Part shown: in pieces, positions 1 through 63,884 of the stretch | Position numbering within the stretch: position 1 is the stretch's first letter | How the letters are laid out: every line of letters starts with the position of its first letter | Source of the DNA: Promethearchaeota archaeon | GTDB taxonomy: Archaea > Asgardarchaeota > Lokiarchaeia > Sigyniarchaeales > SOKP01 | Assembly: GCA_030603385.1 (NCBI GenBank) | Contig: JAUVXW010000025.1 | Location: 1 to 63,884 of the forward strand | Direction of reading: 5' to 3' | Length of the DNA: 63,884 bases | Notes under the pieces: generated by a model | The model's input: only the letters and a program-made list of their open reading frames with translations | Databases searched by the model: none | What the model was told of the DNA's origin: nothing | Made by a program: the position numbers and the translations under genes

Positions 1-6
1 AGTAGG

Positions 7-1368
7 ATGCATAAAAAAATAGGTGCTAATCTTATAATTTCATATATAGCTAATGCATTGATGGAAAGAAATGTGAAATTATTTCAAACATCAAATAGTT
101 TTCCTATGACTCTTATAAGTATATATGATTATCTAAAAGAAAATTATGATGAATTTTTTCCAGAACGCTCATCTATAGAGTATACATCATTAGAAAAGGA
201 AGAACGCTGGGCAGCGGATAATGAGCAAGCTTATATAATCGGTAGTAGGATACAATTATATGTAATCAAAAATATCTATAACGGAAAATATAATAAAAAT
301 GGAAATTGTCAATGTCCAGAATGCTATAAAGCTGGATTTACTATAAATACAAACTTTTTGAGATTACGAGCCTTACAGTTTAACCATATAAAGGGAAATA
401 AAATTTACTCTTATACAACAAAAACTTTTTATAATTTATTTATAGAAAGCAGAGGAGAACCTTATTTCTTAATCAATTTGATTTCTCAAATGGAAGCTGA
501 AAATGTAGAATTATTATGTACTAATCATCATAATTTACTACATGCAAAATATAATAAAATATTTTTATATCTTATAAACTATAGAGAACTTTTTTCATTA
601 GCCCCTATTTTAATTCATCTAATAATTCGAGAATCAGTAAATAGTCTTTACAAGAATAAAAAAACTCCAGAATTTAAAAAGAGAGTTAGAGAAGCTATCA
701 TAATGGATTTAAAACGAAAATATATCATTGATCAGGCAAATTGTGGTGTATGTCCAATTTGTAATGAGTTTAACACTACCGAACATTTGCCTTCCTTTCA
801 TGGTCATCATTTTGATGAATCTAAAAAAACAAATGATACATCCTATTTTTTCAGATTAGAACTTTCATGTCAGGAGATTGTGGAGATTTTAAAAAAAGAA
901 ACTGTTGGTTTTATATGTGGTAATTGTCATGCAACAATTCAATATTACAAAGATTTTGATGTGTTATTAAGAATCTATGATGATTCTGAAATGGTATCTA
1001 AAATTATAGATAATTATGAATCTGCTCTTGATAAATTTAAAATATTAGATGATAAAAATGTAATGATTCGAGAACCTTTAAAAAAATCATATTTAGTTAA
1101 TGATAATATAATTAGATATTTATTTGCTATTTATGAGATTACGGATAGGGGGATAGAAGCAAGTACTGGTATTATATCAGACTATTTAGGAGTATCTTCT
1201 CGTGCTGTACGCCATTTCTTTTATGACCGATATAATCTTCTCAACCCATTTATTAATATTGTTCAAGGTAGACCTAAGACTTTAAAAAAATATTCTTTAA
1301 CTGATTATGGTAAAAAAACAGTTGCTCTATTACAGCATTTTAAAGATTATTATAATTCCTCACAATAA
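7..1368 (+). CDS. Protein with two HNH-like Cys/His modules and a C-terminal winged HTH (possibly 5'-partial)
   Basis: CQCPEC..LQFNH..LLCTNHH and CPIC..FHGHH..ICGNCH; C-terminal ASTGIISDYLGVSSRAVRH..YSLTDYG resembles a wHTH; frame is open to the window edge. Confidence 0.55.
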   Translation: MHKKIGANLIISYIANALMERNVKLFQTSNSFPMTLISIYDYLKENYDEFFPERSSIEYTSLEKEERWAADNEQAYIIGSRIQLYVIKNIYNGKYNKNGNCQCPECYKAGFTINTNFLRLRALQFNHIKGNKIYSYTTKTFYNLFIESRGEPYFLINLISQMEAENVELLCTNHHNLLHAKYNKIFLYLINYRELFSLAPILIHLIIRESVNSLYKNKKTPEFKKRVREAIIMDLKRKYIIDQANCGVCPICNEFNTTEHLPSFHGHHFDESKKTNDTSYFFRLELSCQEIVEILKKETVGFICGNCHATIQYYKDFDVLLRIYDDSEMVSKIIDNYESALDKFKILDDKNVMIREPLKKSYLVNDNIIRYLFAIYEITDRGIEASTGIISDYLGVSSRAVRHFFYDRYNLLNPFINIVQGRPKTLKKYSLTDYGKKTVALLQHFKDYYNSSQ

Positions 1369-1472
1369 ATGTATTATACTAATATTAGGTCTGTAATGGT
1401 GCAAACTCAATATTTTTACAAACCAACTTTATTATTTAAAATCATTTTGAAAAAAAATTTGTATCTTATTTT

Positions 1473-1883
1473 TTATTTGCTATAGGTAATTAAATCTCTG
1501 CTAGCTATAATGTTAATTTCAAGGCCTAATACATTCTCAATTAAAATATCTCCCATTTTTATAGGCGCGTTAGCTACTGTCTGAGCAATTTCTTTTAAGG
1601 TATCTCTTAATCTATCCTTTGGAATAGGTCTGTCAGATCTGACGGGTATTAATGGTAAAAAACCATTTTCCACTCGTATTGTAGTTGTTAAGATTCTTTT
1701 TGGGGCAATAAATTCTTCTCTTGCGTATTCCTCACCTCTTTTACATGTATGTCCTTCGAGGATTAATTCTCCATTTATATTCTCAACATGAACTAAACAA
1801 CCTGTAGGACATACTATACAACGGATTCCTTTACTTCCTTCTGGAATTTCTGACTCTGACATTATTTTAACCTCTAAAATCAA
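1473..1883 (-). CDS. DUF1667-family CxxC small protein
   Basis: CIVCPTGC..GHTCKRG..P.RILTTT motif; third gene of the oxidoreductase operon. Confidence 0.85.
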   Translation of the reverse strand: MILEVKIMSESEIPEGSKGIRCIVCPTGCLVHVENINGELILEGHTCKRGEEYAREEFIAPKRILTTTIRVENGFLPLIPVRSDRPIPKDRLRDTLKEIAQTVANAPIKMGDILIENVLGLEINIIASRDLITYSK

Positions 1884-3178
1884 TCTTCTTCAATAAGAAC
1901 TTCTGGTCGAGGTATGACCTCTACTTCTATATTGTTACATTTGGGATCGATTTTTAATTCATTTAAACTTAATTTTATTTCGAGCATTTCGCTTGGAATT
2001 ACATATCTTCTCTTTCTTTTATATAAAACCTTGTTATTCTCGTCTTTAAACTGAATTTGAATTCTTCGATCTGGTCTTTTTACTCGAAAAGTAAAAATTA
2101 TATCTTTTTCTAAATCAGATTTATTAATTAAATCGGGTTTTACATAATTAACATTTTCTCCTGCAATGCATTTAATTTGTTCTTTTTTTTCAATCTCTTT
2201 ACCAAATTTTTCTTTAACATATTCAATGGCATTCAATCCCGCTCGTTTTGCTTCAGCAGACACTAAGTCAACTAGATCATGGACTTGTAATACATTTCCG
2301 CATGCGAACACACCATCAATTGTAGTTTCTAAATTGTTATCCACCACAGGACCTCCTATTTCCGAAATTTTAGCACCTGCTTCGCGTGTTAACTCGTTTT
2401 CAGGGATTAAGCCAACAGATAATAATAAGGTATCACATTCGATAAATTTTTCAGAGCCTATTACCCGATCGAAGTTGCGATCTACCTTACTTACTGTTAC
2501 GCCTTGTACTCTATCTTTCCCATGAATTTTTGTAACTGTGTAGCTTGTAATAAGGGGAATTCCATAATCTTCTAGACATTGTACTTCATTTCTTATTAAC
2601 CCACTCACATAAGGTTGAATCTCAACAACAGCCTTAACTTGACATCCTTCCCAAGTTAAACGCCGTGCTATAATCATACCAATATCTCCACTTCCTAAAA
2701 TAACATAACTTCTACCAGGTAAATAACCTTCAATATTGACAAATCTTTGAGCTTGTCCTGCGGTATATATTCCAGCAGGTCGAAAACCAGGTATGTTAAT
2801 TGCACCTCTAGTTTTTTCACGACATCCCATTGCAAGTATTATTGCTTTAGTTTTAATTTCTATGAGTCCTTCTTTATTGTTTACCGCATAAATTACTTTA
2901 TCTGAAGTAATTTCAATTACCATGGTATCTAATTTATAAGCAATATCTAATTCTAAAGCTTGGTTGATAAATCTTTGAACATATTCAGGTCCTGTTAATT
3001 CTTCTTTAAACTCATGGAGACCAAATCCATTATGAATACACTGGAGAGTAATTCCTCCTAATTCTTTATCTCTTTCTAATATTAATACATTTAAATCCGC
3101 TTTTTTAACAACAATAGCAGCAGCTAAACCCGCAGAACCTCCACCAATTACAGCAACATCTACGCTATATTTTTTCAT
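1880..3178 (-). CDS. NAD(P)/FAD-dependent oxidoreductase (pyridine nucleotide-disulfide family)
   Basis: GGGSAG Rossmann motif, GGITLQCIHNGFG, GSGDIG, FACGN; 4-nt overlaps with both neighbours. Confidence 0.9.
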   Translation of the reverse strand: MKKYSVDVAVIGGGSAGLAAAIVVKKADLNVLILERDKELGGITLQCIHNGFGLHEFKEELTGPEYVQRFINQALELDIAYKLDTMVIEITSDKVIYAVNNKEGLIEIKTKAIILAMGCREKTRGAINIPGFRPAGIYTAGQAQRFVNIEGYLPGRSYVILGSGDIGMIIARRLTWEGCQVKAVVEIQPYVSGLIRNEVQCLEDYGIPLITSYTVTKIHGKDRVQGVTVSKVDRNFDRVIGSEKFIECDTLLLSVGLIPENELTREAGAKISEIGGPVVDNNLETTIDGVFACGNVLQVHDLVDLVSAEAKRAGLNAIEYVKEKFGKEIEKKEQIKCIAGENVNYVKPDLINKSDLEKDIIFTFRVKRPDRRIQIQFKDENNKVLYKRKRRYVIPSEMLEIKLSLNELKIDPKCNNIEVEVIPRPEVLIEED

Positions 3179-4647
3179 TCTTTACTGACGCCTCTTGATA
3201 TCTCTTTTAAAGCGATGTCTTTCGTTCTTCCGATTAATATGTTTGTATCTTCTCCTCTTTTGGTAATTTCTTCATACGGTTTGTTCAGTTCCCTTGAAAG
3301 TATTTCGATAACCCGTGGACGGCAGAAGCCGCCTTGACATCTACCCATACCGGGTCTACAACGAAACTTAATACCATCAACTGTATTAGCACCAACTGGG
3401 GCATGGATAGCATCAATTATTTCCTTTTCAGGTATTGTTTCACAGCGACAAATAATTCTTCCCCATCTTGGATCTTCTTGGATTTTTTTATCAAGGTCTT
3501 CCTTAGTGAAATCTTTGAATCGTTCAGGTTTGGGACGAATTGGGTTATAATCGTCTCTTACATTTAACTCAACTCCTAATAATTCAAGAAATTCAACAAC
3601 TTTCTCAGCTATGGCGAATGTTGCTGTTAACCCAGGGGAAAGAATGCCCGCGACATTTATAAAAGCATAAATATCAGTATTGTCTATAATAAAATCGTAT
3701 GTATCTGGTACAGCTCTTAAACCCGCAAAATTTCTAATTGAACTTCTTAAAGGAAGATTTGGAACTAACTTTCTCCCACCATCTAGAATTTCTTTTAGGC
3801 CTGCTGTAGTAGTTGAAATATCTTCACGATCAGTTATATTTTGTGCATTTGGACCAGCAAAAGTATTTCCATGTAATGTGGGGCACACTAAAATTCCTTT
3901 CGAAACTCTAGTGGGCATTGGGAAGAGAATCTTGTTGAGATGAATAGCATTTCTATCAAATAAAACATATTCTCCCTTTCTTGGCATTATACTGAAATAA
4001 TCTAAACCTAACATTTTAGAAATCCTTGCAGCATGAAGTCCTGCTGCATTAATGAGATTCCCTGCTTGAAATTCTCCTTGATATGTCCTTACAGTAAACG
4101 TATATTCTTGATGCTTGATTTTAACAACTTCATGATTCCTAAAAAATTTCACTCCATTAGTAGCAGCATTTTCTGCCAACGCAAAAGTTAATTCGTATGG
4201 GCTAACAAGACCAGCAGAGGGGGCATGTAAAACACCCACAACATCATCCGTTAGGTTAGGTTCCATTTCTTTTATCTTTTTCTTATCCAAAATCAGTTCT
4301 AAACCGGGTATACCATCTTCAGTTCCTTTTTTTCTTTCTTCGCCTAATTCTTTAATCTGATTATCTTCTAGAGCAACCACAAACGAACCAATCCTTTCAA
4401 ATGGAAAATTTAATTCCTTTGCGGCTTGAGTGTACGATTTATTTCCTTTGATACATAAATATCGTTTAGTATACTCTCTTTGAGCGGCATAACCTGCATG
4501 AACCACGCCAGAATTTCCCTTAGTTGTACCAGAAGCGATCTCAGCTTCCTTTTCTATTACACATATATTTAGGTCATACTTTGAAAGCGTACGAGCTATA
4601 GAGCACCCAGTAACACCACCACCTATAATTATGACATCATATATCAA
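3175..4647 (-). CDS. FAD-dependent oxidoreductase with C-terminal BFD-like [2Fe-2S] domain (GlpA/LhgO-like)
   Basis: IIGGGVTG, TKGNSGVVHAG, CRCE and GMGRCQGGFC motifs. Confidence 0.9.
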   Translation of the reverse strand: MIYDVIIIGGGVTGCSIARTLSKYDLNICVIEKEAEIASGTTKGNSGVVHAGYAAQREYTKRYLCIKGNKSYTQAAKELNFPFERIGSFVVALEDNQIKELGEERKKGTEDGIPGLELILDKKKIKEMEPNLTDDVVGVLHAPSAGLVSPYELTFALAENAATNGVKFFRNHEVVKIKHQEYTFTVRTYQGEFQAGNLINAAGLHAARISKMLGLDYFSIMPRKGEYVLFDRNAIHLNKILFPMPTRVSKGILVCPTLHGNTFAGPNAQNITDREDISTTTAGLKEILDGGRKLVPNLPLRSSIRNFAGLRAVPDTYDFIIDNTDIYAFINVAGILSPGLTATFAIAEKVVEFLELLGVELNVRDDYNPIRPKPERFKDFTKEDLDKKIQEDPRWGRIICRCETIPEKEIIDAIHAPVGANTVDGIKFRCRPGMGRCQGGFCRPRVIEILSRELNKPYEEITKRGEDTNILIGRTKDIALKEISRGVSKE

Positions 4648-4792
4648 ATATTTGATACCCTTTTTACTAAAATTTTTTCTTGAATTACTGTTATAAGTTA
4701 CAAATTCTAATCTTGAAAAATTTAAATATCTTTTAAATTTATTAAAGGGAAAATGCTGATAATTTTTTTATAAGGTAGGAATTACTTTTCCT

Positions 4793-5149
4793 TTAAAAAA
4801 GATAAATTGAGAGAAACCAAATAAGATTAAAAATAATGGCTGAGATTATCAAGATTTTAGTTACTGGATTGAAAATCGTATTTTTTATTGAATTTGTTAG
4901 TTTCAATTCATTTTCACTTGCTAGTATGTTTTCAACTTGGCGATAATTAGGATTCATTTCCTTTTTCAAGTGAATCGAGCCTAAAAATCTTGGATTCGAT
5001 AATTTTTTAATAAGATAGTCTAAATTATTTGAGGGAACAAAACTATTCTTGGTAATTGAACTATAGTCTCTTGAGGTATCAAGATTACTTGGTCGATCTA
5101 AGGATCCTTTGTTTTTAATAGTCTTTTTATTGTTTTCTATTTCTTTCAT
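4793..5149 (-). CDS. Hypothetical protein with a C-terminal transmembrane anchor
   Basis: Polar N-terminus; hydrophobic tail ILIISAIIFNLIWFLSIYLF. Confidence 0.65.
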   Translation of the reverse strand: MKEIENNKKTIKNKGSLDRPSNLDTSRDYSSITKNSFVPSNNLDYLIKKLSNPRFLGSIHLKKEMNPNYRQVENILASENELKLTNSIKNTIFNPVTKILIISAIIFNLIWFLSIYLF

Positions 5150-5274
5150 GCTTTTTTCATTAATACTATATCTGAATTATCTTAAATTTTTTATGGTTAT
5201 GAGAATAAAATTCAAAATATTCAAGAAATTGGCATAAAAATATGTTAATCTATACTAATAAAGGTATAGAAAGA

Positions 5275-5667
5275 CTATTTCATGTTATCTTCTAATGAAT
5301 CCCTAATTACGTTTTTAAAAGTTTCAAAGAGTCCAACATCAGAATCCCATTTTTTTAACGTTTCTTCAGGATATAACTCAAAGAACTTATCGGAAATATC
5401 TCTTAATTCACTAAATATTTTTTTTGCTTTTATTTTGTTAGAAGAACTTGCAACAAAAAGAAATTTATTTCTTTTAACTATTGAAAAACGAATTTGGCTT
5501 AATTCAAAATTAGACATCCCTTCCTCAGTTAGTTTTTCGGCAAAAGTATTTAATGCACTCATGAGCGCTCCAAACAATTGTGGATTAACTCTTGGATCAA
5601 TTACTCTACTATAAACAGTTGTACCGCTTTCAGTTAAAATCCATAAATCTCTTAATACTTTCGCCAT
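5275..5667 (-). CDS. Longin-like domain protein
   Basis: LWILTESGTTVYSR..LFGALMSALNTFA..L.DI.DKFFELY..W pattern typical of Asgard longin-like proteins. Confidence 0.7.
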   Translation of the reverse strand: MAKVLRDLWILTESGTTVYSRVIDPRVNPQLFGALMSALNTFAEKLTEEGMSNFELSQIRFSIVKRNKFLFVASSSNKIKAKKIFSELRDISDKFFELYPEETLKKWDSDVGLFETFKNVIRDSLEDNMK

Positions 5668-5833
5668 AGTAATTCCCTAAAAATAGAATTATTCTTATTC
5701 ATAACTATTATTTTTTTTCTTAATTAAGATAACTATCGATTAATTTTAAAATTATTTTTCGAAACAATAAAATATAACTTAAATTGTTTAAGAAAATATA
5801 GTAAGGCATTAAACTAAGTTTTTATCAATTGAA

Positions 5834-7576
5834 ATGAGCTACAATAAAATCTCTGATTTTTTACTTGAAACATTTAAAAAAATCGTTGGAGAAAATTCCT
5901 TTTTTACTCAGTATGAAATCAGATGGACTTACGCTTTTGGGGGTTCAATTTTTAATAAAGAATGGATTCCGGATCTGATTTTAATACCACAAAATTCAAA
6001 ACAAATCTCTGAAATTCTAAAATTAGCTAATGAGAATAAGATTGCTATAACACCTCGGGGTAGTGGAACGAGCTTATCATCAGGTTCATTAACCCCTTAT
6101 GGTGGTATAGTATTAGATTTAAGTCAAATGAATAGAATACTTACTATTGATATTATAAATAATTTAGTAGAAGTTGAACCTGGAGTAATATGTGATGAAT
6201 TGAATGAAATTTTGAAGCCCCATGAATATTTTTTTCCTCCAGATCCAGGTTCAAGTTCAGTTTGTACTATAGGCGGTATGGTTGCCAGTAATGCTGGAGG
6301 AATTCAGGCTTTTAAATATGGGGTTACAAAAAATTATGTTTTATATTTAGAAGTTGTTTTAGCCAATGGAAAAATTCTAAATTTAGGATCAAAAGTACTT
6401 AAATCTGTGTCTTCTTATAATTTGAAAGATCTTTTTATAGGCTCTGAAGGATCTTTAGGAATTATAACAAAAATAGGCTTGAGAATTCGACCTTTACCCA
6501 AAACAAGAAAACTAGGGTTTTTTATCTTTGAAAATGTTGATGATTTAAGAGATGCTGTTATTGAAATAAGAAAACAGGGAATTGTACCAAATCTATTAGA
6601 ATTTATGGATAAACTTATATTAAAAGCAGTAACCGAATTTTTGGGTGGAGATTTTTTTGACTTCCCCAATGGATATGTGTTATTGGCAGAAGTAGACGGA
6701 GATTCTAACAGGGAAGTTGAGGAAAAATTTTCAATTATGCTAGACCTTATCATTCAAAAAAACCCCATTTTCTATAAAATTGCGAAAACGGAAGAGGAAA
6801 GAGAAAGATTAATACTTGCAAGGAAATCAAATCTTCCAGCACTTTCTAGAATAAGGCCAAACACTTGTGTTGAAGATTGCACTATACAACTTTCAGATTT
6901 TTCAGAAGTCATAAAGAAAATTGAAGAAATCCCTAAAAAAATTAAAGCTAAAAATCTATTAGTTGCAACCATATGTCATATGGAAGGAAATTTACACCCT
7001 ACTTTTTTATTTAACGAGAATGATGCGGAAGACATAAAAGATTTTGAAAAAGCCGTTGATTATTTGTACAAGGAAATAATTATTCCTGTTGGAGGAACTT
7101 TAACTGGAGAACATGGAATAGGAAAGATGAAAACCCTATATCTTGAATTTGAACATGGGGCTGACGTTGTTAATTTAATGTCTGAAATTAAGATGTTTTT
7201 TGATCCTAAAAGAATTTTAAACCCTGGAATAGGGAAAGGAGATGATAGGTTACTAAAAAAATTAAGCCATAGACGAAAGCTTAAAAATAAATCCAATGAA
7301 TTATTAGAATTAAAATGCATGAGATGTGGATTTTGTATAACTAAATGTCCATCAAAAATCCACCACTTAATTGAACCGTACAGCCCAAGAGGAAGACTTA
7401 GTATTTTGAATGGATTAGCTCATGGGGAATTGGAATTAAACGATTTTATAACAGAGATTTTACAAACTTGTACATTATGTGCTCTCTGTGATACTGTATG
7501 TCCTGCAGGGATAAGAACTTCTGAAATATTTGAAAAAGCCCGAGAAATTGTTCATAAATCTGAGGGAAAAAAATGA
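5834..7576 (+). CDS. FAD-linked 2-hydroxyacid oxidase (GlcD/D-lactate dehydrogenase-like) fused to a 4Fe-4S dicluster domain
   Basis: PRGSGTSLS, FPPDPGS, GSEG.LG, GNLH, TGEHGIG; C-terminal CMRCGFC..CP and CTLCALCDTVCP. Confidence 0.9.
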   Translation: MSYNKISDFLLETFKKIVGENSFFTQYEIRWTYAFGGSIFNKEWIPDLILIPQNSKQISEILKLANENKIAITPRGSGTSLSSGSLTPYGGIVLDLSQMNRILTIDIINNLVEVEPGVICDELNEILKPHEYFFPPDPGSSSVCTIGGMVASNAGGIQAFKYGVTKNYVLYLEVVLANGKILNLGSKVLKSVSSYNLKDLFIGSEGSLGIITKIGLRIRPLPKTRKLGFFIFENVDDLRDAVIEIRKQGIVPNLLEFMDKLILKAVTEFLGGDFFDFPNGYVLLAEVDGDSNREVEEKFSIMLDLIIQKNPIFYKIAKTEEERERLILARKSNLPALSRIRPNTCVEDCTIQLSDFSEVIKKIEEIPKKIKAKNLLVATICHMEGNLHPTFLFNENDAEDIKDFEKAVDYLYKEIIIPVGGTLTGEHGIGKMKTLYLEFEHGADVVNLMSEIKMFFDPKRILNPGIGKGDDRLLKKLSHRRKLKNKSNELLELKCMRCGFCITKCPSKIHHLIEPYSPRGRLSILNGLAHGELELNDFITEILQTCTLCALCDTVCPAGIRTSEIFEKAREIVHKSEGKK

Positions 7577-8850
7577 AGATTGATTATGGTAAGAATGGGT
7601 TAGAATTATCTCTTGAACCATCATGGAACGTCACAGTTTTAAGACCAAAAGAACAGAAGAGATTAGTAGATCCTATAACGAGAATCAGAGAAGCCATCAA
7701 GAACCCTCTTGAAAGTGAATCACTATATGATATGATAAAATTCAAGAAAGATCTGAATAGAATCTGCGTTGTCGTATCAGACTCAACTAGACCTGTGCCA
7801 TCTAATATAATTCTGGAAGCATTAGTCAAAGAATTAAATGAATATGGGATCCAAGACAATCAAATCTTAATTTTAATAGCGACAGGTTTACATAGGCCTT
7901 CTAGAGAAGATGAATTAGAAAGAATTTTAGGAAATGACTTAAAGGATAGATTAAAAACTATTGATCATGTAGCTTCTGATAAGAATTCACTTAAATATTT
8001 AGGAAATACAATAGATGATGTCCCAATTTATATTAATAAATACTATTGCGAAAGCGATTTAAAAATTTTAACGGGTTATGTCGAACCCCATTTTTTTTTT
8101 GGTTTTAGTGGGGGAAGGAAAGCTCTTGTCCCAGGTATCGCAGGTAAAGTAACTATTCAAGCAAATCATTCTGCTAAGAATATAGCTTCTCGTAATTCAC
8201 GTTTTGGGATATACAAAAACAATATAATGCATATAAATGCAATTGAGATTGCAAAATTAGTAGGCGTGGATTTTGCAATTAACACTTGCATAAATGAAAA
8301 ACATGAAATTGTAAAAGTAGCTGCAGGAAATTTTGAAAAAGTTCATGAAGAACTGGTTGATTACCAACTAAAACATATTTTCGAAGAAATAAAAGAACCG
8401 TATGATATAATTGTATGCGGAAATGGAGGATATCCATTAGACTTAAACTTGTATCAAGCAGTTAAAAGTATGGCGATAGGTGAAATAGCGGTAAAAAAAG
8501 GTGGAACTATTATTTCTGTAAATGAATGTGCTGAGGGTATTGGAATAGGTCAAGAAAAGTTTAAAGAATTAATTTTCTCAAGAATGAATCCGAAGATACT
8601 CTATGATAAAATTCTGAAAAGAGAAATCGTGGCACCGGATCAATGGGAAATCCAAATATTATCTCGAATTCTCATGAAGGCAGAAATAATTATAGTTTCT
8701 AGCTTAAATGAAAATGAAATAGGAAATATTGGCTTAAAATACGCAAAAACTGTGGAGGATGGAATAAAGATGGTATTAAAAAAAGCTGATTTAAATGCTA
8801 AAGTACTTATCCTGCCGAATGGACCTCAAATTCTTCCTATCTTAAAATAG
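7573..8850 (+). CDS. larA: Nickel-dependent lactate racemase family protein
   Basis: SDSTRP, ATGLHR, EPHFFFGFSGGRK, GGYPLDLNLYQAVK, DQW motifs. Confidence 0.9.
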   Translation: MKIDYGKNGLELSLEPSWNVTVLRPKEQKRLVDPITRIREAIKNPLESESLYDMIKFKKDLNRICVVVSDSTRPVPSNIILEALVKELNEYGIQDNQILILIATGLHRPSREDELERILGNDLKDRLKTIDHVASDKNSLKYLGNTIDDVPIYINKYYCESDLKILTGYVEPHFFFGFSGGRKALVPGIAGKVTIQANHSAKNIASRNSRFGIYKNNIMHINAIEIAKLVGVDFAINTCINEKHEIVKVAAGNFEKVHEELVDYQLKHIFEEIKEPYDIIVCGNGGYPLDLNLYQAVKSMAIGEIAVKKGGTIISVNECAEGIGIGQEKFKELIFSRMNPKILYDKILKREIVAPDQWEIQILSRILMKAEIIIVSSLNENEIGNIGLKYAKTVEDGIKMVLKKADLNAKVLILPNGPQILPILK

Positions 8851-9268
8851 ATTTAATAAACTTGTTTATGCGATTTTGATTGTTTATTAAATGAAATCAA
8901 ATTTTCCTTTATTTTTTCGAAAGATTTTTGTATCTTTACCATTAGTTTTTTTTATGTTCTCTAAGCTAAATGACTGAGTTTTCTAATGACACCCAAATTT
9001 ACCTATAAATTATAAATCCCATTAAAATCCCCGTTTTTCGTATGTACGGCGACATATAACAAATCTGTATAAAAAAGCTTATATATACATGACTGACTTA
9101 TAATTCAATATCAAGAAAAGATTCTACAAAGATCATACTTATGATTAATAGAAATTAAAATTATATACATAAATGATCTCAAGAATATTGAAACAAAAAG
9201 AAATTGTAGCTAAAAGATCAATCACACGATCACTACATCATCTAAAACAAAAATTTTTACACAAGTGA

Positions 9269-10207
9269 ATGAAAATGAGTAATTATAAAGATAGACTTCG
9301 CTCAACAAAAATTAATTCGGAAGAGGATAGCTGTAGTTCAAATGCTACATGTTGCGATAACCCATGTATTGAGCCACAAGATGGAGATGCTGTCTGTACA
9401 AATTGCGGTATGATTCTTGGACGCAATCTTGTAGGGAATGAACGCAGAGCATATACCGTAGAAGAAGTAAATAAACGAAGACGAACTGAGCCTCGATGGC
9501 GTGAGTTCGGACCACGTACTATGCTCCCTAACAGCAAAATTGATTCGAAAGGAAGACTTATTAATGCCCGTGGTAAAACCCTATTTTCAAGATTGTCAAA
9601 GATCCAAAATTCGTTAATCTCAAGCATCGAAAGGAATTTCTGGGAAGCTAAGCCCAAACTTAAAATGCTTACGAGCAAGATGAATATCCCAGAATACATA
9701 AAAGAAACAGCCTGGAAGATCTATTCTGTAGTAGCCAAAAAGAAATTAACGATGGGAAGATCCATTGATGGTTTCATTGCTGCTTCCTTATATGCAGCAA
9801 TTAGAGTTCATGAATTTCCTCGATTACTTGAGGAGGTTTGCGAAGCTTCAATGACCCCAAGAAGAACTGTTCACCGTTCTTTAGGTATGGTTGTAAAAGA
9901 AGTACTTCCTGAGTTGAACCTTAAATATAAGCCGATCACTGCAGAGCAGCTTGTATTTCGGTTCGGGAATGACCTTGGATTACCAATGGAAACCCAGAAA
10001 AAGGCGATTAACATGCTAGTACAAGCATCTAGAAATGGTTTACTACGCACTGGTAAAGATCCAAAAGGGTTAGCCGCAAGTGTCATTTATATGGCAGCTA
10101 AAGCAGGAAATCATCGCAAGACTCAAGCAGAAGTTAGTTTAGTGGCGAAGGTCACAGAAGTGACACTTAGGAGCCGTTCTAAGCAAATTAAGAATAAGCT
10201 TCAGTAA
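9269..10207 (+). CDS. tfb: Transcription initiation factor IIB (TFB)
   Basis: N-terminal Zn ribbon (CC..C..CTNCG); two cyclin repeats with GRSI..AASLY, GKDPKGLAAS, VTEVTLRSR. Confidence 0.95.
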   Translation: MKMSNYKDRLRSTKINSEEDSCSSNATCCDNPCIEPQDGDAVCTNCGMILGRNLVGNERRAYTVEEVNKRRRTEPRWREFGPRTMLPNSKIDSKGRLINARGKTLFSRLSKIQNSLISSIERNFWEAKPKLKMLTSKMNIPEYIKETAWKIYSVVAKKKLTMGRSIDGFIAASLYAAIRVHEFPRLLEEVCEASMTPRRTVHRSLGMVVKEVLPELNLKYKPITAEQLVFRFGNDLGLPMETQKKAINMLVQASRNGLLRTGKDPKGLAASVIYMAAKAGNHRKTQAEVSLVAKVTEVTLRSRSKQIKNKLQ

Positions 10208-10524
10208 TCTGGCAGAATTAATAGGTTTAATTTAAAAACCGAGTAAACAAAACAAATATTTTCTTATTTTTTTCTTCTTTTAATTCTAATTCCTTAAAAC
10301 CTTAATCTTTATATTAATTTAGACAAGGAATAAGATTAATATTACCAGAAGTGTTTAATCATAGATTTTTTTGGCATTATAATAGGATTTATAAGAATAT
10401 ACTTTAAATTTTAATACAAAATCTCTAATTAATTTTGTATTCAATTGTACGTTTTAATTAGCTTTTTCTCAGAGTTATTTGAAAAATTAACATTATATAG
10501 GTGCATTTTTATCTATTTTACTGT

Positions 10525-11271
10525 ATGAGCTATATAGAAAAAAAATATAATACTAAGATTAAGGAAACATTTGGACAATTATCAATCTTAGATGATTCTC
10601 TGCTTATCCAATTAAGCAAAAAATCTGTAAAAAATGTCAACGAAATTGCTAAGTTATGTGCCGATTTTAACCATAATATAAATCTTATACTTAAGAAGTA
10701 TTATCCGGAAATAAGAGAAATGAATGATAAAGTAATCATTAAATCTACCTTAAAATTTTATTATGATTTGATCTATAAATTAACAGATTTAGTAAGAAAT
10801 ATTGAAAATATCCAAAAAATTGACCAAGAATATTATGATAAGTTAATAGAGTTTATTAATGAAAAAGAAAGTCTGATTTCCGGGAAGTATAGAATTATAT
10901 CTGCTCAAGAATTAAGTGCTTTTTATGATCAGAATTCGCGACAAAACTTGGAGAAAATTCTTTTAGAAAAAATAGAAAGTAAAAGCAGGAATTACTTTAC
11001 TTTTGGCTCTTTGGAAGAAGAAATCAAGAAAATTGCTCTGATGGCAGGTTCTAGTTCGGTTATAATTACGGTTGCGGATAAATTATGCAAAGAAGACTTA
11101 GAATCTGCAAAGTCAATTATTATTTTTGATATAGGCGAAGATCAAGATTTTAAGTATTTAACAAAAATAGGAGAAGAAATCAAGAAGTATTTAGATTCTA
11201 AAAACTATGAATCAATTGTTAAGAATGGTACTATCATTACAGATGCGAAACTACTTCCTGACAAAAATTAA
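10525..11271 (+). CDS. Hypothetical protein
   Basis: Long ORF; ATG at 10525 (MSYIEK) preferred over GTG at 10501. Confidence 0.7.
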   Translation: MSYIEKKYNTKIKETFGQLSILDDSLLIQLSKKSVKNVNEIAKLCADFNHNINLILKKYYPEIREMNDKVIIKSTLKFYYDLIYKLTDLVRNIENIQKIDQEYYDKLIEFINEKESLISGKYRIISAQELSAFYDQNSRQNLEKILLEKIESKSRNYFTFGSLEEEIKKIALMAGSSSVIITVADKLCKEDLESAKSIIIFDIGEDQDFKYLTKIGEEIKKYLDSKNYESIVKNGTIITDAKLLPDKN

Positions 11272-11398
11272 CGCTTCTTATTCCTTAATTTCCTTATGGT
11301 TGATATTATTCTTTTTAAATTTCAATTCTATTATGAACATTCTTAAATTTGTTTGACAAATTATAATTAAGAATTAGTAGTAATTTTAATTTGATTCT

Positions 11399-12373
11399 AT
11401 GAAAAATTATTGGTTTAGTTTAAGAGTAGTTATTCTTTTTTTCCTCCTAATTTTAAGTTATATTGTTCTCTATTATTTTTTCTATTATAATCAGAGGTTT
11501 GAAAGGGACACTAGTAAATTAAGAGTCAATTCGATGATTACTATTCTCTTTTTTATTGCTTTATTTTACATACTCTTCTTTCTGATTGATATTTCGGTTT
11601 ATAATATAATTTTTGGCATTGTAATTTCACTTGGAACTCTCTTATGGATAGGTATTTATTTCCTTGAATTTTATAAGATTGAACTCGGTTTATGGAATTG
11701 GAAACCTATAAGAAATTCTGCTGCTATTCTATGTATTTCTATTTTGTCTCCAGGATTTACTTTGTATATAATTAAATTTATCAAGAATAACTCTAATCCT
11801 AATAGAAAATGGAAAATTATTAAGAATTATCATATTCATGAAGGGTTTGTAGGTATTCTATTCGTCATAATAGCTTTTTTCTTATGGTTAATTCGTTTTT
11901 TGATGATCCAACATGAAGCATTGAAGAAGAGATTAAGAATATTTCTAGCAATAGACATGATTTTGCTATTTTTATTTTTATTCAGTGGTGGCTTTCTAAT
12001 TTTGAGAGATAGAAGAGATATCGTTAGACTAAAGTTTATCGAAAAAAGAAAGGATCAGTCTGGAAATAAAATATCTTCAATATTCAATCAAATTTCTCAA
12101 GATTCAGTACATTTTTTTAAATCTCCAAGAGGACTATATTATCCTTTCGGAATTTTATTGAATTGCTTTGCCGTAAATATGTTTATTCATGGAACTGATT
12201 TTTTACCAAAAGAATTTTTCAATTTAAGCCACGAAACAATAATTTTCATAGGATTTATACTTTGTTTTGTTGCTGGTGGAATGATTGGTCTTGATTGGTA
12301 TCGTTTATTTGCCAAAATTTATCCAAAATTATATCAAGAATTAGAGCAAATTTTAGACGATTTGAGAAAGTAA
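11399..12373 (+). CDS. Hypothetical multi-pass membrane protein
   Basis: About 8 hydrophobic segments; YHIHEGFVG motif. Confidence 0.75.
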   Translation: MKNYWFSLRVVILFFLLILSYIVLYYFFYYNQRFERDTSKLRVNSMITILFFIALFYILFFLIDISVYNIIFGIVISLGTLLWIGIYFLEFYKIELGLWNWKPIRNSAAILCISILSPGFTLYIIKFIKNNSNPNRKWKIIKNYHIHEGFVGILFVIIAFFLWLIRFLMIQHEALKKRLRIFLAIDMILLFLFLFSGGFLILRDRRDIVRLKFIEKRKDQSGNKISSIFNQISQDSVHFFKSPRGLYYPFGILLNCFAVNMFIHGTDFLPKEFFNLSHETIIFIGFILCFVAGGMIGLDWYRLFAKIYPKLYQELEQILDDLRK

Positions 12374-12453
12374 TGAGTAGTATAAAAACTTGATTTTTAG
12401 TGACTTACTCATAAAATATTTATTTTTTTAAGTATTTTGTTTAATGATTTCCC

Positions 12454-13929
12454 ATGGCAAAAAAGAAGAAGGAAGTCCCATTAACGGGAATAACTGTATC
12501 AAAAGAAGAAGATTTTTCTGGGTGGTACACGGAATTGATTAATAAAGCAGAATTAGCTGATATTAGGTACAATATTAAAGGATTTGTTGTATATCGGGAA
12601 TGGGCAACGATTACTATAAGAAAGATGTATAGAAAATATGAAGATCTGCTTGAAAAAAAAGGTCATTTACCATTGACAATGCCTTCTCTTATCCCTGAAT
12701 CAAATTTTAAATTAGAAGCTGCTCATGTTGAGGGCTTTGCACCAGAAGTATTTTGGGTAACGGAAGCTGGAAGCTCTGGAAAATTATCAGAACGATTAGC
12801 ATTACGTCCTACCAGCGAAACTGCTTTATATAAGATGTATGCTATGTGGATAAGAAGTTATAAAGATTTACCTTATAAAAGGTATTTATCATGCCAAGTT
12901 TGGAGATATGAAGGTAAAATGACGAGACCATTCTTCAGGGGCAGAGAGTTTCATTGGATTGAATCACATAATGTATTTGCTACAATGGAGGGTGCAATGG
13001 AGCAAGTTAAGGAGGATATGGAAACGACATATCAAATGCTTCAAGATGAGTGTTGTATTCCAATTATCTTTTTTCAAAGGCCAGAATGGGATAAATTCGC
13101 TGGAGCAGTCCATACTTATGCTGCAGATGCATTAATGGGGTCTGGAAAAGTTCTACAATTACCTTCAACACATCTTTTAGGCCAAAACTTTTCAAAACCA
13201 TTTAATGTCAATTTCGTGGACACTGATGGGAAAGAGAAATATGGTTATCAAACTTGTTATGGCCCTGCTCAAAGTAGAAATTATGGAGCGATGATTGCTT
13301 ATCTTGGCGATGATAAAGGATTAATTCTACCATTTGATTTAGCACCAATTCAAATTATCGTGATCCCTATTCTTTTCAAGGGAAAAGAACAACCAGTCTT
13401 GAAAAAGGCGAACGAGATTCTTGAAAGGTTAAAACAAAATTATTCAGTAAAAATCGATATTAGTGATGAATCTGTTGGAAGCAAATTCTATTATTGGGAA
13501 TTAAGAGGTGTTCCAATTAGAATAGAGATAGGCCCTAAAGATCTTGAGAAGAATCAATTAGTTTTAGTGAAACGTCATGATGGAGAAAAAGTCATAGTAA
13601 AAGAGGCAGATCTAGAAAATATAGTAGAGGAAATTGCTCAGAATTACACAAAAGAGATTAAAGAGAAGTCATTAATGGATTTCGAGTCTCAGATAGAATG
13701 TGTATATGAGAAGGATGCTGCGATAGAAGCAATAAATAATGGAAAAATCGTTTGTTGTGGATTTTGCTCAATTGATCACGATGGAGAGAGATGTGCGGAA
13801 GTAGTGGAAAAGGAAATTGGTGGAGAAGTGAGAGGAAAGCGAGTGGATGAAGAAAAACACGAGTTTGCAACATGTTTAATTTGTGGAAAACCTGCTTCGT
13901 GCACAATCTATATTGCTAGAAGTTATTGA
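12454..13929 (+). CDS. proS: Proline--tRNA ligase, archaeal/eukaryotic type
   Basis: FSGWY, LRPTSE, PFFRGREF.W.E.H, WELRGVPIRIEIGP, C-terminal Zn-binding Cys and terminal Tyr. Confidence 0.97.
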   Translation: MAKKKKEVPLTGITVSKEEDFSGWYTELINKAELADIRYNIKGFVVYREWATITIRKMYRKYEDLLEKKGHLPLTMPSLIPESNFKLEAAHVEGFAPEVFWVTEAGSSGKLSERLALRPTSETALYKMYAMWIRSYKDLPYKRYLSCQVWRYEGKMTRPFFRGREFHWIESHNVFATMEGAMEQVKEDMETTYQMLQDECCIPIIFFQRPEWDKFAGAVHTYAADALMGSGKVLQLPSTHLLGQNFSKPFNVNFVDTDGKEKYGYQTCYGPAQSRNYGAMIAYLGDDKGLILPFDLAPIQIIVIPILFKGKEQPVLKKANEILERLKQNYSVKIDISDESVGSKFYYWELRGVPIRIEIGPKDLEKNQLVLVKRHDGEKVIVKEADLENIVEEIAQNYTKEIKEKSLMDFESQIECVYEKDAAIEAINNGKIVCCGFCSIDHDGERCAEVVEKEIGGEVRGKRVDEEKHEFATCLICGKPASCTIYIARSY

Positions 13930-14077
13930 ATGCAATTTAAACTATTTTTGTCTTTAAAATTTTCTTATATCTTTATTTCAGAAGAAACATAAAAACTCCA
14001 ACAAATAAGTCTATTAATATATAATTATTCCAAATAAGTAGGTTAAAAACAATTTATCTGAATATACTAAGGATATC

Positions 14078-14587
14078 ATGAGCTTAGTTCCTAAAAAAAT
14101 TTTTTATGTTAAAGGAAAAGGATTTTCCACTAATTCAGAATTACGCTCATTTGAACAGGCATTAAGAGACGCTGGTATTGAAAAATTCAATATTGTTAAG
14201 GTATCATCAATTATCCCTCCATTTTGCAAGGAAGTTAGTAAAGATGTAGGCTTAAAAGAGCTTAAAACGGGTCAAGTAGTTTATAGTGTTATGAGCAAAA
14301 TAAGTTCAAATAAAAAGGATAAAGAAATATGTGCATCCATAGGAGCAGCTAAACCTGTGAAGGCAGAAGATTATGGCTATTTGAGTGAAAAACATTCTAT
14401 TGATGAAGATCCTGGGATAGTAGCTGAGATTACGAAAGCATTAGCTGCTGAAATGCTAGCGACAACACATGGAGTTTCATTCGATCCAAGCTTAAATATT
14501 AAAACAAAAAGTTTTACAGAATCTACAAAGGTTAGAAAAGATGGTGAATGGGCGACAGTACTATCTGCTGCTATTTTTATTTTATAG
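14078..14587 (+). CDS. pdaD: Pyruvoyl-dependent arginine decarboxylase
   Basis: SFEQALRDAGI..NIVKVSSIIPP (Ser-Ser cleavage site), YGYLSE. Confidence 0.9.
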   Translation: MSLVPKKIFYVKGKGFSTNSELRSFEQALRDAGIEKFNIVKVSSIIPPFCKEVSKDVGLKELKTGQVVYSVMSKISSNKKDKEICASIGAAKPVKAEDYGYLSEKHSIDEDPGIVAEITKALAAEMLATTHGVSFDPSLNIKTKSFTESTKVRKDGEWATVLSAAIFIL

Positions 14588-14637
14588 TTACAGTCACACA
14601 TCATTTTGAGAAGAGGACCACTAAATAAAATCTATTA

Positions 14638-15150
14638 CTAGGAATTTATTTCTTTTATATCTCCTCGAATTTTCTCATCAACCTTAAGAATTACTATTGT
14701 AGTTGGAGGACCGAAATAATTAGTTTCTAAGTACCCCTTACCAGGATTTATTAACCAAGTGTTTCCTTCTTGAGATATTTTTGCTTCGTGTGTATGGCCA
14801 TAAATTATAATATCAACATTTACTTTATTAAATTCTGTTAATACTTGAGTTTCAATAATTTCGGAGGGTCCACCACACGCAGGATGAGTAATGCCTATTT
14901 TTTTACCAGAAATCTCTATTACTTCTTTTGTGTTAACTCGATTTCTAATATCTTTTGGATCGGCATTACCATATACACCTTTAAATCGGTCTCCCTTGAG
15001 TTTTATTAAACCTTCTAGAACATCTAAAGAAACATAATCTCCAACATGGATAACCCAATCTGAATCTTCAATTTCTATCATCATTTCTCTGGGTAATTCT
15101 TCAAAATTTCTTATATGGGTATCTCCCAATATAGTAATCTTTACTGTCAT
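14638..15150 (-). CDS. YfcE/MJ0936-family metallophosphoesterase
   Basis: GDTH, HVGD, GNAD, GHTH, NPG motifs. Confidence 0.9.
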   Translation of the reverse strand: MTVKITILGDTHIRNFEELPREMMIEIEDSDWVIHVGDYVSLDVLEGLIKLKGDRFKGVYGNADPKDIRNRVNTKEVIEISGKKIGITHPACGGPSEIIETQVLTEFNKVNVDIIIYGHTHEAKISQEGNTWLINPGKGYLETNYFGPPTTIVILKVDEKIRGDIKEINS

Positions 15151-15246
15151 GCTAATATATCAGATGTTTTTTAAGAGATAAAATCAATTAATTTCATAGA
15201 AAATAACATTATTTTATGTTATTAAGACTCAATTAGTAGAAGTAAA

Positions 15247-15750
15247 TTACAGTTCTTTTATGATTTTATTTAAGGGGTTTCTATAAGTAGGTTCTGGTAT
15301 ATCTCCTTGGATGTATCCAAAGGGGAGTACAGTTAATAGATAATCATTTGCTTTCAATCCTAATATTTGCTTTGCTTTGCCTTTATTCATTGATCCTATC
15401 CAACAAGTTCCAATTCCTAAAGACCAAGCCATTAAAATCATGTTCATTGAGACTAGAGAAGTATCAACTACATACCAATTACCGCTAATCCTTGGCTTTC
15501 CCACAATAGCTACGGCAAATGAAGATTCGCCAATAAACCAACCATAACCGGTGACTCTAGCTATTTTCTTCAATACATCTTTACTTTTAATAACTAAAAA
15601 TTCCCAAGGTTGACGATTTGAAGCACTTGGCGCCCACCGTCCTGCTTCCAAAATCATATCTATTTCTTTTTCTGGAATTGGCTTATCTTGAAATGCTCTT
15701 ATACTTCTTCTCTCTTTAATAAAATCTAATAAAATTTTTGGATCAATCAT
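15247..15750 (-). CDS. Nitroreductase family protein
   Basis: RRSIR, APSASNRQPW, LGIGTCWIG. Confidence 0.92.
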   Translation of the reverse strand: MIDPKILLDFIKERRSIRAFQDKPIPEKEIDMILEAGRWAPSASNRQPWEFLVIKSKDVLKKIARVTGYGWFIGESSFAVAIVGKPRISGNWYVVDTSLVSMNMILMAWSLGIGTCWIGSMNKGKAKQILGLKANDYLLTVLPFGYIQGDIPEPTYRNPLNKIIKEL

Positions 15751-15894
15751 TACATATTACACCTGCAAACTTAAATCCTAATCTTTTTATATCTAAAAAC
15801 CATTAAAAATGCTTCCAATATAAGTTATAATCAATAAATTATTGTTCACTTTAAAAATTGGATTTAATTATATTAGATTAGAAGAAGCAGATTT

Positions 15895-17160
15895 CTATGA
15901 GCCGTTATTGTTTTTGTATTTATAGTAATCTGATTCAAAATTCGGAAATATTTTATTTTTCCTTCCTTCTTTTTCCAATTTGATGAGGCCTAGTTCATTT
16001 AGTTTATTTAAATGATAATGAATCGTTTTATGATCAACCTTGAATTTCTTTGTGATTAAATTATTCCAAATACCAGGCTCTTGTTCAATCATTTCTAAAA
16101 TTTTTAAAGTAAGTTTGCTTTTTTGTAATTTCAAATCTACATTAGATATTGGATTTTTCTGATAATAAGGAAAATACGCAATAAAGTTACCTACTCTTTT
16201 TTTTCCTATAATTTTATAAGTCTGCAGAATATCAAGATGCCAAACTAAATTTCCTGCCGCAAGCCCAGTTTTTCTTAGTAATTCGTTGAAATGGATTCCT
16301 GGTTCGTTCAGTATGAGATCAATAATTTTATTTCGATTTTCGTTTTCCAATACCTCATCTAAAGATAATCTATGAGCTCCTTTCTCAATTGATACAGTTC
16401 TTTTTCTTAAATATTGGAAATATTCCTTTTTTGATATTAAAAATGCGATTGAAAGTAGACCTACAGCAATTATCATAATAGTAAAAATTATCCAAGACCA
16501 ATCATATGGTCCTGTACTAAACTCGAAAAGTGTTACATAATATTCAGTATCACTTTCAATTTCTGTTAAAGTGCTTTCTAAGTATAACTCTGAAATTGAT
16601 TCATTAAGTTTCTCCTCTGTATCAACTAATTCCCATGCTTCTTGATTAATATTGAATATCGCTAATGAATAATTTATGTTAGAATTTAATCCAAATTGAG
16701 TTATTTTACGGTACCTAATTGTAAAATTTTGAATTGATGAATTTGATCTAATTTTAAAAATGCAGTTATATTGATATCGTAATTGGAAATTTCCTTTTTT
16801 GGGTGAACTAGGAGGGTGAGATATCCCAAAATTCCTCATATTTACTTTTGATGTTATATTTAAAGAAATTGATTCATTATTATTAAAAGCAAATGAACTT
16901 TGACGATTAGCTATCTTATTTTCATATTCTAAATAGAGATTTATTCTTGAATTTGTTGTAATTTCAAAAATAATATTATTCGGAAAGTGATAAGAAACAA
17001 ATTCATCGGATTCGACTATATCAGTCGTCCAAAATTCGGAAATGTTTTCAGTTCTCGCAGCTGCATCAGATAAAACTATACTTAATTCAAAAAGAATTAT
17101 AAATAATATTATAAGACTAAATCTGCATTTTTTCCGGTTATGTATATTTTTATAAACCAA
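15895..17160 (-). CDS. Membrane-anchored transcription regulator (ectodomain, TM helix, tandem winged HTH)
   Basis: N-terminal signal/TM, second TM near aa 222-243, then LENENRNKII..PGIHFNEL..WHL and a second HTH (HYHLNKL). Confidence 0.8.
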   Translation of the reverse strand: MVYKNIHNRKKCRFSLIILFIILFELSIVLSDAAARTENISEFWTTDIVESDEFVSYHFPNNIIFEITTNSRINLYLEYENKIANRQSSFAFNNNESISLNITSKVNMRNFGISHPPSSPKKGNFQLRYQYNCIFKIRSNSSIQNFTIRYRKITQFGLNSNINYSLAIFNINQEAWELVDTEEKLNESISELYLESTLTEIESDTEYYVTLFEFSTGPYDWSWIIFTIMIIAVGLLSIAFLISKKEYFQYLRKRTVSIEKGAHRLSLDEVLENENRNKIIDLILNEPGIHFNELLRKTGLAAGNLVWHLDILQTYKIIGKKRVGNFIAYFPYYQKNPISNVDLKLQKSKLTLKILEMIEQEPGIWNNLITKKFKVDHKTIHYHLNKLNELGLIKLEKEGRKNKIFPNFESDYYKYKNNNGS

Positions 17161-17244
17161 TTATCTTCAAATTTCTATTATTCATTCATAGATTTATATA
17201 TAAAATAAAAAAAAAATAATTTTTTAATAACTTTTTGCTTGCTT

Positions 17245-17925
17245 TCATTTTCTTCTTTGAAGAAATATGACTGAAATCACAGCTATGATGCCAACAATGC
17301 TTATAAGACCTATATAAAGTAGCATGTTATTTCCAGATTCAGGAATTAATACCGTCCAATATGAAAAATGGTCTGTCTCAGCGACTAAATATCCATCTTC
17401 TACTGTAGTTGGAACTGAAACCCATTCTTCTGTGGCTTCATTATAGTAAGCCCATGTTCCAACACGATTTTGATTATTTGCCTCTATTTTTAATTTAGCT
17501 TGAACTTCACCTGAATTATTACACTGAAGTGAAATACAAAAACCTTCTTGGTATAAATACCTATGTCGGTTTCGTACAGTATATCTGTTCCCCATCAACA
17601 ATCCTAATTCAGCTTGCTCTTCAGTACATGTCATATTCATTTGAAGATCTTGATCACAGTCAACTTCAATTTCAAAAGACTTGACGCCAATCCTTAAAGA
17701 ATCACAGTTAATATCTACATCGATATTAACTGTAGAATCAAATGTTAGTCTTGTCCTCAGTCGAAATCTAAACGCTACACGATTATTTGCTTGTATTCGT
17801 GTTTGATAAGTATCATCATTTATATCAATAGGAGTTTCTGCAGCTAATACAGTATTGGTACTTAACATTGTAAAAAGAATCGCTAAAGCAACGCTTCCAA
17901 TCAATATTTTATTTAATTTTTTCAT
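17245..17925 (-). CDS. Secreted/surface protein with C-terminal membrane anchor
   Basis: Signal peptide, WAYYNE..EW and TDHFSYW motifs, C-terminal TM followed by RRK. Confidence 0.8.
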   Translation of the reverse strand: MKKLNKILIGSVALAILFTMLSTNTVLAAETPIDINDDTYQTRIQANNRVAFRFRLRTRLTFDSTVNIDVDINCDSLRIGVKSFEIEVDCDQDLQMNMTCTEEQAELGLLMGNRYTVRNRHRYLYQEGFCISLQCNNSGEVQAKLKIEANNQNRVGTWAYYNEATEEWVSVPTTVEDGYLVAETDHFSYWTVLIPESGNNMLLYIGLISIVGIIAVISVIFLQRRK

Positions 17926-18118
17926 TTTTATTTAAACCAAAATTTTACTAATTGAAATAAATGAGTTTGATATAAAAAGCGTTAAGGAACATTTATCCCC
18001 ATTTAAATTTTTATAAATAAATACCAGTTTAATTATACATTCGAGTTGAATTATCGTAATATTTTTAAAACTACAAGCAATTTATTTTATAAAATACAAT
18101 TCTATTGGATTAAGAGAA

Positions 18119-18229
18119 ATGAGAACGCTTCAATTTTCATATAAATCTAGACTTAAAAATTATTCGAAGCGTTTTTTTTCATTAGGATTGCGTTTAAATG
18201 AATTAGATTTAGACTTATTATTATTATAA
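18119..18229 (+). CDS. Putative leucine-rich leader peptide of the leu operon (36 aa)
   Basis: MRTLQFSYKSRLKNYSKRFFSLGLRLNELDLDLLLL*; 11 Leu, ends TTA TTA TTA TTA TAA, 95 nt before leuA. Confidence 0.65.
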   Translation: MRTLQFSYKSRLKNYSKRFFSLGLRLNELDLDLLLL

Positions 18230-18290
18230 TAAGCCTTCTTTATCTGTGGAAGAAATATCAATACTTCTCTCATAGTAATAAGAGGGTTGT
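18119..18290 (+). promoter_or_regulatory. Candidate attenuator-like leader with alternative RNA pairings
   Basis: 18214-18223 pairs with 18273-18282; alternatively 18232-18240 pairs with 18280-18288; hairpin 18124-18131/18166-18173 runs into a T8 tract. Confidence 0.55.
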
Positions 18291-18324
18291 TAAATACTAA
18301 AGAGATTTAAAAAGGTTAAACGAA

Positions 18325-19947
18325 ATGAACGAAAAAAGCGATATTATGGTTTCCGATATGATGGAAAAAATTCGAGGGTCATTAATCCTACCCAAAAAAG
18401 CTTACTTCTTCGATACTACTCTTCGTGATGGAGAACAAACACCAGGAATTAGCTTTACACTAAAAGAAAAAATATCTATTGCCCAATCATTAAATGAACT
18501 AGGTATAGATGTAATTGAAGCAGGATTTCCAGTTATATCTCAAGGCGATTTTAAGGCATGTAAGGAAGTTGCGAAACTCGGTTTAGATTCAGAAGTAATA
18601 GGATTAGCTCGTATTAAGAAGATCGATATTGATAAGGTTATAGAAGCAGATATGGATTCAATTCATGTATTTATTGCAACTTCAGACTTGCATTTGAAAG
18701 AAAAACTAAAAATGACCAGAGAGGAAGTTATTGATAGTGTTAAAGAATTGATATCTTACGCCAAAGATCATTATTCTGATATTCAATTTTCAGCTGAAGA
18801 TGCAACACGTTCTGACTTAGACTATTTAATCAGGGTTAATCAAGCTGCCGTCGAAAGTGGAGCTACTCGAATTAACATACCAGATACTGTTGGAACAATA
18901 TCTCCAACCGCATTTGGATATATTGTTAGGAAAAATTATGAATTATTACCTAAAAATGTGCGGATTGCAGTGCACTGCCATAATGATTTTGGCTTAGCTG
19001 TGGCAAATACAATAGCCGGATTTGAAAGTGGGGCTTCCGAAGCTCAGACAACAATATTAGGGTTAGGTGAAAGAGCGGGAAATGCGTCATTTGAAGAAAC
19101 TGCTATGTCTCTTTATGCGTTATATCAAATTCCAATGCAGATAAATACAAGATTGATTTTTCCAACAGCAAAATTAGTTGAAAGTCTATGTGGGGGGAAA
19201 ATAACTATTGGTCGATTAACCCCGTTAATTGGTCAGAATGCATTTGCTCACGAATCAGGTATTCACGCCCATGCAATGATTCAGCACGCTCGTTCATACG
19301 AGCCTATAACGCCAGAATTAATAGGTATTAGACGTTCTGACAATGTTGAAGAAATAATTAGGCAGTCAATAAAATTGGGAAAACATACAGGAGGTCATGC
19401 ACTTAAAGCAAAATTAGAAGATTTAAGTATTCTTACTACGGACGTTCAATTTTCCAATATTATGGAACATGTTAAGGCTTTTGGAGATAAAGGACATGAG
19501 GTAACGGAAGAAGATTTCTATGCAATTTTAAAAGATGTTTTCGGAGAACTACCCGAAGAAGATCAATTCGTAAAACTCGAAGAATTAACAGTTTTAACTG
19601 GCTCTGTTATTCCTACATCTACTGTACGTTTAAAGATTGATGATAATGGAAATAGCATTGAAAAGATAGCCTCATCAATAGGGGTTGGAGCTGTAGATGC
19701 ATCAGTTAACGCAATTATTAAATGCTTTAAGCCGATGAGCAAGATTAAGTTATTAAATTATCAAATTGATGCTATAACAGGGGGAACTGAAGCATTAGCC
19801 CATACTACTATTGAAATTATGGATATTGAAAGCAATCACATCGTAAAAGCAAGTGCAACTCATGAAGATATCGTAATGAGCTCAGTTTTATCACTATTAA
19901 AAGGACTTAACCTTATAGTCAAGAAAAAAAATTCATCAAGCAATTAA
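18325..19947 (+). CDS. leuA: 2-isopropylmalate synthase (LeuA/CimA family)
   Basis: DTTLRDGEQ, HCHNDFG, GLGERAGN, HESGIH; C-terminal regulatory domain; upstream of leuCD. Confidence 0.9.
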   Translation: MNEKSDIMVSDMMEKIRGSLILPKKAYFFDTTLRDGEQTPGISFTLKEKISIAQSLNELGIDVIEAGFPVISQGDFKACKEVAKLGLDSEVIGLARIKKIDIDKVIEADMDSIHVFIATSDLHLKEKLKMTREEVIDSVKELISYAKDHYSDIQFSAEDATRSDLDYLIRVNQAAVESGATRINIPDTVGTISPTAFGYIVRKNYELLPKNVRIAVHCHNDFGLAVANTIAGFESGASEAQTTILGLGERAGNASFEETAMSLYALYQIPMQINTRLIFPTAKLVESLCGGKITIGRLTPLIGQNAFAHESGIHAHAMIQHARSYEPITPELIGIRRSDNVEEIIRQSIKLGKHTGGHALKAKLEDLSILTTDVQFSNIMEHVKAFGDKGHEVTEEDFYAILKDVFGELPEEDQFVKLEELTVLTGSVIPTSTVRLKIDDNGNSIEKIASSIGVGAVDASVNAIIKCFKPMSKIKLLNYQIDAITGGTEALAHTTIEIMDIESNHIVKASATHEDIVMSSVLSLLKGLNLIVKKKNSSSN

Positions 19948-20014
19948 TAAATCTCTAATATTTGTATAAGTTAATCTATCTATAACTTTTACGCAAAGAT
20001 AAGGTAAAGATCAT

Positions 20015-21289
20015 ATGGAGTTAACAATAACAGAGAAAATCTTGAGAGCCCATTGTGACAATAAGTCTGTTGTTGCCGGAGATTTTATCTTAGCCAACAT
20101 TGATCGCTGTTTAGCAAATGATATTACTGCTCCTATAGCTATAGAGGTTTTTGAAAGTGTCGTTGAAGGAACAGATAGAAGCCTTTTCGATAATGAAAAG
20201 ATTATACTAATTCCAGACCATTTTACACCAAATAAAGATGTCGTCTCAGCAATACAGTGTCAAATACTCAGAGAATTTGCTTATAAATATAACATTTTAA
20301 ATTATTTTGAAGTTGGTCGTGGTGGAATTGAACATTGTCTTATACCAGAGCAAGGATTAGTAGCTCCAGGAGAGGTTTTTATAGGTGCCGACTCTCATAC
20401 TTGCACATATGGCGCTCTTGGTGCTTTCTCAACAGGTGTTGGTTCTACAGATTTAGGTGTTGCAATGGCTTTAGGAAAATGTTGGCTTAAAATACCTGAA
20501 TCTATGCAATTTGTTTTTTCAGGAGAATTAAATAAATGGGTTTCTGGTAAAGACTTAATTTTGTACATAATTGGCAAAATCGGTGTTGATGGGGCTACTT
20601 ATAAAGCTATGGAATTTACTGGAGGTGTTATTAAAAATTTTTCCATGGACAATAGATTTACAATGTGCAATATGGCAATTGAAGCAGGCGCTAAAAACGG
20701 AATTATTGAACCGGATAAAATTACCTTAGATTATTTGGAAAAGGCTGGAAATTCTAAATATAAAATCTATGAAAGTGATAAAAATGCTGAATACATTGAT
20801 ATTATAGAATTTGAATGTAAAAATATTGAACCACAGGTTGCGTTACCTCCTTTACCTGAAAATTCTAAACCAATTTCAGAAGTAAACAATATGAGAGTGG
20901 AAATAGATCAATCAATAATAGGTTCTTGTACTAATGGTCGCATGGAAGACTTGAAAATTGCTGCGAATATTTTAAAACAACAAAAAATTCATCGTAATGT
21001 AAGGTGTATTATTATTCCAGGTACTCAAAATATATATCTTCAAGCATTAAAAGAAGGATTAATAGAGATTTTTATTGATGCTGGTGCGATTGTTTCAACT
21101 CCTACCTGCGGTCCTTGTTTAGGAGGACATATGGGGATTCTTGCAGCCGGAGAAAAAGCAATCTCAACAACAAATAGGAATTTTAAAGGCAGGATGGGAC
21201 ATATAGAAAGTGAAGTGTATTTATCAAGCCCCGCTATTGCTGCTGCCTCGGCTATTAAGGGATATATTACATCACCAGAATTTATTTAG
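20015..21289 (+). CDS. leuC: 3-isopropylmalate dehydratase large subunit
   Basis: [34 protein letters not shown]. Confidence 0.95.
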
Positions 21290-21299
21290 GGTGAAAATA

Positions 21300-21800
21300 A
21301 TGATTGGTAAAGTAATAAAATATGATATGAAAGATATTAATACGGATTTGATCATTCCCGCAAGGTATTTAACTACGTCTGACTCTGAATATCTAGCTAA
21401 ACACTGCATGGAAGATCTAGATGCCAAATTTATCGAAAAAAAAATCAAATATGGCTATACAATATTGGTTGCGGGATCGAATTTCGGATGCGGTTCAAGC
21501 AGAGAACAAGCACCAATTGTTCTTAAATCAGTAGGAATCAAATGTATAATAGCCTACTCTTTTGCAAGGATATTTTTTAGAAATGCGATAAATATAGGAC
21601 TGCCAATAATTGAGTGTAACAACATTGAAGCAATAAATACTGGTGATGAATTAGAAATTAGTTTTACAGAAGGAATTATTAAAAATCTCTCTACAAATTC
21701 TGATTTTAGTGTAAAGAAAATGCCTTCTTTTATAGAAGAGATCGTATCCGATGACGGTTTGATTAATTATGCAAGACGCATAATTTTAAAGAATACCTAA
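21300..21800 (+). CDS. leuD: 3-isopropylmalate dehydratase small subunit
   Basis: INTDLIIPARYL, NFGCGSSREQA, SFARIFFRNAINIG; ATG 21300 follows a GGGTGA SD. Confidence 0.95.
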   Translation: MIGKVIKYDMKDINTDLIIPARYLTTSDSEYLAKHCMEDLDAKFIEKKIKYGYTILVAGSNFGCGSSREQAPIVLKSVGIKCIIAYSFARIFFRNAINIGLPIIECNNIEAINTGDELEISFTEGIIKNLSTNSDFSVKKMPSFIEEIVSDDGLINYARRIILKNT

Positions 21801-22180
21801 GAATCTATGACTCAATCTTAATTTTTTTAATGTTAATGGAAGAAATACTTAGGATTCTAATATATATTGAAGATTAAATTTAAGATATCGAGGTTTAAGT
21901 TTTTATTTGGACAATATTGTGTTTATATGATTTCCAGCATATAAGAATTTCTTATATGTTAAAAAACACGTAATTTGCCTTTTTCTATTTATTATTTCAC
22001 CACGCTCAATTCAATTTATTATGATAAAACATTGGGGTCGATGAGAATAGATAAAAATATATTTATACATAGATGTCTAATTCAACATTTGAACCCCTCC
22101 TTTTATTTTTTGGCTTAACATTATTCAATTCGAATAAGAAAAGCAAACAAAAATAAATTTAATAAAAGAGGTTTAAAAAA

Positions 22181-22699
22181 ATGGATAATAGAAAATTAAC
22201 TACAATAAATAAGAAATATATTGCTGTAATTATCGCTGTTTCAATAATAACTACAATAATCTTAATTCCCACAATACTCTTAATTAATAAACAAAAATCA
22301 ATAGATGCATTATACCAGAAATCAAAGAACGGAATACTCATAGAAGATCAGTTTCTTAAACATGCAGAGGTAGTAGATTACGGAGGAACGACAGGGAGAG
22401 TGTTAGAACCAGTAGATTGGTTCACTTTTAAAATCTATGCAAAAGCTGGAGATTGGTGTCATGCTCATTATGTAAGCTGGGACAGTGCTTTCTGCCCTAT
22501 ATTGTTTGAGAAGGATGCTGGTGATTGGAGCATGAGAACGAATTGGGGGAGTGTTAAATATAGAACCTTTCAATTTGAAGAGAGTTCTATCTATACAATA
22601 AGAGTCTACAATTATGACGATGACTATGATGGCTATATAACTTTCTTTCTAATAGTTTATATTAATCAGTATTATCCACCAGAATGCCCATTATGTTAA
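22181..22699 (+). CDS. Hypothetical membrane-anchored protein
   Basis: N-terminal TM, aromatic-rich soluble part, C-terminal CPLC; AGAGG SD. Confidence 0.7.
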   Translation: MDNRKLTTINKKYIAVIIAVSIITTIILIPTILLINKQKSIDALYQKSKNGILIEDQFLKHAEVVDYGGTTGRVLEPVDWFTFKIYAKAGDWCHAHYVSWDSAFCPILFEKDAGDWSMRTNWGSVKYRTFQFEESSIYTIRVYNYDDDYDGYITFFLIVYINQYYPPECPLC

Positions 22700-22788
22700 A
22701 TAATTAGTTTATTTTTTATTGTTAGTGTGCCTCGTTTCGAGAGCGCCAATTTAAAATAAAATTACAAATAAAAAAAAGAGGTGAAAAA

Positions 22789-23703
22789 ATGGAAGTAGCA
22801 ATTCTAATAATTGTTATTATTTCTGTTATAGTAATTGTTCTTATAGAAGCAATGATATACATGTTTTTAAGAAATAAATTTCAAACAATAGATACAATTA
22901 GAGATTCAGCAAGTAAATTAGATGGAACGGTTTTAACAATTACTACCTTAAGTAGTGATCTTTTTAAGCAAATAGCTGGTTTGACAAAAATTCAATCAGA
23001 ATTAAAATTAAATTTTCAGAGTTTCTATGATATGCTTATAATGAAACCATCTGTAAAAGGAAGAGTGGGAGAAGGAATTGTTAAATTTATTTTGAGTAGT
23101 TTTCCCGAAAAGTTATGGAAAGAACAATATAAAATTTCTGGCTCTGGTATAGTAGATTTCGCAATTTTTATGCCACCAGATAATAGAATATTACCGATGG
23201 ATGCTAAATTTTCATTACCAGAAGGAATAATAGAAATGGAATTAGGAGAAGGAGAAATTGTATTTTTGAATAAGGATCAGAGAAAAAAAGCCAATTCTTT
23301 GGTAATTAAGAGAATGCGAGAAGTCATTAAATATATTAATCCATTAGAGGGAACAATGAATTTTGCGTTAATTTTTATTCCAGATTCAGTTTATTTAGCT
23401 TTAACAAATGAAACATTGAGTGAACTACAATCTAACAGAGTAATTCCTGTAAATACAAGTGGTTTAATAAGCACACTATTCTTAATAGAGCGTCAATACA
23501 TATCAATAAGAATAAGTAAAGCTGTTGATAGATTAGAAAATATAAAATTCACAATGGAAAGTCAATTTTCTAAAATTTCTGATACATTGAGAAAAGCAGA
23601 AACTCAAGGAGAGAATTCAAATAAAAACATTACAAATGCTATTCAGCAACTTAAAAAAGCAGAAAATAAAATTTTAGTAAGTTTTGGTTTGTTAGAAGAA
23701 TAA
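22789..23703 (+). CDS. RmuC-family nuclease-like protein
   Basis: N-terminal TM and coiled coil; KGRVGE, EQY, VDF, PMDAKF (PD-(D/E)xK), T.NFALIFIP.S. Confidence 0.85.
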   Translation: MEVAILIIVIISVIVIVLIEAMIYMFLRNKFQTIDTIRDSASKLDGTVLTITTLSSDLFKQIAGLTKIQSELKLNFQSFYDMLIMKPSVKGRVGEGIVKFILSSFPEKLWKEQYKISGSGIVDFAIFMPPDNRILPMDAKFSLPEGIIEMELGEGEIVFLNKDQRKKANSLVIKRMREVIKYINPLEGTMNFALIFIPDSVYLALTNETLSELQSNRVIPVNTSGLISTLFLIERQYISIRISKAVDRLENIKFTMESQFSKISDTLRKAETQGENSNKNITNAIQQLKKAENKILVSFGLLEE

Positions 23704-23727
23704 AATAAAGAGGAGGTGATAAAATAG

Positions 23728-23943
23728 ATGACACTAACAGAACGACTTAAACCTTTTAGTATGGATAATTTCGAAATAACTGCTGAAGTTTTTAAAGAGC
23801 TTACTGACAGATTTATTTTTGTAATGAGAGATTTAAATGGCAATGTAATAACCGCGATGACATATCAGACAACGAATAGAGAAGAAGCTCAAACAAAGTT
23901 TAGAGAAGATGTAAAAGATTGGTTCGAAAAATATCCAAAATAA
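23728..23943 (+). CDS. Small hypothetical protein
   Basis: Perfect GGAGGTGA SD upstream; T-tract follows the stop. Confidence 0.7.
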   Translation: MTLTERLKPFSMDNFEITAEVFKELTDRFIFVMRDLNGNVITAMTYQTTNREEAQTKFREDVKDWFEKYPK

Positions 23944-24130
23944 TTTTTTTTTTATTACATTTGAGTCCGAGTAAATTGTGTATCTACTCGAGATGTAATT
24001 GGTTTAATTACGGACAAAAAAAATTTTAGTCCGTTATAATTTTATAATTTTAGAAATTTCAATAATTTTATTTACATTTCTAAAATTTTTTAATATTTTG
24101 AAATTGTTTTTTGTGTCATATCAAACATCT

Positions 24131-24298
24131 CTATAATTCACTTATTTGCAAAAATAGTTCAACTGAATCGTGAAACATCAATACTGAAATATAATTCTGT
24201 GGAGAAGGTAATTTTGATTGTTCTCGGGCAAATTGATAAAAATGTTTAATTAATGCTAATCGTTTGAGAATTTCGGGATTTAATTCTGTTATTTTAAG
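24131..24298 (-). pseudogene. Truncated N-terminal fragment of a HEPN-like protein
   Basis: Reads LKITELNPEILKRLALIKHFYQFAREQSKLPSPQNYISVLMFHDSVELFLQISEL*; no canonical start. Confidence 0.45.
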
Positions 24299-24361
24299 TC
24301 ACTTTCTATTATTTCTTTAACAATAATGTACTATTAGTTTATTTTTTTTATTTTTGATGAA

Positions 24362-25174
24362 TTAGGTTTTTATTTCAATTCCTAAACTTTTTAAAGTCTT
24401 TCTAAAATAATCTAAATATTCATTCAGAACATCTAAATTTTCATTTGGTTTAACTGATGAATAACTTTTATGAGTTTTTTGATTATGGATGTTAAATGAA
24501 GAGATATTAATATCTAATTCCCAATCAGAATTATTGAAGAATTTTATCCCACTAACATTATAGATAATCATTTCAAAATCACTTTCGATATTATATTGTA
24601 AATGTTTTATTTGAATATATATCCCATTGACACGGTTTTCATTGGACGTATCCTTTAATGTATCATAAAATTTTTGATAATTCTTTTGCTTAGATGTTAT
24701 ATAAGGTTCCCGACTAATACCTCCAGAATATATATTTATTATTGGTAAACTTTCATATTTTTCTAATATTTCAGTTTTTCTCATTACATCAATTACAAAA
24801 TCTACATACTTCTCTGCTTCTGAATGTCTAAATATTTTTTCCAAAGATTCAAATCTATGTTGATAAAATCCCCTATCTGCGTGATATTTTTCAACTATTT
24901 CTTTATATTTAGTTAACTTAGGGTAGAATTTTTCTATTATTTGTTTATATAAAATAGGAAAATCAAAAGTTCTTCCATTTTTTCCATTTTTAAAAATTAA
25001 ATCATTTCTATCATTTCTTTTAGCTATTACCATACAAACCTTTGCCAAGACATTATCAGCTAAGTAATGTCCAAGTTCATAAATAGTAGGATTTTTATTC
25101 TTTGAAAGGTTTAGGGCAAGACTTATTGCTTCCTTAAGATATTGTTGATATGATTGTAAATCCGATTCATCCAT
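24362..25174 (-). CDS. Hypothetical protein, possible HEPN domain
   Basis: Helical N-terminal domain with an R-x4-H motif (RGFYQH). Confidence 0.5.
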   Translation of the reverse strand: MDESDLQSYQQYLKEAISLALNLSKNKNPTIYELGHYLADNVLAKVCMVIAKRNDRNDLIFKNGKNGRTFDFPILYKQIIEKFYPKLTKYKEIVEKYHADRGFYQHRFESLEKIFRHSEAEKYVDFVIDVMRKTEILEKYESLPIINIYSGGISREPYITSKQKNYQKFYDTLKDTSNENRVNGIYIQIKHLQYNIESDFEMIIYNVSGIKFFNNSDWELDINISSFNIHNQKTHKSYSSVKPNENLDVLNEYLDYFRKTLKSLGIEIKT

Positions 25175-25448
25175 TAATTAAATCATAAATTATTCTGGTA
25201 TTTAATTAAAAAGACCGTAAATATGTATTTAAATACATTTATTAGAGTGTTAATTTTAGTCTCTCTCAATTTCCGATAGTTAATCAGCCTATACACTAAA
25301 TTTATTATCTAACGGATTAGATTATCATATAAAAAAAATAAGAGTGAATTAGTTTTCTAATTTAGTAAACATTTAAATTTTACATTTTTTTCCAATTAAT
25401 TAGACTTCTAAAGGAATATTAAATAAAAGATGAGGAAAGTGAGTAAAT

Positions 25449-26075
25449 ATGGATAAGAATGAAATTAGGAAGTTAATTATGCCGATTGTTTCTGGTATTA
25501 TACCAACAATTTCAACTATGATTTTATTACATATTACGACGGTACTGGTAACTATTATAATTTTTGCATTAATCATAGTAATATTAACCTTTATAAATTA
25601 TAGAGTTAATAAGTTTTATGATATTCCCGTTTATATAAGGGAATTTAAAAAACTCATCTATTCAAATAATGATTATAACAGGATTACTAATGTGGATAAT
25701 ATTGTAGATTTTTTTATAAAAGATGAAGTAAATAGTTTTTTTAAGAGGATCTTTCCTACTATTATTATAACAGAGATTAATCCAAACTCTATGAATCATG
25801 TAGAATTGGAAAATAAGAGATTTTATGAATTTCTTATTTATAATAATAAGCTGTCTTTAGTTAAATTGTATGATAAAGAATTTATAAGTGCTAAGGAATA
25901 CAATGATAGGAGAAATGTTGTTGTTGATAAAAAACGTGTGAAATTGTTCTTTAAAGACTTAATAGACAAAAGTAAAAATCCTGGTACGGATTATATGGAT
26001 CATATAGCAGAGAAAAAAATACACGAGTCAAACCAAGATATTGCTAATAGGATAGGATATTTGAATTTTACGTAG
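25449..26075 (+). CDS. Hypothetical membrane-anchored protein
   Basis: N-terminal hydrophobic segments. Confidence 0.65.
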   Translation: MDKNEIRKLIMPIVSGIIPTISTMILLHITTVLVTIIIFALIIVILTFINYRVNKFYDIPVYIREFKKLIYSNNDYNRITNVDNIVDFFIKDEVNSFFKRIFPTIIITEINPNSMNHVELENKRFYEFLIYNNKLSLVKLYDKEFISAKEYNDRRNVVVDKKRVKLFFKDLIDKSKNPGTDYMDHIAEKKIHESNQDIANRIGYLNFT

Positions 26076-26139
26076 TTTTCTTTATTATTGACTAGTAATT
26101 ATATTAAGATTAAATTGTTTAACTGAAAGATAAATATTT

Positions 26140-26420
26140 TAAATGCTATTCAAAAGTTTTAAAGCAGATGCTATCATCTTTCCACCCTCTGTTCGTTTCC
26201 ACATGTTAAACTTAATTGCTCCACGCAGGGTAAGGAGGACTACAGATGTTTTTTCAAATCCTTTACAGACGAATAAATCGAATCGGTTTTAAACCGAGTC
26301 GGTATATTTCCCCTTTTTTCATAAATATAATCTTTGCTATAACCCTCTTCAAAAATAGTAAGATTAGGATATTTTTCTAAAACAATCAGTTTTTTTGATG
26401 GTTTTGAACTTTTTGGATAA
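26140..26420 (-). pseudogene. Interrupted ORF remnant, antirepressor-like
   Basis: Frame reads ..KYPNLTIFEEG..KYTDSV*NRFDLFVCKGFEKTSVVLLTLRGAIKFNMWKRTEGGKMIASALKLLNSI* with one in-frame TAA. Confidence 0.35.
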
Positions 26421-26517
26421 TTATATTAATCGAAAATAATCATTCAAAAAAAATAGGAACAAATAAGTGTTTTAGCTTATAATTAATCTTTTTTATTTAT
26501 ATTTTCTATTAAATTAG

Positions 26518-26943
26518 TTAAATCATTAATTTTTTTTTTATATCCAAAATATTAAGGTCCATATCTCTTTCTCGTAGCTTATCATATACATTATATTGTT
26601 TCGAATAAAGATAAATAGTAAAGAATATATCTATTACAAATAATATATTGACAAGCATAAAAGATTCGTTAAGGATATTCATATAATACATTAAACCAGT
26701 AATAATTAATATCACAAAAGCCAAAATCCATCCTATTGTTATTATTTTATTAATCTTGTCTTTTTCTTTAACTATTCTTTCATATTCATATTTCCTATAT
26801 AGAATTAATCTTTTTTCTCTGGATAATTCTCGATTTTTCCGATAAGTTTCACATAATTCTTTTTGATCAGGATATAATATAGGATCATATTTACCAAATT
26901 TAATCATAGCTTCTTTTTTATGAAATCTCATAATATTTATCAA
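26518..26943 (-). CDS. Hypothetical protein with two TM helices
   Basis: Two hydrophobic segments in the C-terminal half. Confidence 0.6.
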   Translation of the reverse strand: MINIMRFHKKEAMIKFGKYDPILYPDQKELCETYRKNRELSREKRLILYRKYEYERIVKEKDKINKIITIGWILAFVILIITGLMYYMNILNESFMLVNILFVIDIFFTIYLYSKQYNVYDKLRERDMDLNILDIKKKLMI

Positions 26944-26964
26944 TATTTACTTTTTATATATAAT

Positions 26965-27294
26965 TTAGTCTTTATTCAAAAAGTAAATCATTTTTATTGG
27001 AATTGTTTTAGGAGAACTTCTTAATAACGTTCCAATCTCAAGGAAGGCAAATTCATCAAGCCATTGTTTTTTTGGTGCCATCTTCTCCTTCGACGAAAAA
27101 AGCATTCCAGATTTTTTCTGGAATGTTTTTGTCGTTTTTACATGCCCCTCAAAAACATTTTTATTATTATCTAATTGATCTTGAATTGTTTGAACATGAA
27201 CCTCATAGGCTTTAGCCGTTTCCTTAATTGAAATCCAAACTTTTCCATCAATCTCTTTTGTTTCTCGTTGGTAAAATTCAAATAAGGAAAAACC
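26965..27294 (-). pseudogene. Start-less open frame resembling phage antirepressor/RhuM-type DNA-binding domains
   Basis: 110-codon frame: ..EIDGKVWISIKETAKAYEVHVQTIQDQLDNN..WLDEFAFLEIGTLLRSS..; absent from the ORF track. Confidence 0.45.
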
Positions 27295-27428
27295 TTATTC
27301 GAAATTTTTTTCAAATTTATGATATGATTTTCAACTATAAAATTTTTATTTTTGAAATCTTATTATTTCATCAAGAAAAATTTATATAGCAATAGGTCTA
27401 CAGTTCATGTGTAATGTATTTTTGATGT

Positions 27429-28034
27429 TTGGTACATGCTGATAAAATTAATGAAAAAGTTTTGAGAAAAATGATCCCATCAATGAAAATGTTAAGAGAA
27501 GCTCAATATGAATATTTAGCAGATGAAAAACCACATAAGTTAAGTGAAGTAGTAGAATATTTCTCTAATCTATACAATCTTTCTGAAGAAGAAAAGAAAA
27601 CAGTAAACACTGGTTCAGTTGAATCCAAAATAAAATTTAGAATACGGAGAAATTATGAATATTTGATGAAACACGGTTTTGTTATACGATCAGCACCAGC
27701 AACGTTTCAAGCAACCGATTTCATAGATAAGTGGATTGAGAGTGGTAAACATGAACTTGATAATGGTTATGCTGCAAAATTTAAATACTACTATCCAAAA
27801 CTTATGAAGAAAATCAGAGTTATTGAAAAAATTGTATCAACTAATTCTTGTAAAAATACTGATAATAAAGTAATTGAGGATTGTAATGCTAACAAAAATG
27901 AATTTCTCAATTTTTTAATTGACGCAATAATAGATTATGATGTCCCAGATAATAGAATTAGAGAATTAATAGAATATGCTTTAAACCTGAATTATAATAT
28001 TAATAATGAAAGAGATATAGTTCCTTTAATATGA
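27429..28034 (+). CDS. Mrr N-terminal (winged helix) domain protein without a recognisable nuclease domain
   Basis: IPS..L..LAD.K.H.L.E.....NLSEEE.......RI.....YL.K.G pattern of Mrr_N. Confidence 0.7.
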   Translation: MVHADKINEKVLRKMIPSMKMLREAQYEYLADEKPHKLSEVVEYFSNLYNLSEEEKKTVNTGSVESKIKFRIRRNYEYLMKHGFVIRSAPATFQATDFIDKWIESGKHELDNGYAAKFKYYYPKLMKKIRVIEKIVSTNSCKNTDNKVIEDCNANKNEFLNFLIDAIIDYDVPDNRIRELIEYALNLNYNINNERDIVPLI

Positions 28035-28378
28035 ATTGAAGTGATTTGATAATTCAAAAAAATAAATCTGATAAAAATGAAAAGGTGATAAACTATGGAA
28101 ATTCAAGATAGGATAGAAGGTATGAGAATAAGTGTATTTATCGAAAGGTTTAGATTAATTTAATTATATTTTAGAACAGAACTTTTTAAACTTAGATAAG
28201 ATTTGATTAATAAGAAGTTAATTTAAAAGATCTAAAAAATAACAATAATATTTCTTTTATCTTTTTGTATTTGTATCAAAAATAAGATTTGTCATTTTTT
28301 ATAATGATACAAACGGGTGATATATTGAAAATATTTAAAAATTAATTGTTAATATCTTACTTATTGGAAGTGCTTAAT

Positions 28379-29626
28379 ATGAAAGAATCCTATATCAAGA
28401 ACTTATATGTAAAAGATGTTGGTTTATTTGAAGAGTTAAATATCAAGTTTAATAAACGTTTCAATTTTATAATAGGTCCAAATGCAAGTGGAAAAACTTC
28501 AATTTTAAAATGTATGGCCTTAACGATGAATCCTAGAGATGCTAAATTTTCAAGATATGGTGAACATTCTGAATTATGGATAGATATTATACATGATGAA
28601 AAAAATTTCAGAATAGGGTTAGGAAAAGGTTGGGTAGTAAATCCAAAAGAATATCGTGGGGCACACATAAAGCGATATAATAAGCCTCCCTCAGAAAAAA
28701 ATATGATTTCTTTAACATATAATGATCTAAGACAAGAAATAATAAACTTTTGCCCCTTATTTATAGGAGCTTATAGAAGAATTGATTATAGGAAAATTGA
28801 AGGAGTTCAAAGAGAAGGTCCTCCATCAGAACAAAGAGCAAAATATAGAGAATCATCCGTTATGAATTTAGAGGGAATTTTTCTACCAAATGTTAAGCGA
28901 TGGATTATAAATCGATATTTCTCTATTGATATGAAATGGTCAGAAATCGAAAGGAAAAACTGGGAGTGGTTAATAGACAAAATGACGATTATACCGCCCA
29001 AAGATACTGATTTTAGATTCATAGAGATTAAAAAAGATTTGGAACCTCTTTTTTCTTTAAATGGCGTTCAATGCTATTTAGAAGAACTTTCTGCGGGTTA
29101 TCAAGCAATTCTTTCTTTAATCTTTTGTGTATTTGATTGGATTGAAGGTACATTTAAAAATGATGAAGATCGACTTGTAAAAAATGCAAGAGGGAGTGTT
29201 ATTATTGATGAATTAGATATTCATTTGCATCCAGAATGGCAATTTAATATAAGAGATACACTTGAAAGAATTTTTCCAAATTTACAATTTATAACAACTA
29301 CACATTCCCCACATTTAATAGCAAGTGCAAAATCTAATGAAATAATTATCTTACCACCATTTTCTCGAACTGTTGATGTTATGCCAACTTCAAAGACTTA
29401 TTCTGGTTGGACAACAGATCAAATTCTTGAAGATATCATGGGTGTTAAAAGTTTAGAAAATAAATTATATAATAGATTATTAAAAGAAGCCCTTGATTGC
29501 GTAAATAAAAACGATTTAGAAAAATTAAAGGAAATTATTGCAGAACTAGAAAAATTTACTCACCCATCTGATGTAATTGTACAACAATTGAAGCTTAAAC
29601 TTGCTTCTCTATTAGCAGAGGAATAA
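28379..29626 (+). CDS. ABC-type ATPase, Septu PtuA-like
   Basis: Walker A GPNASGKT, signature LSAGYQ, Walker B IIDELDIHLHPEWQ, TTHSP. Confidence 0.85.
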   Translation: MKESYIKNLYVKDVGLFEELNIKFNKRFNFIIGPNASGKTSILKCMALTMNPRDAKFSRYGEHSELWIDIIHDEKNFRIGLGKGWVVNPKEYRGAHIKRYNKPPSEKNMISLTYNDLRQEIINFCPLFIGAYRRIDYRKIEGVQREGPPSEQRAKYRESSVMNLEGIFLPNVKRWIINRYFSIDMKWSEIERKNWEWLIDKMTIIPPKDTDFRFIEIKKDLEPLFSLNGVQCYLEELSAGYQAILSLIFCVFDWIEGTFKNDEDRLVKNARGSVIIDELDIHLHPEWQFNIRDTLERIFPNLQFITTTHSPHLIASAKSNEIIILPPFSRTVDVMPTSKTYSGWTTDQILEDIMGVKSLENKLYNRLLKEALDCVNKNDLEKLKEIIAELEKFTHPSDVIVQQLKLKLASLLAEE

Positions 29627-29628
29627 AA

Positions 29629-30390
29629 TTGATTTTTATAAAAAAACCTTTAGAACCACCCTCAAAGTTAATAGAGTTTCAGAAGCTATTAGAAGAAGTA
29701 AAAAGAAATTATAGTGGATTCAACAATATTCCAGAGGTAGAAAGAAATAGATTAATAAATCACTATAAACATGAAGATATTAAAAGAATATTATTCAAAT
29801 GTAGTCATAACAAATGTGCTTTTTGCGAAACTATTCCATATGGAAGCTATTTAGAAGTTGAGCATTATGCACCTAAAAATCTTTATCCTGAATTGATATT
29901 AGATTGGGAAAATTTATTACCCTCATGTCGAAAATGTAATAACTATAAACACGATCATGATTCAATTTCAGAACCTATAATAAATCCTTGTAAAGTAGAT
30001 CCTGAACCATATTTTGATTATGAGTTTTTATATATTAAACCAGCATCTAATTCCCCAGATCAATTATTAGCACAAAGAACAATTCAAGTCTGCAATTTAA
30101 ATCGCAGACAATTAAATGAAGCCAGAGTAAAACTTTTATTAGATCTAACTCACTTTGACCAACAGTTAGAAAAATCAATTCAGGAATTAAATGAAATGCT
30201 AACATTTAGGAAAAAAAAGAATAGAATTTTAAATTTACAGGAATCTTTTGAAATATTAGAAAGTTTTACAAAACCAGAAAAAATATATTCTGGATTATGT
30301 AAAAATTTTATAAGAAAAAGTAAAAACATTAAATTAGCAAAGAAATGTATAGAAGATTTTAAAAGCTTTCACCCAGATGTAATTGATTAA
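29629..30390 (+). CDS. HNH endonuclease, Septu PtuB-like
   Basis: KCAFCE..EVEHYAPK..WENLLPSCRKCN..K, IINP..DP, TI...NLNR; starts 2 nt after the ATPase. Confidence 0.85.
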   Translation: MIFIKKPLEPPSKLIEFQKLLEEVKRNYSGFNNIPEVERNRLINHYKHEDIKRILFKCSHNKCAFCETIPYGSYLEVEHYAPKNLYPELILDWENLLPSCRKCNNYKHDHDSISEPIINPCKVDPEPYFDYEFLYIKPASNSPDQLLAQRTIQVCNLNRRQLNEARVKLLLDLTHFDQQLEKSIQELNEMLTFRKKKNRILNLQESFEILESFTKPEKIYSGLCKNFIRKSKNIKLAKKCIEDFKSFHPDVID

Positions 30391-30800
30391 AAAAAGAGTT
30401 TTATTTTGTTAAATATATATCTAATTTTACATAAAATCTAATTAGAACTATTGGATTAATCAAAAATTTATCTAAGTATTTTCTTTTTATTTGGGCGTAA
30501 GAATAAATCTTACAAATTTGAATATGTAAATTCAAAAATCTTATATTACATTAGTGTTTTTTGAAAATTGGGAGTTTTGTGTTTTGATGATTTTAAAAAA
30601 GTAAAATCTTTAAATCTTAAATTTTATGTTATATTCAGTTTAAAAAATTCAAAAACATCAATAAACTAAAACAAAAATTATTATAAATCAATAAATAATT
30701 TTGAAAATATTATTAAAGATAAGCAAATTAAAATATTTATATGGAATTCATCTTAAAATTATTTTAATTTGAATTTTATACCAATTATGGAGATAGATTT

Positions 30801-33056
30801 ATGTCATTAAAAGAATTCACTAAAGAAGTATTTACTCGATATGGATTCAGCGAAGAGCATATAAATACATATTTAGCATACTTAAGAGTTCCACGTGCTA
30901 CAATATCAGAAGTATTCATGACATTAGCTGTAGAAAATGAGGAATTGAAATATGAAACTGTTGGGGAGATTACTGATTGGTTGGTAGAAAAGAATTTTTT
31001 AAAAAGAATTGAAGGAATAGTACCAAGATTTATTCCCTTAGAACCTTTTTTTGAATTATTCATTAATGAATCAGAACTCTTTAGAAATGAAATTGCCAAA
31101 ATCAAAGATACGATCTTAGCCGACCAAGCTAATCGCTTTGAGAAACTGGAAGGTATTCAGAACAAGAGTATAGGAGAAGTAGAACACGCTGTTGATTCTC
31201 AGATTAAGAGTTTTTTTGAAGATTCTGATTCTAAAAACTCTACTAAAAGAAATGCAATAGACAAAGCAACAAATCGTTTTACTGAAACAAGCAAAGTTCT
31301 TGAAAGTAATATTCACTCAATAATGGATACTTTAAACTCAAATTTACAAAATATCTCAACCACTCACATTAGTAAGTACGAAACTGAAATAAATGGTACT
31401 AAAGAAGATTTAACTACGTTAATCGCAAATCTATTAAATGATTTTTCGACGAGAGTTGAGAATTTAGATAAAGAATTAAAGATGGAGCTAGATGAACACG
31501 TAGAAAGACATAAAACTACTGCTAATCAGCTTAAACCAAGAATGGAACAAATATTGGAAAAATACCTTGAACGTATGGATAAAGTGGTTGCTGATTTAAA
31601 AGAAAGGATTTCGAATATATTAAAAGAACATACTAATCATCTAAAAAATACGACTGATACACTTCAAACCAGCTTAAAAGCAACTGTTGATGATAGACAT
31701 CGAACATTAACTGATCAAACAAATGACTTTAAGAGCATGACTCTGACTTTAATTGATAATTTACTCGAACATGCAAACAGATTCACTGATTTTTCTGAAG
31801 ATATGGGTAAAAAAGGCTTTTTCTGGATGGGAAAGAAGAAAAAATATAAAGCGCGACATGAAACTACTATTCAAAATATCTTGAAATTTACAAAACCTAT
31901 GAAAGAGGATTTTTCTAAAACAAGTGATGATTACATTGCTAATACACGAACCACTACAGACCAGATTAAATCTGATGTAACAGATATCATGATAAATGAA
32001 AATAATGGTTTAGCTACAGAAACTAATGATCTTGATTTTAAAACTCAGGAAACTATAGATGCCCAATTAGAAAATTTAGCAACTGATTTAGCTGGTGAAG
32101 TGGATGATACATTACAAAACGGTGTAAAAGATTGTTCCGATACTAATATAAAATTAAAGGATTCTTTAGAAAATTCGTTAAAACAACATCATAGACAATA
32201 TGATGATGCAATTAATATCCATAGAGACAATAGCTTACGAAATTATACAAATTTTGACTCTGAAGTTAAAAGCATCAAGGAAAACTGGACGGGAGAAGTA
32301 GATACCAAATTTTCTGAAGGAAAGCGTGATGGTTCAGATAAAATTGACAGTGAAATCAGATTATGGGATGCTGAAGCGAAAGATATGGATAACAACTTAA
32401 CTAACATGCTTGCGGATCATAAAACAAAATATGAACAAAATGCTAAGACTCTTCAAAATAGTCTGTCCAATACTACTCGAGATACCATTCAGAACGTTAA
32501 AGATGCAATTGCTGATTTTACACTACAATTCATGAATTCCATCGACGATGCTACTGAACTTGGTGAAAATAATGAAGATAAATTGAAGGATATTCATAAT
32601 GCTTCGAGCTCAATTCCAGAAATATTAAAGGTCACTACATGGCAAGTAGTTGGAAGAGATGCTATGATAGCCGCAATGAAAGATGCAATATATAGAGTTA
32701 AATCTTCAATTATCATTGTGACTCCAGTTGTAGTCCCTGAAATCCTTCAAGTAGTTTCTGAATATGCTTTTCAAAAGAAGGCAGTTCGATTCATGCTAAC
32801 CAGCCACTGGGACCTTCAAAAGTATAGCGGGATAATAAATAAGATGAAACAGCTTGGAAACATACAATTTCGGCAAATGCAAACTCCAGCAGATTTTTAT
32901 GCCTTAACTCGTGATGCTGAAGAGGTTATATTATGTCCACATTCGGATAAAGAATCAGAAATGATAGCAGTTGTATCTAATCAAACTGCTTACAGTATTT
33001 TATACTCTCAATTCATAGGTCCTATCTTCCAGGCGAATTCACGCCCGATCAAGTAG
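30801..33056 (+). CDS. TrmB-like protein: N-terminal HTH, long coiled coil, C-terminal TrmB/PLD-like domain
   Basis: YGFSE....TYLAYL..RF.PLEP N-terminus; about 500 aa helical repeat region; TWQVVGR..SSIII..RDAEEVIL C-terminus. Confidence 0.65.
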   Translation: MSLKEFTKEVFTRYGFSEEHINTYLAYLRVPRATISEVFMTLAVENEELKYETVGEITDWLVEKNFLKRIEGIVPRFIPLEPFFELFINESELFRNEIAKIKDTILADQANRFEKLEGIQNKSIGEVEHAVDSQIKSFFEDSDSKNSTKRNAIDKATNRFTETSKVLESNIHSIMDTLNSNLQNISTTHISKYETEINGTKEDLTTLIANLLNDFSTRVENLDKELKMELDEHVERHKTTANQLKPRMEQILEKYLERMDKVVADLKERISNILKEHTNHLKNTTDTLQTSLKATVDDRHRTLTDQTNDFKSMTLTLIDNLLEHANRFTDFSEDMGKKGFFWMGKKKKYKARHETTIQNILKFTKPMKEDFSKTSDDYIANTRTTTDQIKSDVTDIMINENNGLATETNDLDFKTQETIDAQLENLATDLAGEVDDTLQNGVKDCSDTNIKLKDSLENSLKQHHRQYDDAINIHRDNSLRNYTNFDSEVKSIKENWTGEVDTKFSEGKRDGSDKIDSEIRLWDAEAKDMDNNLTNMLADHKTKYEQNAKTLQNSLSNTTRDTIQNVKDAIADFTLQFMNSIDDATELGENNEDKLKDIHNASSSIPEILKVTTWQVVGRDAMIAAMKDAIYRVKSSIIIVTPVVVPEILQVVSEYAFQKKAVRFMLTSHWDLQKYSGIINKMKQLGNIQFRQMQTPADFYALTRDAEEVILCPHSDKESEMIAVVSNQTAYSILYSQFIGPIFQANSRPIK

Positions 33057-33322
33057 GTTTCGGCAGAGGAGACTAACAGAAAACAAGAATCCAGAGAAAG
33101 TCGACTAGATTATGGTGAATACGTAAAAAGCTAAACCCAAAGCGTTTTTAAAAAAATCAATATTTTTATATTCTTATTTTTTAAATCCTGAATCGTTCAT
33201 AAAATAAAAAAGATTTATTAATTTTTACCTATTTTATTTCTCTCTTTTTAATGCTAAAAGATATTAAATAATAAAAAAAAATAGAATTGGTTATAGAAAT
33301 AATTTTAAAAATATCCTTGTGT

Positions 33323-33556
33323 TTACAAGGCCTTTAAGCCGGCGTCAATTTGCTCAAGTTGCTCCTTAGTAAATTGTCCAGGGGACATCTGTTCAGCATA
33401 TTCCTGAATTTGGCGCAGTGAAAAGCCCATAGCCATTTGAGCTTGAGGACTTTCAATCATCGCTGCCATTCCTGGAAGTCCTTTTAGAAATTTTTCAGAA
33501 ACTGGATCTTCTAGAAGCTCACCTAGTGTCATTTCAACTGAATATTTATCTGGCAT
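33323..33556 (-). CDS. Small hypothetical protein, tandem paralog 2
   Basis: Starts MPDKYSVEMTLG after an AAGGAG SD; near-copy of the neighbouring gene. Confidence 0.8.
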   Translation of the reverse strand: MPDKYSVEMTLGELLEDPVSEKFLKGLPGMAAMIESPQAQMAMGFSLRQIQEYAEQMSPGQFTKEQLEQIDAGLKAL

Positions 33557-33577
33557 TTTTAACAATCTCCTTTTTTA

Positions 33578-33805
33578 TTACAATGCTTTTAATGCAACAT
33601 CAAGCTGTTCAAGTTGCTCCTTTGTAAATTGTCCAGGAGCCATCTGTTCAGAATATTCTTGAATCTGGCGTAAACTAAAGCCCATAGCCATTTGAGCTTG
33701 AGGACTCTCGACGAGTTCTTTTAGATTTTCTCTGAGGAATTTTTCAGAAACTGGATCTTCTAAAAGATCACCTAGTGTCATCTCAACTGAATATTTATCT
33801 GGCAT
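33578..33805 (-). CDS. Small hypothetical protein, tandem paralog 1
   Basis: Identical leader AAAAAAGGAGATTGTTAAAA-ATG; shared ESPQAQMAMGFSLRQIQEY. Confidence 0.8.
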   Translation of the reverse strand: MPDKYSVEMTLGDLLEDPVSEKFLRENLKELVESPQAQMAMGFSLRQIQEYSEQMAPGQFTKEQLEQLDVALKAL

Positions 33806-34039
33806 TTTTAACAATCTCCTTTTTTTCAATAATATTAAAGTAAGACTTTAATGGTTGTATTTAATTTGTTAATAGATATAAATTTTTTTCAAAAATTTTG
33901 TCAAAAAAGTAGGATGTATTATTTTTTTAATTCAAAATTGTTAAGTTAACTTCATTTTCGGATTTGTATTAAATATTTAGACAATGTGAGACTATTTTCA
34001 TTTATTATAATCTAGACTAAACATCTTGAATGGAAAAAA

Positions 34040-35290
34040 ATGAAAAATATTTCTAATAAAAGAGTCGAATTAATGGCACCCTTAAAGAATTATAAATCTT
34101 TGAGTGCAGTATTAGGCAAAGCTGATGCTGTATATTTTGGTGTTGAGTCTTTTAACATGAGAATGTATAGCGATAACTTTAGATTAGATGACTTAAATAA
34201 TATTGTAAAAACTTGTCATAATAATAATATCTATACATATCTAACTACAAATATAGTAATCTATGAAAATGAATTCCCTCTTTTAGATAAGGTATTAGAT
34301 AAAGCTGTGGAGGCAGAAATAGATGCTGTAATTATCCATGATATTGGTGCTATTCATTTAGCGAAAGAAAAAGGATTAAATTTTCATATTTCTACGCAAG
34401 CAAATATTTCTAATTCTCAAACAGCACTATTCTATGAATCATTAGGAGCCCAAAGATTAATTCTTGCTCGAGAATTATTATTAGAGCAAATTAGAGAAAT
34501 TAAAAACAAAGTAAATAGAGCAGAGATCGAATGCTTCGTTCATGGTGCTCAATGCACTTCAATATCAGGACGATGTTATTTTTCTGCCGAGATTTGTCAA
34601 TCTCAAGATTATTCAGCTAATAGAGGAAAATGTATTCAACCATGCAGAAGAAAATGGAAAGTTTATGACGAACAGGATAATGAATTCATATATGACGGAG
34701 TTTTCTTTATTAACGCGAAAGATCTCTGTATGATTGAACATATTCCAAAATTAATTGAAGCTCAAATAGATGCTTTTAAAATTGAAGGTCGAATGAGAGA
34801 TCCAATCTATATTGAAGAGACGACTTCTTGCTATAGAGAAGCTATTGACGCTTATTATGATAATACTTTTTCTCAGGAGAAGGTTAAAGATTGGCTAAAT
34901 CGCTTGAATAAAGTATATAATCGAGGATTTTCCACAGGATTTTATTTTGGATTACCCAAAGGCAGTGAAATCCAGAGAGATTTTGATGGGAACATCTCAA
35001 ACTATAGAAAAATTGAGATTGGGAAGGTCTTAAATTACTTCCCAGAAAAAAAAGCAGCAAAAATTCTATTAACATCAGGTAAATTAAAGTTAAAGGATGA
35101 AATCTTTATCATAGGAACTCATACTGACACATACTTAAAACAAGAAGTTAAATCAATTCAAATTAAACAGAAGCAAAATTTAACTGAAACTCCTTCAGTC
35201 TTATCTAAGAAGGAAAGGATCACTATTGGACTCACAGTTGATAAACCAGTAAAAACAAATGATAAAATTTTCAAATTAGAGCAACTATAA
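34040..35290 (+). CDS. U32 peptidase family protein (RNA hydroxylation-related family)
   Basis: ELMAP, ADAVYFG, HISTQAN, FVHGAQC..SGRC, NRG.C.QPCR, KIEGRMR. Confidence 0.9.
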   Translation: MKNISNKRVELMAPLKNYKSLSAVLGKADAVYFGVESFNMRMYSDNFRLDDLNNIVKTCHNNNIYTYLTTNIVIYENEFPLLDKVLDKAVEAEIDAVIIHDIGAIHLAKEKGLNFHISTQANISNSQTALFYESLGAQRLILARELLLEQIREIKNKVNRAEIECFVHGAQCTSISGRCYFSAEICQSQDYSANRGKCIQPCRRKWKVYDEQDNEFIYDGVFFINAKDLCMIEHIPKLIEAQIDAFKIEGRMRDPIYIEETTSCYREAIDAYYDNTFSQEKVKDWLNRLNKVYNRGFSTGFYFGLPKGSEIQRDFDGNISNYRKIEIGKVLNYFPEKKAAKILLTSGKLKLKDEIFIIGTHTDTYLKQEVKSIQIKQKQNLTETPSVLSKKERITIGLTVDKPVKTNDKIFKLEQL

Positions 35291-35860
35291 GATCTCATTT
35301 TCCTTGTCTTTTCGAAAAAGTTGGATAATTGAAATCGTGGTCAGCAATTTTGAGAAATCTGAAGATTCGGGGTCATCAATCTTTTTGTTCCAGCCAAAAA
35401 GCATTTTTGCTGATCTACTATGCTTTACAACATACCATCTTATAATTTTTAGTTTATCATTTTCATTCGACATAAAGTCTACTCTTGCAGGAAAAGAGTG
35501 AAAGCCATGTTTTACCCAAACTGAAGCTGGATTTGCTCGTATGTTTTTTAACCACCCTGAATCTTCTCCTCTTCCTGAAAAAATTGTCATAATACCTTCG
35601 ATCCAATGATATTCTAATGGTGTCATCCGTTTTTTTCCTGTTTTTCTGCCTATTGTTGTTAAAATGAGAAAAATTCTCCCAAATCCTAGAAGAGGTAAAA
35701 TTCTTAATCTATATAAAGGAATAACAAGGTATTTGTTTAATCTTTTATATTTATTTAGTGTTTTTTTTCTAATGTTGTCATTTGGATGATTCATATTATA
35801 AAGCGCTGAACCGGATCTCGGTAAAATTTCTTTATCACTTTTTTTTTCCATTTTAATCAT
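35285..35860 (-). CDS. Deazaflavin (F420)-dependent nitroreductase family protein
   Basis: LTTIGRKTGKKR.TPL and W.KNI.ANP motifs. Confidence 0.85.
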   Translation of the reverse strand: MIKMEKKSDKEILPRSGSALYNMNHPNDNIRKKTLNKYKRLNKYLVIPLYRLRILPLLGFGRIFLILTTIGRKTGKKRMTPLEYHWIEGIMTIFSGRGEDSGWLKNIRANPASVWVKHGFHSFPARVDFMSNENDKLKIIRWYVVKHSRSAKMLFGWNKKIDDPESSDFSKLLTTISIIQLFRKDKENEIL

Positions 35861-35999
35861 AATTTAATTTCTATTATATCAGTTTACTGCGCATCCATAT
35901 ACCAAAGTATATATAAACTTTTATTTATGTTAGAATTTAGTTAAGTAAAGATAAAGTGAGATCTAAAAAAAGATTATTTCATGTAGCTTTTTTAACTTC

Positions 36000-37295
36000 C
36001 TAATCCCATTTAGGGCCTCCACTTTTTTCGACTGTGTCATCGTCGTCTTCAGAGTGGATTCGTTTTAAGTCAATATCTTGATAACCAGGGAGAACAGTAA
36101 GCATTCTTCTCATAGCAAATTCAACGTCTTTAGCAGAAGCGACGAACCTGCCTACTATTAATATATCGGCTCCTTGATCTAATGCATATGCCGCAGAACT
36201 TGGCTCAATACCACCTGCAACAGCAACTAATACTCGATCTCTACCTGAAGCTTTCTTTTGACTTGCATACAATTCTTTGATTTTTGGAGCTAAACCCCAT
36301 CTTTGTCTTTGTTGGGCATCGGGAGATTTATCCCCTGCTGCAGATTGCTCTACATCGATTCCTCTATGTATTATGACGACATCAGGTGTTTCTTTTAAGG
36401 AACTTAACTTCTCAATAGGATTTTGAACTTCCATAGTATCAACAAAGGCGTGAATACCAAGTCGTTGTGCCTCTAATATGAATTTATCAAGTGAAGCAGT
36501 AGCAGCTAAACCACTTGCTACGACACCATCGGCGGTTGCATCAAAGGCAAAATCAACTTCTAATTTTCCAACATCTAATGTTTTTAGATCGGCTACAATA
36601 AATTTCTCTTTTGCAACTTCTCGAATTTGTTTAATTGATTCAACACCATACTTTTTTAGAAAAGGCGTTCCAACTTCTAATATAATTCGGTCGCTCTTTG
36701 GTAGTTGTTTAACAACTTTTACTTGCTTTTCCAAGTTGGGATTGTCCAATGCTACTTGAATATAAGGGGGTCTCCATAATCTAGGAACCCTTATCCCAGC
36801 AACAGGGTGTTTTGCTCGATCCTTATCATAGAAGATCTTTTCAATTGGAGGATATCCTTTTAAAGCCCTTTGAATTGCTAATTTTGTAGCTCCGTAATTA
36901 TATTGGTAAATTTTTCGATAATCCTTGGCTTCAGGATGTATAAAAACACTAGCAATTATCAGCCACTCTTCTAATTTATTCATAGGAATTAAGCCTTCTT
37001 CGACAGCATCGGCAATTCCTTTCGCTACTGCTGCCTGAGCAGGCCCAAAAATCTTATTAGCATCTGCCATATCTGAAACTGTGACTTTAGGTACTATAAG
37101 ACTCACTGGTTTAGATAAGAGATTAGGTCTGATGGTTCCGAGCAATCCACCATGGCCCTTTGAAGGTGTACTTAACGCATTTGCAAATGAGATTCCTACA
37201 GGCCCATCTTTAGAACCGATTATTAAATCTATATGAGCTAGGTTTGGAGATTCCCCGATCAAGGCTTCTCCGATAAAGTAATCAGGTTTTGGCAT
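36000..37295 (-). CDS. fae-hps: Bifunctional formaldehyde-activating enzyme / 3-hexulose-6-phosphate synthase
   Basis: GEAL..AHIDL, FGPAQAAVA, YNYGATK; IQVALD, EVGTP, ADLKTLD, HRGID, VAGG. Confidence 0.93.
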   Translation of the reverse strand: MPKPDYFIGEALIGESPNLAHIDLIIGSKDGPVGISFANALSTPSKGHGGLLGTIRPNLLSKPVSLIVPKVTVSDMADANKIFGPAQAAVAKGIADAVEEGLIPMNKLEEWLIIASVFIHPEAKDYRKIYQYNYGATKLAIQRALKGYPPIEKIFYDKDRAKHPVAGIRVPRLWRPPYIQVALDNPNLEKQVKVVKQLPKSDRIILEVGTPFLKKYGVESIKQIREVAKEKFIVADLKTLDVGKLEVDFAFDATADGVVASGLAATASLDKFILEAQRLGIHAFVDTMEVQNPIEKLSSLKETPDVVIIHRGIDVEQSAAGDKSPDAQQRQRWGLAPKIKELYASQKKASGRDRVLVAVAGGIEPSSAAYALDQGADILIVGRFVASAKDVEFAMRRMLTVLPGYQDIDLKRIHSEDDDDTVEKSGGPKWD

Positions 37296-37396
37296 ACAAT
37301 TTTCCTTTTATAATTATTTAAACTATCTTTTTATAATTTTGTGGAAATTAAATATTTATAATAGTGTATTTTTGAGATAACACTACAACTAACTAG

Positions 37397-37426
37397 AGTT
37401 AATCTTCTATTAATAAAATTATTGAT
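37397..37426 (+). repeat. 30-bp direct repeat, copy 1
   Basis: AGTTAATCTTCTATTAATAAAATTATTGAT, identical to 38415-38444. Confidence 0.9.
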
Positions 37427-37496
37427 CAACTTTCTTAAATGACCTCGTTATATCCATAAATTTAAATTGATGGCTTTATTTGTTTAACTTTAGGAG

Positions 37497-38420
37497 ATGA
37501 GAATCGAGCAAATTATTAAACTCGTAACAGAAGCGGCGGAAGGGAAAGATAACTTTAAAGAGGGAGCCGTAGGCACGAATAATTACGGTTTTGTGTTTAA
37601 AGATCTAAATTCCAACATTCCTTATGTTACCGACACTTATAGTCATAAATACTTTGAAGCAGGTTCTATGCGTGATGTATTGAAAATCTGGAAGAAGGTT
37701 AAAAGCTTTGAAGAACTAAAGGATCTTTCAAACTTCGATGAGAAAAATGATCTGTTACTTGTCGGTTCTCTGAAAACACTCGTTCCAACCCTTCAATTCG
37801 GGGGATTTAATATGTTTAGGATCTGGATGTTTGTGAAAACCCCAAAAGAACGTATGTTTCCTGCCACTTTCTATTGGGGTTCATCGGGGGTCTCTATTGG
37901 AGGATGGGCTTCATATGGTATCACTCCTTTCGCAAAAGAGATAATTTTTCCAGAAGATTTTTTGGAAATTGTAAATTTCACCCCCTTTAATTTTACCGAT
38001 AACGAGAGAGGTTGCTTTCTTGATGCTCTGGAGTTTGCTCTAAAGAAGGTTCCTGTTTCTGATTTCTGGGGAGTGTTTAACCGTGATATAGGAAATTCTT
38101 ATATGGGAATAAGGAGAGGGGAATCTTTTAATAAACTAATGCAGCATTTTGAGAGAGATCCAGAAGCTGAAAGAGAGGTCGAGGCTCTATTTGGAAGAAA
38201 ATTTAAGGATGGATATAACCAATCATTTATTATTAATTTGCTGCCTGGAATGAGAATATATGTTGTACAATTTGAATATGATATTGAACAAGATGATGTA
38301 ATTTTTGGGAATGCTAAAAAAATATTAGAATTTTGGAAATCCCAAAAAAAGACTTCTATTGCAGATAAAATCCATGAAAAACAAAAAATGTTTGCGAGGA
38401 TTAGGAAAGAAAATAGTTAA
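37497..38420 (+). CDS. Hypothetical protein bracketed by direct repeats
   Basis: 307-aa ORF with no recognised motif. Confidence 0.8.
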   Translation: MRIEQIIKLVTEAAEGKDNFKEGAVGTNNYGFVFKDLNSNIPYVTDTYSHKYFEAGSMRDVLKIWKKVKSFEELKDLSNFDEKNDLLLVGSLKTLVPTLQFGGFNMFRIWMFVKTPKERMFPATFYWGSSGVSIGGWASYGITPFAKEIIFPEDFLEIVNFTPFNFTDNERGCFLDALEFALKKVPVSDFWGVFNRDIGNSYMGIRRGESFNKLMQHFERDPEAEREVEALFGRKFKDGYNQSFIINLLPGMRIYVVQFEYDIEQDDVIFGNAKKILEFWKSQKKTSIADKIHEKQKMFARIRKENS

Positions 38421-38444
38421 TCTTCTATTAATAAAATTATTGAT
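38415..38444 (+). repeat. 30-bp direct repeat, copy 2 (contains the ORF stop codon)
   Basis: Exact match to 37397-37426. Confidence 0.9.
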
Positions 38445-38481
38445 TGAATTATCTCTCAAATAATAAAAAAGAGCTTAAAAT

Positions 38482-39609
38482 TTAACTCTTAATTTCCATA
38501 ATTAATTCGTGTATACGATTAAGACCTGAAGTAAGGTAATCTGGAGGGAGTCCGAAACTAATCCGAAAAAATTTATCCATACCGAAATGGTCTCCTGGTA
38601 CAATGAATACACTCTTTTCCTTACGTAATCGCTCTGCAAATTCAGAGGAGTTGATGTCTAAATGATATCGAACGAAAGCAATTGCGGCTGCTTGTGGGGG
38701 AACAACATTAAAAGTATTTTCATGGTTATCCATCCATTTTTGTAGTATGGGATATCCCTTACTGATGTAATTTCGAGTACGTTGTATGATACGTGGTCGG
38801 ACTTTAGGAGAAAGTGCGATTGTAGCTAGTTTATTTGACAATATCGTAGCACTAATGGTAGTATATTCATGTCGCGCCCAAATTTTATCTACAGTGTCCA
38901 CAGGAGCAACCACCCAACCTATACGCAGCCCAGGTAATCCATAAGCTTTACTCATGCTACCAACTGCTATAACTTTATCATATCGCCCATAAAAAGACGG
39001 AGTTTGTTTATCTGTTAAACGTTCAGCCCCAGTGTAGACTTCATCAGCTAAAATCCATGCCCCAGCTTGCTCTGCTATATCTGTAATTGCGTTCATTTCA
39101 TTCTCGGTAAGAATATAACCTGTAGGATTATTAGGATTACATACGGCGATTAATTTGGTATTTTTTGATACGATTTCATTTAACTCATCTAAATCAGGTG
39201 CCCAACCATTTTCTTCACGTAGATGGAATGTTTTTAATTTGAAATTAAAGTTTTTAGCTATACCCCAAATTTGCATATAATTAGGCAGCATGATAACGAT
39301 TTCATCACCTGTATTAAGTAGTGTGTGAGTAGCATTATAATTAGCTTCAATTGCTCCTGTTGTAACTAATACATTATTCATTGTCGCACCGTCATACAAC
39401 GCGGCAATATTTTCTCTTAATTCAGGGATACCATTAACATATGGATAATTTAGGTCAGTAGAAAGTAGATGATTGATATAATCAGGATCATCTGAAAGTA
39501 ATTCGCTGAGCAAAATTGGATGTGCACCACTTTCAGATAGGTTGAATTCAACTTCTTGTTCATACTTGGACATCCAACGCTCCATAAGAAAGGGTTGAAA
39601 TTGTGGCAT
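38482..39609 (-). CDS. Class I/II PLP-dependent aminotransferase
   Basis: NPNNPTG, DEVY, SMSKAYGLPGLRIGW. Confidence 0.93.
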   Translation of the reverse strand: MPQFQPFLMERWMSKYEQEVEFNLSESGAHPILLSELLSDDPDYINHLLSTDLNYPYVNGIPELRENIAALYDGATMNNVLVTTGAIEANYNATHTLLNTGDEIVIMLPNYMQIWGIAKNFNFKLKTFHLREENGWAPDLDELNEIVSKNTKLIAVCNPNNPTGYILTENEMNAITDIAEQAGAWILADEVYTGAERLTDKQTPSFYGRYDKVIAVGSMSKAYGLPGLRIGWVVAPVDTVDKIWARHEYTTISATILSNKLATIALSPKVRPRIIQRTRNYISKGYPILQKWMDNHENTFNVVPPQAAAIAFVRYHLDINSSEFAERLRKEKSVFIVPGDHFGMDKFFRISFGLPPDYLTSGLNRIHELIMEIKS

Positions 39610-39824
39610 TTTAATATCTTTTTTGTTTTGAAATAATATAAATGAGTATTAGATTTATTTTAATTGGTTCTTTATAAAGAATTTTTAAAAAATCCGTAGG
39701 ATGAGGAAAAACCAGTTTTAAAGTAGTTTTATAATGATATTCGCAAAATTATTTATAGCAAAATTGACATTTATATCAAAGAAACAAATTAAATTTAATT
39801 ATATAATAAGAGTGAAAGTGAACC

Positions 39825-40121
39825 ATGTATACTATTGCTGAGGGAAAATTCCCAAAAAAACCAGGGTACGGTAATATCTTGGAAGTGTGCAGAAAAGATT
39901 TCAGGAATTTTAAAAGAGATAATGAAAATAAAGTTTATAAGCTTTTTAATGAAAATAATCTACGATTTACTGAAATAAGAATGGATCCTTTATCAATTAA
40001 TAACCATAAAGATAATATGGAAAGTATAAGGGAACTTATTAAAGAAGGAAAAGAAGATATTGCATTTTCGTTATTTTTTAGGACTTTTCCAACATGTTTA
40101 CCCCATAGATCAAGGCTTTAA
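39825..40121 (+). CDS. Small hypothetical protein
   Basis: ORF only. Confidence 0.5.
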   Translation: MYTIAEGKFPKKPGYGNILEVCRKDFRNFKRDNENKVYKLFNENNLRFTEIRMDPLSINNHKDNMESIRELIKEGKEDIAFSLFFRTFPTCLPHRSRL

Positions 40122-40456
40122 AATGTCTTTATATTTTCAATTGAATCGATATCCCAGAGATATTTTTTTAAATCAATTTTAAATTCACCTGAAAACTCAA
40201 TACCTTCCATCTCCAAAAGTCTTTTTTGGTGCTGTTTATCTTCGATTGAATTCATAGATAATTTACCATTTGAGCTTATAACACGATGCCATGGCAAATG
40301 ATATTTTTTACTAGAAGAATGAAGAATCCATGATACTTGTCTAGCGGCTCTTGGATTTCCTGCTAATTTAGCTATGAATCCATAGGTTAAAACTTTTCCT
40401 TTAGGGATGTTCTTAATAATATAAACGATATTTTCAGTAAAAAGGCTCGGGATTAT
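40118..40456 (-). CDS. Alkyltransferase-like (ATL; Atl1/YbaZ family) protein, missing from the ORF track
   Basis: IPKGKVLTYG.IAKLAG.PRAARQV..LPWHRVI..L..EG; Trp replaces the catalytic Cys; likely ATA start after an AAGGTG SD. Confidence 0.85.
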   Translation of the reverse strand: MIPSLFTENIVYIIKNIPKGKVLTYGFIAKLAGNPRAARQVSWILHSSSKKYHLPWHRVISSNGKLSMNSIEDKQHQKRLLEMEGIEFSGEFKIDLKKYLWDIDSIENIKTF

Positions 40457-40467
40457 ACTACACCTTT

Positions 40468-41844
40468 TTAAAAATCTAACTCAATTTTTTTTGCAATAGA
40501 ATATAATTTCTCTAATTTTATTAAATTTAAATCTGGTGTTTCAAATATTATGTGATTACAATCATATTTGCTGAAATCATATTCGATTATTTCAATCCCA
40601 AAATTTTCTCTTTGGTCCCATAATTGAGAGCCGGGATAAGGAGTTGCCACAAAATAGTTAATTTTATCACCTTTATCTAATGGCAATTTCCCAATATAAT
40701 CAATTGTTTTATTAAAAGTATCTTCTGTTTCTCCTGGTAACCCCAGAACAAAATAGGCTTGGACAGGGATTTTATGCTTTTTTAAGCTCAAAATTCCATT
40801 CTTTACCTTGGAGGGATCTTGATACTTAAAATTTTTCTCTAAAACTTCTATGTCTGCAGACTCAATTCCGGTTGCAATTAATCTGCATCCTGCTTTTTTT
40901 AATAAGCGAGCTTCTTCCTCGGATATTACATCTACACGAAGTTCACATCCCCAAGGAATTTCTATTTTGTTTTGTATAAACATCTTGCAAAATCCTCTAA
41001 AAAACTCTCTATTTATGTTGATGTTATCGTAAAAGTTGATATAACTATAAGTTTGCATAGAAATAATATCTCTTATTTCAGACAAAATCGATTCAATGCT
41101 CCTAATTTTAGTCTTTTTGAAAAGTTTTTGTCTTGAACAAAACGAACATTGATTAGGGCATCCTCTATTAACAATCACGTTAGCAACTGTATAGTAATAA
41201 TATTCATGAGATAATTTATAACGTGCTGGTAAAGGTAGACGTTTTAAATCAGTTGTAATTACAGCATTGTTTACTATAAGATTTCCTTTTGAGTTATTAA
41301 AAGCAATTCCTTGAATAGAGGATAAATTATCTTCAATATCCGCCAAATTCTTACTATTTGATATCTGAAAGATTAATAATTTAACCAATTTGAGAAAAGA
41401 ATTTTCGGATTCCCCGATACAAATGAAATCAATTAGATTTTCAGTTTTAAAATCGTTTTCTAATATTTCTTTATACATAAAAGTAACATGAGGCCCTCCT
41501 AGAACTACAAAATTATTCCTATCTTGTTCCTTTATAATTTTGGCGAGATCAAGAACAAGGTGGAAAGTATTGGTTAGAGATGTAACCCCAAAGATTTTAT
41601 ACGCTGAAATCTTTTCTCCTATTACTTTTTTTAACTCTATTTCGTCTAAATCTAAATATTGTTCAAGATCTAATATATCAACTGGAATATTGTTTGAATC
41701 TAAGACTGCTGCTAAATACAAGATGCCTAAATTAGGGTCTCTAAAAAATTTTCTTTGAACTTCAGAAGATTTTGAAGTTTTAGGATTGATTAGTAGAATC
41801 ATCTTTGGGTGAACTTTATTCTTTCTTAGTTGAATCTTCTTCAA
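40468..41844 (-). CDS. B12-binding radical SAM protein
   Basis: [31 protein letters not shown]. Confidence 0.92.
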
Positions 41845-42631
41845 TATTATCTTTAGGTAGTTGGTCTGGAATTTTAAAAGCTCTAATTAAATCTTCAAGA
41901 GAGCCGGGTTTATTAAATTTCTCTTCATAAATTACAGGCACTTGTAATTCCAAAGGAGTGGATTTATCATCTTTTTTAATATATAATTCTAATCCTTGTA
42001 TTTTTCTATCTTTAATAATCAATCTTGTCGAATAATTATGATCTTTAAAAAGAGTAAACCCATTGTTTAATCGTCCCAATTTTACAGGTTTTATCGAGAT
42101 TATTTCTTCTTTCACAAATGCTTCTGTAACTTCTTCATCTGTGAAAATTTGACCCCCTATTATTATGAATCTTCGAATTAAATTTTCTGGTTGTGGAAAT
42201 TGATTAATATATTCAATTGCCTTCTTTAAATGAGGATTTTGGATTGATGTATCTATAATATATTTATCTGGGGTTTTTTTTGAGAAATCTTTTTCTTCAA
42301 TGGATTTCGCACGTCCAGGACCTAATTGTTTATTCATAAGTTCTTGAAATTCTGTATCAGCTTGAGAATGCATATTCAAAGGATACACCCTATAAAATAA
42401 TTTTAACTGCTGCCGTAGCATTCCTGCTAGAATTCCACCATAGATTTGAACTTTAAGTGAACTTTGAGGCTCATTATAAGTCCAAATTCTCTTAGTATCG
42501 TGATCTACAAGTAAAAATACCTTACCATCGCTAGCATCACTTATTATATCGCTAACTAATACCCCCTCTATCACTTCTTTTGTTTCCATGAAAGGAAATT
42601 CTACTCGCTCAATTACTTCAAATATCTGCAT
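41816..42631 (-). CDS. Hypothetical protein with a gelsolin-like N-terminal domain
   Basis: [16 protein letters not shown]...S motif resembles the gelsolin fold. Confidence 0.5.
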
Positions 42632-42805
42632 AATGGGTGATACATGAAATTCCTATATAATTTTTATAGGTTATTATAGTTAAAATAAATTGCATAAAAT
42701 GTAGATATACAGAAAATAAATCTAAACCCTAAATTCATAAAATTTTTATGAAAATATACATTTTTAAAGTTAATCTTGTTTATTCAACTTCGATTATGAT
42801 GCATC

Positions 42806-43210
42806 GTGTCTTCTGAAAAAATTGTTTATAAGTTAAATATAAGCGGTGGAAATAAAGGACCTGGAAAAGGATTGTCTAAACTAATTGAAATAGATGAAAA
42901 AAAGTTTAGATTTGAAGGAATGAAAATCGGGGATAACATCAAAGGAGGGCTCGTAGGATTTCCGAACTATGAGTTTGAAATTACGGGTGGAAGTGATTCG
43001 AGCGGATTTCCAATGAGAAAAGATGTACATGGACCAGTAAAGAAAAAGATTCTTGTCTCCAAACGTGGTATAGGATACAAACCCAGAAGAAAAGGTGAGA
43101 AAAAAAGAAAAATGGTAAGAGGCAATGAAGTAACCTTTGATATGACTCTGATCAATTTAAAAGTTGTTAAATACGGAGAAGCCGAACTTTTCAAGAAAGA
43201 AAAAGAATAA
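42806..43210 (+). CDS. rps6e: Ribosomal protein S6e
   Basis: ITGGSDSSGFPMR.DV.G, KMVRGN. Confidence 0.95.
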   Translation: MSSEKIVYKLNISGGNKGPGKGLSKLIEIDEKKFRFEGMKIGDNIKGGLVGFPNYEFEITGGSDSSGFPMRKDVHGPVKKKILVSKRGIGYKPRRKGEKKRKMVRGNEVTFDMTLINLKVVKYGEAELFKKEKE

Positions 43211-43232
43211 ATAAATTACCAAATGAAAAATC

Positions 43233-43415
43233 ATGGTTAAAGTTAAAAAATGCAGTTTCTGCGGTTATGATATACCAATTGGAAGGGGTCTAATGGTGAT
43301 CAGAAGAGACGGTACAATTTTAAATTTTTGTTGTAATAAATGCAGAAAATCAATGCTTGATTATAATAAAAAAGCAAGAAAAACAAGATGGACAGCTCAT
43401 TACGGAAAACAATGA
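43233..43415 (+). CDS. rpl24e: Ribosomal protein L24e
   Basis: CSFCG..I..GRG....DG....FC..KC..WT. Confidence 0.95.
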   Translation: MVKVKKCSFCGYDIPIGRGLMVIRRDGTILNFCCNKCRKSMLDYNKKARKTRWTAHYGKQ

Positions 43416-43477
43416 GTTTATATTTCTAGTTAATAATTTGGATTTTTTAAAAAATGTTTAAGAGCAATATAGTTTCC

Positions 43478-43678
43478 TTATTGTAATCGAGGAAATTTAA
43501 GTAATTCATCGATTAAGTCAACATGTGACACAATCATTCTTTTACAGCACCATCTCTCAATTCCTAGCTCCTTAAAAGCCTGCTCAGAGCTTTCCCCTTT
43601 CTCAATATATTCTAAATAAGGTTTGTATACGTGAGCAACGAGCTTACCGCATGAAAAACAACGGATCGGTATAATCAT
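43478..43678 (-). CDS. rpoN: RNA polymerase subunit N (Rpo10)
   Basis: MIIPIRCFSCGK..CCKRM. Confidence 0.97.
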   Translation of the reverse strand: MIIPIRCFSCGKLVAHVYKPYLEYIEKGESSEQAFKELGIERWCCKRMIVSHVDLIDELLKFPRLQ

Positions 43679-43831
43679 AATTTCAGTAAAGAACCATGGT
43701 AAAAAAATTTTTAGGTTTTACGTCCCAAATGAAAAATTTTATTTTTAATCTTGTATTAATTACTGTATCAAATATCGATGAATTATGAAAATATATTATA
43801 ATAAATGTATATTTGAAGGAGATGATTAAAA

Positions 43832-44203
43832 ATTTCATATATTAAATTTCAAGTCCCAGATAAATTAAAAACTTCACTAAAGACAGCATTAAGCAAAATT
43901 GCCGAATCTCGAGATTCTAAAATCCGAAAGGGAATGAACGAGGTTACCAAATCTATTGAAAGACAACTTGCAAAACTCATTGTTATGGCTGAGGATGTTA
44001 GTCCTCCAGAAATTCTATTCCATATTCCGCTTTTATGTGAAGAAAAAGGAATTCCTTATGCATACTTGTCAACTAAAAAAGAACTAGGAAATACAGTGAG
44101 AATTAATGTATCAGCAAGCGCTATTGCTATAGAGAACGTTGGAACAGGAAATGATGGCGTTTTAGATGATGTGATAAAGAAATTGGAAGAAATTAAAAAA
44201 TAA
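43832..44203 (+). CDS. rpl7ae: Ribosomal protein L7Ae (start extended upstream of the ORF track call)
   Basis: In-frame SYIKFQVPDKL..KIRKG precedes MNEVTK; AEDVSPPEI..HIP.LCEEKGIPY; probable ATT start. Confidence 0.9.
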   Translation: MSYIKFQVPDKLKTSLKTALSKIAESRDSKIRKGMNEVTKSIERQLAKLIVMAEDVSPPEILFHIPLLCEEKGIPYAYLSTKKELGNTVRINVSASAIAIENVGTGNDGVLDDVIKKLEEIKK

Positions 44204-44222
44204 ATAAACCTGGTGAAATTAT

Positions 44223-44468
44223 TTGGTTAAATTAGATAAATCAAAGGGAGTCCGTACTCAAGATCTATCCACACCCGCCCAAGTCATTCAAATAATTGGG
44301 CGAACTGGGCTCACAGGCGAAATCACTCAGATTAAAGTAAGGATTTTAGATGGACCTGATAGAAATCGCATCTTAACTAGAAACGTGAAAGGCCCTATTA
44401 GAATAAATGATATAGTAATCCTACGAGAAGTAGAAAGAGAGGCCCGTAAAATAAGAAAACGCCGATAA
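44223..44468 (+). CDS. rps28e: Ribosomal protein S28e
   Basis: IGRTG..GE..Q..RNVKGP....DI..LRE.EREA. Confidence 0.95.
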
Positions 44469-44506
44469 AATATATTTTTTATTTACAATTAATTATAATT
44501 ACCTAA

Positions 44507-45112
44507 TTATTTTTCCACCAAATGCTTTTTCTCTATTAAAATTTCAAGTTCTGATACAAGCCAACATAATTCTTCATAAGTGGAGGAGGATTTAAGAATT
44601 TCTTTAGTTTTTTTATTAATTTCCTTTTCCGAAGGTTCCTTATTTACTTTTAAAAGGGTTAATTGTAATTCAGCTAATCGTCTAGATAAATCCTCATAGG
44701 ATACTTTTTCGTTTGAAAGTTTATGGGCAGCAAGAGTTAATTCTGCTTCTAGATCCATTTCCAGTCCTGATTCAATGAGTTCTAAAGTGTCTTCAATTTC
44801 TAGTTCTAATTCCTCTCTCTTTTCTAAAGATGCATCTTCGTCTAAACCCTTCTTTAGAAGATCCATAATAGCAAGAAAAGCTCCAAATTCCTTATCCTGA
44901 TTAATAATTTGGATTTTAGCAGTTGTTTTCCGCTTATTATTTAAACTGTTTGCTCTTTTTTTACTAAAATCTCTCTTTCTTTTAGACGAATTTGAGCCAT
45001 ACCATAAGTATATTATTTTAAAATCATCAATTAAATAAACTTTAGTGTTGCTGAAATCAACTTTACTTATTTTCCTCATTGCCCCATTTTCATATACGCT
45101 ATATAATATCAC
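44507..45112 (-). CDS. Single gelsolin-like domain protein with a helical C-terminus
   Basis: VYLIDD...IYLWYGSNSS..K motif. Confidence 0.7.
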   Translation of the reverse strand: MILYSVYENGAMRKISKVDFSNTKVYLIDDFKIIYLWYGSNSSKRKRDFSKKRANSLNNKRKTTAKIQIINQDKEFGAFLAIMDLLKKGLDEDASLEKREELELEIEDTLELIESGLEMDLEAELTLAAHKLSNEKVSYEDLSRRLAELQLTLLKVNKEPSEKEINKKTKEILKSSSTYEELCWLVSELEILIEKKHLVEK

Positions 45113-45252
45113 AGTTCTTTTTTTCGTTTTTGAATTACTATAGTAAAACTAAGTAAAATAGAATTTTAAATTTTGACAACAAGAAAATGAAGAAATACTT
45201 TGATTTAACCATTTCAGAAAAATTTAGGTGTATTTATAATTTTGTAAATATT

Positions 45253-45462
45253 CTAAACATGCTCTTCAAAAAAACCTAATAATTTCAGATTTTTATACTC
45301 GTTGTGTAAAAATTCTCGTAGCGCAATACGAATTGCTTCAGATCGACTAGGGACTACCTTCATTTTTATGAGTTTCTGAATATTTTGATCATATATTTGA
45401 GGTAAATTAATAGTAATATTAACCATCTTAGGTTTAGTTTTCTTTTTCTCACTGCCCATCAT
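45253..45462 (-). CDS. Ribbon-helix-helix transcription regulator
   Basis: ITINLP..L...SRSEAIRIALREFL. Confidence 0.88.
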   Translation of the reverse strand: MMGSEKKKTKPKMVNITINLPQIYDQNIQKLIKMKVVPSRSEAIRIALREFLHNEYKNLKLLGFFEEHV

Positions 45463-45782
45463 TTATTTAACTCCAAACTATATGAATTTTAAATTGTTGT
45501 TGTTAACAAATGAAAAACTGAATAAGAAACTCAGATATATTCTTGTCCCTACTCTTTTCACTCTTTTCTAATAATATATAGTAAGTAAACTATTAATATA
45601 AATTTATTTATCCCTATTTAAAGTATTTAAAGATTCCAATATCAGATATAAATTATTTTGATTTTTTAATTATTTAGATGAACAATTTATATGAATAAAT
45701 AATAATATGATTGAAAATATTTTATTCTTATTAAAAAACCAACCAATCTTTAATAAACATCTCTTTAGATAAAATTTTTGAA

Positions 45783-46457
45783 TTATAATCTATCTTCTGA
45801 TTTCACATATCTGCCACGTGTCTCGATGGCATTAATATTTTTAATAATCTGATTACATTCATTCTTGTTTGTTTTCTCATATTCAGATCTATAACCTTCA
45901 AGAAAAGCTTTAAAACAGAATTCATAGTCATTTCCATGAGATGAAATCAATACTCTCTTAAGGAGATGAAGGTCTACGCTCTTGTCTTCTATTGTGTCAG
46001 AATAATCATGTAATCCAAAATCGATAAGAAAGATCTCTTCTTCCTTTGTAATTATTAAATTGCTAGTCGTAATATCACCATGGATATGCCCGTTTTTATG
46101 TAATGTAGCGACATCAGTTCCAATCTGTCTAAAATACTGATCTTTTTTATTATCCTCTAAGTTTTCTAAAAGATTTTTTAGTTTTTCTCCCTCAATATAT
46201 TTCATTATTATAGTTGGATTTTTAGTATCGATTTCATAAACTTGAGGGACATTTAAACCATAGGATTTAACCTTGATTAATGCTCTTGCTTCATTCAAAG
46301 TCCGTTCAGTTCGAATTCTTTTATCAATTTCTTCTAAACGATATTTTTTTGGAATTCGATATTTGAATATTACCTTTTTTCCAAACCAATAACCAAGCCA
46401 AAGACTAGCTTCAGCACCTTTATGAATTAATATCTCTTTATATATCTCAGAACTCAT
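45783..46457 (-). CDS. bud32: KEOPS kinase Bud32
   Basis: KGAEA, K.R..K.YR, HGDITTSN, IDFGL, RGRY. Confidence 0.95.
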   Translation of the reverse strand: MSSEIYKEILIHKGAEASLWLGYWFGKKVIFKYRIPKKYRLEEIDKRIRTERTLNEARALIKVKSYGLNVPQVYEIDTKNPTIIMKYIEGEKLKNLLENLEDNKKDQYFRQIGTDVATLHKNGHIHGDITTSNLIITKEEEIFLIDFGLHDYSDTIEDKSVDLHLLKRVLISSHGNDYEFCFKAFLEGYRSEYEKTNKNECNQIIKNINAIETRGRYVKSEDRL

Positions 46458-47482
46458 GTTTTCTTTTCAAGCCTCCATGGAACTGTAATATTATCCATCC
46501 TTTCTTTGGGTTTGATTATAGTTTCTGTCATTTCATGCCCACCTTCAGATAAATACCTTAAAATTCCAGTCCATGCTATCATTGCCCCATTATCTCCTGC
46601 ATACTTTAAAGGAACTACTTCAAATCGAGCATCATGTTCATCACTAATATATTGAATCATTTGCTGTAATCTTTTATTTGCTGCTACTCCACCTGTAAGT
46701 AATACCTCCTTTATCTCTGTATGAGCAAGTGCTCGTTCAGTTACTTCAGTTAACATAGCAAACGCAGTTTCTTGGAGTGAATTTGCAACATCATTTAAAT
46801 TATATTTGTTATTAAAATCTGGAGATTCTATTAATCGTTTAGCAGCTGTATAGATTCCTGAAAATGATAAATCCATTCCTTTAACAATATATGGTAATTG
46901 AATATATTTTTTTGATCTTAATGCCAATTTTTCGATCTTTGGTCCTCCAGGATGACTTAATCCAGCATCTCGAGCAAAAGAATCAATCATATTGCCGACT
47001 GCTAAATCAAGAGTTTCTCCAAAAATCTGATATCTGTTTGATTCGTAAGCACTAATAATAGTATTACCTCCGGAAACGTATAAAGTTAAGGGATCTTCAA
47101 TCTTACACATTAGACGTCCGATCTCTACATGTGCTATGCAATGATTCACACCTACAAGAGGGACTTTTAAAATCTGACTTAACATCCGGGCAACTAAAGC
47201 CCCTATTTTTAAGACAGGGGCTAAACCCGGACTTTGACTGAAGGCAACTAGATTAATGTCTTTTATTGATAAATTTGCTTCTAAAAGTGCTTTATCAATT
47301 ATTTTTGCAAAATTATTTAGGTGATGCTCTCGTACTAAAGCAGGATGGAGCCCACCTTTTTCAGGTATGAAAGTATCATTTATTAAGGTGTGTACTTCTC
47401 CTTTAAAGTCAACTATACCTACGCCCCAAGTGTGTGCCGTACTTTCAATACCTAAACAGAATTTTTTCATTAATTCCGCCAA
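46454..47482 (-). CDS. kae1: tRNA t6A threonylcarbamoyltransferase Kae1
   Basis: LGIESTAHT, VNHCIAHVE, LYVSGGNT, GGVAAN, DNGAMIAW. Confidence 0.96.
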   Translation of the reverse strand: MAELMKKFCLGIESTAHTWGVGIVDFKGEVHTLINDTFIPEKGGLHPALVREHHLNNFAKIIDKALLEANLSIKDINLVAFSQSPGLAPVLKIGALVARMLSQILKVPLVGVNHCIAHVEIGRLMCKIEDPLTLYVSGGNTIISAYESNRYQIFGETLDLAVGNMIDSFARDAGLSHPGGPKIEKLALRSKKYIQLPYIVKGMDLSFSGIYTAAKRLIESPDFNNKYNLNDVANSLQETAFAMLTEVTERALAHTEIKEVLLTGGVAANKRLQQMIQYISDEHDARFEVVPLKYAGDNGAMIAWTGILRYLSEGGHEMTETIIKPKERMDNITVPWRLEKKT

Positions 47483-47580
47483 AATTTACTAATAGAAACC
47501 TTAAAATCCTTAAATTGATAAAGAAATGTTTAAAAAAGATTTCAACCAAGAATTAAAGTATTTTTAATTTTGAGCCTAAT

Positions 47581-47796
47581 TTAACTCTCTAAAGATTTTA
47601 CACGTCTTCGAGGAGCCCTTCTAGCAGTCTTTCCTTTAGCAGCACCCTTTCTTTTAAATACAGCATAACCACATTTACCACAACTCCATCGGTCATAATG
47701 GTTTGCTAGAAAATAACTTGGTCCACATTTAGGACATGACCTATGAGTCCTTACTAACTTGTCCCCTTCGAGTTTATAATATTTTGATGCATCCAT
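47581..47796 (-). CDS. rps27ae: Ribosomal protein S27ae
   Basis: CPKCG..FLA.H.DR..CGKCG. Confidence 0.95.
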   Translation of the reverse strand: MDASKYYKLEGDKLVRTHRSCPKCGPSYFLANHYDRWSCGKCGYAVFKRKGAAKGKTARRAPRRRVKSLES

Positions 47797-47818
47797 TTCT
47801 AATATTAAATTCTTTTAA

Positions 47819-48169
47819 TTATTTAAATAAATGTTTGTAAGGTTCTTTTCTCCTTTTTAACTGATATATTTCGATTCGCTTTTCTTTCTCAAGATTGCGG
47901 ACTTTTATATGAAAAGGTTCAAAAAATTGAAGTTCCTTTGCATTATCATAGATATATACTTTTCCTATAGAATAAGATGCCCCAAAACGAGTATCAAGTT
48001 TTTTCACTATAGTTAATTTCTCATCAGAACCTTGTAATGCAGAGATTTTCTTTTTTATGTCCAATCGATTTGGAGTACTAGCCCCAAAATGATCAACTCT
48101 AAATGTTAACTCTATTCTATCGATTAATGGGTTTTTCTTTTCTTCAATAATTTCAATTTCAAATGACAT
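47819..48169 (-). CDS. rps24e: Ribosomal protein S24e
   Basis: NPLIDR.E, TPNR, T.FG...S.G...IY. Confidence 0.93.
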   Translation of the reverse strand: MSFEIEIIEEKKNPLIDRIELTFRVDHFGASTPNRLDIKKKISALQGSDEKLTIVKKLDTRFGASYSIGKVYIYDNAKELQFFEPFHIKVRNLEKEKRIEIYQLKRRKEPYKHLFK

Positions 48170-48321
48170 TTTGAACCTTTTTTTCTTGTGTTGCTTAAAT
48201 CCTATAAGCTATAATAAGATTCTATATGATTTATAGAAATCAAAAGAATAGATAGAAAATAAAATTTTGCTTTTTAGAATTATAAATCCTTTAATCAATG
48301 CTAAGAGATTAATAAAAGGAT

Positions 48322-48918
48322 TCAAAATTTTTCCATTATTGCTATAACTTTCCTTACTTTTTCTTGTATATTATTATCAATATTCACAATCACAATTCCT
48401 TCTGGAATTACAAATTTAGAATCTGTTATTGGTGGTTGGCCATAAAACGCAAAATTACCTCCTTGTTCTTCTATAGGAAGTTCTAAAATAAGAGGAAGTA
48501 TAAGCAAATCCTCTTCTCCTTCAGTTATCTTAATTAAGGATTTCTTACCAGAATCAATAACTTTCCTGAATAGCTCCCAACAACCTTTATGAATTGTACC
48601 AACAGGGTTTTGAAATTCAATAACATCTTCAAAAAAGCCTTTAAAATCAATATTGATTTGATTCCTTTGGGTTTTTTCATCAATCACACAGATTTTAATA
48701 AAGGATTTCAAAAAAAAATTAGAGAAGAAATCTTTTGCAACTATATCTCCTACAATGTAAAAATTTAAGGTTAAATTTGATTTTAAATAATCTCTGAAGA
48801 TATTTTCTACTTGAATAATTGTCTCTTCCCGAGTGCCAGCAATTAAAATATCAAGTGGTTCTGCAAATGAATGTCTTTTCTCTTGAGGAATTCTTAAATT
48901 GTAATCCATTGATATCAA
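48322..48918 (-). CDS. DUF359 family (GTP-dependent dephospho-CoA kinase)
   Basis: VGD.V, D.KT.R, NP.GTI, GEEDL, YGQP; conserved position after spt4. Confidence 0.88.
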   Translation of the reverse strand: MISMDYNLRIPQEKRHSFAEPLDILIAGTREETIIQVENIFRDYLKSNLTLNFYIVGDIVAKDFFSNFFLKSFIKICVIDEKTQRNQINIDFKGFFEDVIEFQNPVGTIHKGCWELFRKVIDSGKKSLIKITEGEEDLLILPLILELPIEEQGGNFAFYGQPPITDSKFVIPEGIVIVNIDNNIQEKVRKVIAIMEKF

Positions 48919-49030
48919 GTATTTTAAGAATAATAAATATAAAAAATGTTATAAAAATAAGTTAGAAAAAGCTCAATAAAATATATTACCCTACTTGAAT
49001 TTCGGGTTTATGTCGTTTAGATTAATCAAT

Positions 49031-49219
49031 TTAACGAACTCTTAAAGCGTACTTGCCAGGAAAATGGATTTTAAGATATTCTGCGAATTTAGACTCTTTT
49101 GGTTTGATAATTATGACCTGTCCTGTGAAATCCTCACTCAGAGTGTGTGTTTTACATTTAGGACATATAGTTTCGTTTTTAGTTATTAAATGGCAATTTT
49201 TGCATGCTTTTTCTTTCAC
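49031..49219 (-). CDS. spt4: Transcription elongation factor Spt4 (RpoE2)
   Basis: ACKNC..CPKC..PGKYALRVR. Confidence 0.93.
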   Translation of the reverse strand: MKEKACKNCHLITKNETICPKCKTHTLSEDFTGQVIIIKPKESKFAEYLKIHFPGKYALRVR

Positions 49220-49247
49220 TTAATCACCTAAAGTCTTTATACTTTAC

Positions 49248-49850
49248 TTAATCTGAAGTGCCTTCTTCTTCACTTACTTTTGTTTGTTCTGTCTGCTTTT
49301 TAGAATATTCTTCTTCAATATCATTTTCTATCCAAACTTCCTTTCCTAGAAATTTCTGCCTCATTGTCAAACCAAGTTTTCCGCTTCTTCCAGTACCTAA
49401 GGATACAGCAATTATTTTAGCTCTCACTTGATCATTTACTTCAAGGATTTTTCCAGTTTCTTTACCAATAAATCGGTTTCCAACTTGTTCATAAGAGATA
49501 TAGTCATCACAGATCTGAGATACATGAACTAATCCATCCAATGGGCCTAGTCGTATGAAAGAACCAAAATCAACAATTTCTACTACGGTTCCCTCAACAA
49601 CTTCTGAAACTGTTGGTTTAAACGTAAGGATTCTAAATTCTACCTCATGGAACGTGTTAGCGTTACCCGGTATTATTATTCCTTTTCCTACAGAAAGAAC
49701 ATCAACAACAGCTATAATGAATCCGTAGTCGCGAGTAATAATACCCTCATAATCTTCACTTAAGATTATTCGTGCACTCAAAGTTTTTTCTTGACCAAAA
49801 AGAAAAGGTGGTATTTCAATTTTTCCGCCAATAGTAAAAAGTTTAAACAT
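49248..49850 (-). CDS. rpoE1: RNA polymerase subunit E' (Rpo7)
   Basis: EVVEG.V.....FG.F..LGPLDGLVHVSQI, GLTMRQ. Confidence 0.96.
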   Translation of the reverse strand: MFKLFTIGGKIEIPPFLFGQEKTLSARIILSEDYEGIITRDYGFIIAVVDVLSVGKGIIIPGNANTFHEVEFRILTFKPTVSEVVEGTVVEIVDFGSFIRLGPLDGLVHVSQICDDYISYEQVGNRFIGKETGKILEVNDQVRAKIIAVSLGTGRSGKLGLTMRQKFLGKEVWIENDIEEEYSKKQTEQTKVSEEEGTSD

Positions 49851-50155
49851 ATGAATATACCCGTTAAATAAATGAAGTTTAACGAAGTCTTGTATTTTAG
49901 AATGAATTAAAAAATTAATAGTTTGTGGTTTTCTAATTCTATAAATATTGGAAAAAGAACTCTTTAATCCTTTATTCTAAAAAATAAATTGATAAATTAA
50001 AAAATTAACTTTTTTATAGCTATTCACAGTTCGAGGATAAAGATCTAGATTAATAAGTTTAAATGGTGGGACATCTCTTAAAAGATAGAGTTATTAAAGA
50101 TACTTTAATTTTTTTTAAATATTCTTTATAGATTTAATAAAAAAATAATGGAAAT

Positions 50156-50965
50156 TTGAATATGTCTGGTTATATTGGTAAGAAAATTAGATTGGAAAGA
50201 ATCATTAATAGAGAGACAAAAAGAACAATTATAATTCCCATGGATCATGGATTAACAGTAGGACCAATTAAAGGAATCGAAAAAGATTTAGGAGAAGTTG
50301 TAAATAAAATTGCTCTTGGTGGTGCTAATGCTGTTATAGGTCATGTTGGTATCCCTTTATATGCCCACAGGGGCTATGGTCCAGATATTGGATTAATTTT
50401 ACATTTATCAGGTTCAACCTCGTTAAGCCCAGATTCAAATTATAAAGTTTTGATAAATACCGTTTTAGAGGCTGTAAAATTTGGGGCAGATGGAGTTTCA
50501 ATTCATATTAATATTGGTACCAAGTCAGATCCCGAAATGTTAGAAATTTTAGGAAGTGTCTCAAGAGAATGCAGAGATCTGGGAATGCCACTCATAGCGA
50601 TGATGTATCCTAGAGGTGAAAATATAGAAAATGAACAAGATGTCGAGGTAGTTAAGATAGCTGCTAGAGTTGCAGCTGAATTAGGCGCCGATATAGTAAA
50701 AACCAATTGGACGGGGGATCCTGATTCCTTTAAAGAAGTTGCTGATGGTTGTATGGCACCAGTTATAATCGCAGGAGGAGAAAGGGCAGGAATAAGAGAT
50801 ATTTTAGAAATGACTAAGCAATCTGTTGAAGTGGGGGGTGCTGGTGTAGCATTTGGAAGGAATGTTTTCCAAGCAGATGATCCGACTAAATTTGTAAGAG
50901 CTCTATATTTGATTGTGCATAAAAATTACGATGTAGATGAAGCAATAAAAGAATTAAGTCTCTAA
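50156..50965 (+). CDS. 2-amino-3,7-dideoxy-D-threo-hept-6-ulosonate synthase / class I aldolase (DhnA family)
   Basis: PMDHG..GP, ILHLSGST, MMYPRG, ELGADIVKT, GRNVFQ. Confidence 0.9.
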   Translation: MNMSGYIGKKIRLERIINRETKRTIIIPMDHGLTVGPIKGIEKDLGEVVNKIALGGANAVIGHVGIPLYAHRGYGPDIGLILHLSGSTSLSPDSNYKVLINTVLEAVKFGADGVSIHINIGTKSDPEMLEILGSVSRECRDLGMPLIAMMYPRGENIENEQDVEVVKIAARVAAELGADIVKTNWTGDPDSFKEVADGCMAPVIIAGGERAGIRDILEMTKQSVEVGGAGVAFGRNVFQADDPTKFVRALYLIVHKNYDVDEAIKELSL

Positions 50966-50986
50966 ATTATAGGTTTTTTTATCATT

Positions 50987-51151
50987 TTAATGCGAATCTA
51001 TATATTTTAAATATTCCAAACATATCTCAACAAATTGACCTAATGCTTCTTTTTCAACATTTTCGGGTGTGTCTAGTCTTGTATGATAATAAGGAGGAAG
51101 TTCATCTTTTAAGTTAAGACCTCCTATCGAGGCTGCAGAGATTCCTTTTTT
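50987..51151 (-). pseudogene. Orphan 3' end of an M28-family peptidase gene
   Basis: KKGISAASIGGLNLKDELPPYYHTRLDTPENVEKEALGQFVEICLEYLKYIDSH*; YHT..DT motif; preceded by in-frame TGA. Confidence 0.6.
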
Positions 51152-51268
51152 TCATCTTAACTATACGGACAATTGTTCAAACTCACCCTTTTCGACAATT
51201 TTATTATGTAAATATTAGTGATAAGATTAAACAATTAAAAATAGGAATTAATTATAAAATAGTCACAA

Positions 51269-51646
51269 TTATATTAATTTCGCAATCTTTTCAGTTGTTC
51301 GTTTACAATCTAAAAAGATTAACCCGAGCCTTACGTCCTTCGTTGTAGAAACCGTTAATACCGCATTGGGACCAGCTTGTAGGACTAGGAGATAGCCTTC
51401 TCCGCCTTTTACATACAACTGCTCGAATTCCCCCTTTTCCATCTCGATAACAGCCCTTTCGGATAAGGAGAGAAGTGCAGCAGTCATTGCGGCGATCCTT
51501 GTCTCATCAACACCTTGAGGTAGAGCTGAAGCAATTGGTAAGCCCTCAGCAGACACTATTGCAGCGGCTTTAACTTCTGGGATGGCTGACAATAACTTCT
51601 TCAAAATATCATCAAGTGTATCAGTAGTCGGTTCCATGGAAGTCAT
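51269..51646 (-). CDS. Roadblock/LC7 domain protein
   Basis: AAAIVSAEGLPIAS..RIAAMTAALLSL.ER..LGLIFLD. Confidence 0.93.
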   Translation of the reverse strand: MTSMEPTTDTLDDILKKLLSAIPEVKAAAIVSAEGLPIASALPQGVDETRIAAMTAALLSLSERAVIEMEKGEFEQLYVKGGEGYLLVLQAGPNAVLTVSTTKDVRLGLIFLDCKRTTEKIAKLI

Positions 51647-51992
51647 TTTTTCCTGTTATTTAGATTTAGGATATTTATAGAGATAAATTACAATATAATA
51701 ATATAGATATAATTTTCTTATTTTAATATTATTTATTTTTTTGTATTACTTATTCTCTAATAAATTATATTATTATTTATTTATTAATTTAGGTTTGAAA
51801 TTTTTGTATTGTAATGATGTAGAAGATGATATAGCTTTTAAAATCTTAGAATATACAAATTTTATATTAGTTATACCTTATAATTTTTGTCGTTTCTATG
51901 ATGGATTCAATAATTTTACCCCACATTATTAAGGAAAATTAATTATTAGGTTATTAATTATTTAATTAATACAATTCTTTATCTGATTAATT

Positions 51993-53141
51993 ATGGACTA
52001 TTGGACTGGAGTAGATGAGGTTTATAACCTTACTTTATCCCTCTCATTTTTCTTACTTATGTTTCTAATGTTTCACATAGGAAGAAAGGGATATAAAGCA
52101 GATAATCGGTATGGGGGTGTTTCTACTATAATTTGTGGTTTCTGCTTTTTGATTTTTGGATATTATAATTCTATTGTAAGATTTTTTCCTTACCCATATA
52201 ATGGGTTTATGGTATGGTGGATTGGGATTATTTTATTTGTCAATTTGATTTTTTTTATGACAATTAAAAGGGAAATAAAGAAGATTAGTAAGGAAAATCT
52301 AGAAGAGCCCTTAGAGGGAGGAAGAAGACCAGTTTTAAGAAGATATATAGAAAGAATGACCAAAGAAAATCCTTATATCGAAGAAATTACATTTAAAATG
52401 GAATTGATTAGAAAGAGCTTTCATTTAACCGGATTATTGTTAGTATTAGCATATTTTGGTTTTTTCTCTCTTCTTTACCCAGTTACACGGATAGTAAGTG
52501 ATAGTGTGATTGTGTTAATAAATGATATAGGCCCAGCATATGAACTTATATGGGGTGACATAGCTCTATTTTATTATATTCCAGGTGATTTTCGGGCAGT
52601 AATTGGTTTAACTATGATGGCCTTAATCGGCGCTTTAATGTTTGCATTAATCTCTGATTTAATCCGTATAATTTGGGGTCCAGAATACTCAGTTTTTAAT
52701 TTTTTAACTAAATCAATGCTAAGAAAGAAAGAAAAAAATGCGGCAGGTCCACAAATTTATATAATTACAGGATTTATCTTCTCTTACATGTTATATATGG
52801 CAGGAATTCTTAATATTTTAGCGGTATTTTCTGGAATACTTATAGCGTGCCTTTCAGATGCGACAGCAGCTTTGATTGGAAGAAGATACGGAAAACATAA
52901 AATCCAAGTAAGAAGCAAAGACATAAAATCTATTGAGGGTTTTTTAGCTGGGACTATCCTAGCATACATTATAGGATTTATTATCGTAGGTCCAATTTAT
53001 GCAATAATCGGAGCTGTTATATTTTTTATCACAGATTATTTCCCTATATATACCGCTGATAATTTATTAAATCCGATATTTATTCCAATAGGAATTCAGA
53101 TTTTAATAAATATATTAGGGTTACCAGTTGGATGGTTTTAA
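51993..53141 (+). CDS. Dolichol/phytol kinase-like membrane protein (CTP-dependent)
   Basis: ELIRKSFH, LR.KE, SDATAALIGRRYG, KSIEG, DNL. Confidence 0.85.
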   Translation: MDYWTGVDEVYNLTLSLSFFLLMFLMFHIGRKGYKADNRYGGVSTIICGFCFLIFGYYNSIVRFFPYPYNGFMVWWIGIILFVNLIFFMTIKREIKKISKENLEEPLEGGRRPVLRRYIERMTKENPYIEEITFKMELIRKSFHLTGLLLVLAYFGFFSLLYPVTRIVSDSVIVLINDIGPAYELIWGDIALFYYIPGDFRAVIGLTMMALIGALMFALISDLIRIIWGPEYSVFNFLTKSMLRKKEKNAAGPQIYIITGFIFSYMLYMAGILNILAVFSGILIACLSDATAALIGRRYGKHKIQVRSKDIKSIEGFLAGTILAYIIGFIIVGPIYAIIGAVIFFITDYFPIYTADNLLNPIFIPIGIQILINILGLPVGWF

Positions 53142-53174
53142 TAATATATATAAATTGATATGTTTTCTTGAGAA

Positions 53175-54020
53175 ATGCGCGAATTATTAGATTACTTGAA
53201 AAATATTCGACTTGCTATATTTGATCTCGATGGTGTGGTTTATCGTGGAAATACATTAATTCCAAATGCTGATAAAGTTATAAATGAACTTAAGGATCTG
53301 TCAATTAAAGTAGTTTATAATTCTAACAATTCAACCGCAACAAGGAAAACGTATGTAGAGAGATTGGAAAACCTCAATATTAAGAGTGAAATAACAGATT
53401 TTTATACAAGTGCATCTATAACCTCTGCCGAGATCACAAATATTAAAGAAAAAGCCAATATTTATGTAATAGGAGAAATGGGATTAAGACAAGAATTAAA
53501 ATCTCTAGGCCATAATATTGAAACAAACCCTACAGACTACAAAGATATTGATTTTGTGATTGTCGGTCTTGATAGAGATTTTAAATATGATAAGTTAGCA
53601 ATTGCTCAAAGATGTATATTAGAGGGAAATGCACAATTTTATGCAACAAATACGGACTCTACTTTACCCGTTGCTAGAGGCTTTAAACCAGGAGCAGGTG
53701 TAATGGTTAATGCTTTGACCACTTGTACAGGTAGAGAACCTATTAGAATTTTTGGGAAACCTGAACCTTTCGGTATTGAACTAATTTTAAATGATGCCAA
53801 TATTCCTCCCAAGCAAGTATGTATCTTAGGGGATCGGCTAAACACTGACATATTAGCGGGCAATAGAGCCGGAATTATATCAGTAGCAGTTTTAACAGGA
53901 GTTACTACAAGAGATATGATTGAGAACATAAAAGAAAAGGTAATAAAGTCAAAAGACTTCGATACAAATCTAATCCCTGATTTAGTTATCGAAAAATTAG
54001 CAGATATTTTTAAAAATTAA
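53175..54020 (+). CDS. HAD-IIA hydrolase (NagD-like)
   Basis: FDLDGV, NNS, ATNTD, GKP, GDRLNTDI, VLTG. Confidence 0.93.
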   Translation: MRELLDYLKNIRLAIFDLDGVVYRGNTLIPNADKVINELKDLSIKVVYNSNNSTATRKTYVERLENLNIKSEITDFYTSASITSAEITNIKEKANIYVIGEMGLRQELKSLGHNIETNPTDYKDIDFVIVGLDRDFKYDKLAIAQRCILEGNAQFYATNTDSTLPVARGFKPGAGVMVNALTTCTGREPIRIFGKPEPFGIELILNDANIPPKQVCILGDRLNTDILAGNRAGIISVAVLTGVTTRDMIENIKEKVIKSKDFDTNLIPDLVIEKLADIFKN

Positions 54021-54021
54021 A

Positions 54022-54549
54022 TCATGTGTTAACAATTTTGGCTTGTCTTAACATTAATCTTCCTATTTCTAAAAATACTTCTTGTACATTTTGGCCATCT
54101 TTAGAAGAACATTCGATATAACCGAATAAATCATTACTTTTTGCTAATTCATATGCTTCATCTCTAGAAACAGCTCTTTTGTATTCGAGATCTAATTTAC
54201 TTCCAACCATAATAATAGGTATTTGATTTAAAGGTCCTTTATATCCATGTTTTAAAATATCTAGCCAATCTTGAAAATTTTTGAGTGAACTATATCGTGT
54301 GATATCATACATGAAAATTCCACCAGAAGCACCTAAAACATAGCTAGGTAACAAGAATCTGAACCTATCTTCTCCAGCAAAATCCCAGATTTGTAAAGTA
54401 ACTCGTTTTTCTTGAATTTCTAACTTTTTTATATGAAAGTCGACACCAATAGTGATTTCTGAATCACTCTTAAATACACCGGTGAGATAGCGATTTATTA
54501 ATGTAGTCTTTCCTACTCCACCGTCTCCAAATAGGCAAACCTTAAACAT
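54022..54549 (-). CDS. Rab-like small GTPase
   Basis: GDGGVGKT, TIGVDF, WDFAGE.RF, SKLD, ECSSK; no C-terminal Cys. Confidence 0.93.
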   Translation of the reverse strand: MFKVCLFGDGGVGKTTLINRYLTGVFKSDSEITIGVDFHIKKLEIQEKRVTLQIWDFAGEDRFRFLLPSYVLGASGGIFMYDITRYSSLKNFQDWLDILKHGYKGPLNQIPIIMVGSKLDLEYKRAVSRDEAYELAKSNDLFGYIECSSKDGQNVQEVFLEIGRLMLRQAKIVNT

Positions 54550-54815
54550 TGCATCACTTAGAGGAATTTTTTCTTTTCACCAAATTGGTTGATAATAATT
54601 ATTATTTTACACTTGCTTTTATTAAGAGAGCTCGATTATAAAAATTTTTAATTAAATTAATGTTTCAGTGATTTTTATAATATAATAAATTCTATTTTTA
54701 AAAATAATTGGTTTCAGATAATAATAAACACAAATTTTATTATATTATCTGAAAAAATTATTAAGAGATAGGAATATATTTTAATTTCTTACTAAATTTT
54801 CAAATTTGATTTAAA

Positions 54816-55970
54816 ATGTCAACAAAGATAAGTATTATAAACGTTAATGATTTTGATGGTATTCCTGATGCTGTTATCGGAGCTATCAAATTAATCGAAA
54901 AAGATATTCATTTTGATTTTACTAAATCTAAAAATATTCTTTTAAAGCCAAATTTGTTAACAACAAAAAAAGATGCTTGTACTCAACTTGGTTTTGTTGA
55001 AGGTGTAATTTCTTATCTTAAAGCGATTGGGGTTTCCATGGGTAATGTTTACTTAGGAGACTCCCCAGGTCAATCTCAAAAGTTAGGTTCTGATGTTGCC
55101 AAAGAAATTGGAATTTATGAAATATGTGAAACCCATGGAGTAAATTTTGTGGATTTTGAAAGTGATATACCGATAAATGAAAAAATTGAAGGGGCTTTAA
55201 GGTTAAAAGAAATTCATGTTGCCAAAGCTGTAAAAGATTGTGATATATTAATCAATCTGCCACGCCTGAAATCTCATTTGGAAGCAACAATGACAGGAGC
55301 AATAAAAAATTATTGGGGTATTATTCCTGGAGGTTTAAAAGCTCATTATCATTTATTTGGAAAAACAGCTGAACAATTTGGAGAAGTTCTTGCAGATAAT
55401 TTTTCATGGATAGTAAAGAATAAGCCAAATAGATTAACGGTGTACGATTTACAAGAGATTATGGAAGGTAGAATGGGACCAGGAGGGGGAAAAATGAAAA
55501 AATGGGATTTAGTCCTTGCTGGAACAGATGAACTAGCTTTAGATATTGTTGCTCTAGAAATTGGTAAGATTAAATCAAAAAATGTTCCCCATATTAAAAA
55601 TGGAATAGAGCGAAACTTAGGAGTTGGAAATTTAGAAAATATAGAAATTTTGGGCTTATCTCTTGAAGAAGCTAAAAAGCAAACCCCTAAATTTAAAGTA
55701 CCGGGAAATACATTTACTAGTTTTATCGCTTATATGTCAGGACATATAGGATATAAAATAATTAAAAAAATTCCTGAACTAATAAAATCTAAATGTATAC
55801 AATGCGGAGAATGCGCTCAAAATTGCCCTGCTGAAGCTATAGAGTTTGAAACCAATAATTTTCCTATATTCTTACGAAAGAAATGTATTTCTTGTTTTTG
55901 CTGCGCTGAATTATGTTCGGAGAGTGCTATTAAAGCAAGATCTAGGGGTTTAGCGGGATTTTTCGATTAA
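54816..55970 (+). CDS. DUF362 protein with a C-terminal 4Fe-4S dicluster
   Basis: LLKPNL, GDSPG, INLPRLKSH, TGAIKN..G; two CxxCxxCxxxC motifs. Confidence 0.9.
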   Translation: MSTKISIINVNDFDGIPDAVIGAIKLIEKDIHFDFTKSKNILLKPNLLTTKKDACTQLGFVEGVISYLKAIGVSMGNVYLGDSPGQSQKLGSDVAKEIGIYEICETHGVNFVDFESDIPINEKIEGALRLKEIHVAKAVKDCDILINLPRLKSHLEATMTGAIKNYWGIIPGGLKAHYHLFGKTAEQFGEVLADNFSWIVKNKPNRLTVYDLQEIMEGRMGPGGGKMKKWDLVLAGTDELALDIVALEIGKIKSKNVPHIKNGIERNLGVGNLENIEILGLSLEEAKKQTPKFKVPGNTFTSFIAYMSGHIGYKIIKKIPELIKSKCIQCGECAQNCPAEAIEFETNNFPIFLRKKCISCFCCAELCSESAIKARSRGLAGFFD

Positions 55971-57373
55971 CAATAATCTCCTTCTTTATGCAAATTGGAA
56001 TATTCTCGCAGAAAATAATAATATGATAATCTTGTATTAAGTATTGAATCGTACTGAATAAATTCATTCGCAGAATGAGCAAATCCCCCAATACCTAAAC
56101 CACCTGTAATAAAATTTAATCCCAAAATCTTTTGAATTTTACTTAGTGGAGCCGCAGCAGCGCTTATTGGCCATAATTCAGTTTGAACTCCCAAATTTAA
56201 AGCGCTTTTTATAAGACTTTTTACCAATAAAGAATCTTTATTAACTCTTGAGCTCTCATAACCCAAATTTTTTATTAATTTTATCTCAGATTTTGATGAT
56301 TTGGAAAATTCTTCTATTTTTCCTTTAATTTCTTGAAATAAAACATCCACAGGAAGATCATGGGCAAATCTAATATCAATATTACAGATGGCTTCATTAG
56401 GAACGTAATTTTTCAATCCTTCTTCTAAAAATCCAGATTTTAATGTGGAAATGTTAAATGTTGGATTAAACAAATAATTAATAAAATCCGATTTTGCATC
56501 ATTTTCGCGTGTTTGTAGGATTCCTGCTTTTTTTTTTATACTCTGGATATCTAATTTACTTAATAATTCATTGAGAATTAATTCTTCTTCTTTAGTCATA
56601 TCATAAGATTTCTTTAGTGATCTAATTTGAAACTCACTATTTGAATATATTAAGTTAAGTATCGATATTAAATCAGCAGCAGGATTAGGAATCATTGCAC
56701 TGAATGCTGAATGTGGTTCTTTATTTTTTGATAATACTTTTATAGTTAAAGATAAGATACCCTTATATCCGAGTTTTAAAATTGAATTTCCACTCATACT
56801 TTGTTTTGTTGATGGATAGTATGCATCTATACAATCTTTAAACATATTTTTTTTTTCTTCAATGAATTTCAATAAAGTAGGAGACCCTATTTCTTCCTCA
56901 CCATCAAATAGAAACAGTAAAGATATCGGTAATCTATTATTTCTTTTTAATTCTCTTACTACATTCAAAAAGCAAATCAATGGAGTTTTCGAATTATATG
57001 CACCCCTTGCTATAATACAATCTCCTAGAGCATCTAGGGGATAATCAAGTTTATGGAATTCAGCTCCAAATGGATCACATATCCAATCTTCTTCTTTACT
57101 AATAGGTTGGGTATCATACATCATATAAATTAGCAGTTTATCTTTTATTTTACCGTCAACCTTAGCTAGAAACAAAGGATTAGATATCCCTTGATATTCT
57201 GCTATTTCCTCTGAAAAAGAATTAATGTAGAAAATAATATAGTCTTTTGCTTTCTGAATTCCTTCTTTATTTGATGTATTGCTAGGGATTCTGAGGAATG
57301 GTCGTAGATCGTTATCAATGAAATCATTATTGCTATTTTTTAGTTCGCTTTCAATTTTGTTAATTGATTTCAT
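55967..57373 (-). CDS. M20-family peptidase/deacylase
   Basis: YDTQP, ARGA, GEEEIGS, G.KG, HSANE. Confidence 0.85.
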   Translation of the reverse strand: MKSINKIESELKNSNNDFIDNDLRPFLRIPSNTSNKEGIQKAKDYIIFYINSFSEEIAEYQGISNPLFLAKVDGKIKDKLLIYMMYDTQPISKEEDWICDPFGAEFHKLDYPLDALGDCIIARGAYNSKTPLICFLNVVRELKRNNRLPISLLFLFDGEEEIGSPTLLKFIEEKKNMFKDCIDAYYPSTKQSMSGNSILKLGYKGILSLTIKVLSKNKEPHSAFSAMIPNPAADLISILNLIYSNSEFQIRSLKKSYDMTKEEELILNELLSKLDIQSIKKKAGILQTRENDAKSDFINYLFNPTFNISTLKSGFLEEGLKNYVPNEAICNIDIRFAHDLPVDVLFQEIKGKIEEFSKSSKSEIKLIKNLGYESSRVNKDSLLVKSLIKSALNLGVQTELWPISAAAAPLSKIQKILGLNFITGGLGIGGFAHSANEFIQYDSILNTRLSYYYFLREYSNLHKEGDYC

Positions 57374-57439
57374 ATATATTCAATAGTTAAATTAGGTAAT
57401 TAATTAATATAATTATCTTAACTTTAAGTAATTACAATT

Positions 57440-57832
57440 ATGAAAGAGATTGAAAAGAAAGATACAGAGGATATCACCGAATTAATTCAAATTTTAGATG
57501 AATTAAAGAATAAAGGCAATTTTACTGGGATTTTATATGCTAAGCGAAATGGAGAACTTATTAATGAAAATATTGAAAAATCTATTAGTAGCAAAGAATT
57601 TGTTTCAATGTGTGCCTCTGTTTTAGAAGGAGCTATAGGACTTAGTAAAACAATGGAAAGTCAGAAAGTAAATAAAATAATAGCAGAATTAAAAGAAGAC
57701 ACAATTGTTATTGTTGAGATTGATAAAAATTCATTTTTAACATGTATATTAAATGCTCAATCAAATATGAATATTGTTTTGGACAATTTAGATAAATATA
57801 TTCAAAAAATTGTTACGTTGTCTTATGAATAG
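57440..57832 (+). CDS. Roadblock/LC7 domain protein
   Basis: GIL.AKRNGELI..F.SMCASV pattern; 130 aa. Confidence 0.75.
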   Translation: MKEIEKKDTEDITELIQILDELKNKGNFTGILYAKRNGELINENIEKSISSKEFVSMCASVLEGAIGLSKTMESQKVNKIIAELKEDTIVIVEIDKNSFLTCILNAQSNMNIVLDNLDKYIQKIVTLSYE

Positions 57833-57840
57833 ACTTTAGG

Positions 57841-59511
57841 TTATAAATCGTTCATCCAATCTGGATTGATTTTGTTTAAAGCAATCTCTACTTCTTTTCT
57901 AAAATCCCAATTATCATCCCCTAGTATTTCAATAAGAGGTTTTATTGCATCTTTGCTTCCTATTTCACCTAATGCTTTAACTGCCGACAATCGAGTTTTA
58001 TCATCAGACTCTTTTAATAAGGAAATAAAGGGTTCAATTGAATCAATATTTTTAAGTTTTCCAAGAGCCATAGCAGCCCAACTTTTAATATATATATCAT
58101 CATCATTTAGACATGATATTAGTGAATTTATCGATTCATCACCTCCGATCCTTATAAGTAATTTTACTCCTGCTCTTCTAATTTTCCAATTTGAACTGTT
58201 TATTGCTTCCTTTGCTAAACCAATAACTCTATCAGATTTGAAATAAATCAAGCTATCAATTGCAGCTTTTCTAACGCTTCCGTTTTCATCCTCTATTAAA
58301 TTAAAAATAGACTTAATTGTTGTAGGGTCTGCCATTTCTCCCAAAATTTTAGTACAAAACATTCGAATTTGCCATGATTTATCTGTTAACCCATTTATTA
58401 TCAAATCATCAACATTCTTGTCCAGAATTCTTAAGACTGCCTTGTAAGCATATCTTCTCAGGCTTGCAACTTTACTATTGAATATTTTTATTAATAGATC
58501 AATTGAATTATTATCCTTTAACATCCCTACTAATTTAATTGCCTCCTTTCTAGCATCAAGATTTCTTCCCTTAATAACCTCATAAAGAACTTCATAGTTT
58601 TTGGATTTAGAAAGAATTTTATATAGAGCATTTCGAGCAAGATTTCTAACTTTGATATCTTTCTCTTTTAAAATTTCTAGTAATGGTTTTACAGCTCTTT
58701 TACTTCCTACAATTCCCAAAACGCGTATGGTTTCTTTTCTTACTTCTATATCTGTATCATTAAGAAGATCCAAAATATTTTTTATATTTTTTAATTCTAT
58801 TATTTTTTCCAGTGCTTTTACTGAATTCTTCCTTACAATAGGAATTTTATCTTCCAATAGCGAAATTAAAAGACTCTCACTCTCTTTATTTCCAATTCTC
58901 CCTAAAACGACGGGTATTTCTCTTTTGATATTTGGATCTTCTGTATTAAAATACTCATTAATAGTTTGTACGTGTCCTTTTTTTCCTAGTCTTACGATAG
59001 AATCTATCAAAATATTATATATTTCTGTGTTTCTAAAATGTAATAACTCTATTAAGGGGACTAAAGCTTCTTTTTTCCCTGCTTTGCCTAAATAATTAAC
59101 CGCTAACTTTTTAGATTCAATATTAGCATCACCTAAAGCTTCAATGAAGAAGGGGGTTGAACCATTTAAATCGAATCTTCCAACTATTTCAATTAGATTT
59201 TTCCTAACAGTTCCATCACTACAGTTTCTATACTGGTCTTTTAAAAACTCAATTCCATCATCTTTGTAACGTATAGCTAATAATTCAATTAATGCAATCC
59301 GTAATTGAGGGTGCTTATCTTCTAAAAATACCTTTTTAATTTCTTGAAAAGGAATTTTCTGATCATCCTGGAATTGTAGTAATAAATAAACCACTCTCAC
59401 TTTATGATCCCAGGTTTCTGAAGATCTTAAAATTGATAGGAGCGATTCAATTGCTTCTTCTGGGTTCATGGAATCAATTTTTTCGAGTACTTGTTTAGTA
59501 TTAGGTTTCAA
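57841..59511 (-). CDS. HEAT-repeat protein
   Basis: Many L.D....VR..A...LG repeats. Confidence 0.92.
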   Translation of the reverse strand: MKPNTKQVLEKIDSMNPEEAIESLLSILRSSETWDHKVRVVYLLLQFQDDQKIPFQEIKKVFLEDKHPQLRIALIELLAIRYKDDGIEFLKDQYRNCSDGTVRKNLIEIVGRFDLNGSTPFFIEALGDANIESKKLAVNYLGKAGKKEALVPLIELLHFRNTEIYNILIDSIVRLGKKGHVQTINEYFNTEDPNIKREIPVVLGRIGNKESESLLISLLEDKIPIVRKNSVKALEKIIELKNIKNILDLLNDTDIEVRKETIRVLGIVGSKRAVKPLLEILKEKDIKVRNLARNALYKILSKSKNYEVLYEVIKGRNLDARKEAIKLVGMLKDNNSIDLLIKIFNSKVASLRRYAYKAVLRILDKNVDDLIINGLTDKSWQIRMFCTKILGEMADPTTIKSIFNLIEDENGSVRKAAIDSLIYFKSDRVIGLAKEAINSSNWKIRRAGVKLLIRIGGDESINSLISCLNDDDIYIKSWAAMALGKLKNIDSIEPFISLLKESDDKTRLSAVKALGEIGSKDAIKPLIEILGDDNWDFRKEVEIALNKINPDWMNDL

Positions 59512-59674
59512 TTCTATAACCTTAACCTTTGCAAATTAATTTCAAATAATTAAAAATAGATAACCTCTGAATTTATACAAAAAAATAGATTTATTTATTT
59601 TTATTGATCTAAAAAATCATAAAAACTAATTTATATTATAGATATTGGTAAATTAACTACATTAAAATACATCT

Positions 59675-60127
59675 ATGTCTTCGAAAACTCAATTTCTCAA
59701 ACATGTAGAATATTTAATAAAGAAATATGAGAATGAGGAAAAATCTGGAATATTTTTTAAACTTGAGAAGGGTAAAGATCCTTTGGAAATCCTTGGAGTT
59801 CTAGATTTTTTAAAATATAAACTTGAAAAATGGGGGAATACTAATATTTTTAGCTATTTAGGTAGCTTATTTGATAAAAATACTATTCTGGTAATAGGGT
59901 CAAGTAAATCTGAGGAAGCTATAAGTATTATAAAACATATTTATTTATCTCAGGTAATCAAAAATGCAGAACAAATCAAGAATTTAATAGGAAAATTAGA
60001 TAATATTTTTGATCTTGAGCAATATTTAAGTAATGAAATATCTAATAAGATAAAAGTAGGATATCCAATTGAGCCAAAATTGGAAATTCAGTTAAAAAAT
60101 CATATAAAAAAACTTTTAGCATCTTAG
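59675..60127 (+). CDS. Hypothetical protein
   Basis: 150-aa ORF. Confidence 0.65.
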   Translation: MSSKTQFLKHVEYLIKKYENEEKSGIFFKLEKGKDPLEILGVLDFLKYKLEKWGNTNIFSYLGSLFDKNTILVIGSSKSEEAISIIKHIYLSQVIKNAEQIKNLIGKLDNIFDLEQYLSNEISNKIKVGYPIEPKLEIQLKNHIKKLLAS

Positions 60128-60177
60128 ATAATGACTCTTACCAAAATCACTTTTATTAAAAAATAAAAAAGAAATTT

Positions 60178-60436
60178 TTAACCAACTTTAATATTCATCT
60201 TCTTTCGTTCTTCGAGTAAAGCATCTACCACTGTAGGATCGGTTAAAGTTGTTACATTTCCAATATCAGTTCCAGCTGCTATAGCTTTTAAAATTCTTCG
60301 CATAATCTTCCCACTTCGAGTTTTTAGTAGTGCGTCAGCAAATTGAATTACATCCGGCTGAAAGACAGGCCCAATCTCTTGTCTTACGTGCATCCTTATC
60401 TCTTTAGATAGTTTAGCTGATTTTTCGAGGCCCGGG
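60178..60436 (-). pseudogene. acs: Orphan 3' end of acetyl-CoA synthetase, copy 1
   Basis: [37 protein letters not shown]; homology starts at CCCGGG; in-frame stop a few codons upstream. Confidence 0.85.
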
Positions 60437-60506
60437 TAAAATTGCTTTTAAGATTCTACTTATAAAAATGTAAAATATTATTAATTGAGCTAACTGTTTA
60501 TTAATC
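60178..60506. repeat. Direct repeat unit 1 (acs 3' end plus conserved non-coding arm)
   Basis: Matches 63085-63415 at an offset of 2907 bp. Confidence 0.9.
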
Positions 60507-60569
60507 GTTCATAGGATTTATTATAAAAGATTTAAGGTTGAAATTCAAAAGATTGATATTTAACAATAT

Positions 60570-63047
60570 TTGAGGAAATTGAAGATGAATAAACAATCTC
60601 AAAAATTAGAGAATATTGATAGACAGATTTTAACTGGTTTTACGTTAATAAGAGCAAGGGAGTTTAACAAAGCATTATCAATAGTTAACGATATCTTAAA
60701 TGAAAAAGCAACCCAAATGAACTTAACCCAAAAATTTGGTGCAAGAGTAGCAAGATTATTAGCACTAATGGGCTTAAAAAAGTATGATCAAGTTATTGGT
60801 GAAATTAAGCTTTCTGAACAAATTATAAACCAAATGGATAATAGTAATAAAGAAAATCCCCTTGTAAAAGATGGAATCGGCAGACTATTTTCTATAAAAG
60901 GCGCTATTCAATCTGGTCAGGGGGATCTTGAAAATGCTATAGTTAATTATCATCGTAGCATAGCGATTTATGAAACTTTGAACAATAAAAAATCTACATT
61001 TTACCAGTTTGATGCAATTGGTTGGATCAAACGAGCTCAAGGCAAATTGGATGAAGCCTTGGACTATTTCCATAAAATGTTAAATCTTGCTAAAGAAATT
61101 CATAGTGAAATGCACATCGCAATGGCAAAATATTCAATAGCATTTACCCATTTTTATAAAGGAGACTTAGATCAAGCAACAGAATATGCCCAAGAGTCTT
61201 TAGCAGTTTATGAAAAGTTGAAACATTTTAGAGGTCTTACCGCTGCGTATTCTGTTTTCGGATCAATTTATCGTGGAAAAGGTGAATTTGAAAAAAGTTT
61301 AGAATATTATCATAATGTATTAACTATTTACGATGAAAATTTAGATATTCAAAAGGGGGTGACACATAGTTATTGCTATGCTCTTAGAAATATTGGATGG
61401 ATATACTATTATAAAAATAAAATAAAAAAATCAATTGAATACTATAGAGAAGCGGTAAAAGTACATAAATCTTTATGTGAAGCAAATAATACTATATTGG
61501 ATTACGATCTTATTTTCTTTCACTTATTATTGATTCTTTCAGCCATAGAAATTGATGATAATCAACAAATTGAGAATTCAATGATGGAACTTTCTAAATT
61601 TGCGCATAAATGGCCTTGGACGGAATTCTTTAGGAAATTTGGGGAAGCTATTATATTGAAAAATAAACAACGAGCGAAATATCGATTTCAAGCCCAACAA
61701 ATTTTTGAAGAAATACTTGAAGAAAAATTTGATTATCAAGTAGAATTCATGATCCAAGTAAATCTGTGTGATTTATTGTTAGAAGAGCTAAAATATTCTG
61801 GATCAGAAGAGATACTGATAGAAATTCAAGATTTACTTAATAGAATCTCTGATGTCGCTATCAAACAACGTTCTATTACCACTTTAGTAGATTTATATTC
61901 TCTTCAAGCCAAATTAGCTTTAATTGAGGGAAATGCTGAACTTTCAAATGAATTATTGACTAAAGCTCTCACAATTGCTGAAAATAAAGGAATGGAGTTG
62001 CTTTCAGAAAAATTAATACTTCAACAAAATCAACTTTTCAATCAATTAGAGGAATGGAAAGCATTATTTATTCAGAATTCAAAATTACAAGAAAGAATTG
62101 AGATTTTAAATCTAAAAGAGTATATAACAGAAGCTATTAGTGAGGTTTTAGAGAAGAAATTCAAGATTGAAAAGAAATACAATATATTCTACAAAGATTT
62201 ACTCATGGAATACCATAAAATCCAAAGAGGGAAATGTAGAGTTGGAATAGCTCAAATAGGGCTCTCCAAAACTGGAGATATTTTAAATGAATTTTTTGAA
62301 TTAAAAGCTTCAGGACTATTAGGGCTTAAAGAAAATAAAATTGAGACAGTTAGATCCACTTTTAAAAACATGGTAGAGAAGGCTAATTCTAATGGAATAA
62401 ATATTCTCATCTTTCCAGAAATGACAATTGATCTAAATTATGATATCTTTTTAGAGGAAATATCAAATCTAGCTAAAATTTATGAAATGTATATTATTCC
62501 CGGATCTTATCATGATCAAACAACAAAGCAAAATTTAAGTATAGTAATAGGTCCAGAGGGAGTTCTTTGGGAACAAGAAAAACATATACCCGCCGTAATA
62601 CATTTTGGGGGGAAAAGATTTGAAGAAATGATTGATACAAGCTCCCTCCCTCGTAAAACAATCGTTTGTAACACTGAATTTGGAAGAATAGCCATTGTGA
62701 TATGTCGAGATTTCTTAGATATGGATCTTAGAGTAGAATTAAAAAATTTTGAACCCCCTGTGGATATCATTATTAATCCCGCCTTTACACCAGTTACAGC
62801 TGATTTTACAGCTGCACACTTCGACGCTCGGAGATCTATTTACAGTTATTGTTTCTTTGCGAATGTTGCTGAATACGGTGAATCTCATATATATACACCA
62901 GAAAAGGATCGTACTGAAAGATTAATACCTACAAAAGAAGAAGGGTTGATATATAAAGATATAGATCTCTTCACATTACGCTCAGAGCGCAAAAAGTGGG
63001 AAAAGGAACAAAAGAAAGAGATACAATTTATACAAAGTACAAGATAG
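60570..63047 (+). CDS. TPR-repeat protein fused to a carbon-nitrogen hydrolase (nitrilase) domain
   Basis: N-terminal TPRs; C-terminal IFPEM (E), EKHIP (K), ICRDF (C) triad. Confidence 0.88.
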   Translation: MRKLKMNKQSQKLENIDRQILTGFTLIRAREFNKALSIVNDILNEKATQMNLTQKFGARVARLLALMGLKKYDQVIGEIKLSEQIINQMDNSNKENPLVKDGIGRLFSIKGAIQSGQGDLENAIVNYHRSIAIYETLNNKKSTFYQFDAIGWIKRAQGKLDEALDYFHKMLNLAKEIHSEMHIAMAKYSIAFTHFYKGDLDQATEYAQESLAVYEKLKHFRGLTAAYSVFGSIYRGKGEFEKSLEYYHNVLTIYDENLDIQKGVTHSYCYALRNIGWIYYYKNKIKKSIEYYREAVKVHKSLCEANNTILDYDLIFFHLLLILSAIEIDDNQQIENSMMELSKFAHKWPWTEFFRKFGEAIILKNKQRAKYRFQAQQIFEEILEEKFDYQVEFMIQVNLCDLLLEELKYSGSEEILIEIQDLLNRISDVAIKQRSITTLVDLYSLQAKLALIEGNAELSNELLTKALTIAENKGMELLSEKLILQQNQLFNQLEEWKALFIQNSKLQERIEILNLKEYITEAISEVLEKKFKIEKKYNIFYKDLLMEYHKIQRGKCRVGIAQIGLSKTGDILNEFFELKASGLLGLKENKIETVRSTFKNMVEKANSNGINILIFPEMTIDLNYDIFLEEISNLAKIYEMYIIPGSYHDQTTKQNLSIVIGPEGVLWEQEKHIPAVIHFGGKRFEEMIDTSSLPRKTIVCNTEFGRIAIVICRDFLDMDLRVELKNFEPPVDIIINPAFTPVTADFTAAHFDARRSIYSYCFFANVAEYGESHIYTPEKDRTERLIPTKEEGLIYKDIDLFTLRSERKKWEKEQKKEIQFIQSTR

Positions 63048-63084
63048 ATTCTAATTATAATTATAAAAATAAAATAAAAAAAAA

Positions 63085-63343
63085 TTAACCTATTTCAACA
63101 TCCATCTTTTTGCGTTCTTCAAGTAAAGTATCTACTACTGATGGATCAGCCAAGGTAGTGACGTTTCCTACGTCCGACAAGGAGGCAATTGCTTTAAGAA
63201 TTCTTCGCATTATCTTTCCACTTCTCGTTTTTGGTAACGCATCAGCAAATTGAATGACATCTGGTTGAAATACTGGGCCTATTTCTTGTCTAACATGCAT
63301 TCTAATTTCTTTGGATAATTTAGCTGATTTTTCGACGCCCGGG
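63085..63343 (-). pseudogene. acs: Orphan 3' end of acetyl-CoA synthetase, copy 2
   Basis: [37 protein letters not shown]; same CCCGGG breakpoint. Confidence 0.85.
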
Positions 63344-63415
63344 TAAAATTGCTTTTAAGATTCTACTGAAAAAAAAATGTAAAATATTATTAATTGAGCT
63401 AACTGTTTATTAATC
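63085..63415. repeat. Direct repeat unit 2 (acs 3' end plus conserved non-coding arm)
   Basis: Shares GCCCGGGTAAAATTGCTTTTAAGATTCTACT and AAAAATGTAAAATATTATTAATTGAGCTAACTGTTTATTAATC with unit 1. Confidence 0.9.
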
Positions 63416-63473
63416 ATTGTATTAGACAATTAAGGTCAAAATTTAGTAATTTTAAACCCACGATTGATAATAA

Positions 63474-63884
63474 ATGTCTTTATTGGATGAAAGCGGACTT
63501 GCTCTATTAGAAAAAGCCCGAGAACAAAAAAAAGCATATAACTGGTTGGAAGCAGTGAGACTTTTTGATCATGCTGTGGATTTTTATATTGATAAAAAAG
63601 ATCCAGAAAAAGTAATGGAGATCTGTACTGAAGTAGTCACTTTTAATCAATATTACTACTATACTCTTACAACAGCTGAACAAAATAAGGAAGTTAGTAG
63701 TTTAGTATTTAAAATCTTTGAAAAAAGTGAATCTTTCTATAAACAGTTAAGGAAAAAACCTGAAGAACTGGTCTGTACAGCAACAAATCTCTTAGCTAAT
63801 TCCCTCCACCAAGGTGATGTAGTTGAAACGGAGAAAAATATTGATAGAGCACTTGAAATTTGTAATACATTAAATGAAATTTAT
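63474..63884 (+). CDS. TPR-like helical protein, 3'-partial
   Basis: MSLLDESGLALLEKAREQKKAYNWLEAVRLFDHA.. open to the window end. Confidence 0.7.
   Translation, partial: MSLLDESGLALLEKAREQKKAYNWLEAVRLFDHAVDFYIDKKDPEKVMEICTEVVTFNQYYYYTLTTAEQNKEVSSLVFKIFEKSESFYKQLRKKPEELVCTATNLLANSLHQGDVVETEKNIDRALEICNTLNEIY

Follow-up and report, generated by a model that had tools for sequence, protein, structure and literature searches.

Upstream of the leuACD operon of an uncultured Promethearchaeota archaeon lies a short open reading frame (uORF) that, judged from its sequence and from those of its relatives, is very probably a ribosome-sensed leucine leader of this operon. Leucine sensing is the only reading that covers together the open frame itself, the bias towards Leu at its end with synonymous change of the codons, and the direct abutment of its stop codon on a downstream RNA hairpin. 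The uORF is found in contig JAUVXW010000025.1 (assembly GCA_030603385.1), the whole analysed stretch of which (63,884 nucleotides) we refer to as the window. An original prediction had proposed ribosome-sensed leucine control in an Asgard archaeon for this site, and the core of that proposal is supported by the conservation of the Leu codons in frame and by two covarying hairpins, termed P0 and P2, around the uORF. This small gene and the two structured RNA elements had been missed by the automatic annotation of these metagenome-assembled genomes.

Table 1 Features of the putative leucine leader and of the leuACD operon in the window.
Feature	Position	Strand	Details
Promoter-like A/T box 1 (TATTTTTAAAA), candidate BRE/TATA	18060-18070	+	About -59 to -49 from uORF ATG
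Promoter-like A/T box 2 (TTTATTTTATAAAATA), alternative TATA box or operator	18081-18096	+	About -38 to -23 from uORF ATG
GGATT, weak Shine-Dalgarno-like motif	18107-18111	+	8-12 nt before uORF ATG
Putative leader uORF	18119-18229	+	36 codons plus stop; second in-frame TAA at 18230-18232
Hairpin P0	18121-18176	+	Core AACGCUUC (18124-18131) pairs with GAAGCGUU (18166-18173); minimum-energy fold
T8 tract	18172-18179	+	Inside the uORF, directly 3' of the 3' arm of P0
Leu-rich segment (putative sensor)	18182-18226	+	15 codons, 9 Leu; terminal (TTA)4 at 18215-18226
Hairpin P2	18227-18292	+	Outer stem CCUUCUU (18234-18240) with AAGAGGG (18280-18286)
A-rich spacer with leuA Shine-Dalgarno AAGGTT (18312-18317)	18293-18324	+	AGGT 8-13 nt before ATG in most relatives
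leuA, 2-isopropylmalate synthase, 540 aa	18325-19947	+	NF002085, 569.8 bits, above cut-off
leuC, 3-isopropylmalate dehydratase large subunit	20015-21289	+	TIGR02083, 673.7 bits, above cut-off
leuD, small subunit	21210-21800	+	TIGR02087, above cut-off; match begins at residue 33 of the listed ORF

The uORF encodes the peptide MRTLQFSYKSRLKNYSKRFFSLGLRLNELDLDLLLL, and its four terminal TTA codons are followed directly by the tandem stop codons TAA TAA (18227-18232). The original prediction had described a 36-codon frame with nine Leu among its last 15 codons, ending in (TTA)4 and separated from leuA by 95 nt, and all of these coordinates proved correct, with the leuA ATG at 18325. Downstream, leuA is followed by leuC and leuD, and the true start of leuD probably lies downstream of 21289. 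The genes 3' of leuACD have no relation to leucine synthesis (first an ORF without a Pfam or NCBIfam match, then a gene of the RmuC family), and the gene upstream of the leader is divergent. Two genes upstream of the leader, on the minus strand (15895-17160), we also noted a 421-residue protein with two C-terminal winged-helix DNA-binding domains (HVO_0163-type, ArsR/MarR-type). Both the window and the genome have a G+C content of ~30%, and TTA is the commonest Leu codon of the genome.

To gauge how often such a Leu-rich tail arises by chance, we masked all ORFs of at least 110 residues across the 3.9-Mb assembly and gathered each stop codon with 15 open codons before it. At least nine Leu codons occurred in 2 of the 22,199 open non-coding 15-codon tails obtained in this manner, one of the two being the uORF before leuA. 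The odds of such a tail are ~1e-4 per non-coding tail, and this one is located exactly before leuA. Tails with eight Leu, Ile, Phe or Lys in 15 codons are commoner and stand before genes of unrelated function, among them polB, gyrB and a gene for a sugar kinase, and for this reason the Leu-tail pattern within the single genome is suggestive, not conclusive.

The comparison across Promethearchaeota extends this pattern beyond the single genome. We drew leuA orthologues from 16 relatives and from 57 Promethearchaeota species genomes, and assembled 58 sequences, consisting of 54 Promethearchaeota leuA loci with enough upstream DNA together with the window and the loci L010, L011 and L013. A Leu-rich uORF of 30-38 codons is present at each of these 58 loci, which represent more than 50 species and whose leuA genes are 63-95% identical to that of the window; its stop codon lies 82-101 nt before the leuA ATG at all loci but a few. 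Among the 54 distinct tails, Leu makes up 71% of the last 12 codons in the uORF frame (mean of 8.5 Leu), while the other two frames would encode mostly Tyr or Ile, with 15% stop codons in frame 1. All six Leu codons are used in these tails (TTA 330, TTG 47, CTT 43, CTC 20, CTA 15 and CTG 3), and the terminal Leu run comprises 4-7 codons in 46 of the 54. In-frame conservation with synonymous variation, a check that had been set beforehand, is thus borne out, the Leu run being kept in all 58 sequences with six Leu codons in use. At the peptide level, the length, a basic N-terminus (M-K/R-x-L/T-Q) and the hydrophobic tail are maintained, the middle varies freely, and the Leu tail is broken by D, E or N in relatives. 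We saw no Leu-rich uORF before leuA in L012 (family f2) or in the G+C-richer loci L014-L017 (families f3 and f4), and the cultured Asgard genomes in our sample lack this leuA.

Folding with covariation, which had likewise been suggested as a check, revealed that the two hairpins P0 and P2 covary around the uORF. The stem of P0 begins 2 nt after the A of the uORF AUG, with nucleotides 3-14 of the uORF pairing with nucleotides 45-58, and in some species the AUG itself is included. P0 was tested on a gap-free MAFFT alignment of 20 species that was not fitted to any structure model. In this alignment, 80.8% of cells were paired, compared with 74.4% after shuffling (0 of 500 shuffles reached 80.8%) and at most 54% when the partner was slid, and four base pairs showed compensatory change. 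The full T8 tract immediately following P0 is kept by the closest relatives only, and a U/C-rich tract is kept at this place by all relatives. Oligo-T stretches are pause and termination signals in archaea, and the T8 or U-rich tract may have a role in pausing; the arrangement of P0 and T8 resembles a hairpin plus oligo-U pause or termination site ahead of the Leu codons.

P2 is a strong hairpin that directly follows the Leu codons. The pairing of the stop codons UAAUAA with UUGUUA lengthens its outer stem, and it encloses inner stems formed by 18244-18249 with 18270-18275 and by 18251-18254 with 18265-18268. Its position is tightly held: relative to the end of the stop codon it starts at -3 to +5 nt in 58 of 58 sequences, and it ends 32-43 nt before the leuA ATG in 54 of 58, with folding energies between -11 and -28 kcal/mol across the set. 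The arms differ by clade, occurring as CCUUCUU/AAGAGGG, GCCUCUUAGAUU/AAUUUAAGAGGC, CCCCUCUC/GGGGGG and GCUACCUUG/CAAGGUUAGC. A covariance model of P2 (model R1), built on 15 close sequences, recovers P2 at the leuA loci of Promethearchaeota that were searched, and at none from other archaea; it found no match in L012 or L014-L017, and no second copy of the element elsewhere in the genome. In an alignment fitted to model R1, which favours the structure, 82.8% of cells were paired compared with 62.4% after shuffling. The covariation score in this same, structure-favouring alignment was 0.587, against 0.258 for shuffled sequences and at most 0.175 for slid partners, and compensatory change was found in 21 of 21 P2 pairs of the model-fitted alignment. 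No pairs came out of consensus folding when the whole leader was simply aligned with MAFFT, because the hairpin arms are then misaligned across clades. The hairpin loops vary in both length and sequence, with no conserved unpaired positions, and an Rfam scan of 17900-18400 at E-values up to 10 returned no leader family, its chance hits falling far below the gathering scores.

According to the original prediction, no hairpin with a U-tract follows the Leu codons. P2 contradicts the first half of this statement; the second half stands, with the longest U run within 12 nt of P2 being at most three nucleotides in 49 of the 58 sequences, and with zero sites in a scan for bacterial-type intrinsic terminators between the uORF and leuA. 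Without such a tract, P2 is unlikely to act as an intrinsic terminator. Its 5' arm is rich in pyrimidines and similar to the 3' end of 16S rRNA (ACCUCCUU in L055), and its purine-rich 3' arm is often more strongly Shine-Dalgarno-like than the leuA Shine-Dalgarno sequence itself, with mean energies of -7.0 versus -4.3 kcal/mol against the anti-Shine-Dalgarno. We considered the 3' arm as the Shine-Dalgarno sequence of a nearby start and rejected this on inspection of the sequences, which revealed no conserved start codon or short ORF downstream.

On the promoter side, two A/T-rich boxes upstream of the uORF are putative promoter elements. Box 1 is kept as TTTTTAA, TTTATAA or TTATTAA at about -60 to -50 in nearly all 58 relatives, and box 2 is conserved in sequence and in position relative to the uORF ATG, at about -38 to -25. 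No conserved TATA-like box was seen inside the leader in the 20-species 5' alignment. Conserved promoter-like boxes thus stand ahead of the uORF and are lacking inside the leader, from which we infer that the uORF lies on the leuA transcript. A candidate internal promoter at TTTAAAAA (18307-18314) was dismissed, as it lies only 11-18 nt before the ATG of an N-terminus conserved at the protein level; the N-terminal LeuA residues K-x-D/E-I-x-V-S are conserved as protein, including in G+C-rich relatives. The Shine-Dalgarno sequences of the genome are of the GGAGGTGAT type, about 10-17 nt before the start codon, and the weaker motif before the uORF recurs in relatives as GGATT, GGGAT or GGAAT at the same distance, a GGAT-like motif being kept at -14 to -9. 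In L042, L049 and L066, 20-40 extra nucleotides separate the conserved AGGT motif from the leuA ATG, so that the spacing of AGGT is kept with respect to P2 but not to the start codon, and in L049 a new Shine-Dalgarno-like GAAGGA adjoins the leuA ATG. These cases hint that the AGGT motif may have a role beyond ribosome binding.

The original prediction had also proposed a switch between two competing pairings, one between the Leu tract and a downstream segment and one between the arms of what we now call P2. Both exist in the window: 18214-18224 is 91% complementary to 18272-18282, with an energy of -9.8 kcal/mol for the Leu tract against the 3' half of P2 compared with -3.8 for shuffles, and the stem 18234-18240 with 18280-18286 is part of the minimum-energy fold. 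As a conserved switch the proposal did not hold up, since the Leu-tract pairing is absent in close relatives such as L035-L038 and amounts to a weak tendency across the family, with a mean of -4.6 versus -3.4 kcal/mol and 22% of sequences ranking at or below 0.05. The family leaders examined offer the 3' arm of P2 no other partner that we could find, nor do they show a conserved, mutually exclusive antiterminator.

We then asked how the Leu tract relates to the leuA ribosome-binding site (RBS). Across this region the tract forms a mean of 8.3 pair-equivalents, no better than the 9.7 of a composition-matched shuffle. As the real tract pairs no better than a shuffled one, it is base composition and geometry that speak for a Leu-tract/RBS interaction, and specific covariation does not. 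The minimum-energy fold in family f2 shows direct pairing of the CUU Leu codons with the leuA Shine-Dalgarno AAGGAG. In the ribosome-free fold, the unpaired fraction of the leuA RBS is 0.54, more open than the genome average of 0.44; with the RBS already half open before any ribosome is placed, the predicted dynamic range is small. Masking the footprint of a ribosome whose A site is 4-6 codons before the stop raised the unpaired fraction from 0.54 to 0.66-0.67 (75% of 51 leaders), while the same footprint, masked equally far ahead of 300 other genes in the genome, gave a change of 0.000 +/- 0.054. The difference between leaders and the 300 control genes has a Mann-Whitney p of 1e-12, to be read with the leaders being related to one another. 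A mask at the first Leu codons, at least 12 codons before the stop, barely altered accessibility.

Based on these observations, we propose translation of the uORF, ribosome stalling and an output step as follows. Transcription would begin at the conserved promoter upstream of the uORF, and a ribosome would load on the uORF, with P0 later closing the start region. This ribosome would then move into the 15-codon segment, ~60-70% leucine, which runs up to the stop codon. A shortage of charged tRNA-Leu would leave it parked on the Leu segment; when leucine is plentiful, it would reach the stop codon and leave. For the output, our preferred reading, held tentatively on modest support from folding in silico, is translational unmasking of the leuA RBS by the stalled ribosome. 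P2 may serve as a clamp that brings the U-rich Leu tract beside the A-rich RBS spacer, allowing a weak, AU-rich extension of P2 to form. A parked ribosome would keep this extension open, leaving the leuA RBS free for more synthesis of LeuA, LeuC and LeuD, whereas a ribosome-free leader would refold and leuA initiation would be damped. The geometry of the control codons is consistent with this and with translational attenuators such as those of the ermC/cat type, for the Leu run reaches as far as the stop codon, where P2 and its AU extension begin in 58 of 58 sequences, so that a stalled ribosome would cover one strand of the duplex.

The main rival keeps the same sensor and gives it a transcriptional output, with the position of the ribosome deciding the folding of P2 during transcription; we regard it as unlikely, if far from negligible. 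FttA/aCPSF1 is the archaeal functional counterpart of Rho. On this account, a ribosome that has not stalled would sit at the stop codon and cover the 5' arm of P2 as the 3' arm leaves the polymerase, and with P2 blocked, naked RNA behind an uncoupled RNA polymerase would allow the termination factor (FttA/aCPSF1) to act. A ribosome stalled anywhere in the Leu segment would instead let P2 fold, leaving little free RNA and permitting read-through into leuA. Every Leu codon would contribute in this case, which explains the spread of Leu over 15 codons better than a translational output does, and the abutment of the stop codon on P2 in 58 of 58 sequences is the classical geometry of an attenuator in which a ribosome at the stop blocks a protective structure. 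The 5' arm of P2, which adjoins the stop codon, is moreover pyrimidine-rich. In the trp leader, a pause hairpin synchronises polymerase and ribosome, and P0 with the U-rich tract ahead of the Leu segment resembles such a hairpin. Against a transcriptional output stand the lack of a terminator signal after P2, evident from the short U runs in 49 of the 58 sequences and the empty terminator scan, and the failure to find an alternative partner for the 3' arm. We know of no established effect of hairpins on archaeal RNA polymerase, hairpin-dependent termination included. Polarity and factor-dependent termination tied to uncoupling do occur in archaea (PMC13681488).

Other explanations dispense with leucine sensing. 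The leader RNA could be the binding site of a regulatory protein or small molecule at P0 and P2, with the uORF incidental or non-sensing; two conserved hairpins with a conserved spacer motif would suit such a site, one of the two promoter-proximal boxes could be an operator, and a protein factor has been preferred for the actinobacterial LEU element (PMC1262725). We nevertheless consider this improbable, as it leaves unexplained an open frame of 30-38 codons in DNA of ~25% G+C, and equally the 71% Leu with synonymous changes in a run that ends exactly at the stop codon beside P2; moreover, the hairpin loops are variable, with no conserved unpaired positions, and the Rfam scan gave no match. 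Still less probable, to a degree that makes it very doubtful, is that the uORF encodes a small hydrophobic protein with its own function, co-expressed with leuA, and that the hairpins serve mRNA stability or processing. The conserved peptide length, basic N-terminus and hydrophobic tail speak for a protein, but the conserved N-terminus overlaps the arms of P0 and can hence be explained at the RNA level, the middle is variable, and the Leu tail has D, E or N interruptions and lacks the length of a membrane helix. The strict link to leuA, with the element occurring once per genome, also argues against it, and the occurrence in this genome of a Cys-run uORF ahead of a cysteine synthase gene fits sensing, not a peptide function. 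The last explanation, a chance ORF over an AT-rich TTA microsatellite, could appeal to the ~30% G+C content, to TTA as the commonest Leu codon and to the Leu-, Ile-, Phe- and Lys-rich tails (8 of 15 codons) before unrelated genes. It is refuted and retains practically no probability: the Leu run is kept in frame with synonymous change, and therefore the microsatellite reading fails, facing an in-frame run in 58 sequences, the use of six Leu codons, a frequency of 2 in 22,199 tails and the covarying hairpins.

The original prediction had suggested looking for cognate leaders upstream of other amino-acid operons, which yielded one candidate in this genome, the Cys-run uORF just mentioned, while the rest of the genome scan was mostly noise. 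This uORF lies outside the window (G000:C34:56440-56650, corresponding to L111:140-350), comprises 35 codons ending in FNCCIFGCCC, and has its stop codon 86 nt before a cysteine synthase gene of the cysK/cysM family. Five Cys in 15 codons occur in two non-coding tails of the whole genome. The sequence ACAACA immediately 3' of the stop codon can pair with its Cys codons, and a second hairpin lies downstream; this uORF looks like the cysteine counterpart of the leucine leader. Elsewhere, the scan returned Ile-, Leu- and Phe-rich tails before polB, gyrB, dnaQ-like and sugar kinase genes, and no cognate leader was found upstream of the hisG and ilvB-like genes of this genome. An Ile-rich uORF (MIIITSQIIIS, 7 of 15 Ile) in G000:C27, 155 nt before a match to ileS at 5797, one of two copies of that gene, was set aside as being within chance level, because 62 tails of the genome have seven Ile.

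A Leu leader before leuA is also seen in a second archaeal phylum, the Altiarchaeota, in DNA of 41-47% G+C. In L101, L102, L105, L106 and L109 (and L099), a conserved leader of 30-40 residues is located ~60-250 nt upstream of leuA, with a run of 5-7 Leu (encoded by TTG, CTT, CTG, TTA and CTA) followed by R-L/Q-R-A/E and the stop codon. A G+C-rich hairpin, GCGAGNG with CUCGC, has its 5' arm over the last codons and the stop. The origin of this leader looks independent of that in Promethearchaeia. Taking the leuACD leaders of Promethearchaeia (two families), the leuA leaders of Altiarchaeota and the poly-Cys uORF together, we think it reasonably likely that archaea have ribosome-mediated amino-acid-sensing leaders forming an archaeal 'ribulon', and, as part of the same judgement, that this ribulon has no bacterial-type terminator and works by RBS unmasking or by coupling-dependent, FttA-type termination.

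That such leaders are poorly documented in archaea, as the original prediction put it, agrees with our literature search, which returned bacterial precedents only and no report of leader-peptide attenuation in archaea. If our reading is true, ribosome-mediated attenuation extends to archaea in a terminator-free form, the prokaryotes most closely related to eukaryotes gauge a metabolite by means of the translating ribosome, and the leader design functions without the bacterial intrinsic terminator. The leader would then also provide a compact natural test object for archaeal transcription-translation coupling and for the link of this coupling to termination or initiation.

Leader-peptide attenuation is a textbook bacterial mechanism, and the archaeal leader shares with leuL (RF00512, Leu_leader), trpL, hisL and pheL a short uORF with clustered codons for the end product, placed before the first biosynthetic gene. 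As in classical attenuators, the fate of a hairpin would be set by the position of the ribosome, and a hairpin ahead of the control codons could cause pausing. Unlike the leuL type, the archaeal leader has no Rfam match, no G+C-rich terminator with a U-tract and no conserved antiterminator; unlike classical attenuators in general, its Leu codons reach the end of the ORF, its stop codon touches the hairpin, and the polymerase is archaeal. The tna operon (TnaC) and Rho-dependent attenuators offer a likeness in one respect, having a leader stop codon beside the RNA on which a termination factor acts and no intrinsic terminator. To our knowledge archaea lack Rho, and by analogy FttA/aCPSF1 would have to take its part.

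Alike in layout is the LEU element of actinobacteria (PMC1262725), in which an upstream ORF with a run of Leu codons precedes leuA in a compact arrangement with no classical terminator. In the basal stem of the LEU element, the Leu-codon run pairs with the Shine-Dalgarno region of leuA, and the same picture is seen in our family f2 folds. In most species studied here, by contrast, the basal stem is AU-rich and weak, and the LEU element further differs in its pseudoknot and its G+C-rich bacterial hosts, with no sequence relation seen. Referring to mutation experiments done earlier, its authors (Seliverstov et al. 2005) doubted leader-peptide control and favoured a protein factor instead of attenuation (PMC1262725). 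The leaderless poly-Cys short ORFs of mycobacteria, termed a 'ribulon' (Canestrari et al., 10.1101/834739), form a bacterial system that has been experimentally tested and in which a duplex sequesters the RBS directly (10.1101/834739), whereas here the 3' arm of P2 stops 32-43 nt short of the ATG, and the RBS region would be reached by no more than a weak extension. Both systems have a short 5'-proximal ORF that ends in a run of codons for a single amino acid.

Follow-up and report, generated by a model that had tools for sequence, protein, structure and literature searches.

Serial displacement of the acs 3' end by TPR-nitrilase genes in an Asgard archaeon: a probable role for general homologous recombination

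In the uncultured Asgard archaeon studied here, the 3' end of acs has probably been displaced serially at a recombination hotspot, through general homologous recombination and with no dedicated cassette machinery. Each incoming TPR-nitrilase gene would have brought a new acs tail with it, and the old tail would have been left as a fragment. The source is Promethearchaeota archaeon GCA_030603385.1 (Promethearchaeia; working label G000), and the window, that is, the whole stretch of DNA analysed, is its entire contig C24 of 63,884 nt, so that position 63884 is the contig end. Across the locus the order is HEAT - orf150 - fragA / J2 - leader - T1 - fragB / J2 - leader - T2 - intact acs, where fragA and fragB are orphan acs tails, J2 is the joint at each of them, and T1 and T2 are the cargo genes (Table 1). 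A duplicated acs 3' end here flanks the inserts, and the intact acs is accompanied by downstream orphan 3' tips which retain core homology.

The right part of this order lies on another contig, C4, and the join between C24 and C4 depends on the metagenome contig L032, which is near-identical to both (96.6% and 98.9% of nucleotides, respectively). There was no k-mer overlap between G000 contig ends, and the missing ~1.8 kb of T2 was on no G000 contig; the two T2 pieces match the L032 T2 at 99% and 98% of amino acids. The intact minus-strand acs that the first-pass annotation expected to the right of the window was found on C4 after T2. The genes flanking the array on C24 and C4 are ordinary, and in most of the genus genomes that were examined the HEAT gene marks the distant end of the interval next to acs. 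An assembly artefact was ruled out, because the joint is present in four independent assemblies. Short Logan contigs from four runs continue into intact acs at 63330-63336 and come from relatives with a B-like functional tail. A single low-depth Logan joint, 60349 -> 63373 (depth 3.4, side 30), was not trusted.

Table 1. Features of the acs-adjacent array (positions on C24 unless another contig is named).
Feature	Position	Strand	Remarks
HEAT-repeat protein, 556 aa	57841..59511	-	Pfam HEAT_2 2.3e-95; conserved left anchor of the variable interval
orf150	59675..60127	+	Flank gene, no family; common to G019, L033, G002 and G013
Fragment A, displaced acs tail (aa 576-659 + stop)	60178..60432	-	Native, G002-type lineage; P-to-L in LPKTRSGK
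Joint J2, 11 nt CCCGGGTAAAA	60431..60441	.	Differs from intact acs and from the older shard in relatives at this place
16-nt relic TTGCTTTTAAGATTCT of older acs shard	60442..60457	.	RILKAIA codons, joint J1
T1 promoter/leader (putative)	60458..60569	+	Conserved family motif 60466-60509; palindrome TTGAAATTCAA 60538-60548
T1, TPR + CN-hydrolase, 825 aa, unit A cargo	60570..63047	+	Pfam TPR_12 3e-25, CN_hydrolase 8.9e-7
Fragment B, displaced acs tail	63085..63339	-	Once the functional end; 94.5% nt identity to G019 intact acs tail
Second copy of J2 + 16-nt relic	63338..63364	.	Identical to copy A
Chimeric leader B	63365..63473	+	A-type to about 63415, thereafter T2-type (G022-like)
T2 N-terminus	63474..63884	+	TPR + CN-hydrolase, about 1281 aa; cut by contig end
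T2 remainder	C4:312146-313783		Placed by the L032 bridge
Intact acs	C4:309970-311949	-	Next to T2; strand as read along C24; L032 bridge

The number of units at acs differs among relatives. Two are present in G000, one in the sister species G019 and in contig L033, and none in the other relatives, which agrees with the earlier proposal that units were added serially, each displacing the previous acs 3' end. The flanks of G000 and G019 have a dS of 0.04-0.06 (98% identical), and fragA against the G019 orphan has a dS of 0.57, distributed in mosaic blocks. The similarity of acs between these two genomes is 97% where the gene begins, falls to 75-83% in the body and returns to 91-93% at 1500-1800, and this last similarity passes through the J2 position with no step there. 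C4 and L032 agree closely across the locus, yet the last ~110 nt of acs differ. Taken together, acs appears strongly mosaic across the genus and between species. Among the genomes searched we found neither the expected intermediate, a single-unit J2-T2 allele, nor the donor of the present G000 acs tail.

Repeat comparison confirmed that the two orphan tails lie 2907 bp apart and that both adjoin a near-identical arm. The first-pass annotation had placed the break of both copies at CCCGGG, read as Pro-Gly. Both do break there, but the intact acs reads ..LMQGVEK.. at this place; the Gly alone comes from acs, and the Pro codon is part of the joint. The hexamer occurs only 71 times in 3.89 Mb, and J2-spanning matches were obtained only in G000 (twice), G019, L032 and L033 (54 genus genomes plus public scans). 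The 11 nt of J2 are probably filler at an illegitimate joint, or may be diverged shard sequence. The following 16-nt stretch runs leftward into a decayed acs tail in G001, G015, G014, G020 and G023. From CCCGGG onward, the first 30 nt of the two arms are identical; a short A-rich stretch comes next, with a 2-nt indel and a few base changes, and the further 46 nt after it are 98% identical.

Homologues of the T1 leader lie upstream of TPR-nitrilase genes across the genus, including the G000 paralog at C26:129399-129486, and the family leader is also found at solitary TPR-nitrilase paralogs far from acs. Its conservation suggests that the leader is a promoter. The arm is made up of what is left of an older acs shard and of the leader, a putative promoter, that the genes of a large TPR-nitrilase family share. 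In leader B the change from one type to the other falls inside the conserved TGTTTATTAATC motif, and G022-like identity (94.9%) is confined to the stretch from within the leader to the T2 stop; on this comparison, arm B arose by recombination between arm A and a leader of the T2 type. Common descent of the two copies from a single joint, together with constraint on the leader as a regulatory element, would have kept the arms alike. A likeness of 30 nt also links the T1 leader with the region upstream of acs, and both have the palindrome.

These data bear on the mechanism first proposed for the array, an integron-like or integrative-cassette system in which non-autonomous units with an att-like arm are put at a fixed site in acs by a site-specific recombinase whose gene lies elsewhere. 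The identical joint and arm start of both units and the differing unit number of close relatives fit such a system. So does fragB, where fragA-type sequence gives way to G019-type sequence no more than about 20 nt from J2, since a fixed crossover site could equally give this switch. However, the arm is the leader of family paralogs wherever they lie, and arm B is itself a product of homologous recombination. No attC-like hairpin was found in the arm (single-stranded DNA folds, z +0.3 to +1.5 against shuffles, both strands), and no Rfam match in the arm or leader. Other acs shards break at other codons: J1 near aa 618 and the G012 shard near aa 570, against aa 576 for J2. There is no crossover core common to independent insertions, and the two copies of J2 represent shared descent; the arm search across relatives places the CCCGGG joint in one small clade only.

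The genome-wide recombinase search covered tyrosine recombinases (PF00589); an unknown recombinase, or one that acts in trans, might also have been involved. No PF00589 match was found on C24 or C4; the first-pass annotation had proposed to look to the right of the window for a tyrosine or serine recombinase. One TPR gene fills each unit and neither unit has a recombinase gene, which extends to both the earlier remark made on one. Four further PF00589 matches of G000 lie on other contigs and can be counted in favour of an enzyme acting from a distance. G019, G012, G022 and G017 have one XerA-like match each, elsewhere in the genome, but in G019, which carries a unit, this housekeeping-type match on another contig is the sole tyrosine recombinase match. 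The array resembles integrons in having variable single-gene units beside a fixed point, with a count that differs between relatives. It differs in the lack of an IntI gene (no PF00589 on C24 or C4) and of attI/attC hairpins, in a repeated arm that is a gene-family leader, and in cargo genes with their own conserved leaders (putative promoters) instead of promoterless cassettes on a common promoter. We consider an integron-like system quite unlikely.

The two cargo genes are different, as had been noted from the window. Between the N-terminal parts of T1 and T2 no similarity was detectable, and T1 is 98.2% identical in nucleotides to its G019 ortholog. T1 matched PADLOC RTasNitrilase (2.1e-11), with no PADLOC call of a defence system, only generic TPR and DRT-nitrilase domain matches. 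In PDB, a search by sequence found nothing beyond a weak match to the Nit family (E 0.003), in which the FPE and C-x-D motifs align. It is conceivable, though in our judgement improbable, that the 3' end of acs serves as a dedicated landing pad for TPR-nitrilase genes, possibly of defence, which would be acquired, exchanged and stacked there in the form of cassettes, either homology-armed or recombinase-driven. If so, the conserved leader would double as a recombination signal, and the locus would be the archaeal equivalent of a cassette array, worked by an as yet undescribed enzyme or by none.

If the units were added one after another, then we can ask: Where did the three acs tails of G000 come from? 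The two orphans on the minus strand (A within 60178-60435, B within 63085-63342) are each open for 85 codons and match Pfam AMP-binding_C at 2.5e-8 and 3.7e-10, respectively. Their coding part is 78% identical. Our recount of the first 39 codons gave exactly the 21 synonymous differences and one amino acid change reported before; over all 71 codons there are 32 synonymous and 12 non-synonymous differences (pS 0.76, pN 0.07). In the tail tree each of the three G000 tails belongs to a different clade, together with acs tails of other genomes: fragA with G002 (support 0.84), fragB with the G019 intact tail (0.95), and the G000 intact tail with G024 (0.95). The ASLSDVG motif is present in fragB as in the G019 intact tail. 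The suggestion that the leftmost copy is the oldest is supported by this grouping of fragA with the native G002-type tail and of fragB with the functional tail of the sister species.

The three tails represent separate allelic lineages, not products of local duplication. This would explain why A and B differ mostly by synonymous changes: each diverged within the working acs of a different lineage, and fragB matches the functional tail of the sister. Later gene-conversion patches would have been drawn from working alleles. In-situ tandem duplication of an acs tail with its TPR gene, followed by divergence and decay, would produce direct repeats with the same joint, and J2 would be copied if fragA and the acs tail underwent unequal crossing-over. 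It is nevertheless highly improbable, being contradicted by the tree, where the three tails group with other genomes' acs and not with one another, and by the dissimilar N-termini of T1 and T2. Moreover, the divergence is dominated by synonymous changes, whereas the G019 orphan has truly decayed, and the flanks are nearly the same as in G019 with its one unit.

The first-pass annotation also raised the possibility that the 71-aa ORFs form a conserved family. This was rejected, because the final 15 codons are missing from the orphan tails in G019 and L033, and an in-frame stop interrupts that of G019. A further reading, that the orphans have been retained for a use, either as small proteins that are expressed or as a silent reserve which re-patterns the acs C-terminus by gene conversion, is very improbable and the least likely of the alternatives: the open frames of both G000 fragments, the differing acs ends of near-identical strains and the patchy conversion tracts would suit it, but against it stand the truncated and interrupted orphans, the loss of the conserved Pro of LPKTRSGK in fragA, a fragment shorter than the AMP-binding_C domain (aa 539-617 of intact acs), and the little there is to vary, since the tails are 85-90% identical in protein and not functionally polymorphic.

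Serial displacement by homologous recombination may have proceeded as follows. An old event would have set a TPR-nitrilase gene beside acs and left behind a short piece of acs (the J1 shard, with its break near codon 618), to which the promoter of this gene became fused. The first unit would then have been made in the common ancestor of G000 and G019 through a single illegitimate joint, J2, which lies at the Gly of ..MQGVEK..; it would have consisted of acs tail, joint, leader and T1, with acs 3' homology on both sides. We infer this insertion by a homologous anchor plus an illegitimate joint from the end products. From then on, homologous recombination with an ordinary double crossover could bring J2-type units into an acs, whether naive or already occupied; the orphan fragment would act as the first homology arm, and the tail or body of acs as the second. 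Pairing of the incoming fragment with the orphan already in place would swap the cargo, whereas its pairing with the functional tail in place would displace this tail and stack the units. The T2 unit would have arisen when a T2-type gene recombined into a J2 unit via the conserved leader, and would then have been stacked onto the T1 unit.

Among known processes, the displacement of C-termini at rhs and T6SS loci comes closest. At rhs/CDI loci, strings of displaced 3' tips, each with a piece of the conserved core, lie behind an intact gene, new tips come with a linked gene, and homology-dependent insertion has been proposed (Jackson et al. 2009, PMC2935791). The acs locus likewise combines an intact gene, displaced 3' tips and linked incoming genes. 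It differs in that rhs tips are polymorphic while acs tips share their function, which suggests that displacement at acs is a by-product and not diversification; in that the cargo is a convergent TPR-nitrilase gene, presumably with its own promoter, not an immunity gene; and in that the host is an archaeon. T6SS effector-immunity modules undergo sequential displacement by homology-facilitated illegitimate recombination, in which the conserved part of the gene anchors incoming DNA and the other end is joined illegitimately, and repeats of this event leave the remnants lined up in order (Kirchberger et al. 2017, PMC5361080). The acs array, in contrast, stores gene tails together with whole cargo genes, and we propose that ordinary homologous recombination suffices there after one illegitimate joint. 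Integrase islands at the 3' end of tRNA or protein genes are similar in the direct repeats of the target 3' end which flank the insert, and in tandem accretion that leaves older copies further away, but the acs units have no integrase in or near them and their breakpoints vary between events.

A conserved arm next to a diverged coding repeat is not necessarily an att site. The TPR-nitrilase family is large and fast-diversifying, its leader is more conserved than its coding sequence, and its nitrilase domain resembles that of defence-associated reverse transcriptases. For uncultured Asgard archaea the locus provides a dated, ordered record of gene gain, in which each displaced tail names the acs allele in use before the arrival of the next gene. 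It indicates interspecies recombination frequent enough to make a patchwork of a central metabolic gene, and suggests that flanking homology to one host gene is enough for a gene to spread and stack, with no need of a mobile-element enzyme.

The window makes up the whole of its contig (C24), so it stops on the right where the assembly breaks off. Intact acs, the acetyl-CoA synthetase gene, lies on contig C4, where a TPR-nitrilase frame, convergent with it and 3′ of it, runs off the contig end. The ends of C24 and C4 do not overlap, and the missing piece was found on none of the genome's contigs. The gap is spanned by metagenome contig L032 (Ga0209977_10001907), with 98.9% identity to the C4 end and 96.6% to window positions 61364-63884. 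Along L032 lie T1, then fragment B and arm B, then a full-length T2 (~1281 aa) and finally intact acs. Since L032 bridges the gap, the full order is HEAT - orf150 - fragment A / arm - T1 - fragment B / arm - T2 - acs, and the intact acs that the first-pass annotation expected to the right of the window is indeed present.

Components of the acs array (window positions unless a contig is named)
Feature	Position	Strand	Remarks
Fragment A, acs tail frame	60178-60435	minus	AMP-binding_C, 2.5e-8
16-nt relic of an older acs shard	60442-60457		left of the leader; continuation in relatives
T1, TPR + CN-hydrolase gene, 825 aa	60570-63047	plus	after arm A
Fragment B, acs tail frame	63085-63342	minus	AMP-binding_C, 3.7e-10
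T2, TPR + CN-hydrolase gene		plus	after arm B; first 137 residues in the window
Intact acs, 659 aa	C4:309970-311949		sole intact copy in the genome

The two orphan 3′ ends, spaced 2907 bp apart, each encode the final 84 residues of acetyl-CoA synthetase. Their coding parts are 78% identical; CCCGGG, which occurs just 71 times in the 3.9-Mb genome, and ~75 nt past it are almost identical. Recounting the first 39 codons gave exactly the 21 synonymous differences and one amino-acid change previously reported, and the values between the two fragments (pS 0.76, pN 0.07) are explained by their separate lineages, each tail having diverged while part of a working acs. The break had been described as Pro-Gly. 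The Gly codon does come from acs, but the other letters of CCCGGGTAAAA belong to joint J2, as intact acs reads ..LMQGVEKSAK.. at this position. A protected ORF family of orphan tails was rejected, since the copies in the sister species G019 and contig L033 are without the last 15 codons and the G019 copy has an in-frame stop, together with Gly-to-Cys and Pro-to-His changes.

In a tree built on the last 255 nt of acs, fragment A clusters with the orphans of G019 and L033 and with the intact tail of G002 (support 0.84), fragment B with its L032 counterpart and the intact G019 tail (0.95), and the present tail of this genome (G000) with those of L032 and G024 (0.95). Judging from these alleles, the orf150-type lineage had fragment A as its native tail. 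The clustering of fragment B with the intact G019 tail (94.5% identity, the odd ASLSDVG motif included) indicates that it was the tail in use before T2 arrived.

The acs gene itself is strongly mosaic. Between G000 and G019 its identity starts at 97% (first 150 nt), drops to 75-83% in the body and rises again to 91-93% at 1500-1800, where the similarity crosses the J2 position without a step. The G019 body is 95-98% identical to that of G018, though the G019 flanks are 98% like G000, and the last ~110 nt differ between C4 and L032 despite 98.9% identity across the locus. The orphans, too, evidently carry imported patches: between fragment A and the G019 orphan, dS is 0.57 in mosaic blocks and 0.04-0.06 in the flanks. 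Comparison of G000 acs with relatives (L011, L029 and others) showed 150-nt blocks alternating between 75% and 98% identity among species of the genus. A second full-length acs of G019, at a contig end (L028, G019:C146, 5321-7282), encodes a protein 88.8% identical to G000 acs, and its tail resembles fragment B at 95%. Paralogy, a mixture of strains or contamination could each account for this copy.

The interval between acs and HEAT varies among relatives. G019, a Promethearchaeia MAG whose flanks have 97-98% nucleotide identity to G000, contains one unit (acs tail, joint, leader and TPR gene), as does L033, in the order HEAT - orf150 - fragment / arm - T1 - intact acs. G002 and G013 have orf150 and HEAT in common with them, but other genes and no shard. 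A GNAT gene is the sole gene between acs and HEAT in G003; other genomes have E1 alpha/beta, URO-D/B12-binding or ABC-type genes. Matches spanning J2 were detected only in G000 (twice), G019, L032 and L033 among 54 genus genomes and in exact scans of genome and metagenome collections. In many genus genomes a 280-aa GNAT acetyltransferase adjoins acs (L019 8566-9408, L013 5803-6645, others) and might, like Pat, regulate the active-site lysine of acs; orf150 takes its place in G000. In the single-contig 2.3-Mb genome G023, a short T1-type gene is kept, followed by only a ~28-codon acs relic (C1, L024, 8682-8783); the locus has apparently lost acs by deletion.

From ~60458 to the T1 start, the arm is homologous to regions upstream of TPR-nitrilase genes genus-wide, at loci distant from acs and at G000's own 1278-aa paralog on C26 as well. 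This conservation suggests that the arm is the promoter/leader of the family. An Rfam search of the arm gave no match. The 16-nt stretch left of the leader leads, in G001, G015, G014, G020 and G023, into a decayed acs tail broken near codon 618 (joint J1); the shard matches acs at 73% over aa 619-659 in G001, and with blastn the match has an E-value of about 1e-26. Arm B is chimeric, being A-type until the conserved TGTTTATTAATC motif and T2-type beyond it. The best T2 ortholog, in G022, has 94.9% identity, which begins within the leader and goes no further than the stop codon of T2. The palindrome TTGAAATTCAA occurs downstream of an AT-rich, TATA-like stretch both in the T1 leader (60538-60548) and upstream of acs (C4:309945-309955), as well as in G019, L032 and T1-type leaders of other genomes, and may be a shared operator.

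The structure, the relationships among alleles, the chimeric arm and the mosaicism are observations, from which we infer how the events followed one another and by which recombination route; we regard the resulting reading as the probable one. A single illegitimate joint, J2, would have created a unit with acs 3′ homology on both sides, which needs no enzyme of its own, as ordinary double-crossover recombination could insert it in any acs. An incoming orphan pairing with a resident orphan would swap the cargo; pairing with a resident working tail, it would displace that tail and units would stack. T2 would have joined a J2 unit via the shared leader before stacking. The serial displacement of acs 3′ ends proposed at first pass holds in its core, with zero, one or two units in relatives and three tail lineages.

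The integron-like machinery proposed with it is not supported: the array has no integron-type recombinase gene next to it, no attC hairpins and, going by the conserved leaders, no promoterless cassettes, and it is not an integron. A site-specific recombination system could account for the fragment B switch point lying within ~20 nt of the joint, but we consider it improbable. Other acs shards break elsewhere (~20 nt further 5′ in G012; short pieces in G014 and G017), the arm as single-stranded DNA folds no better than shuffled sequence, and Phage_integrase matches are absent from C24 and C4. No integrase was seen in the acs-adjacent intervals of relatives, and ordinary genes make up the surroundings within ~10 kb past acs and ~4 kb on the opposite flank (TFIIB, Arf/Rag-like GTPase, PAP2, acetyl-CoA hydrolase, M20 peptidase, Roadblock). 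A genome-wide search for tyrosine recombinases found only one XerA-like match each in G019, G012, G022 and G017, on other contigs. In G000 the solitary TPR-nitrilase paralog on C26 has an XerA-like gene (C26:136761-137267) 3.4 kb downstream, probably by coincidence. Contig C50 of G012 (L016) has two orphan acs shards (2373-2425 and 6969-7270), one of 90 codons with 95% aa identity, beside unknown genes and a Schlafen/AlbA_2 protein; intact acs is on C78, which shows that a shard can come to lie far from the gene.

Among known processes, the array most resembles C-terminal displacement at rhs loci (PMC2935791) and, for T6SS effector modules, sequential displacement through homology-facilitated illegitimate recombination (PMC5361080). 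It departs from both in three respects: the tips displaced at acs belong to a housekeeping enzyme and are equivalent in function, the passenger has a leader of its own and is a separate, convergent gene, and the host is an Asgard archaeon. The passenger family is large and expanded: of the 54 genus genomes searched, 46 contain it, a single genome can have as many as 12 matches, and tandem runs reach five genes. Examples are T1 and the loci G000:C26:129518-133351 and G016:C1:154815-173619. Its members have ~825 or ~1280 aa, with ~70% identical C-termini, very divergent N-termini and a leader conserved better than the genes. The nitrilase domain matches the PADLOC DRT 'RTasNitrilase' model (2e-11), and a role of this family in defence is possible.
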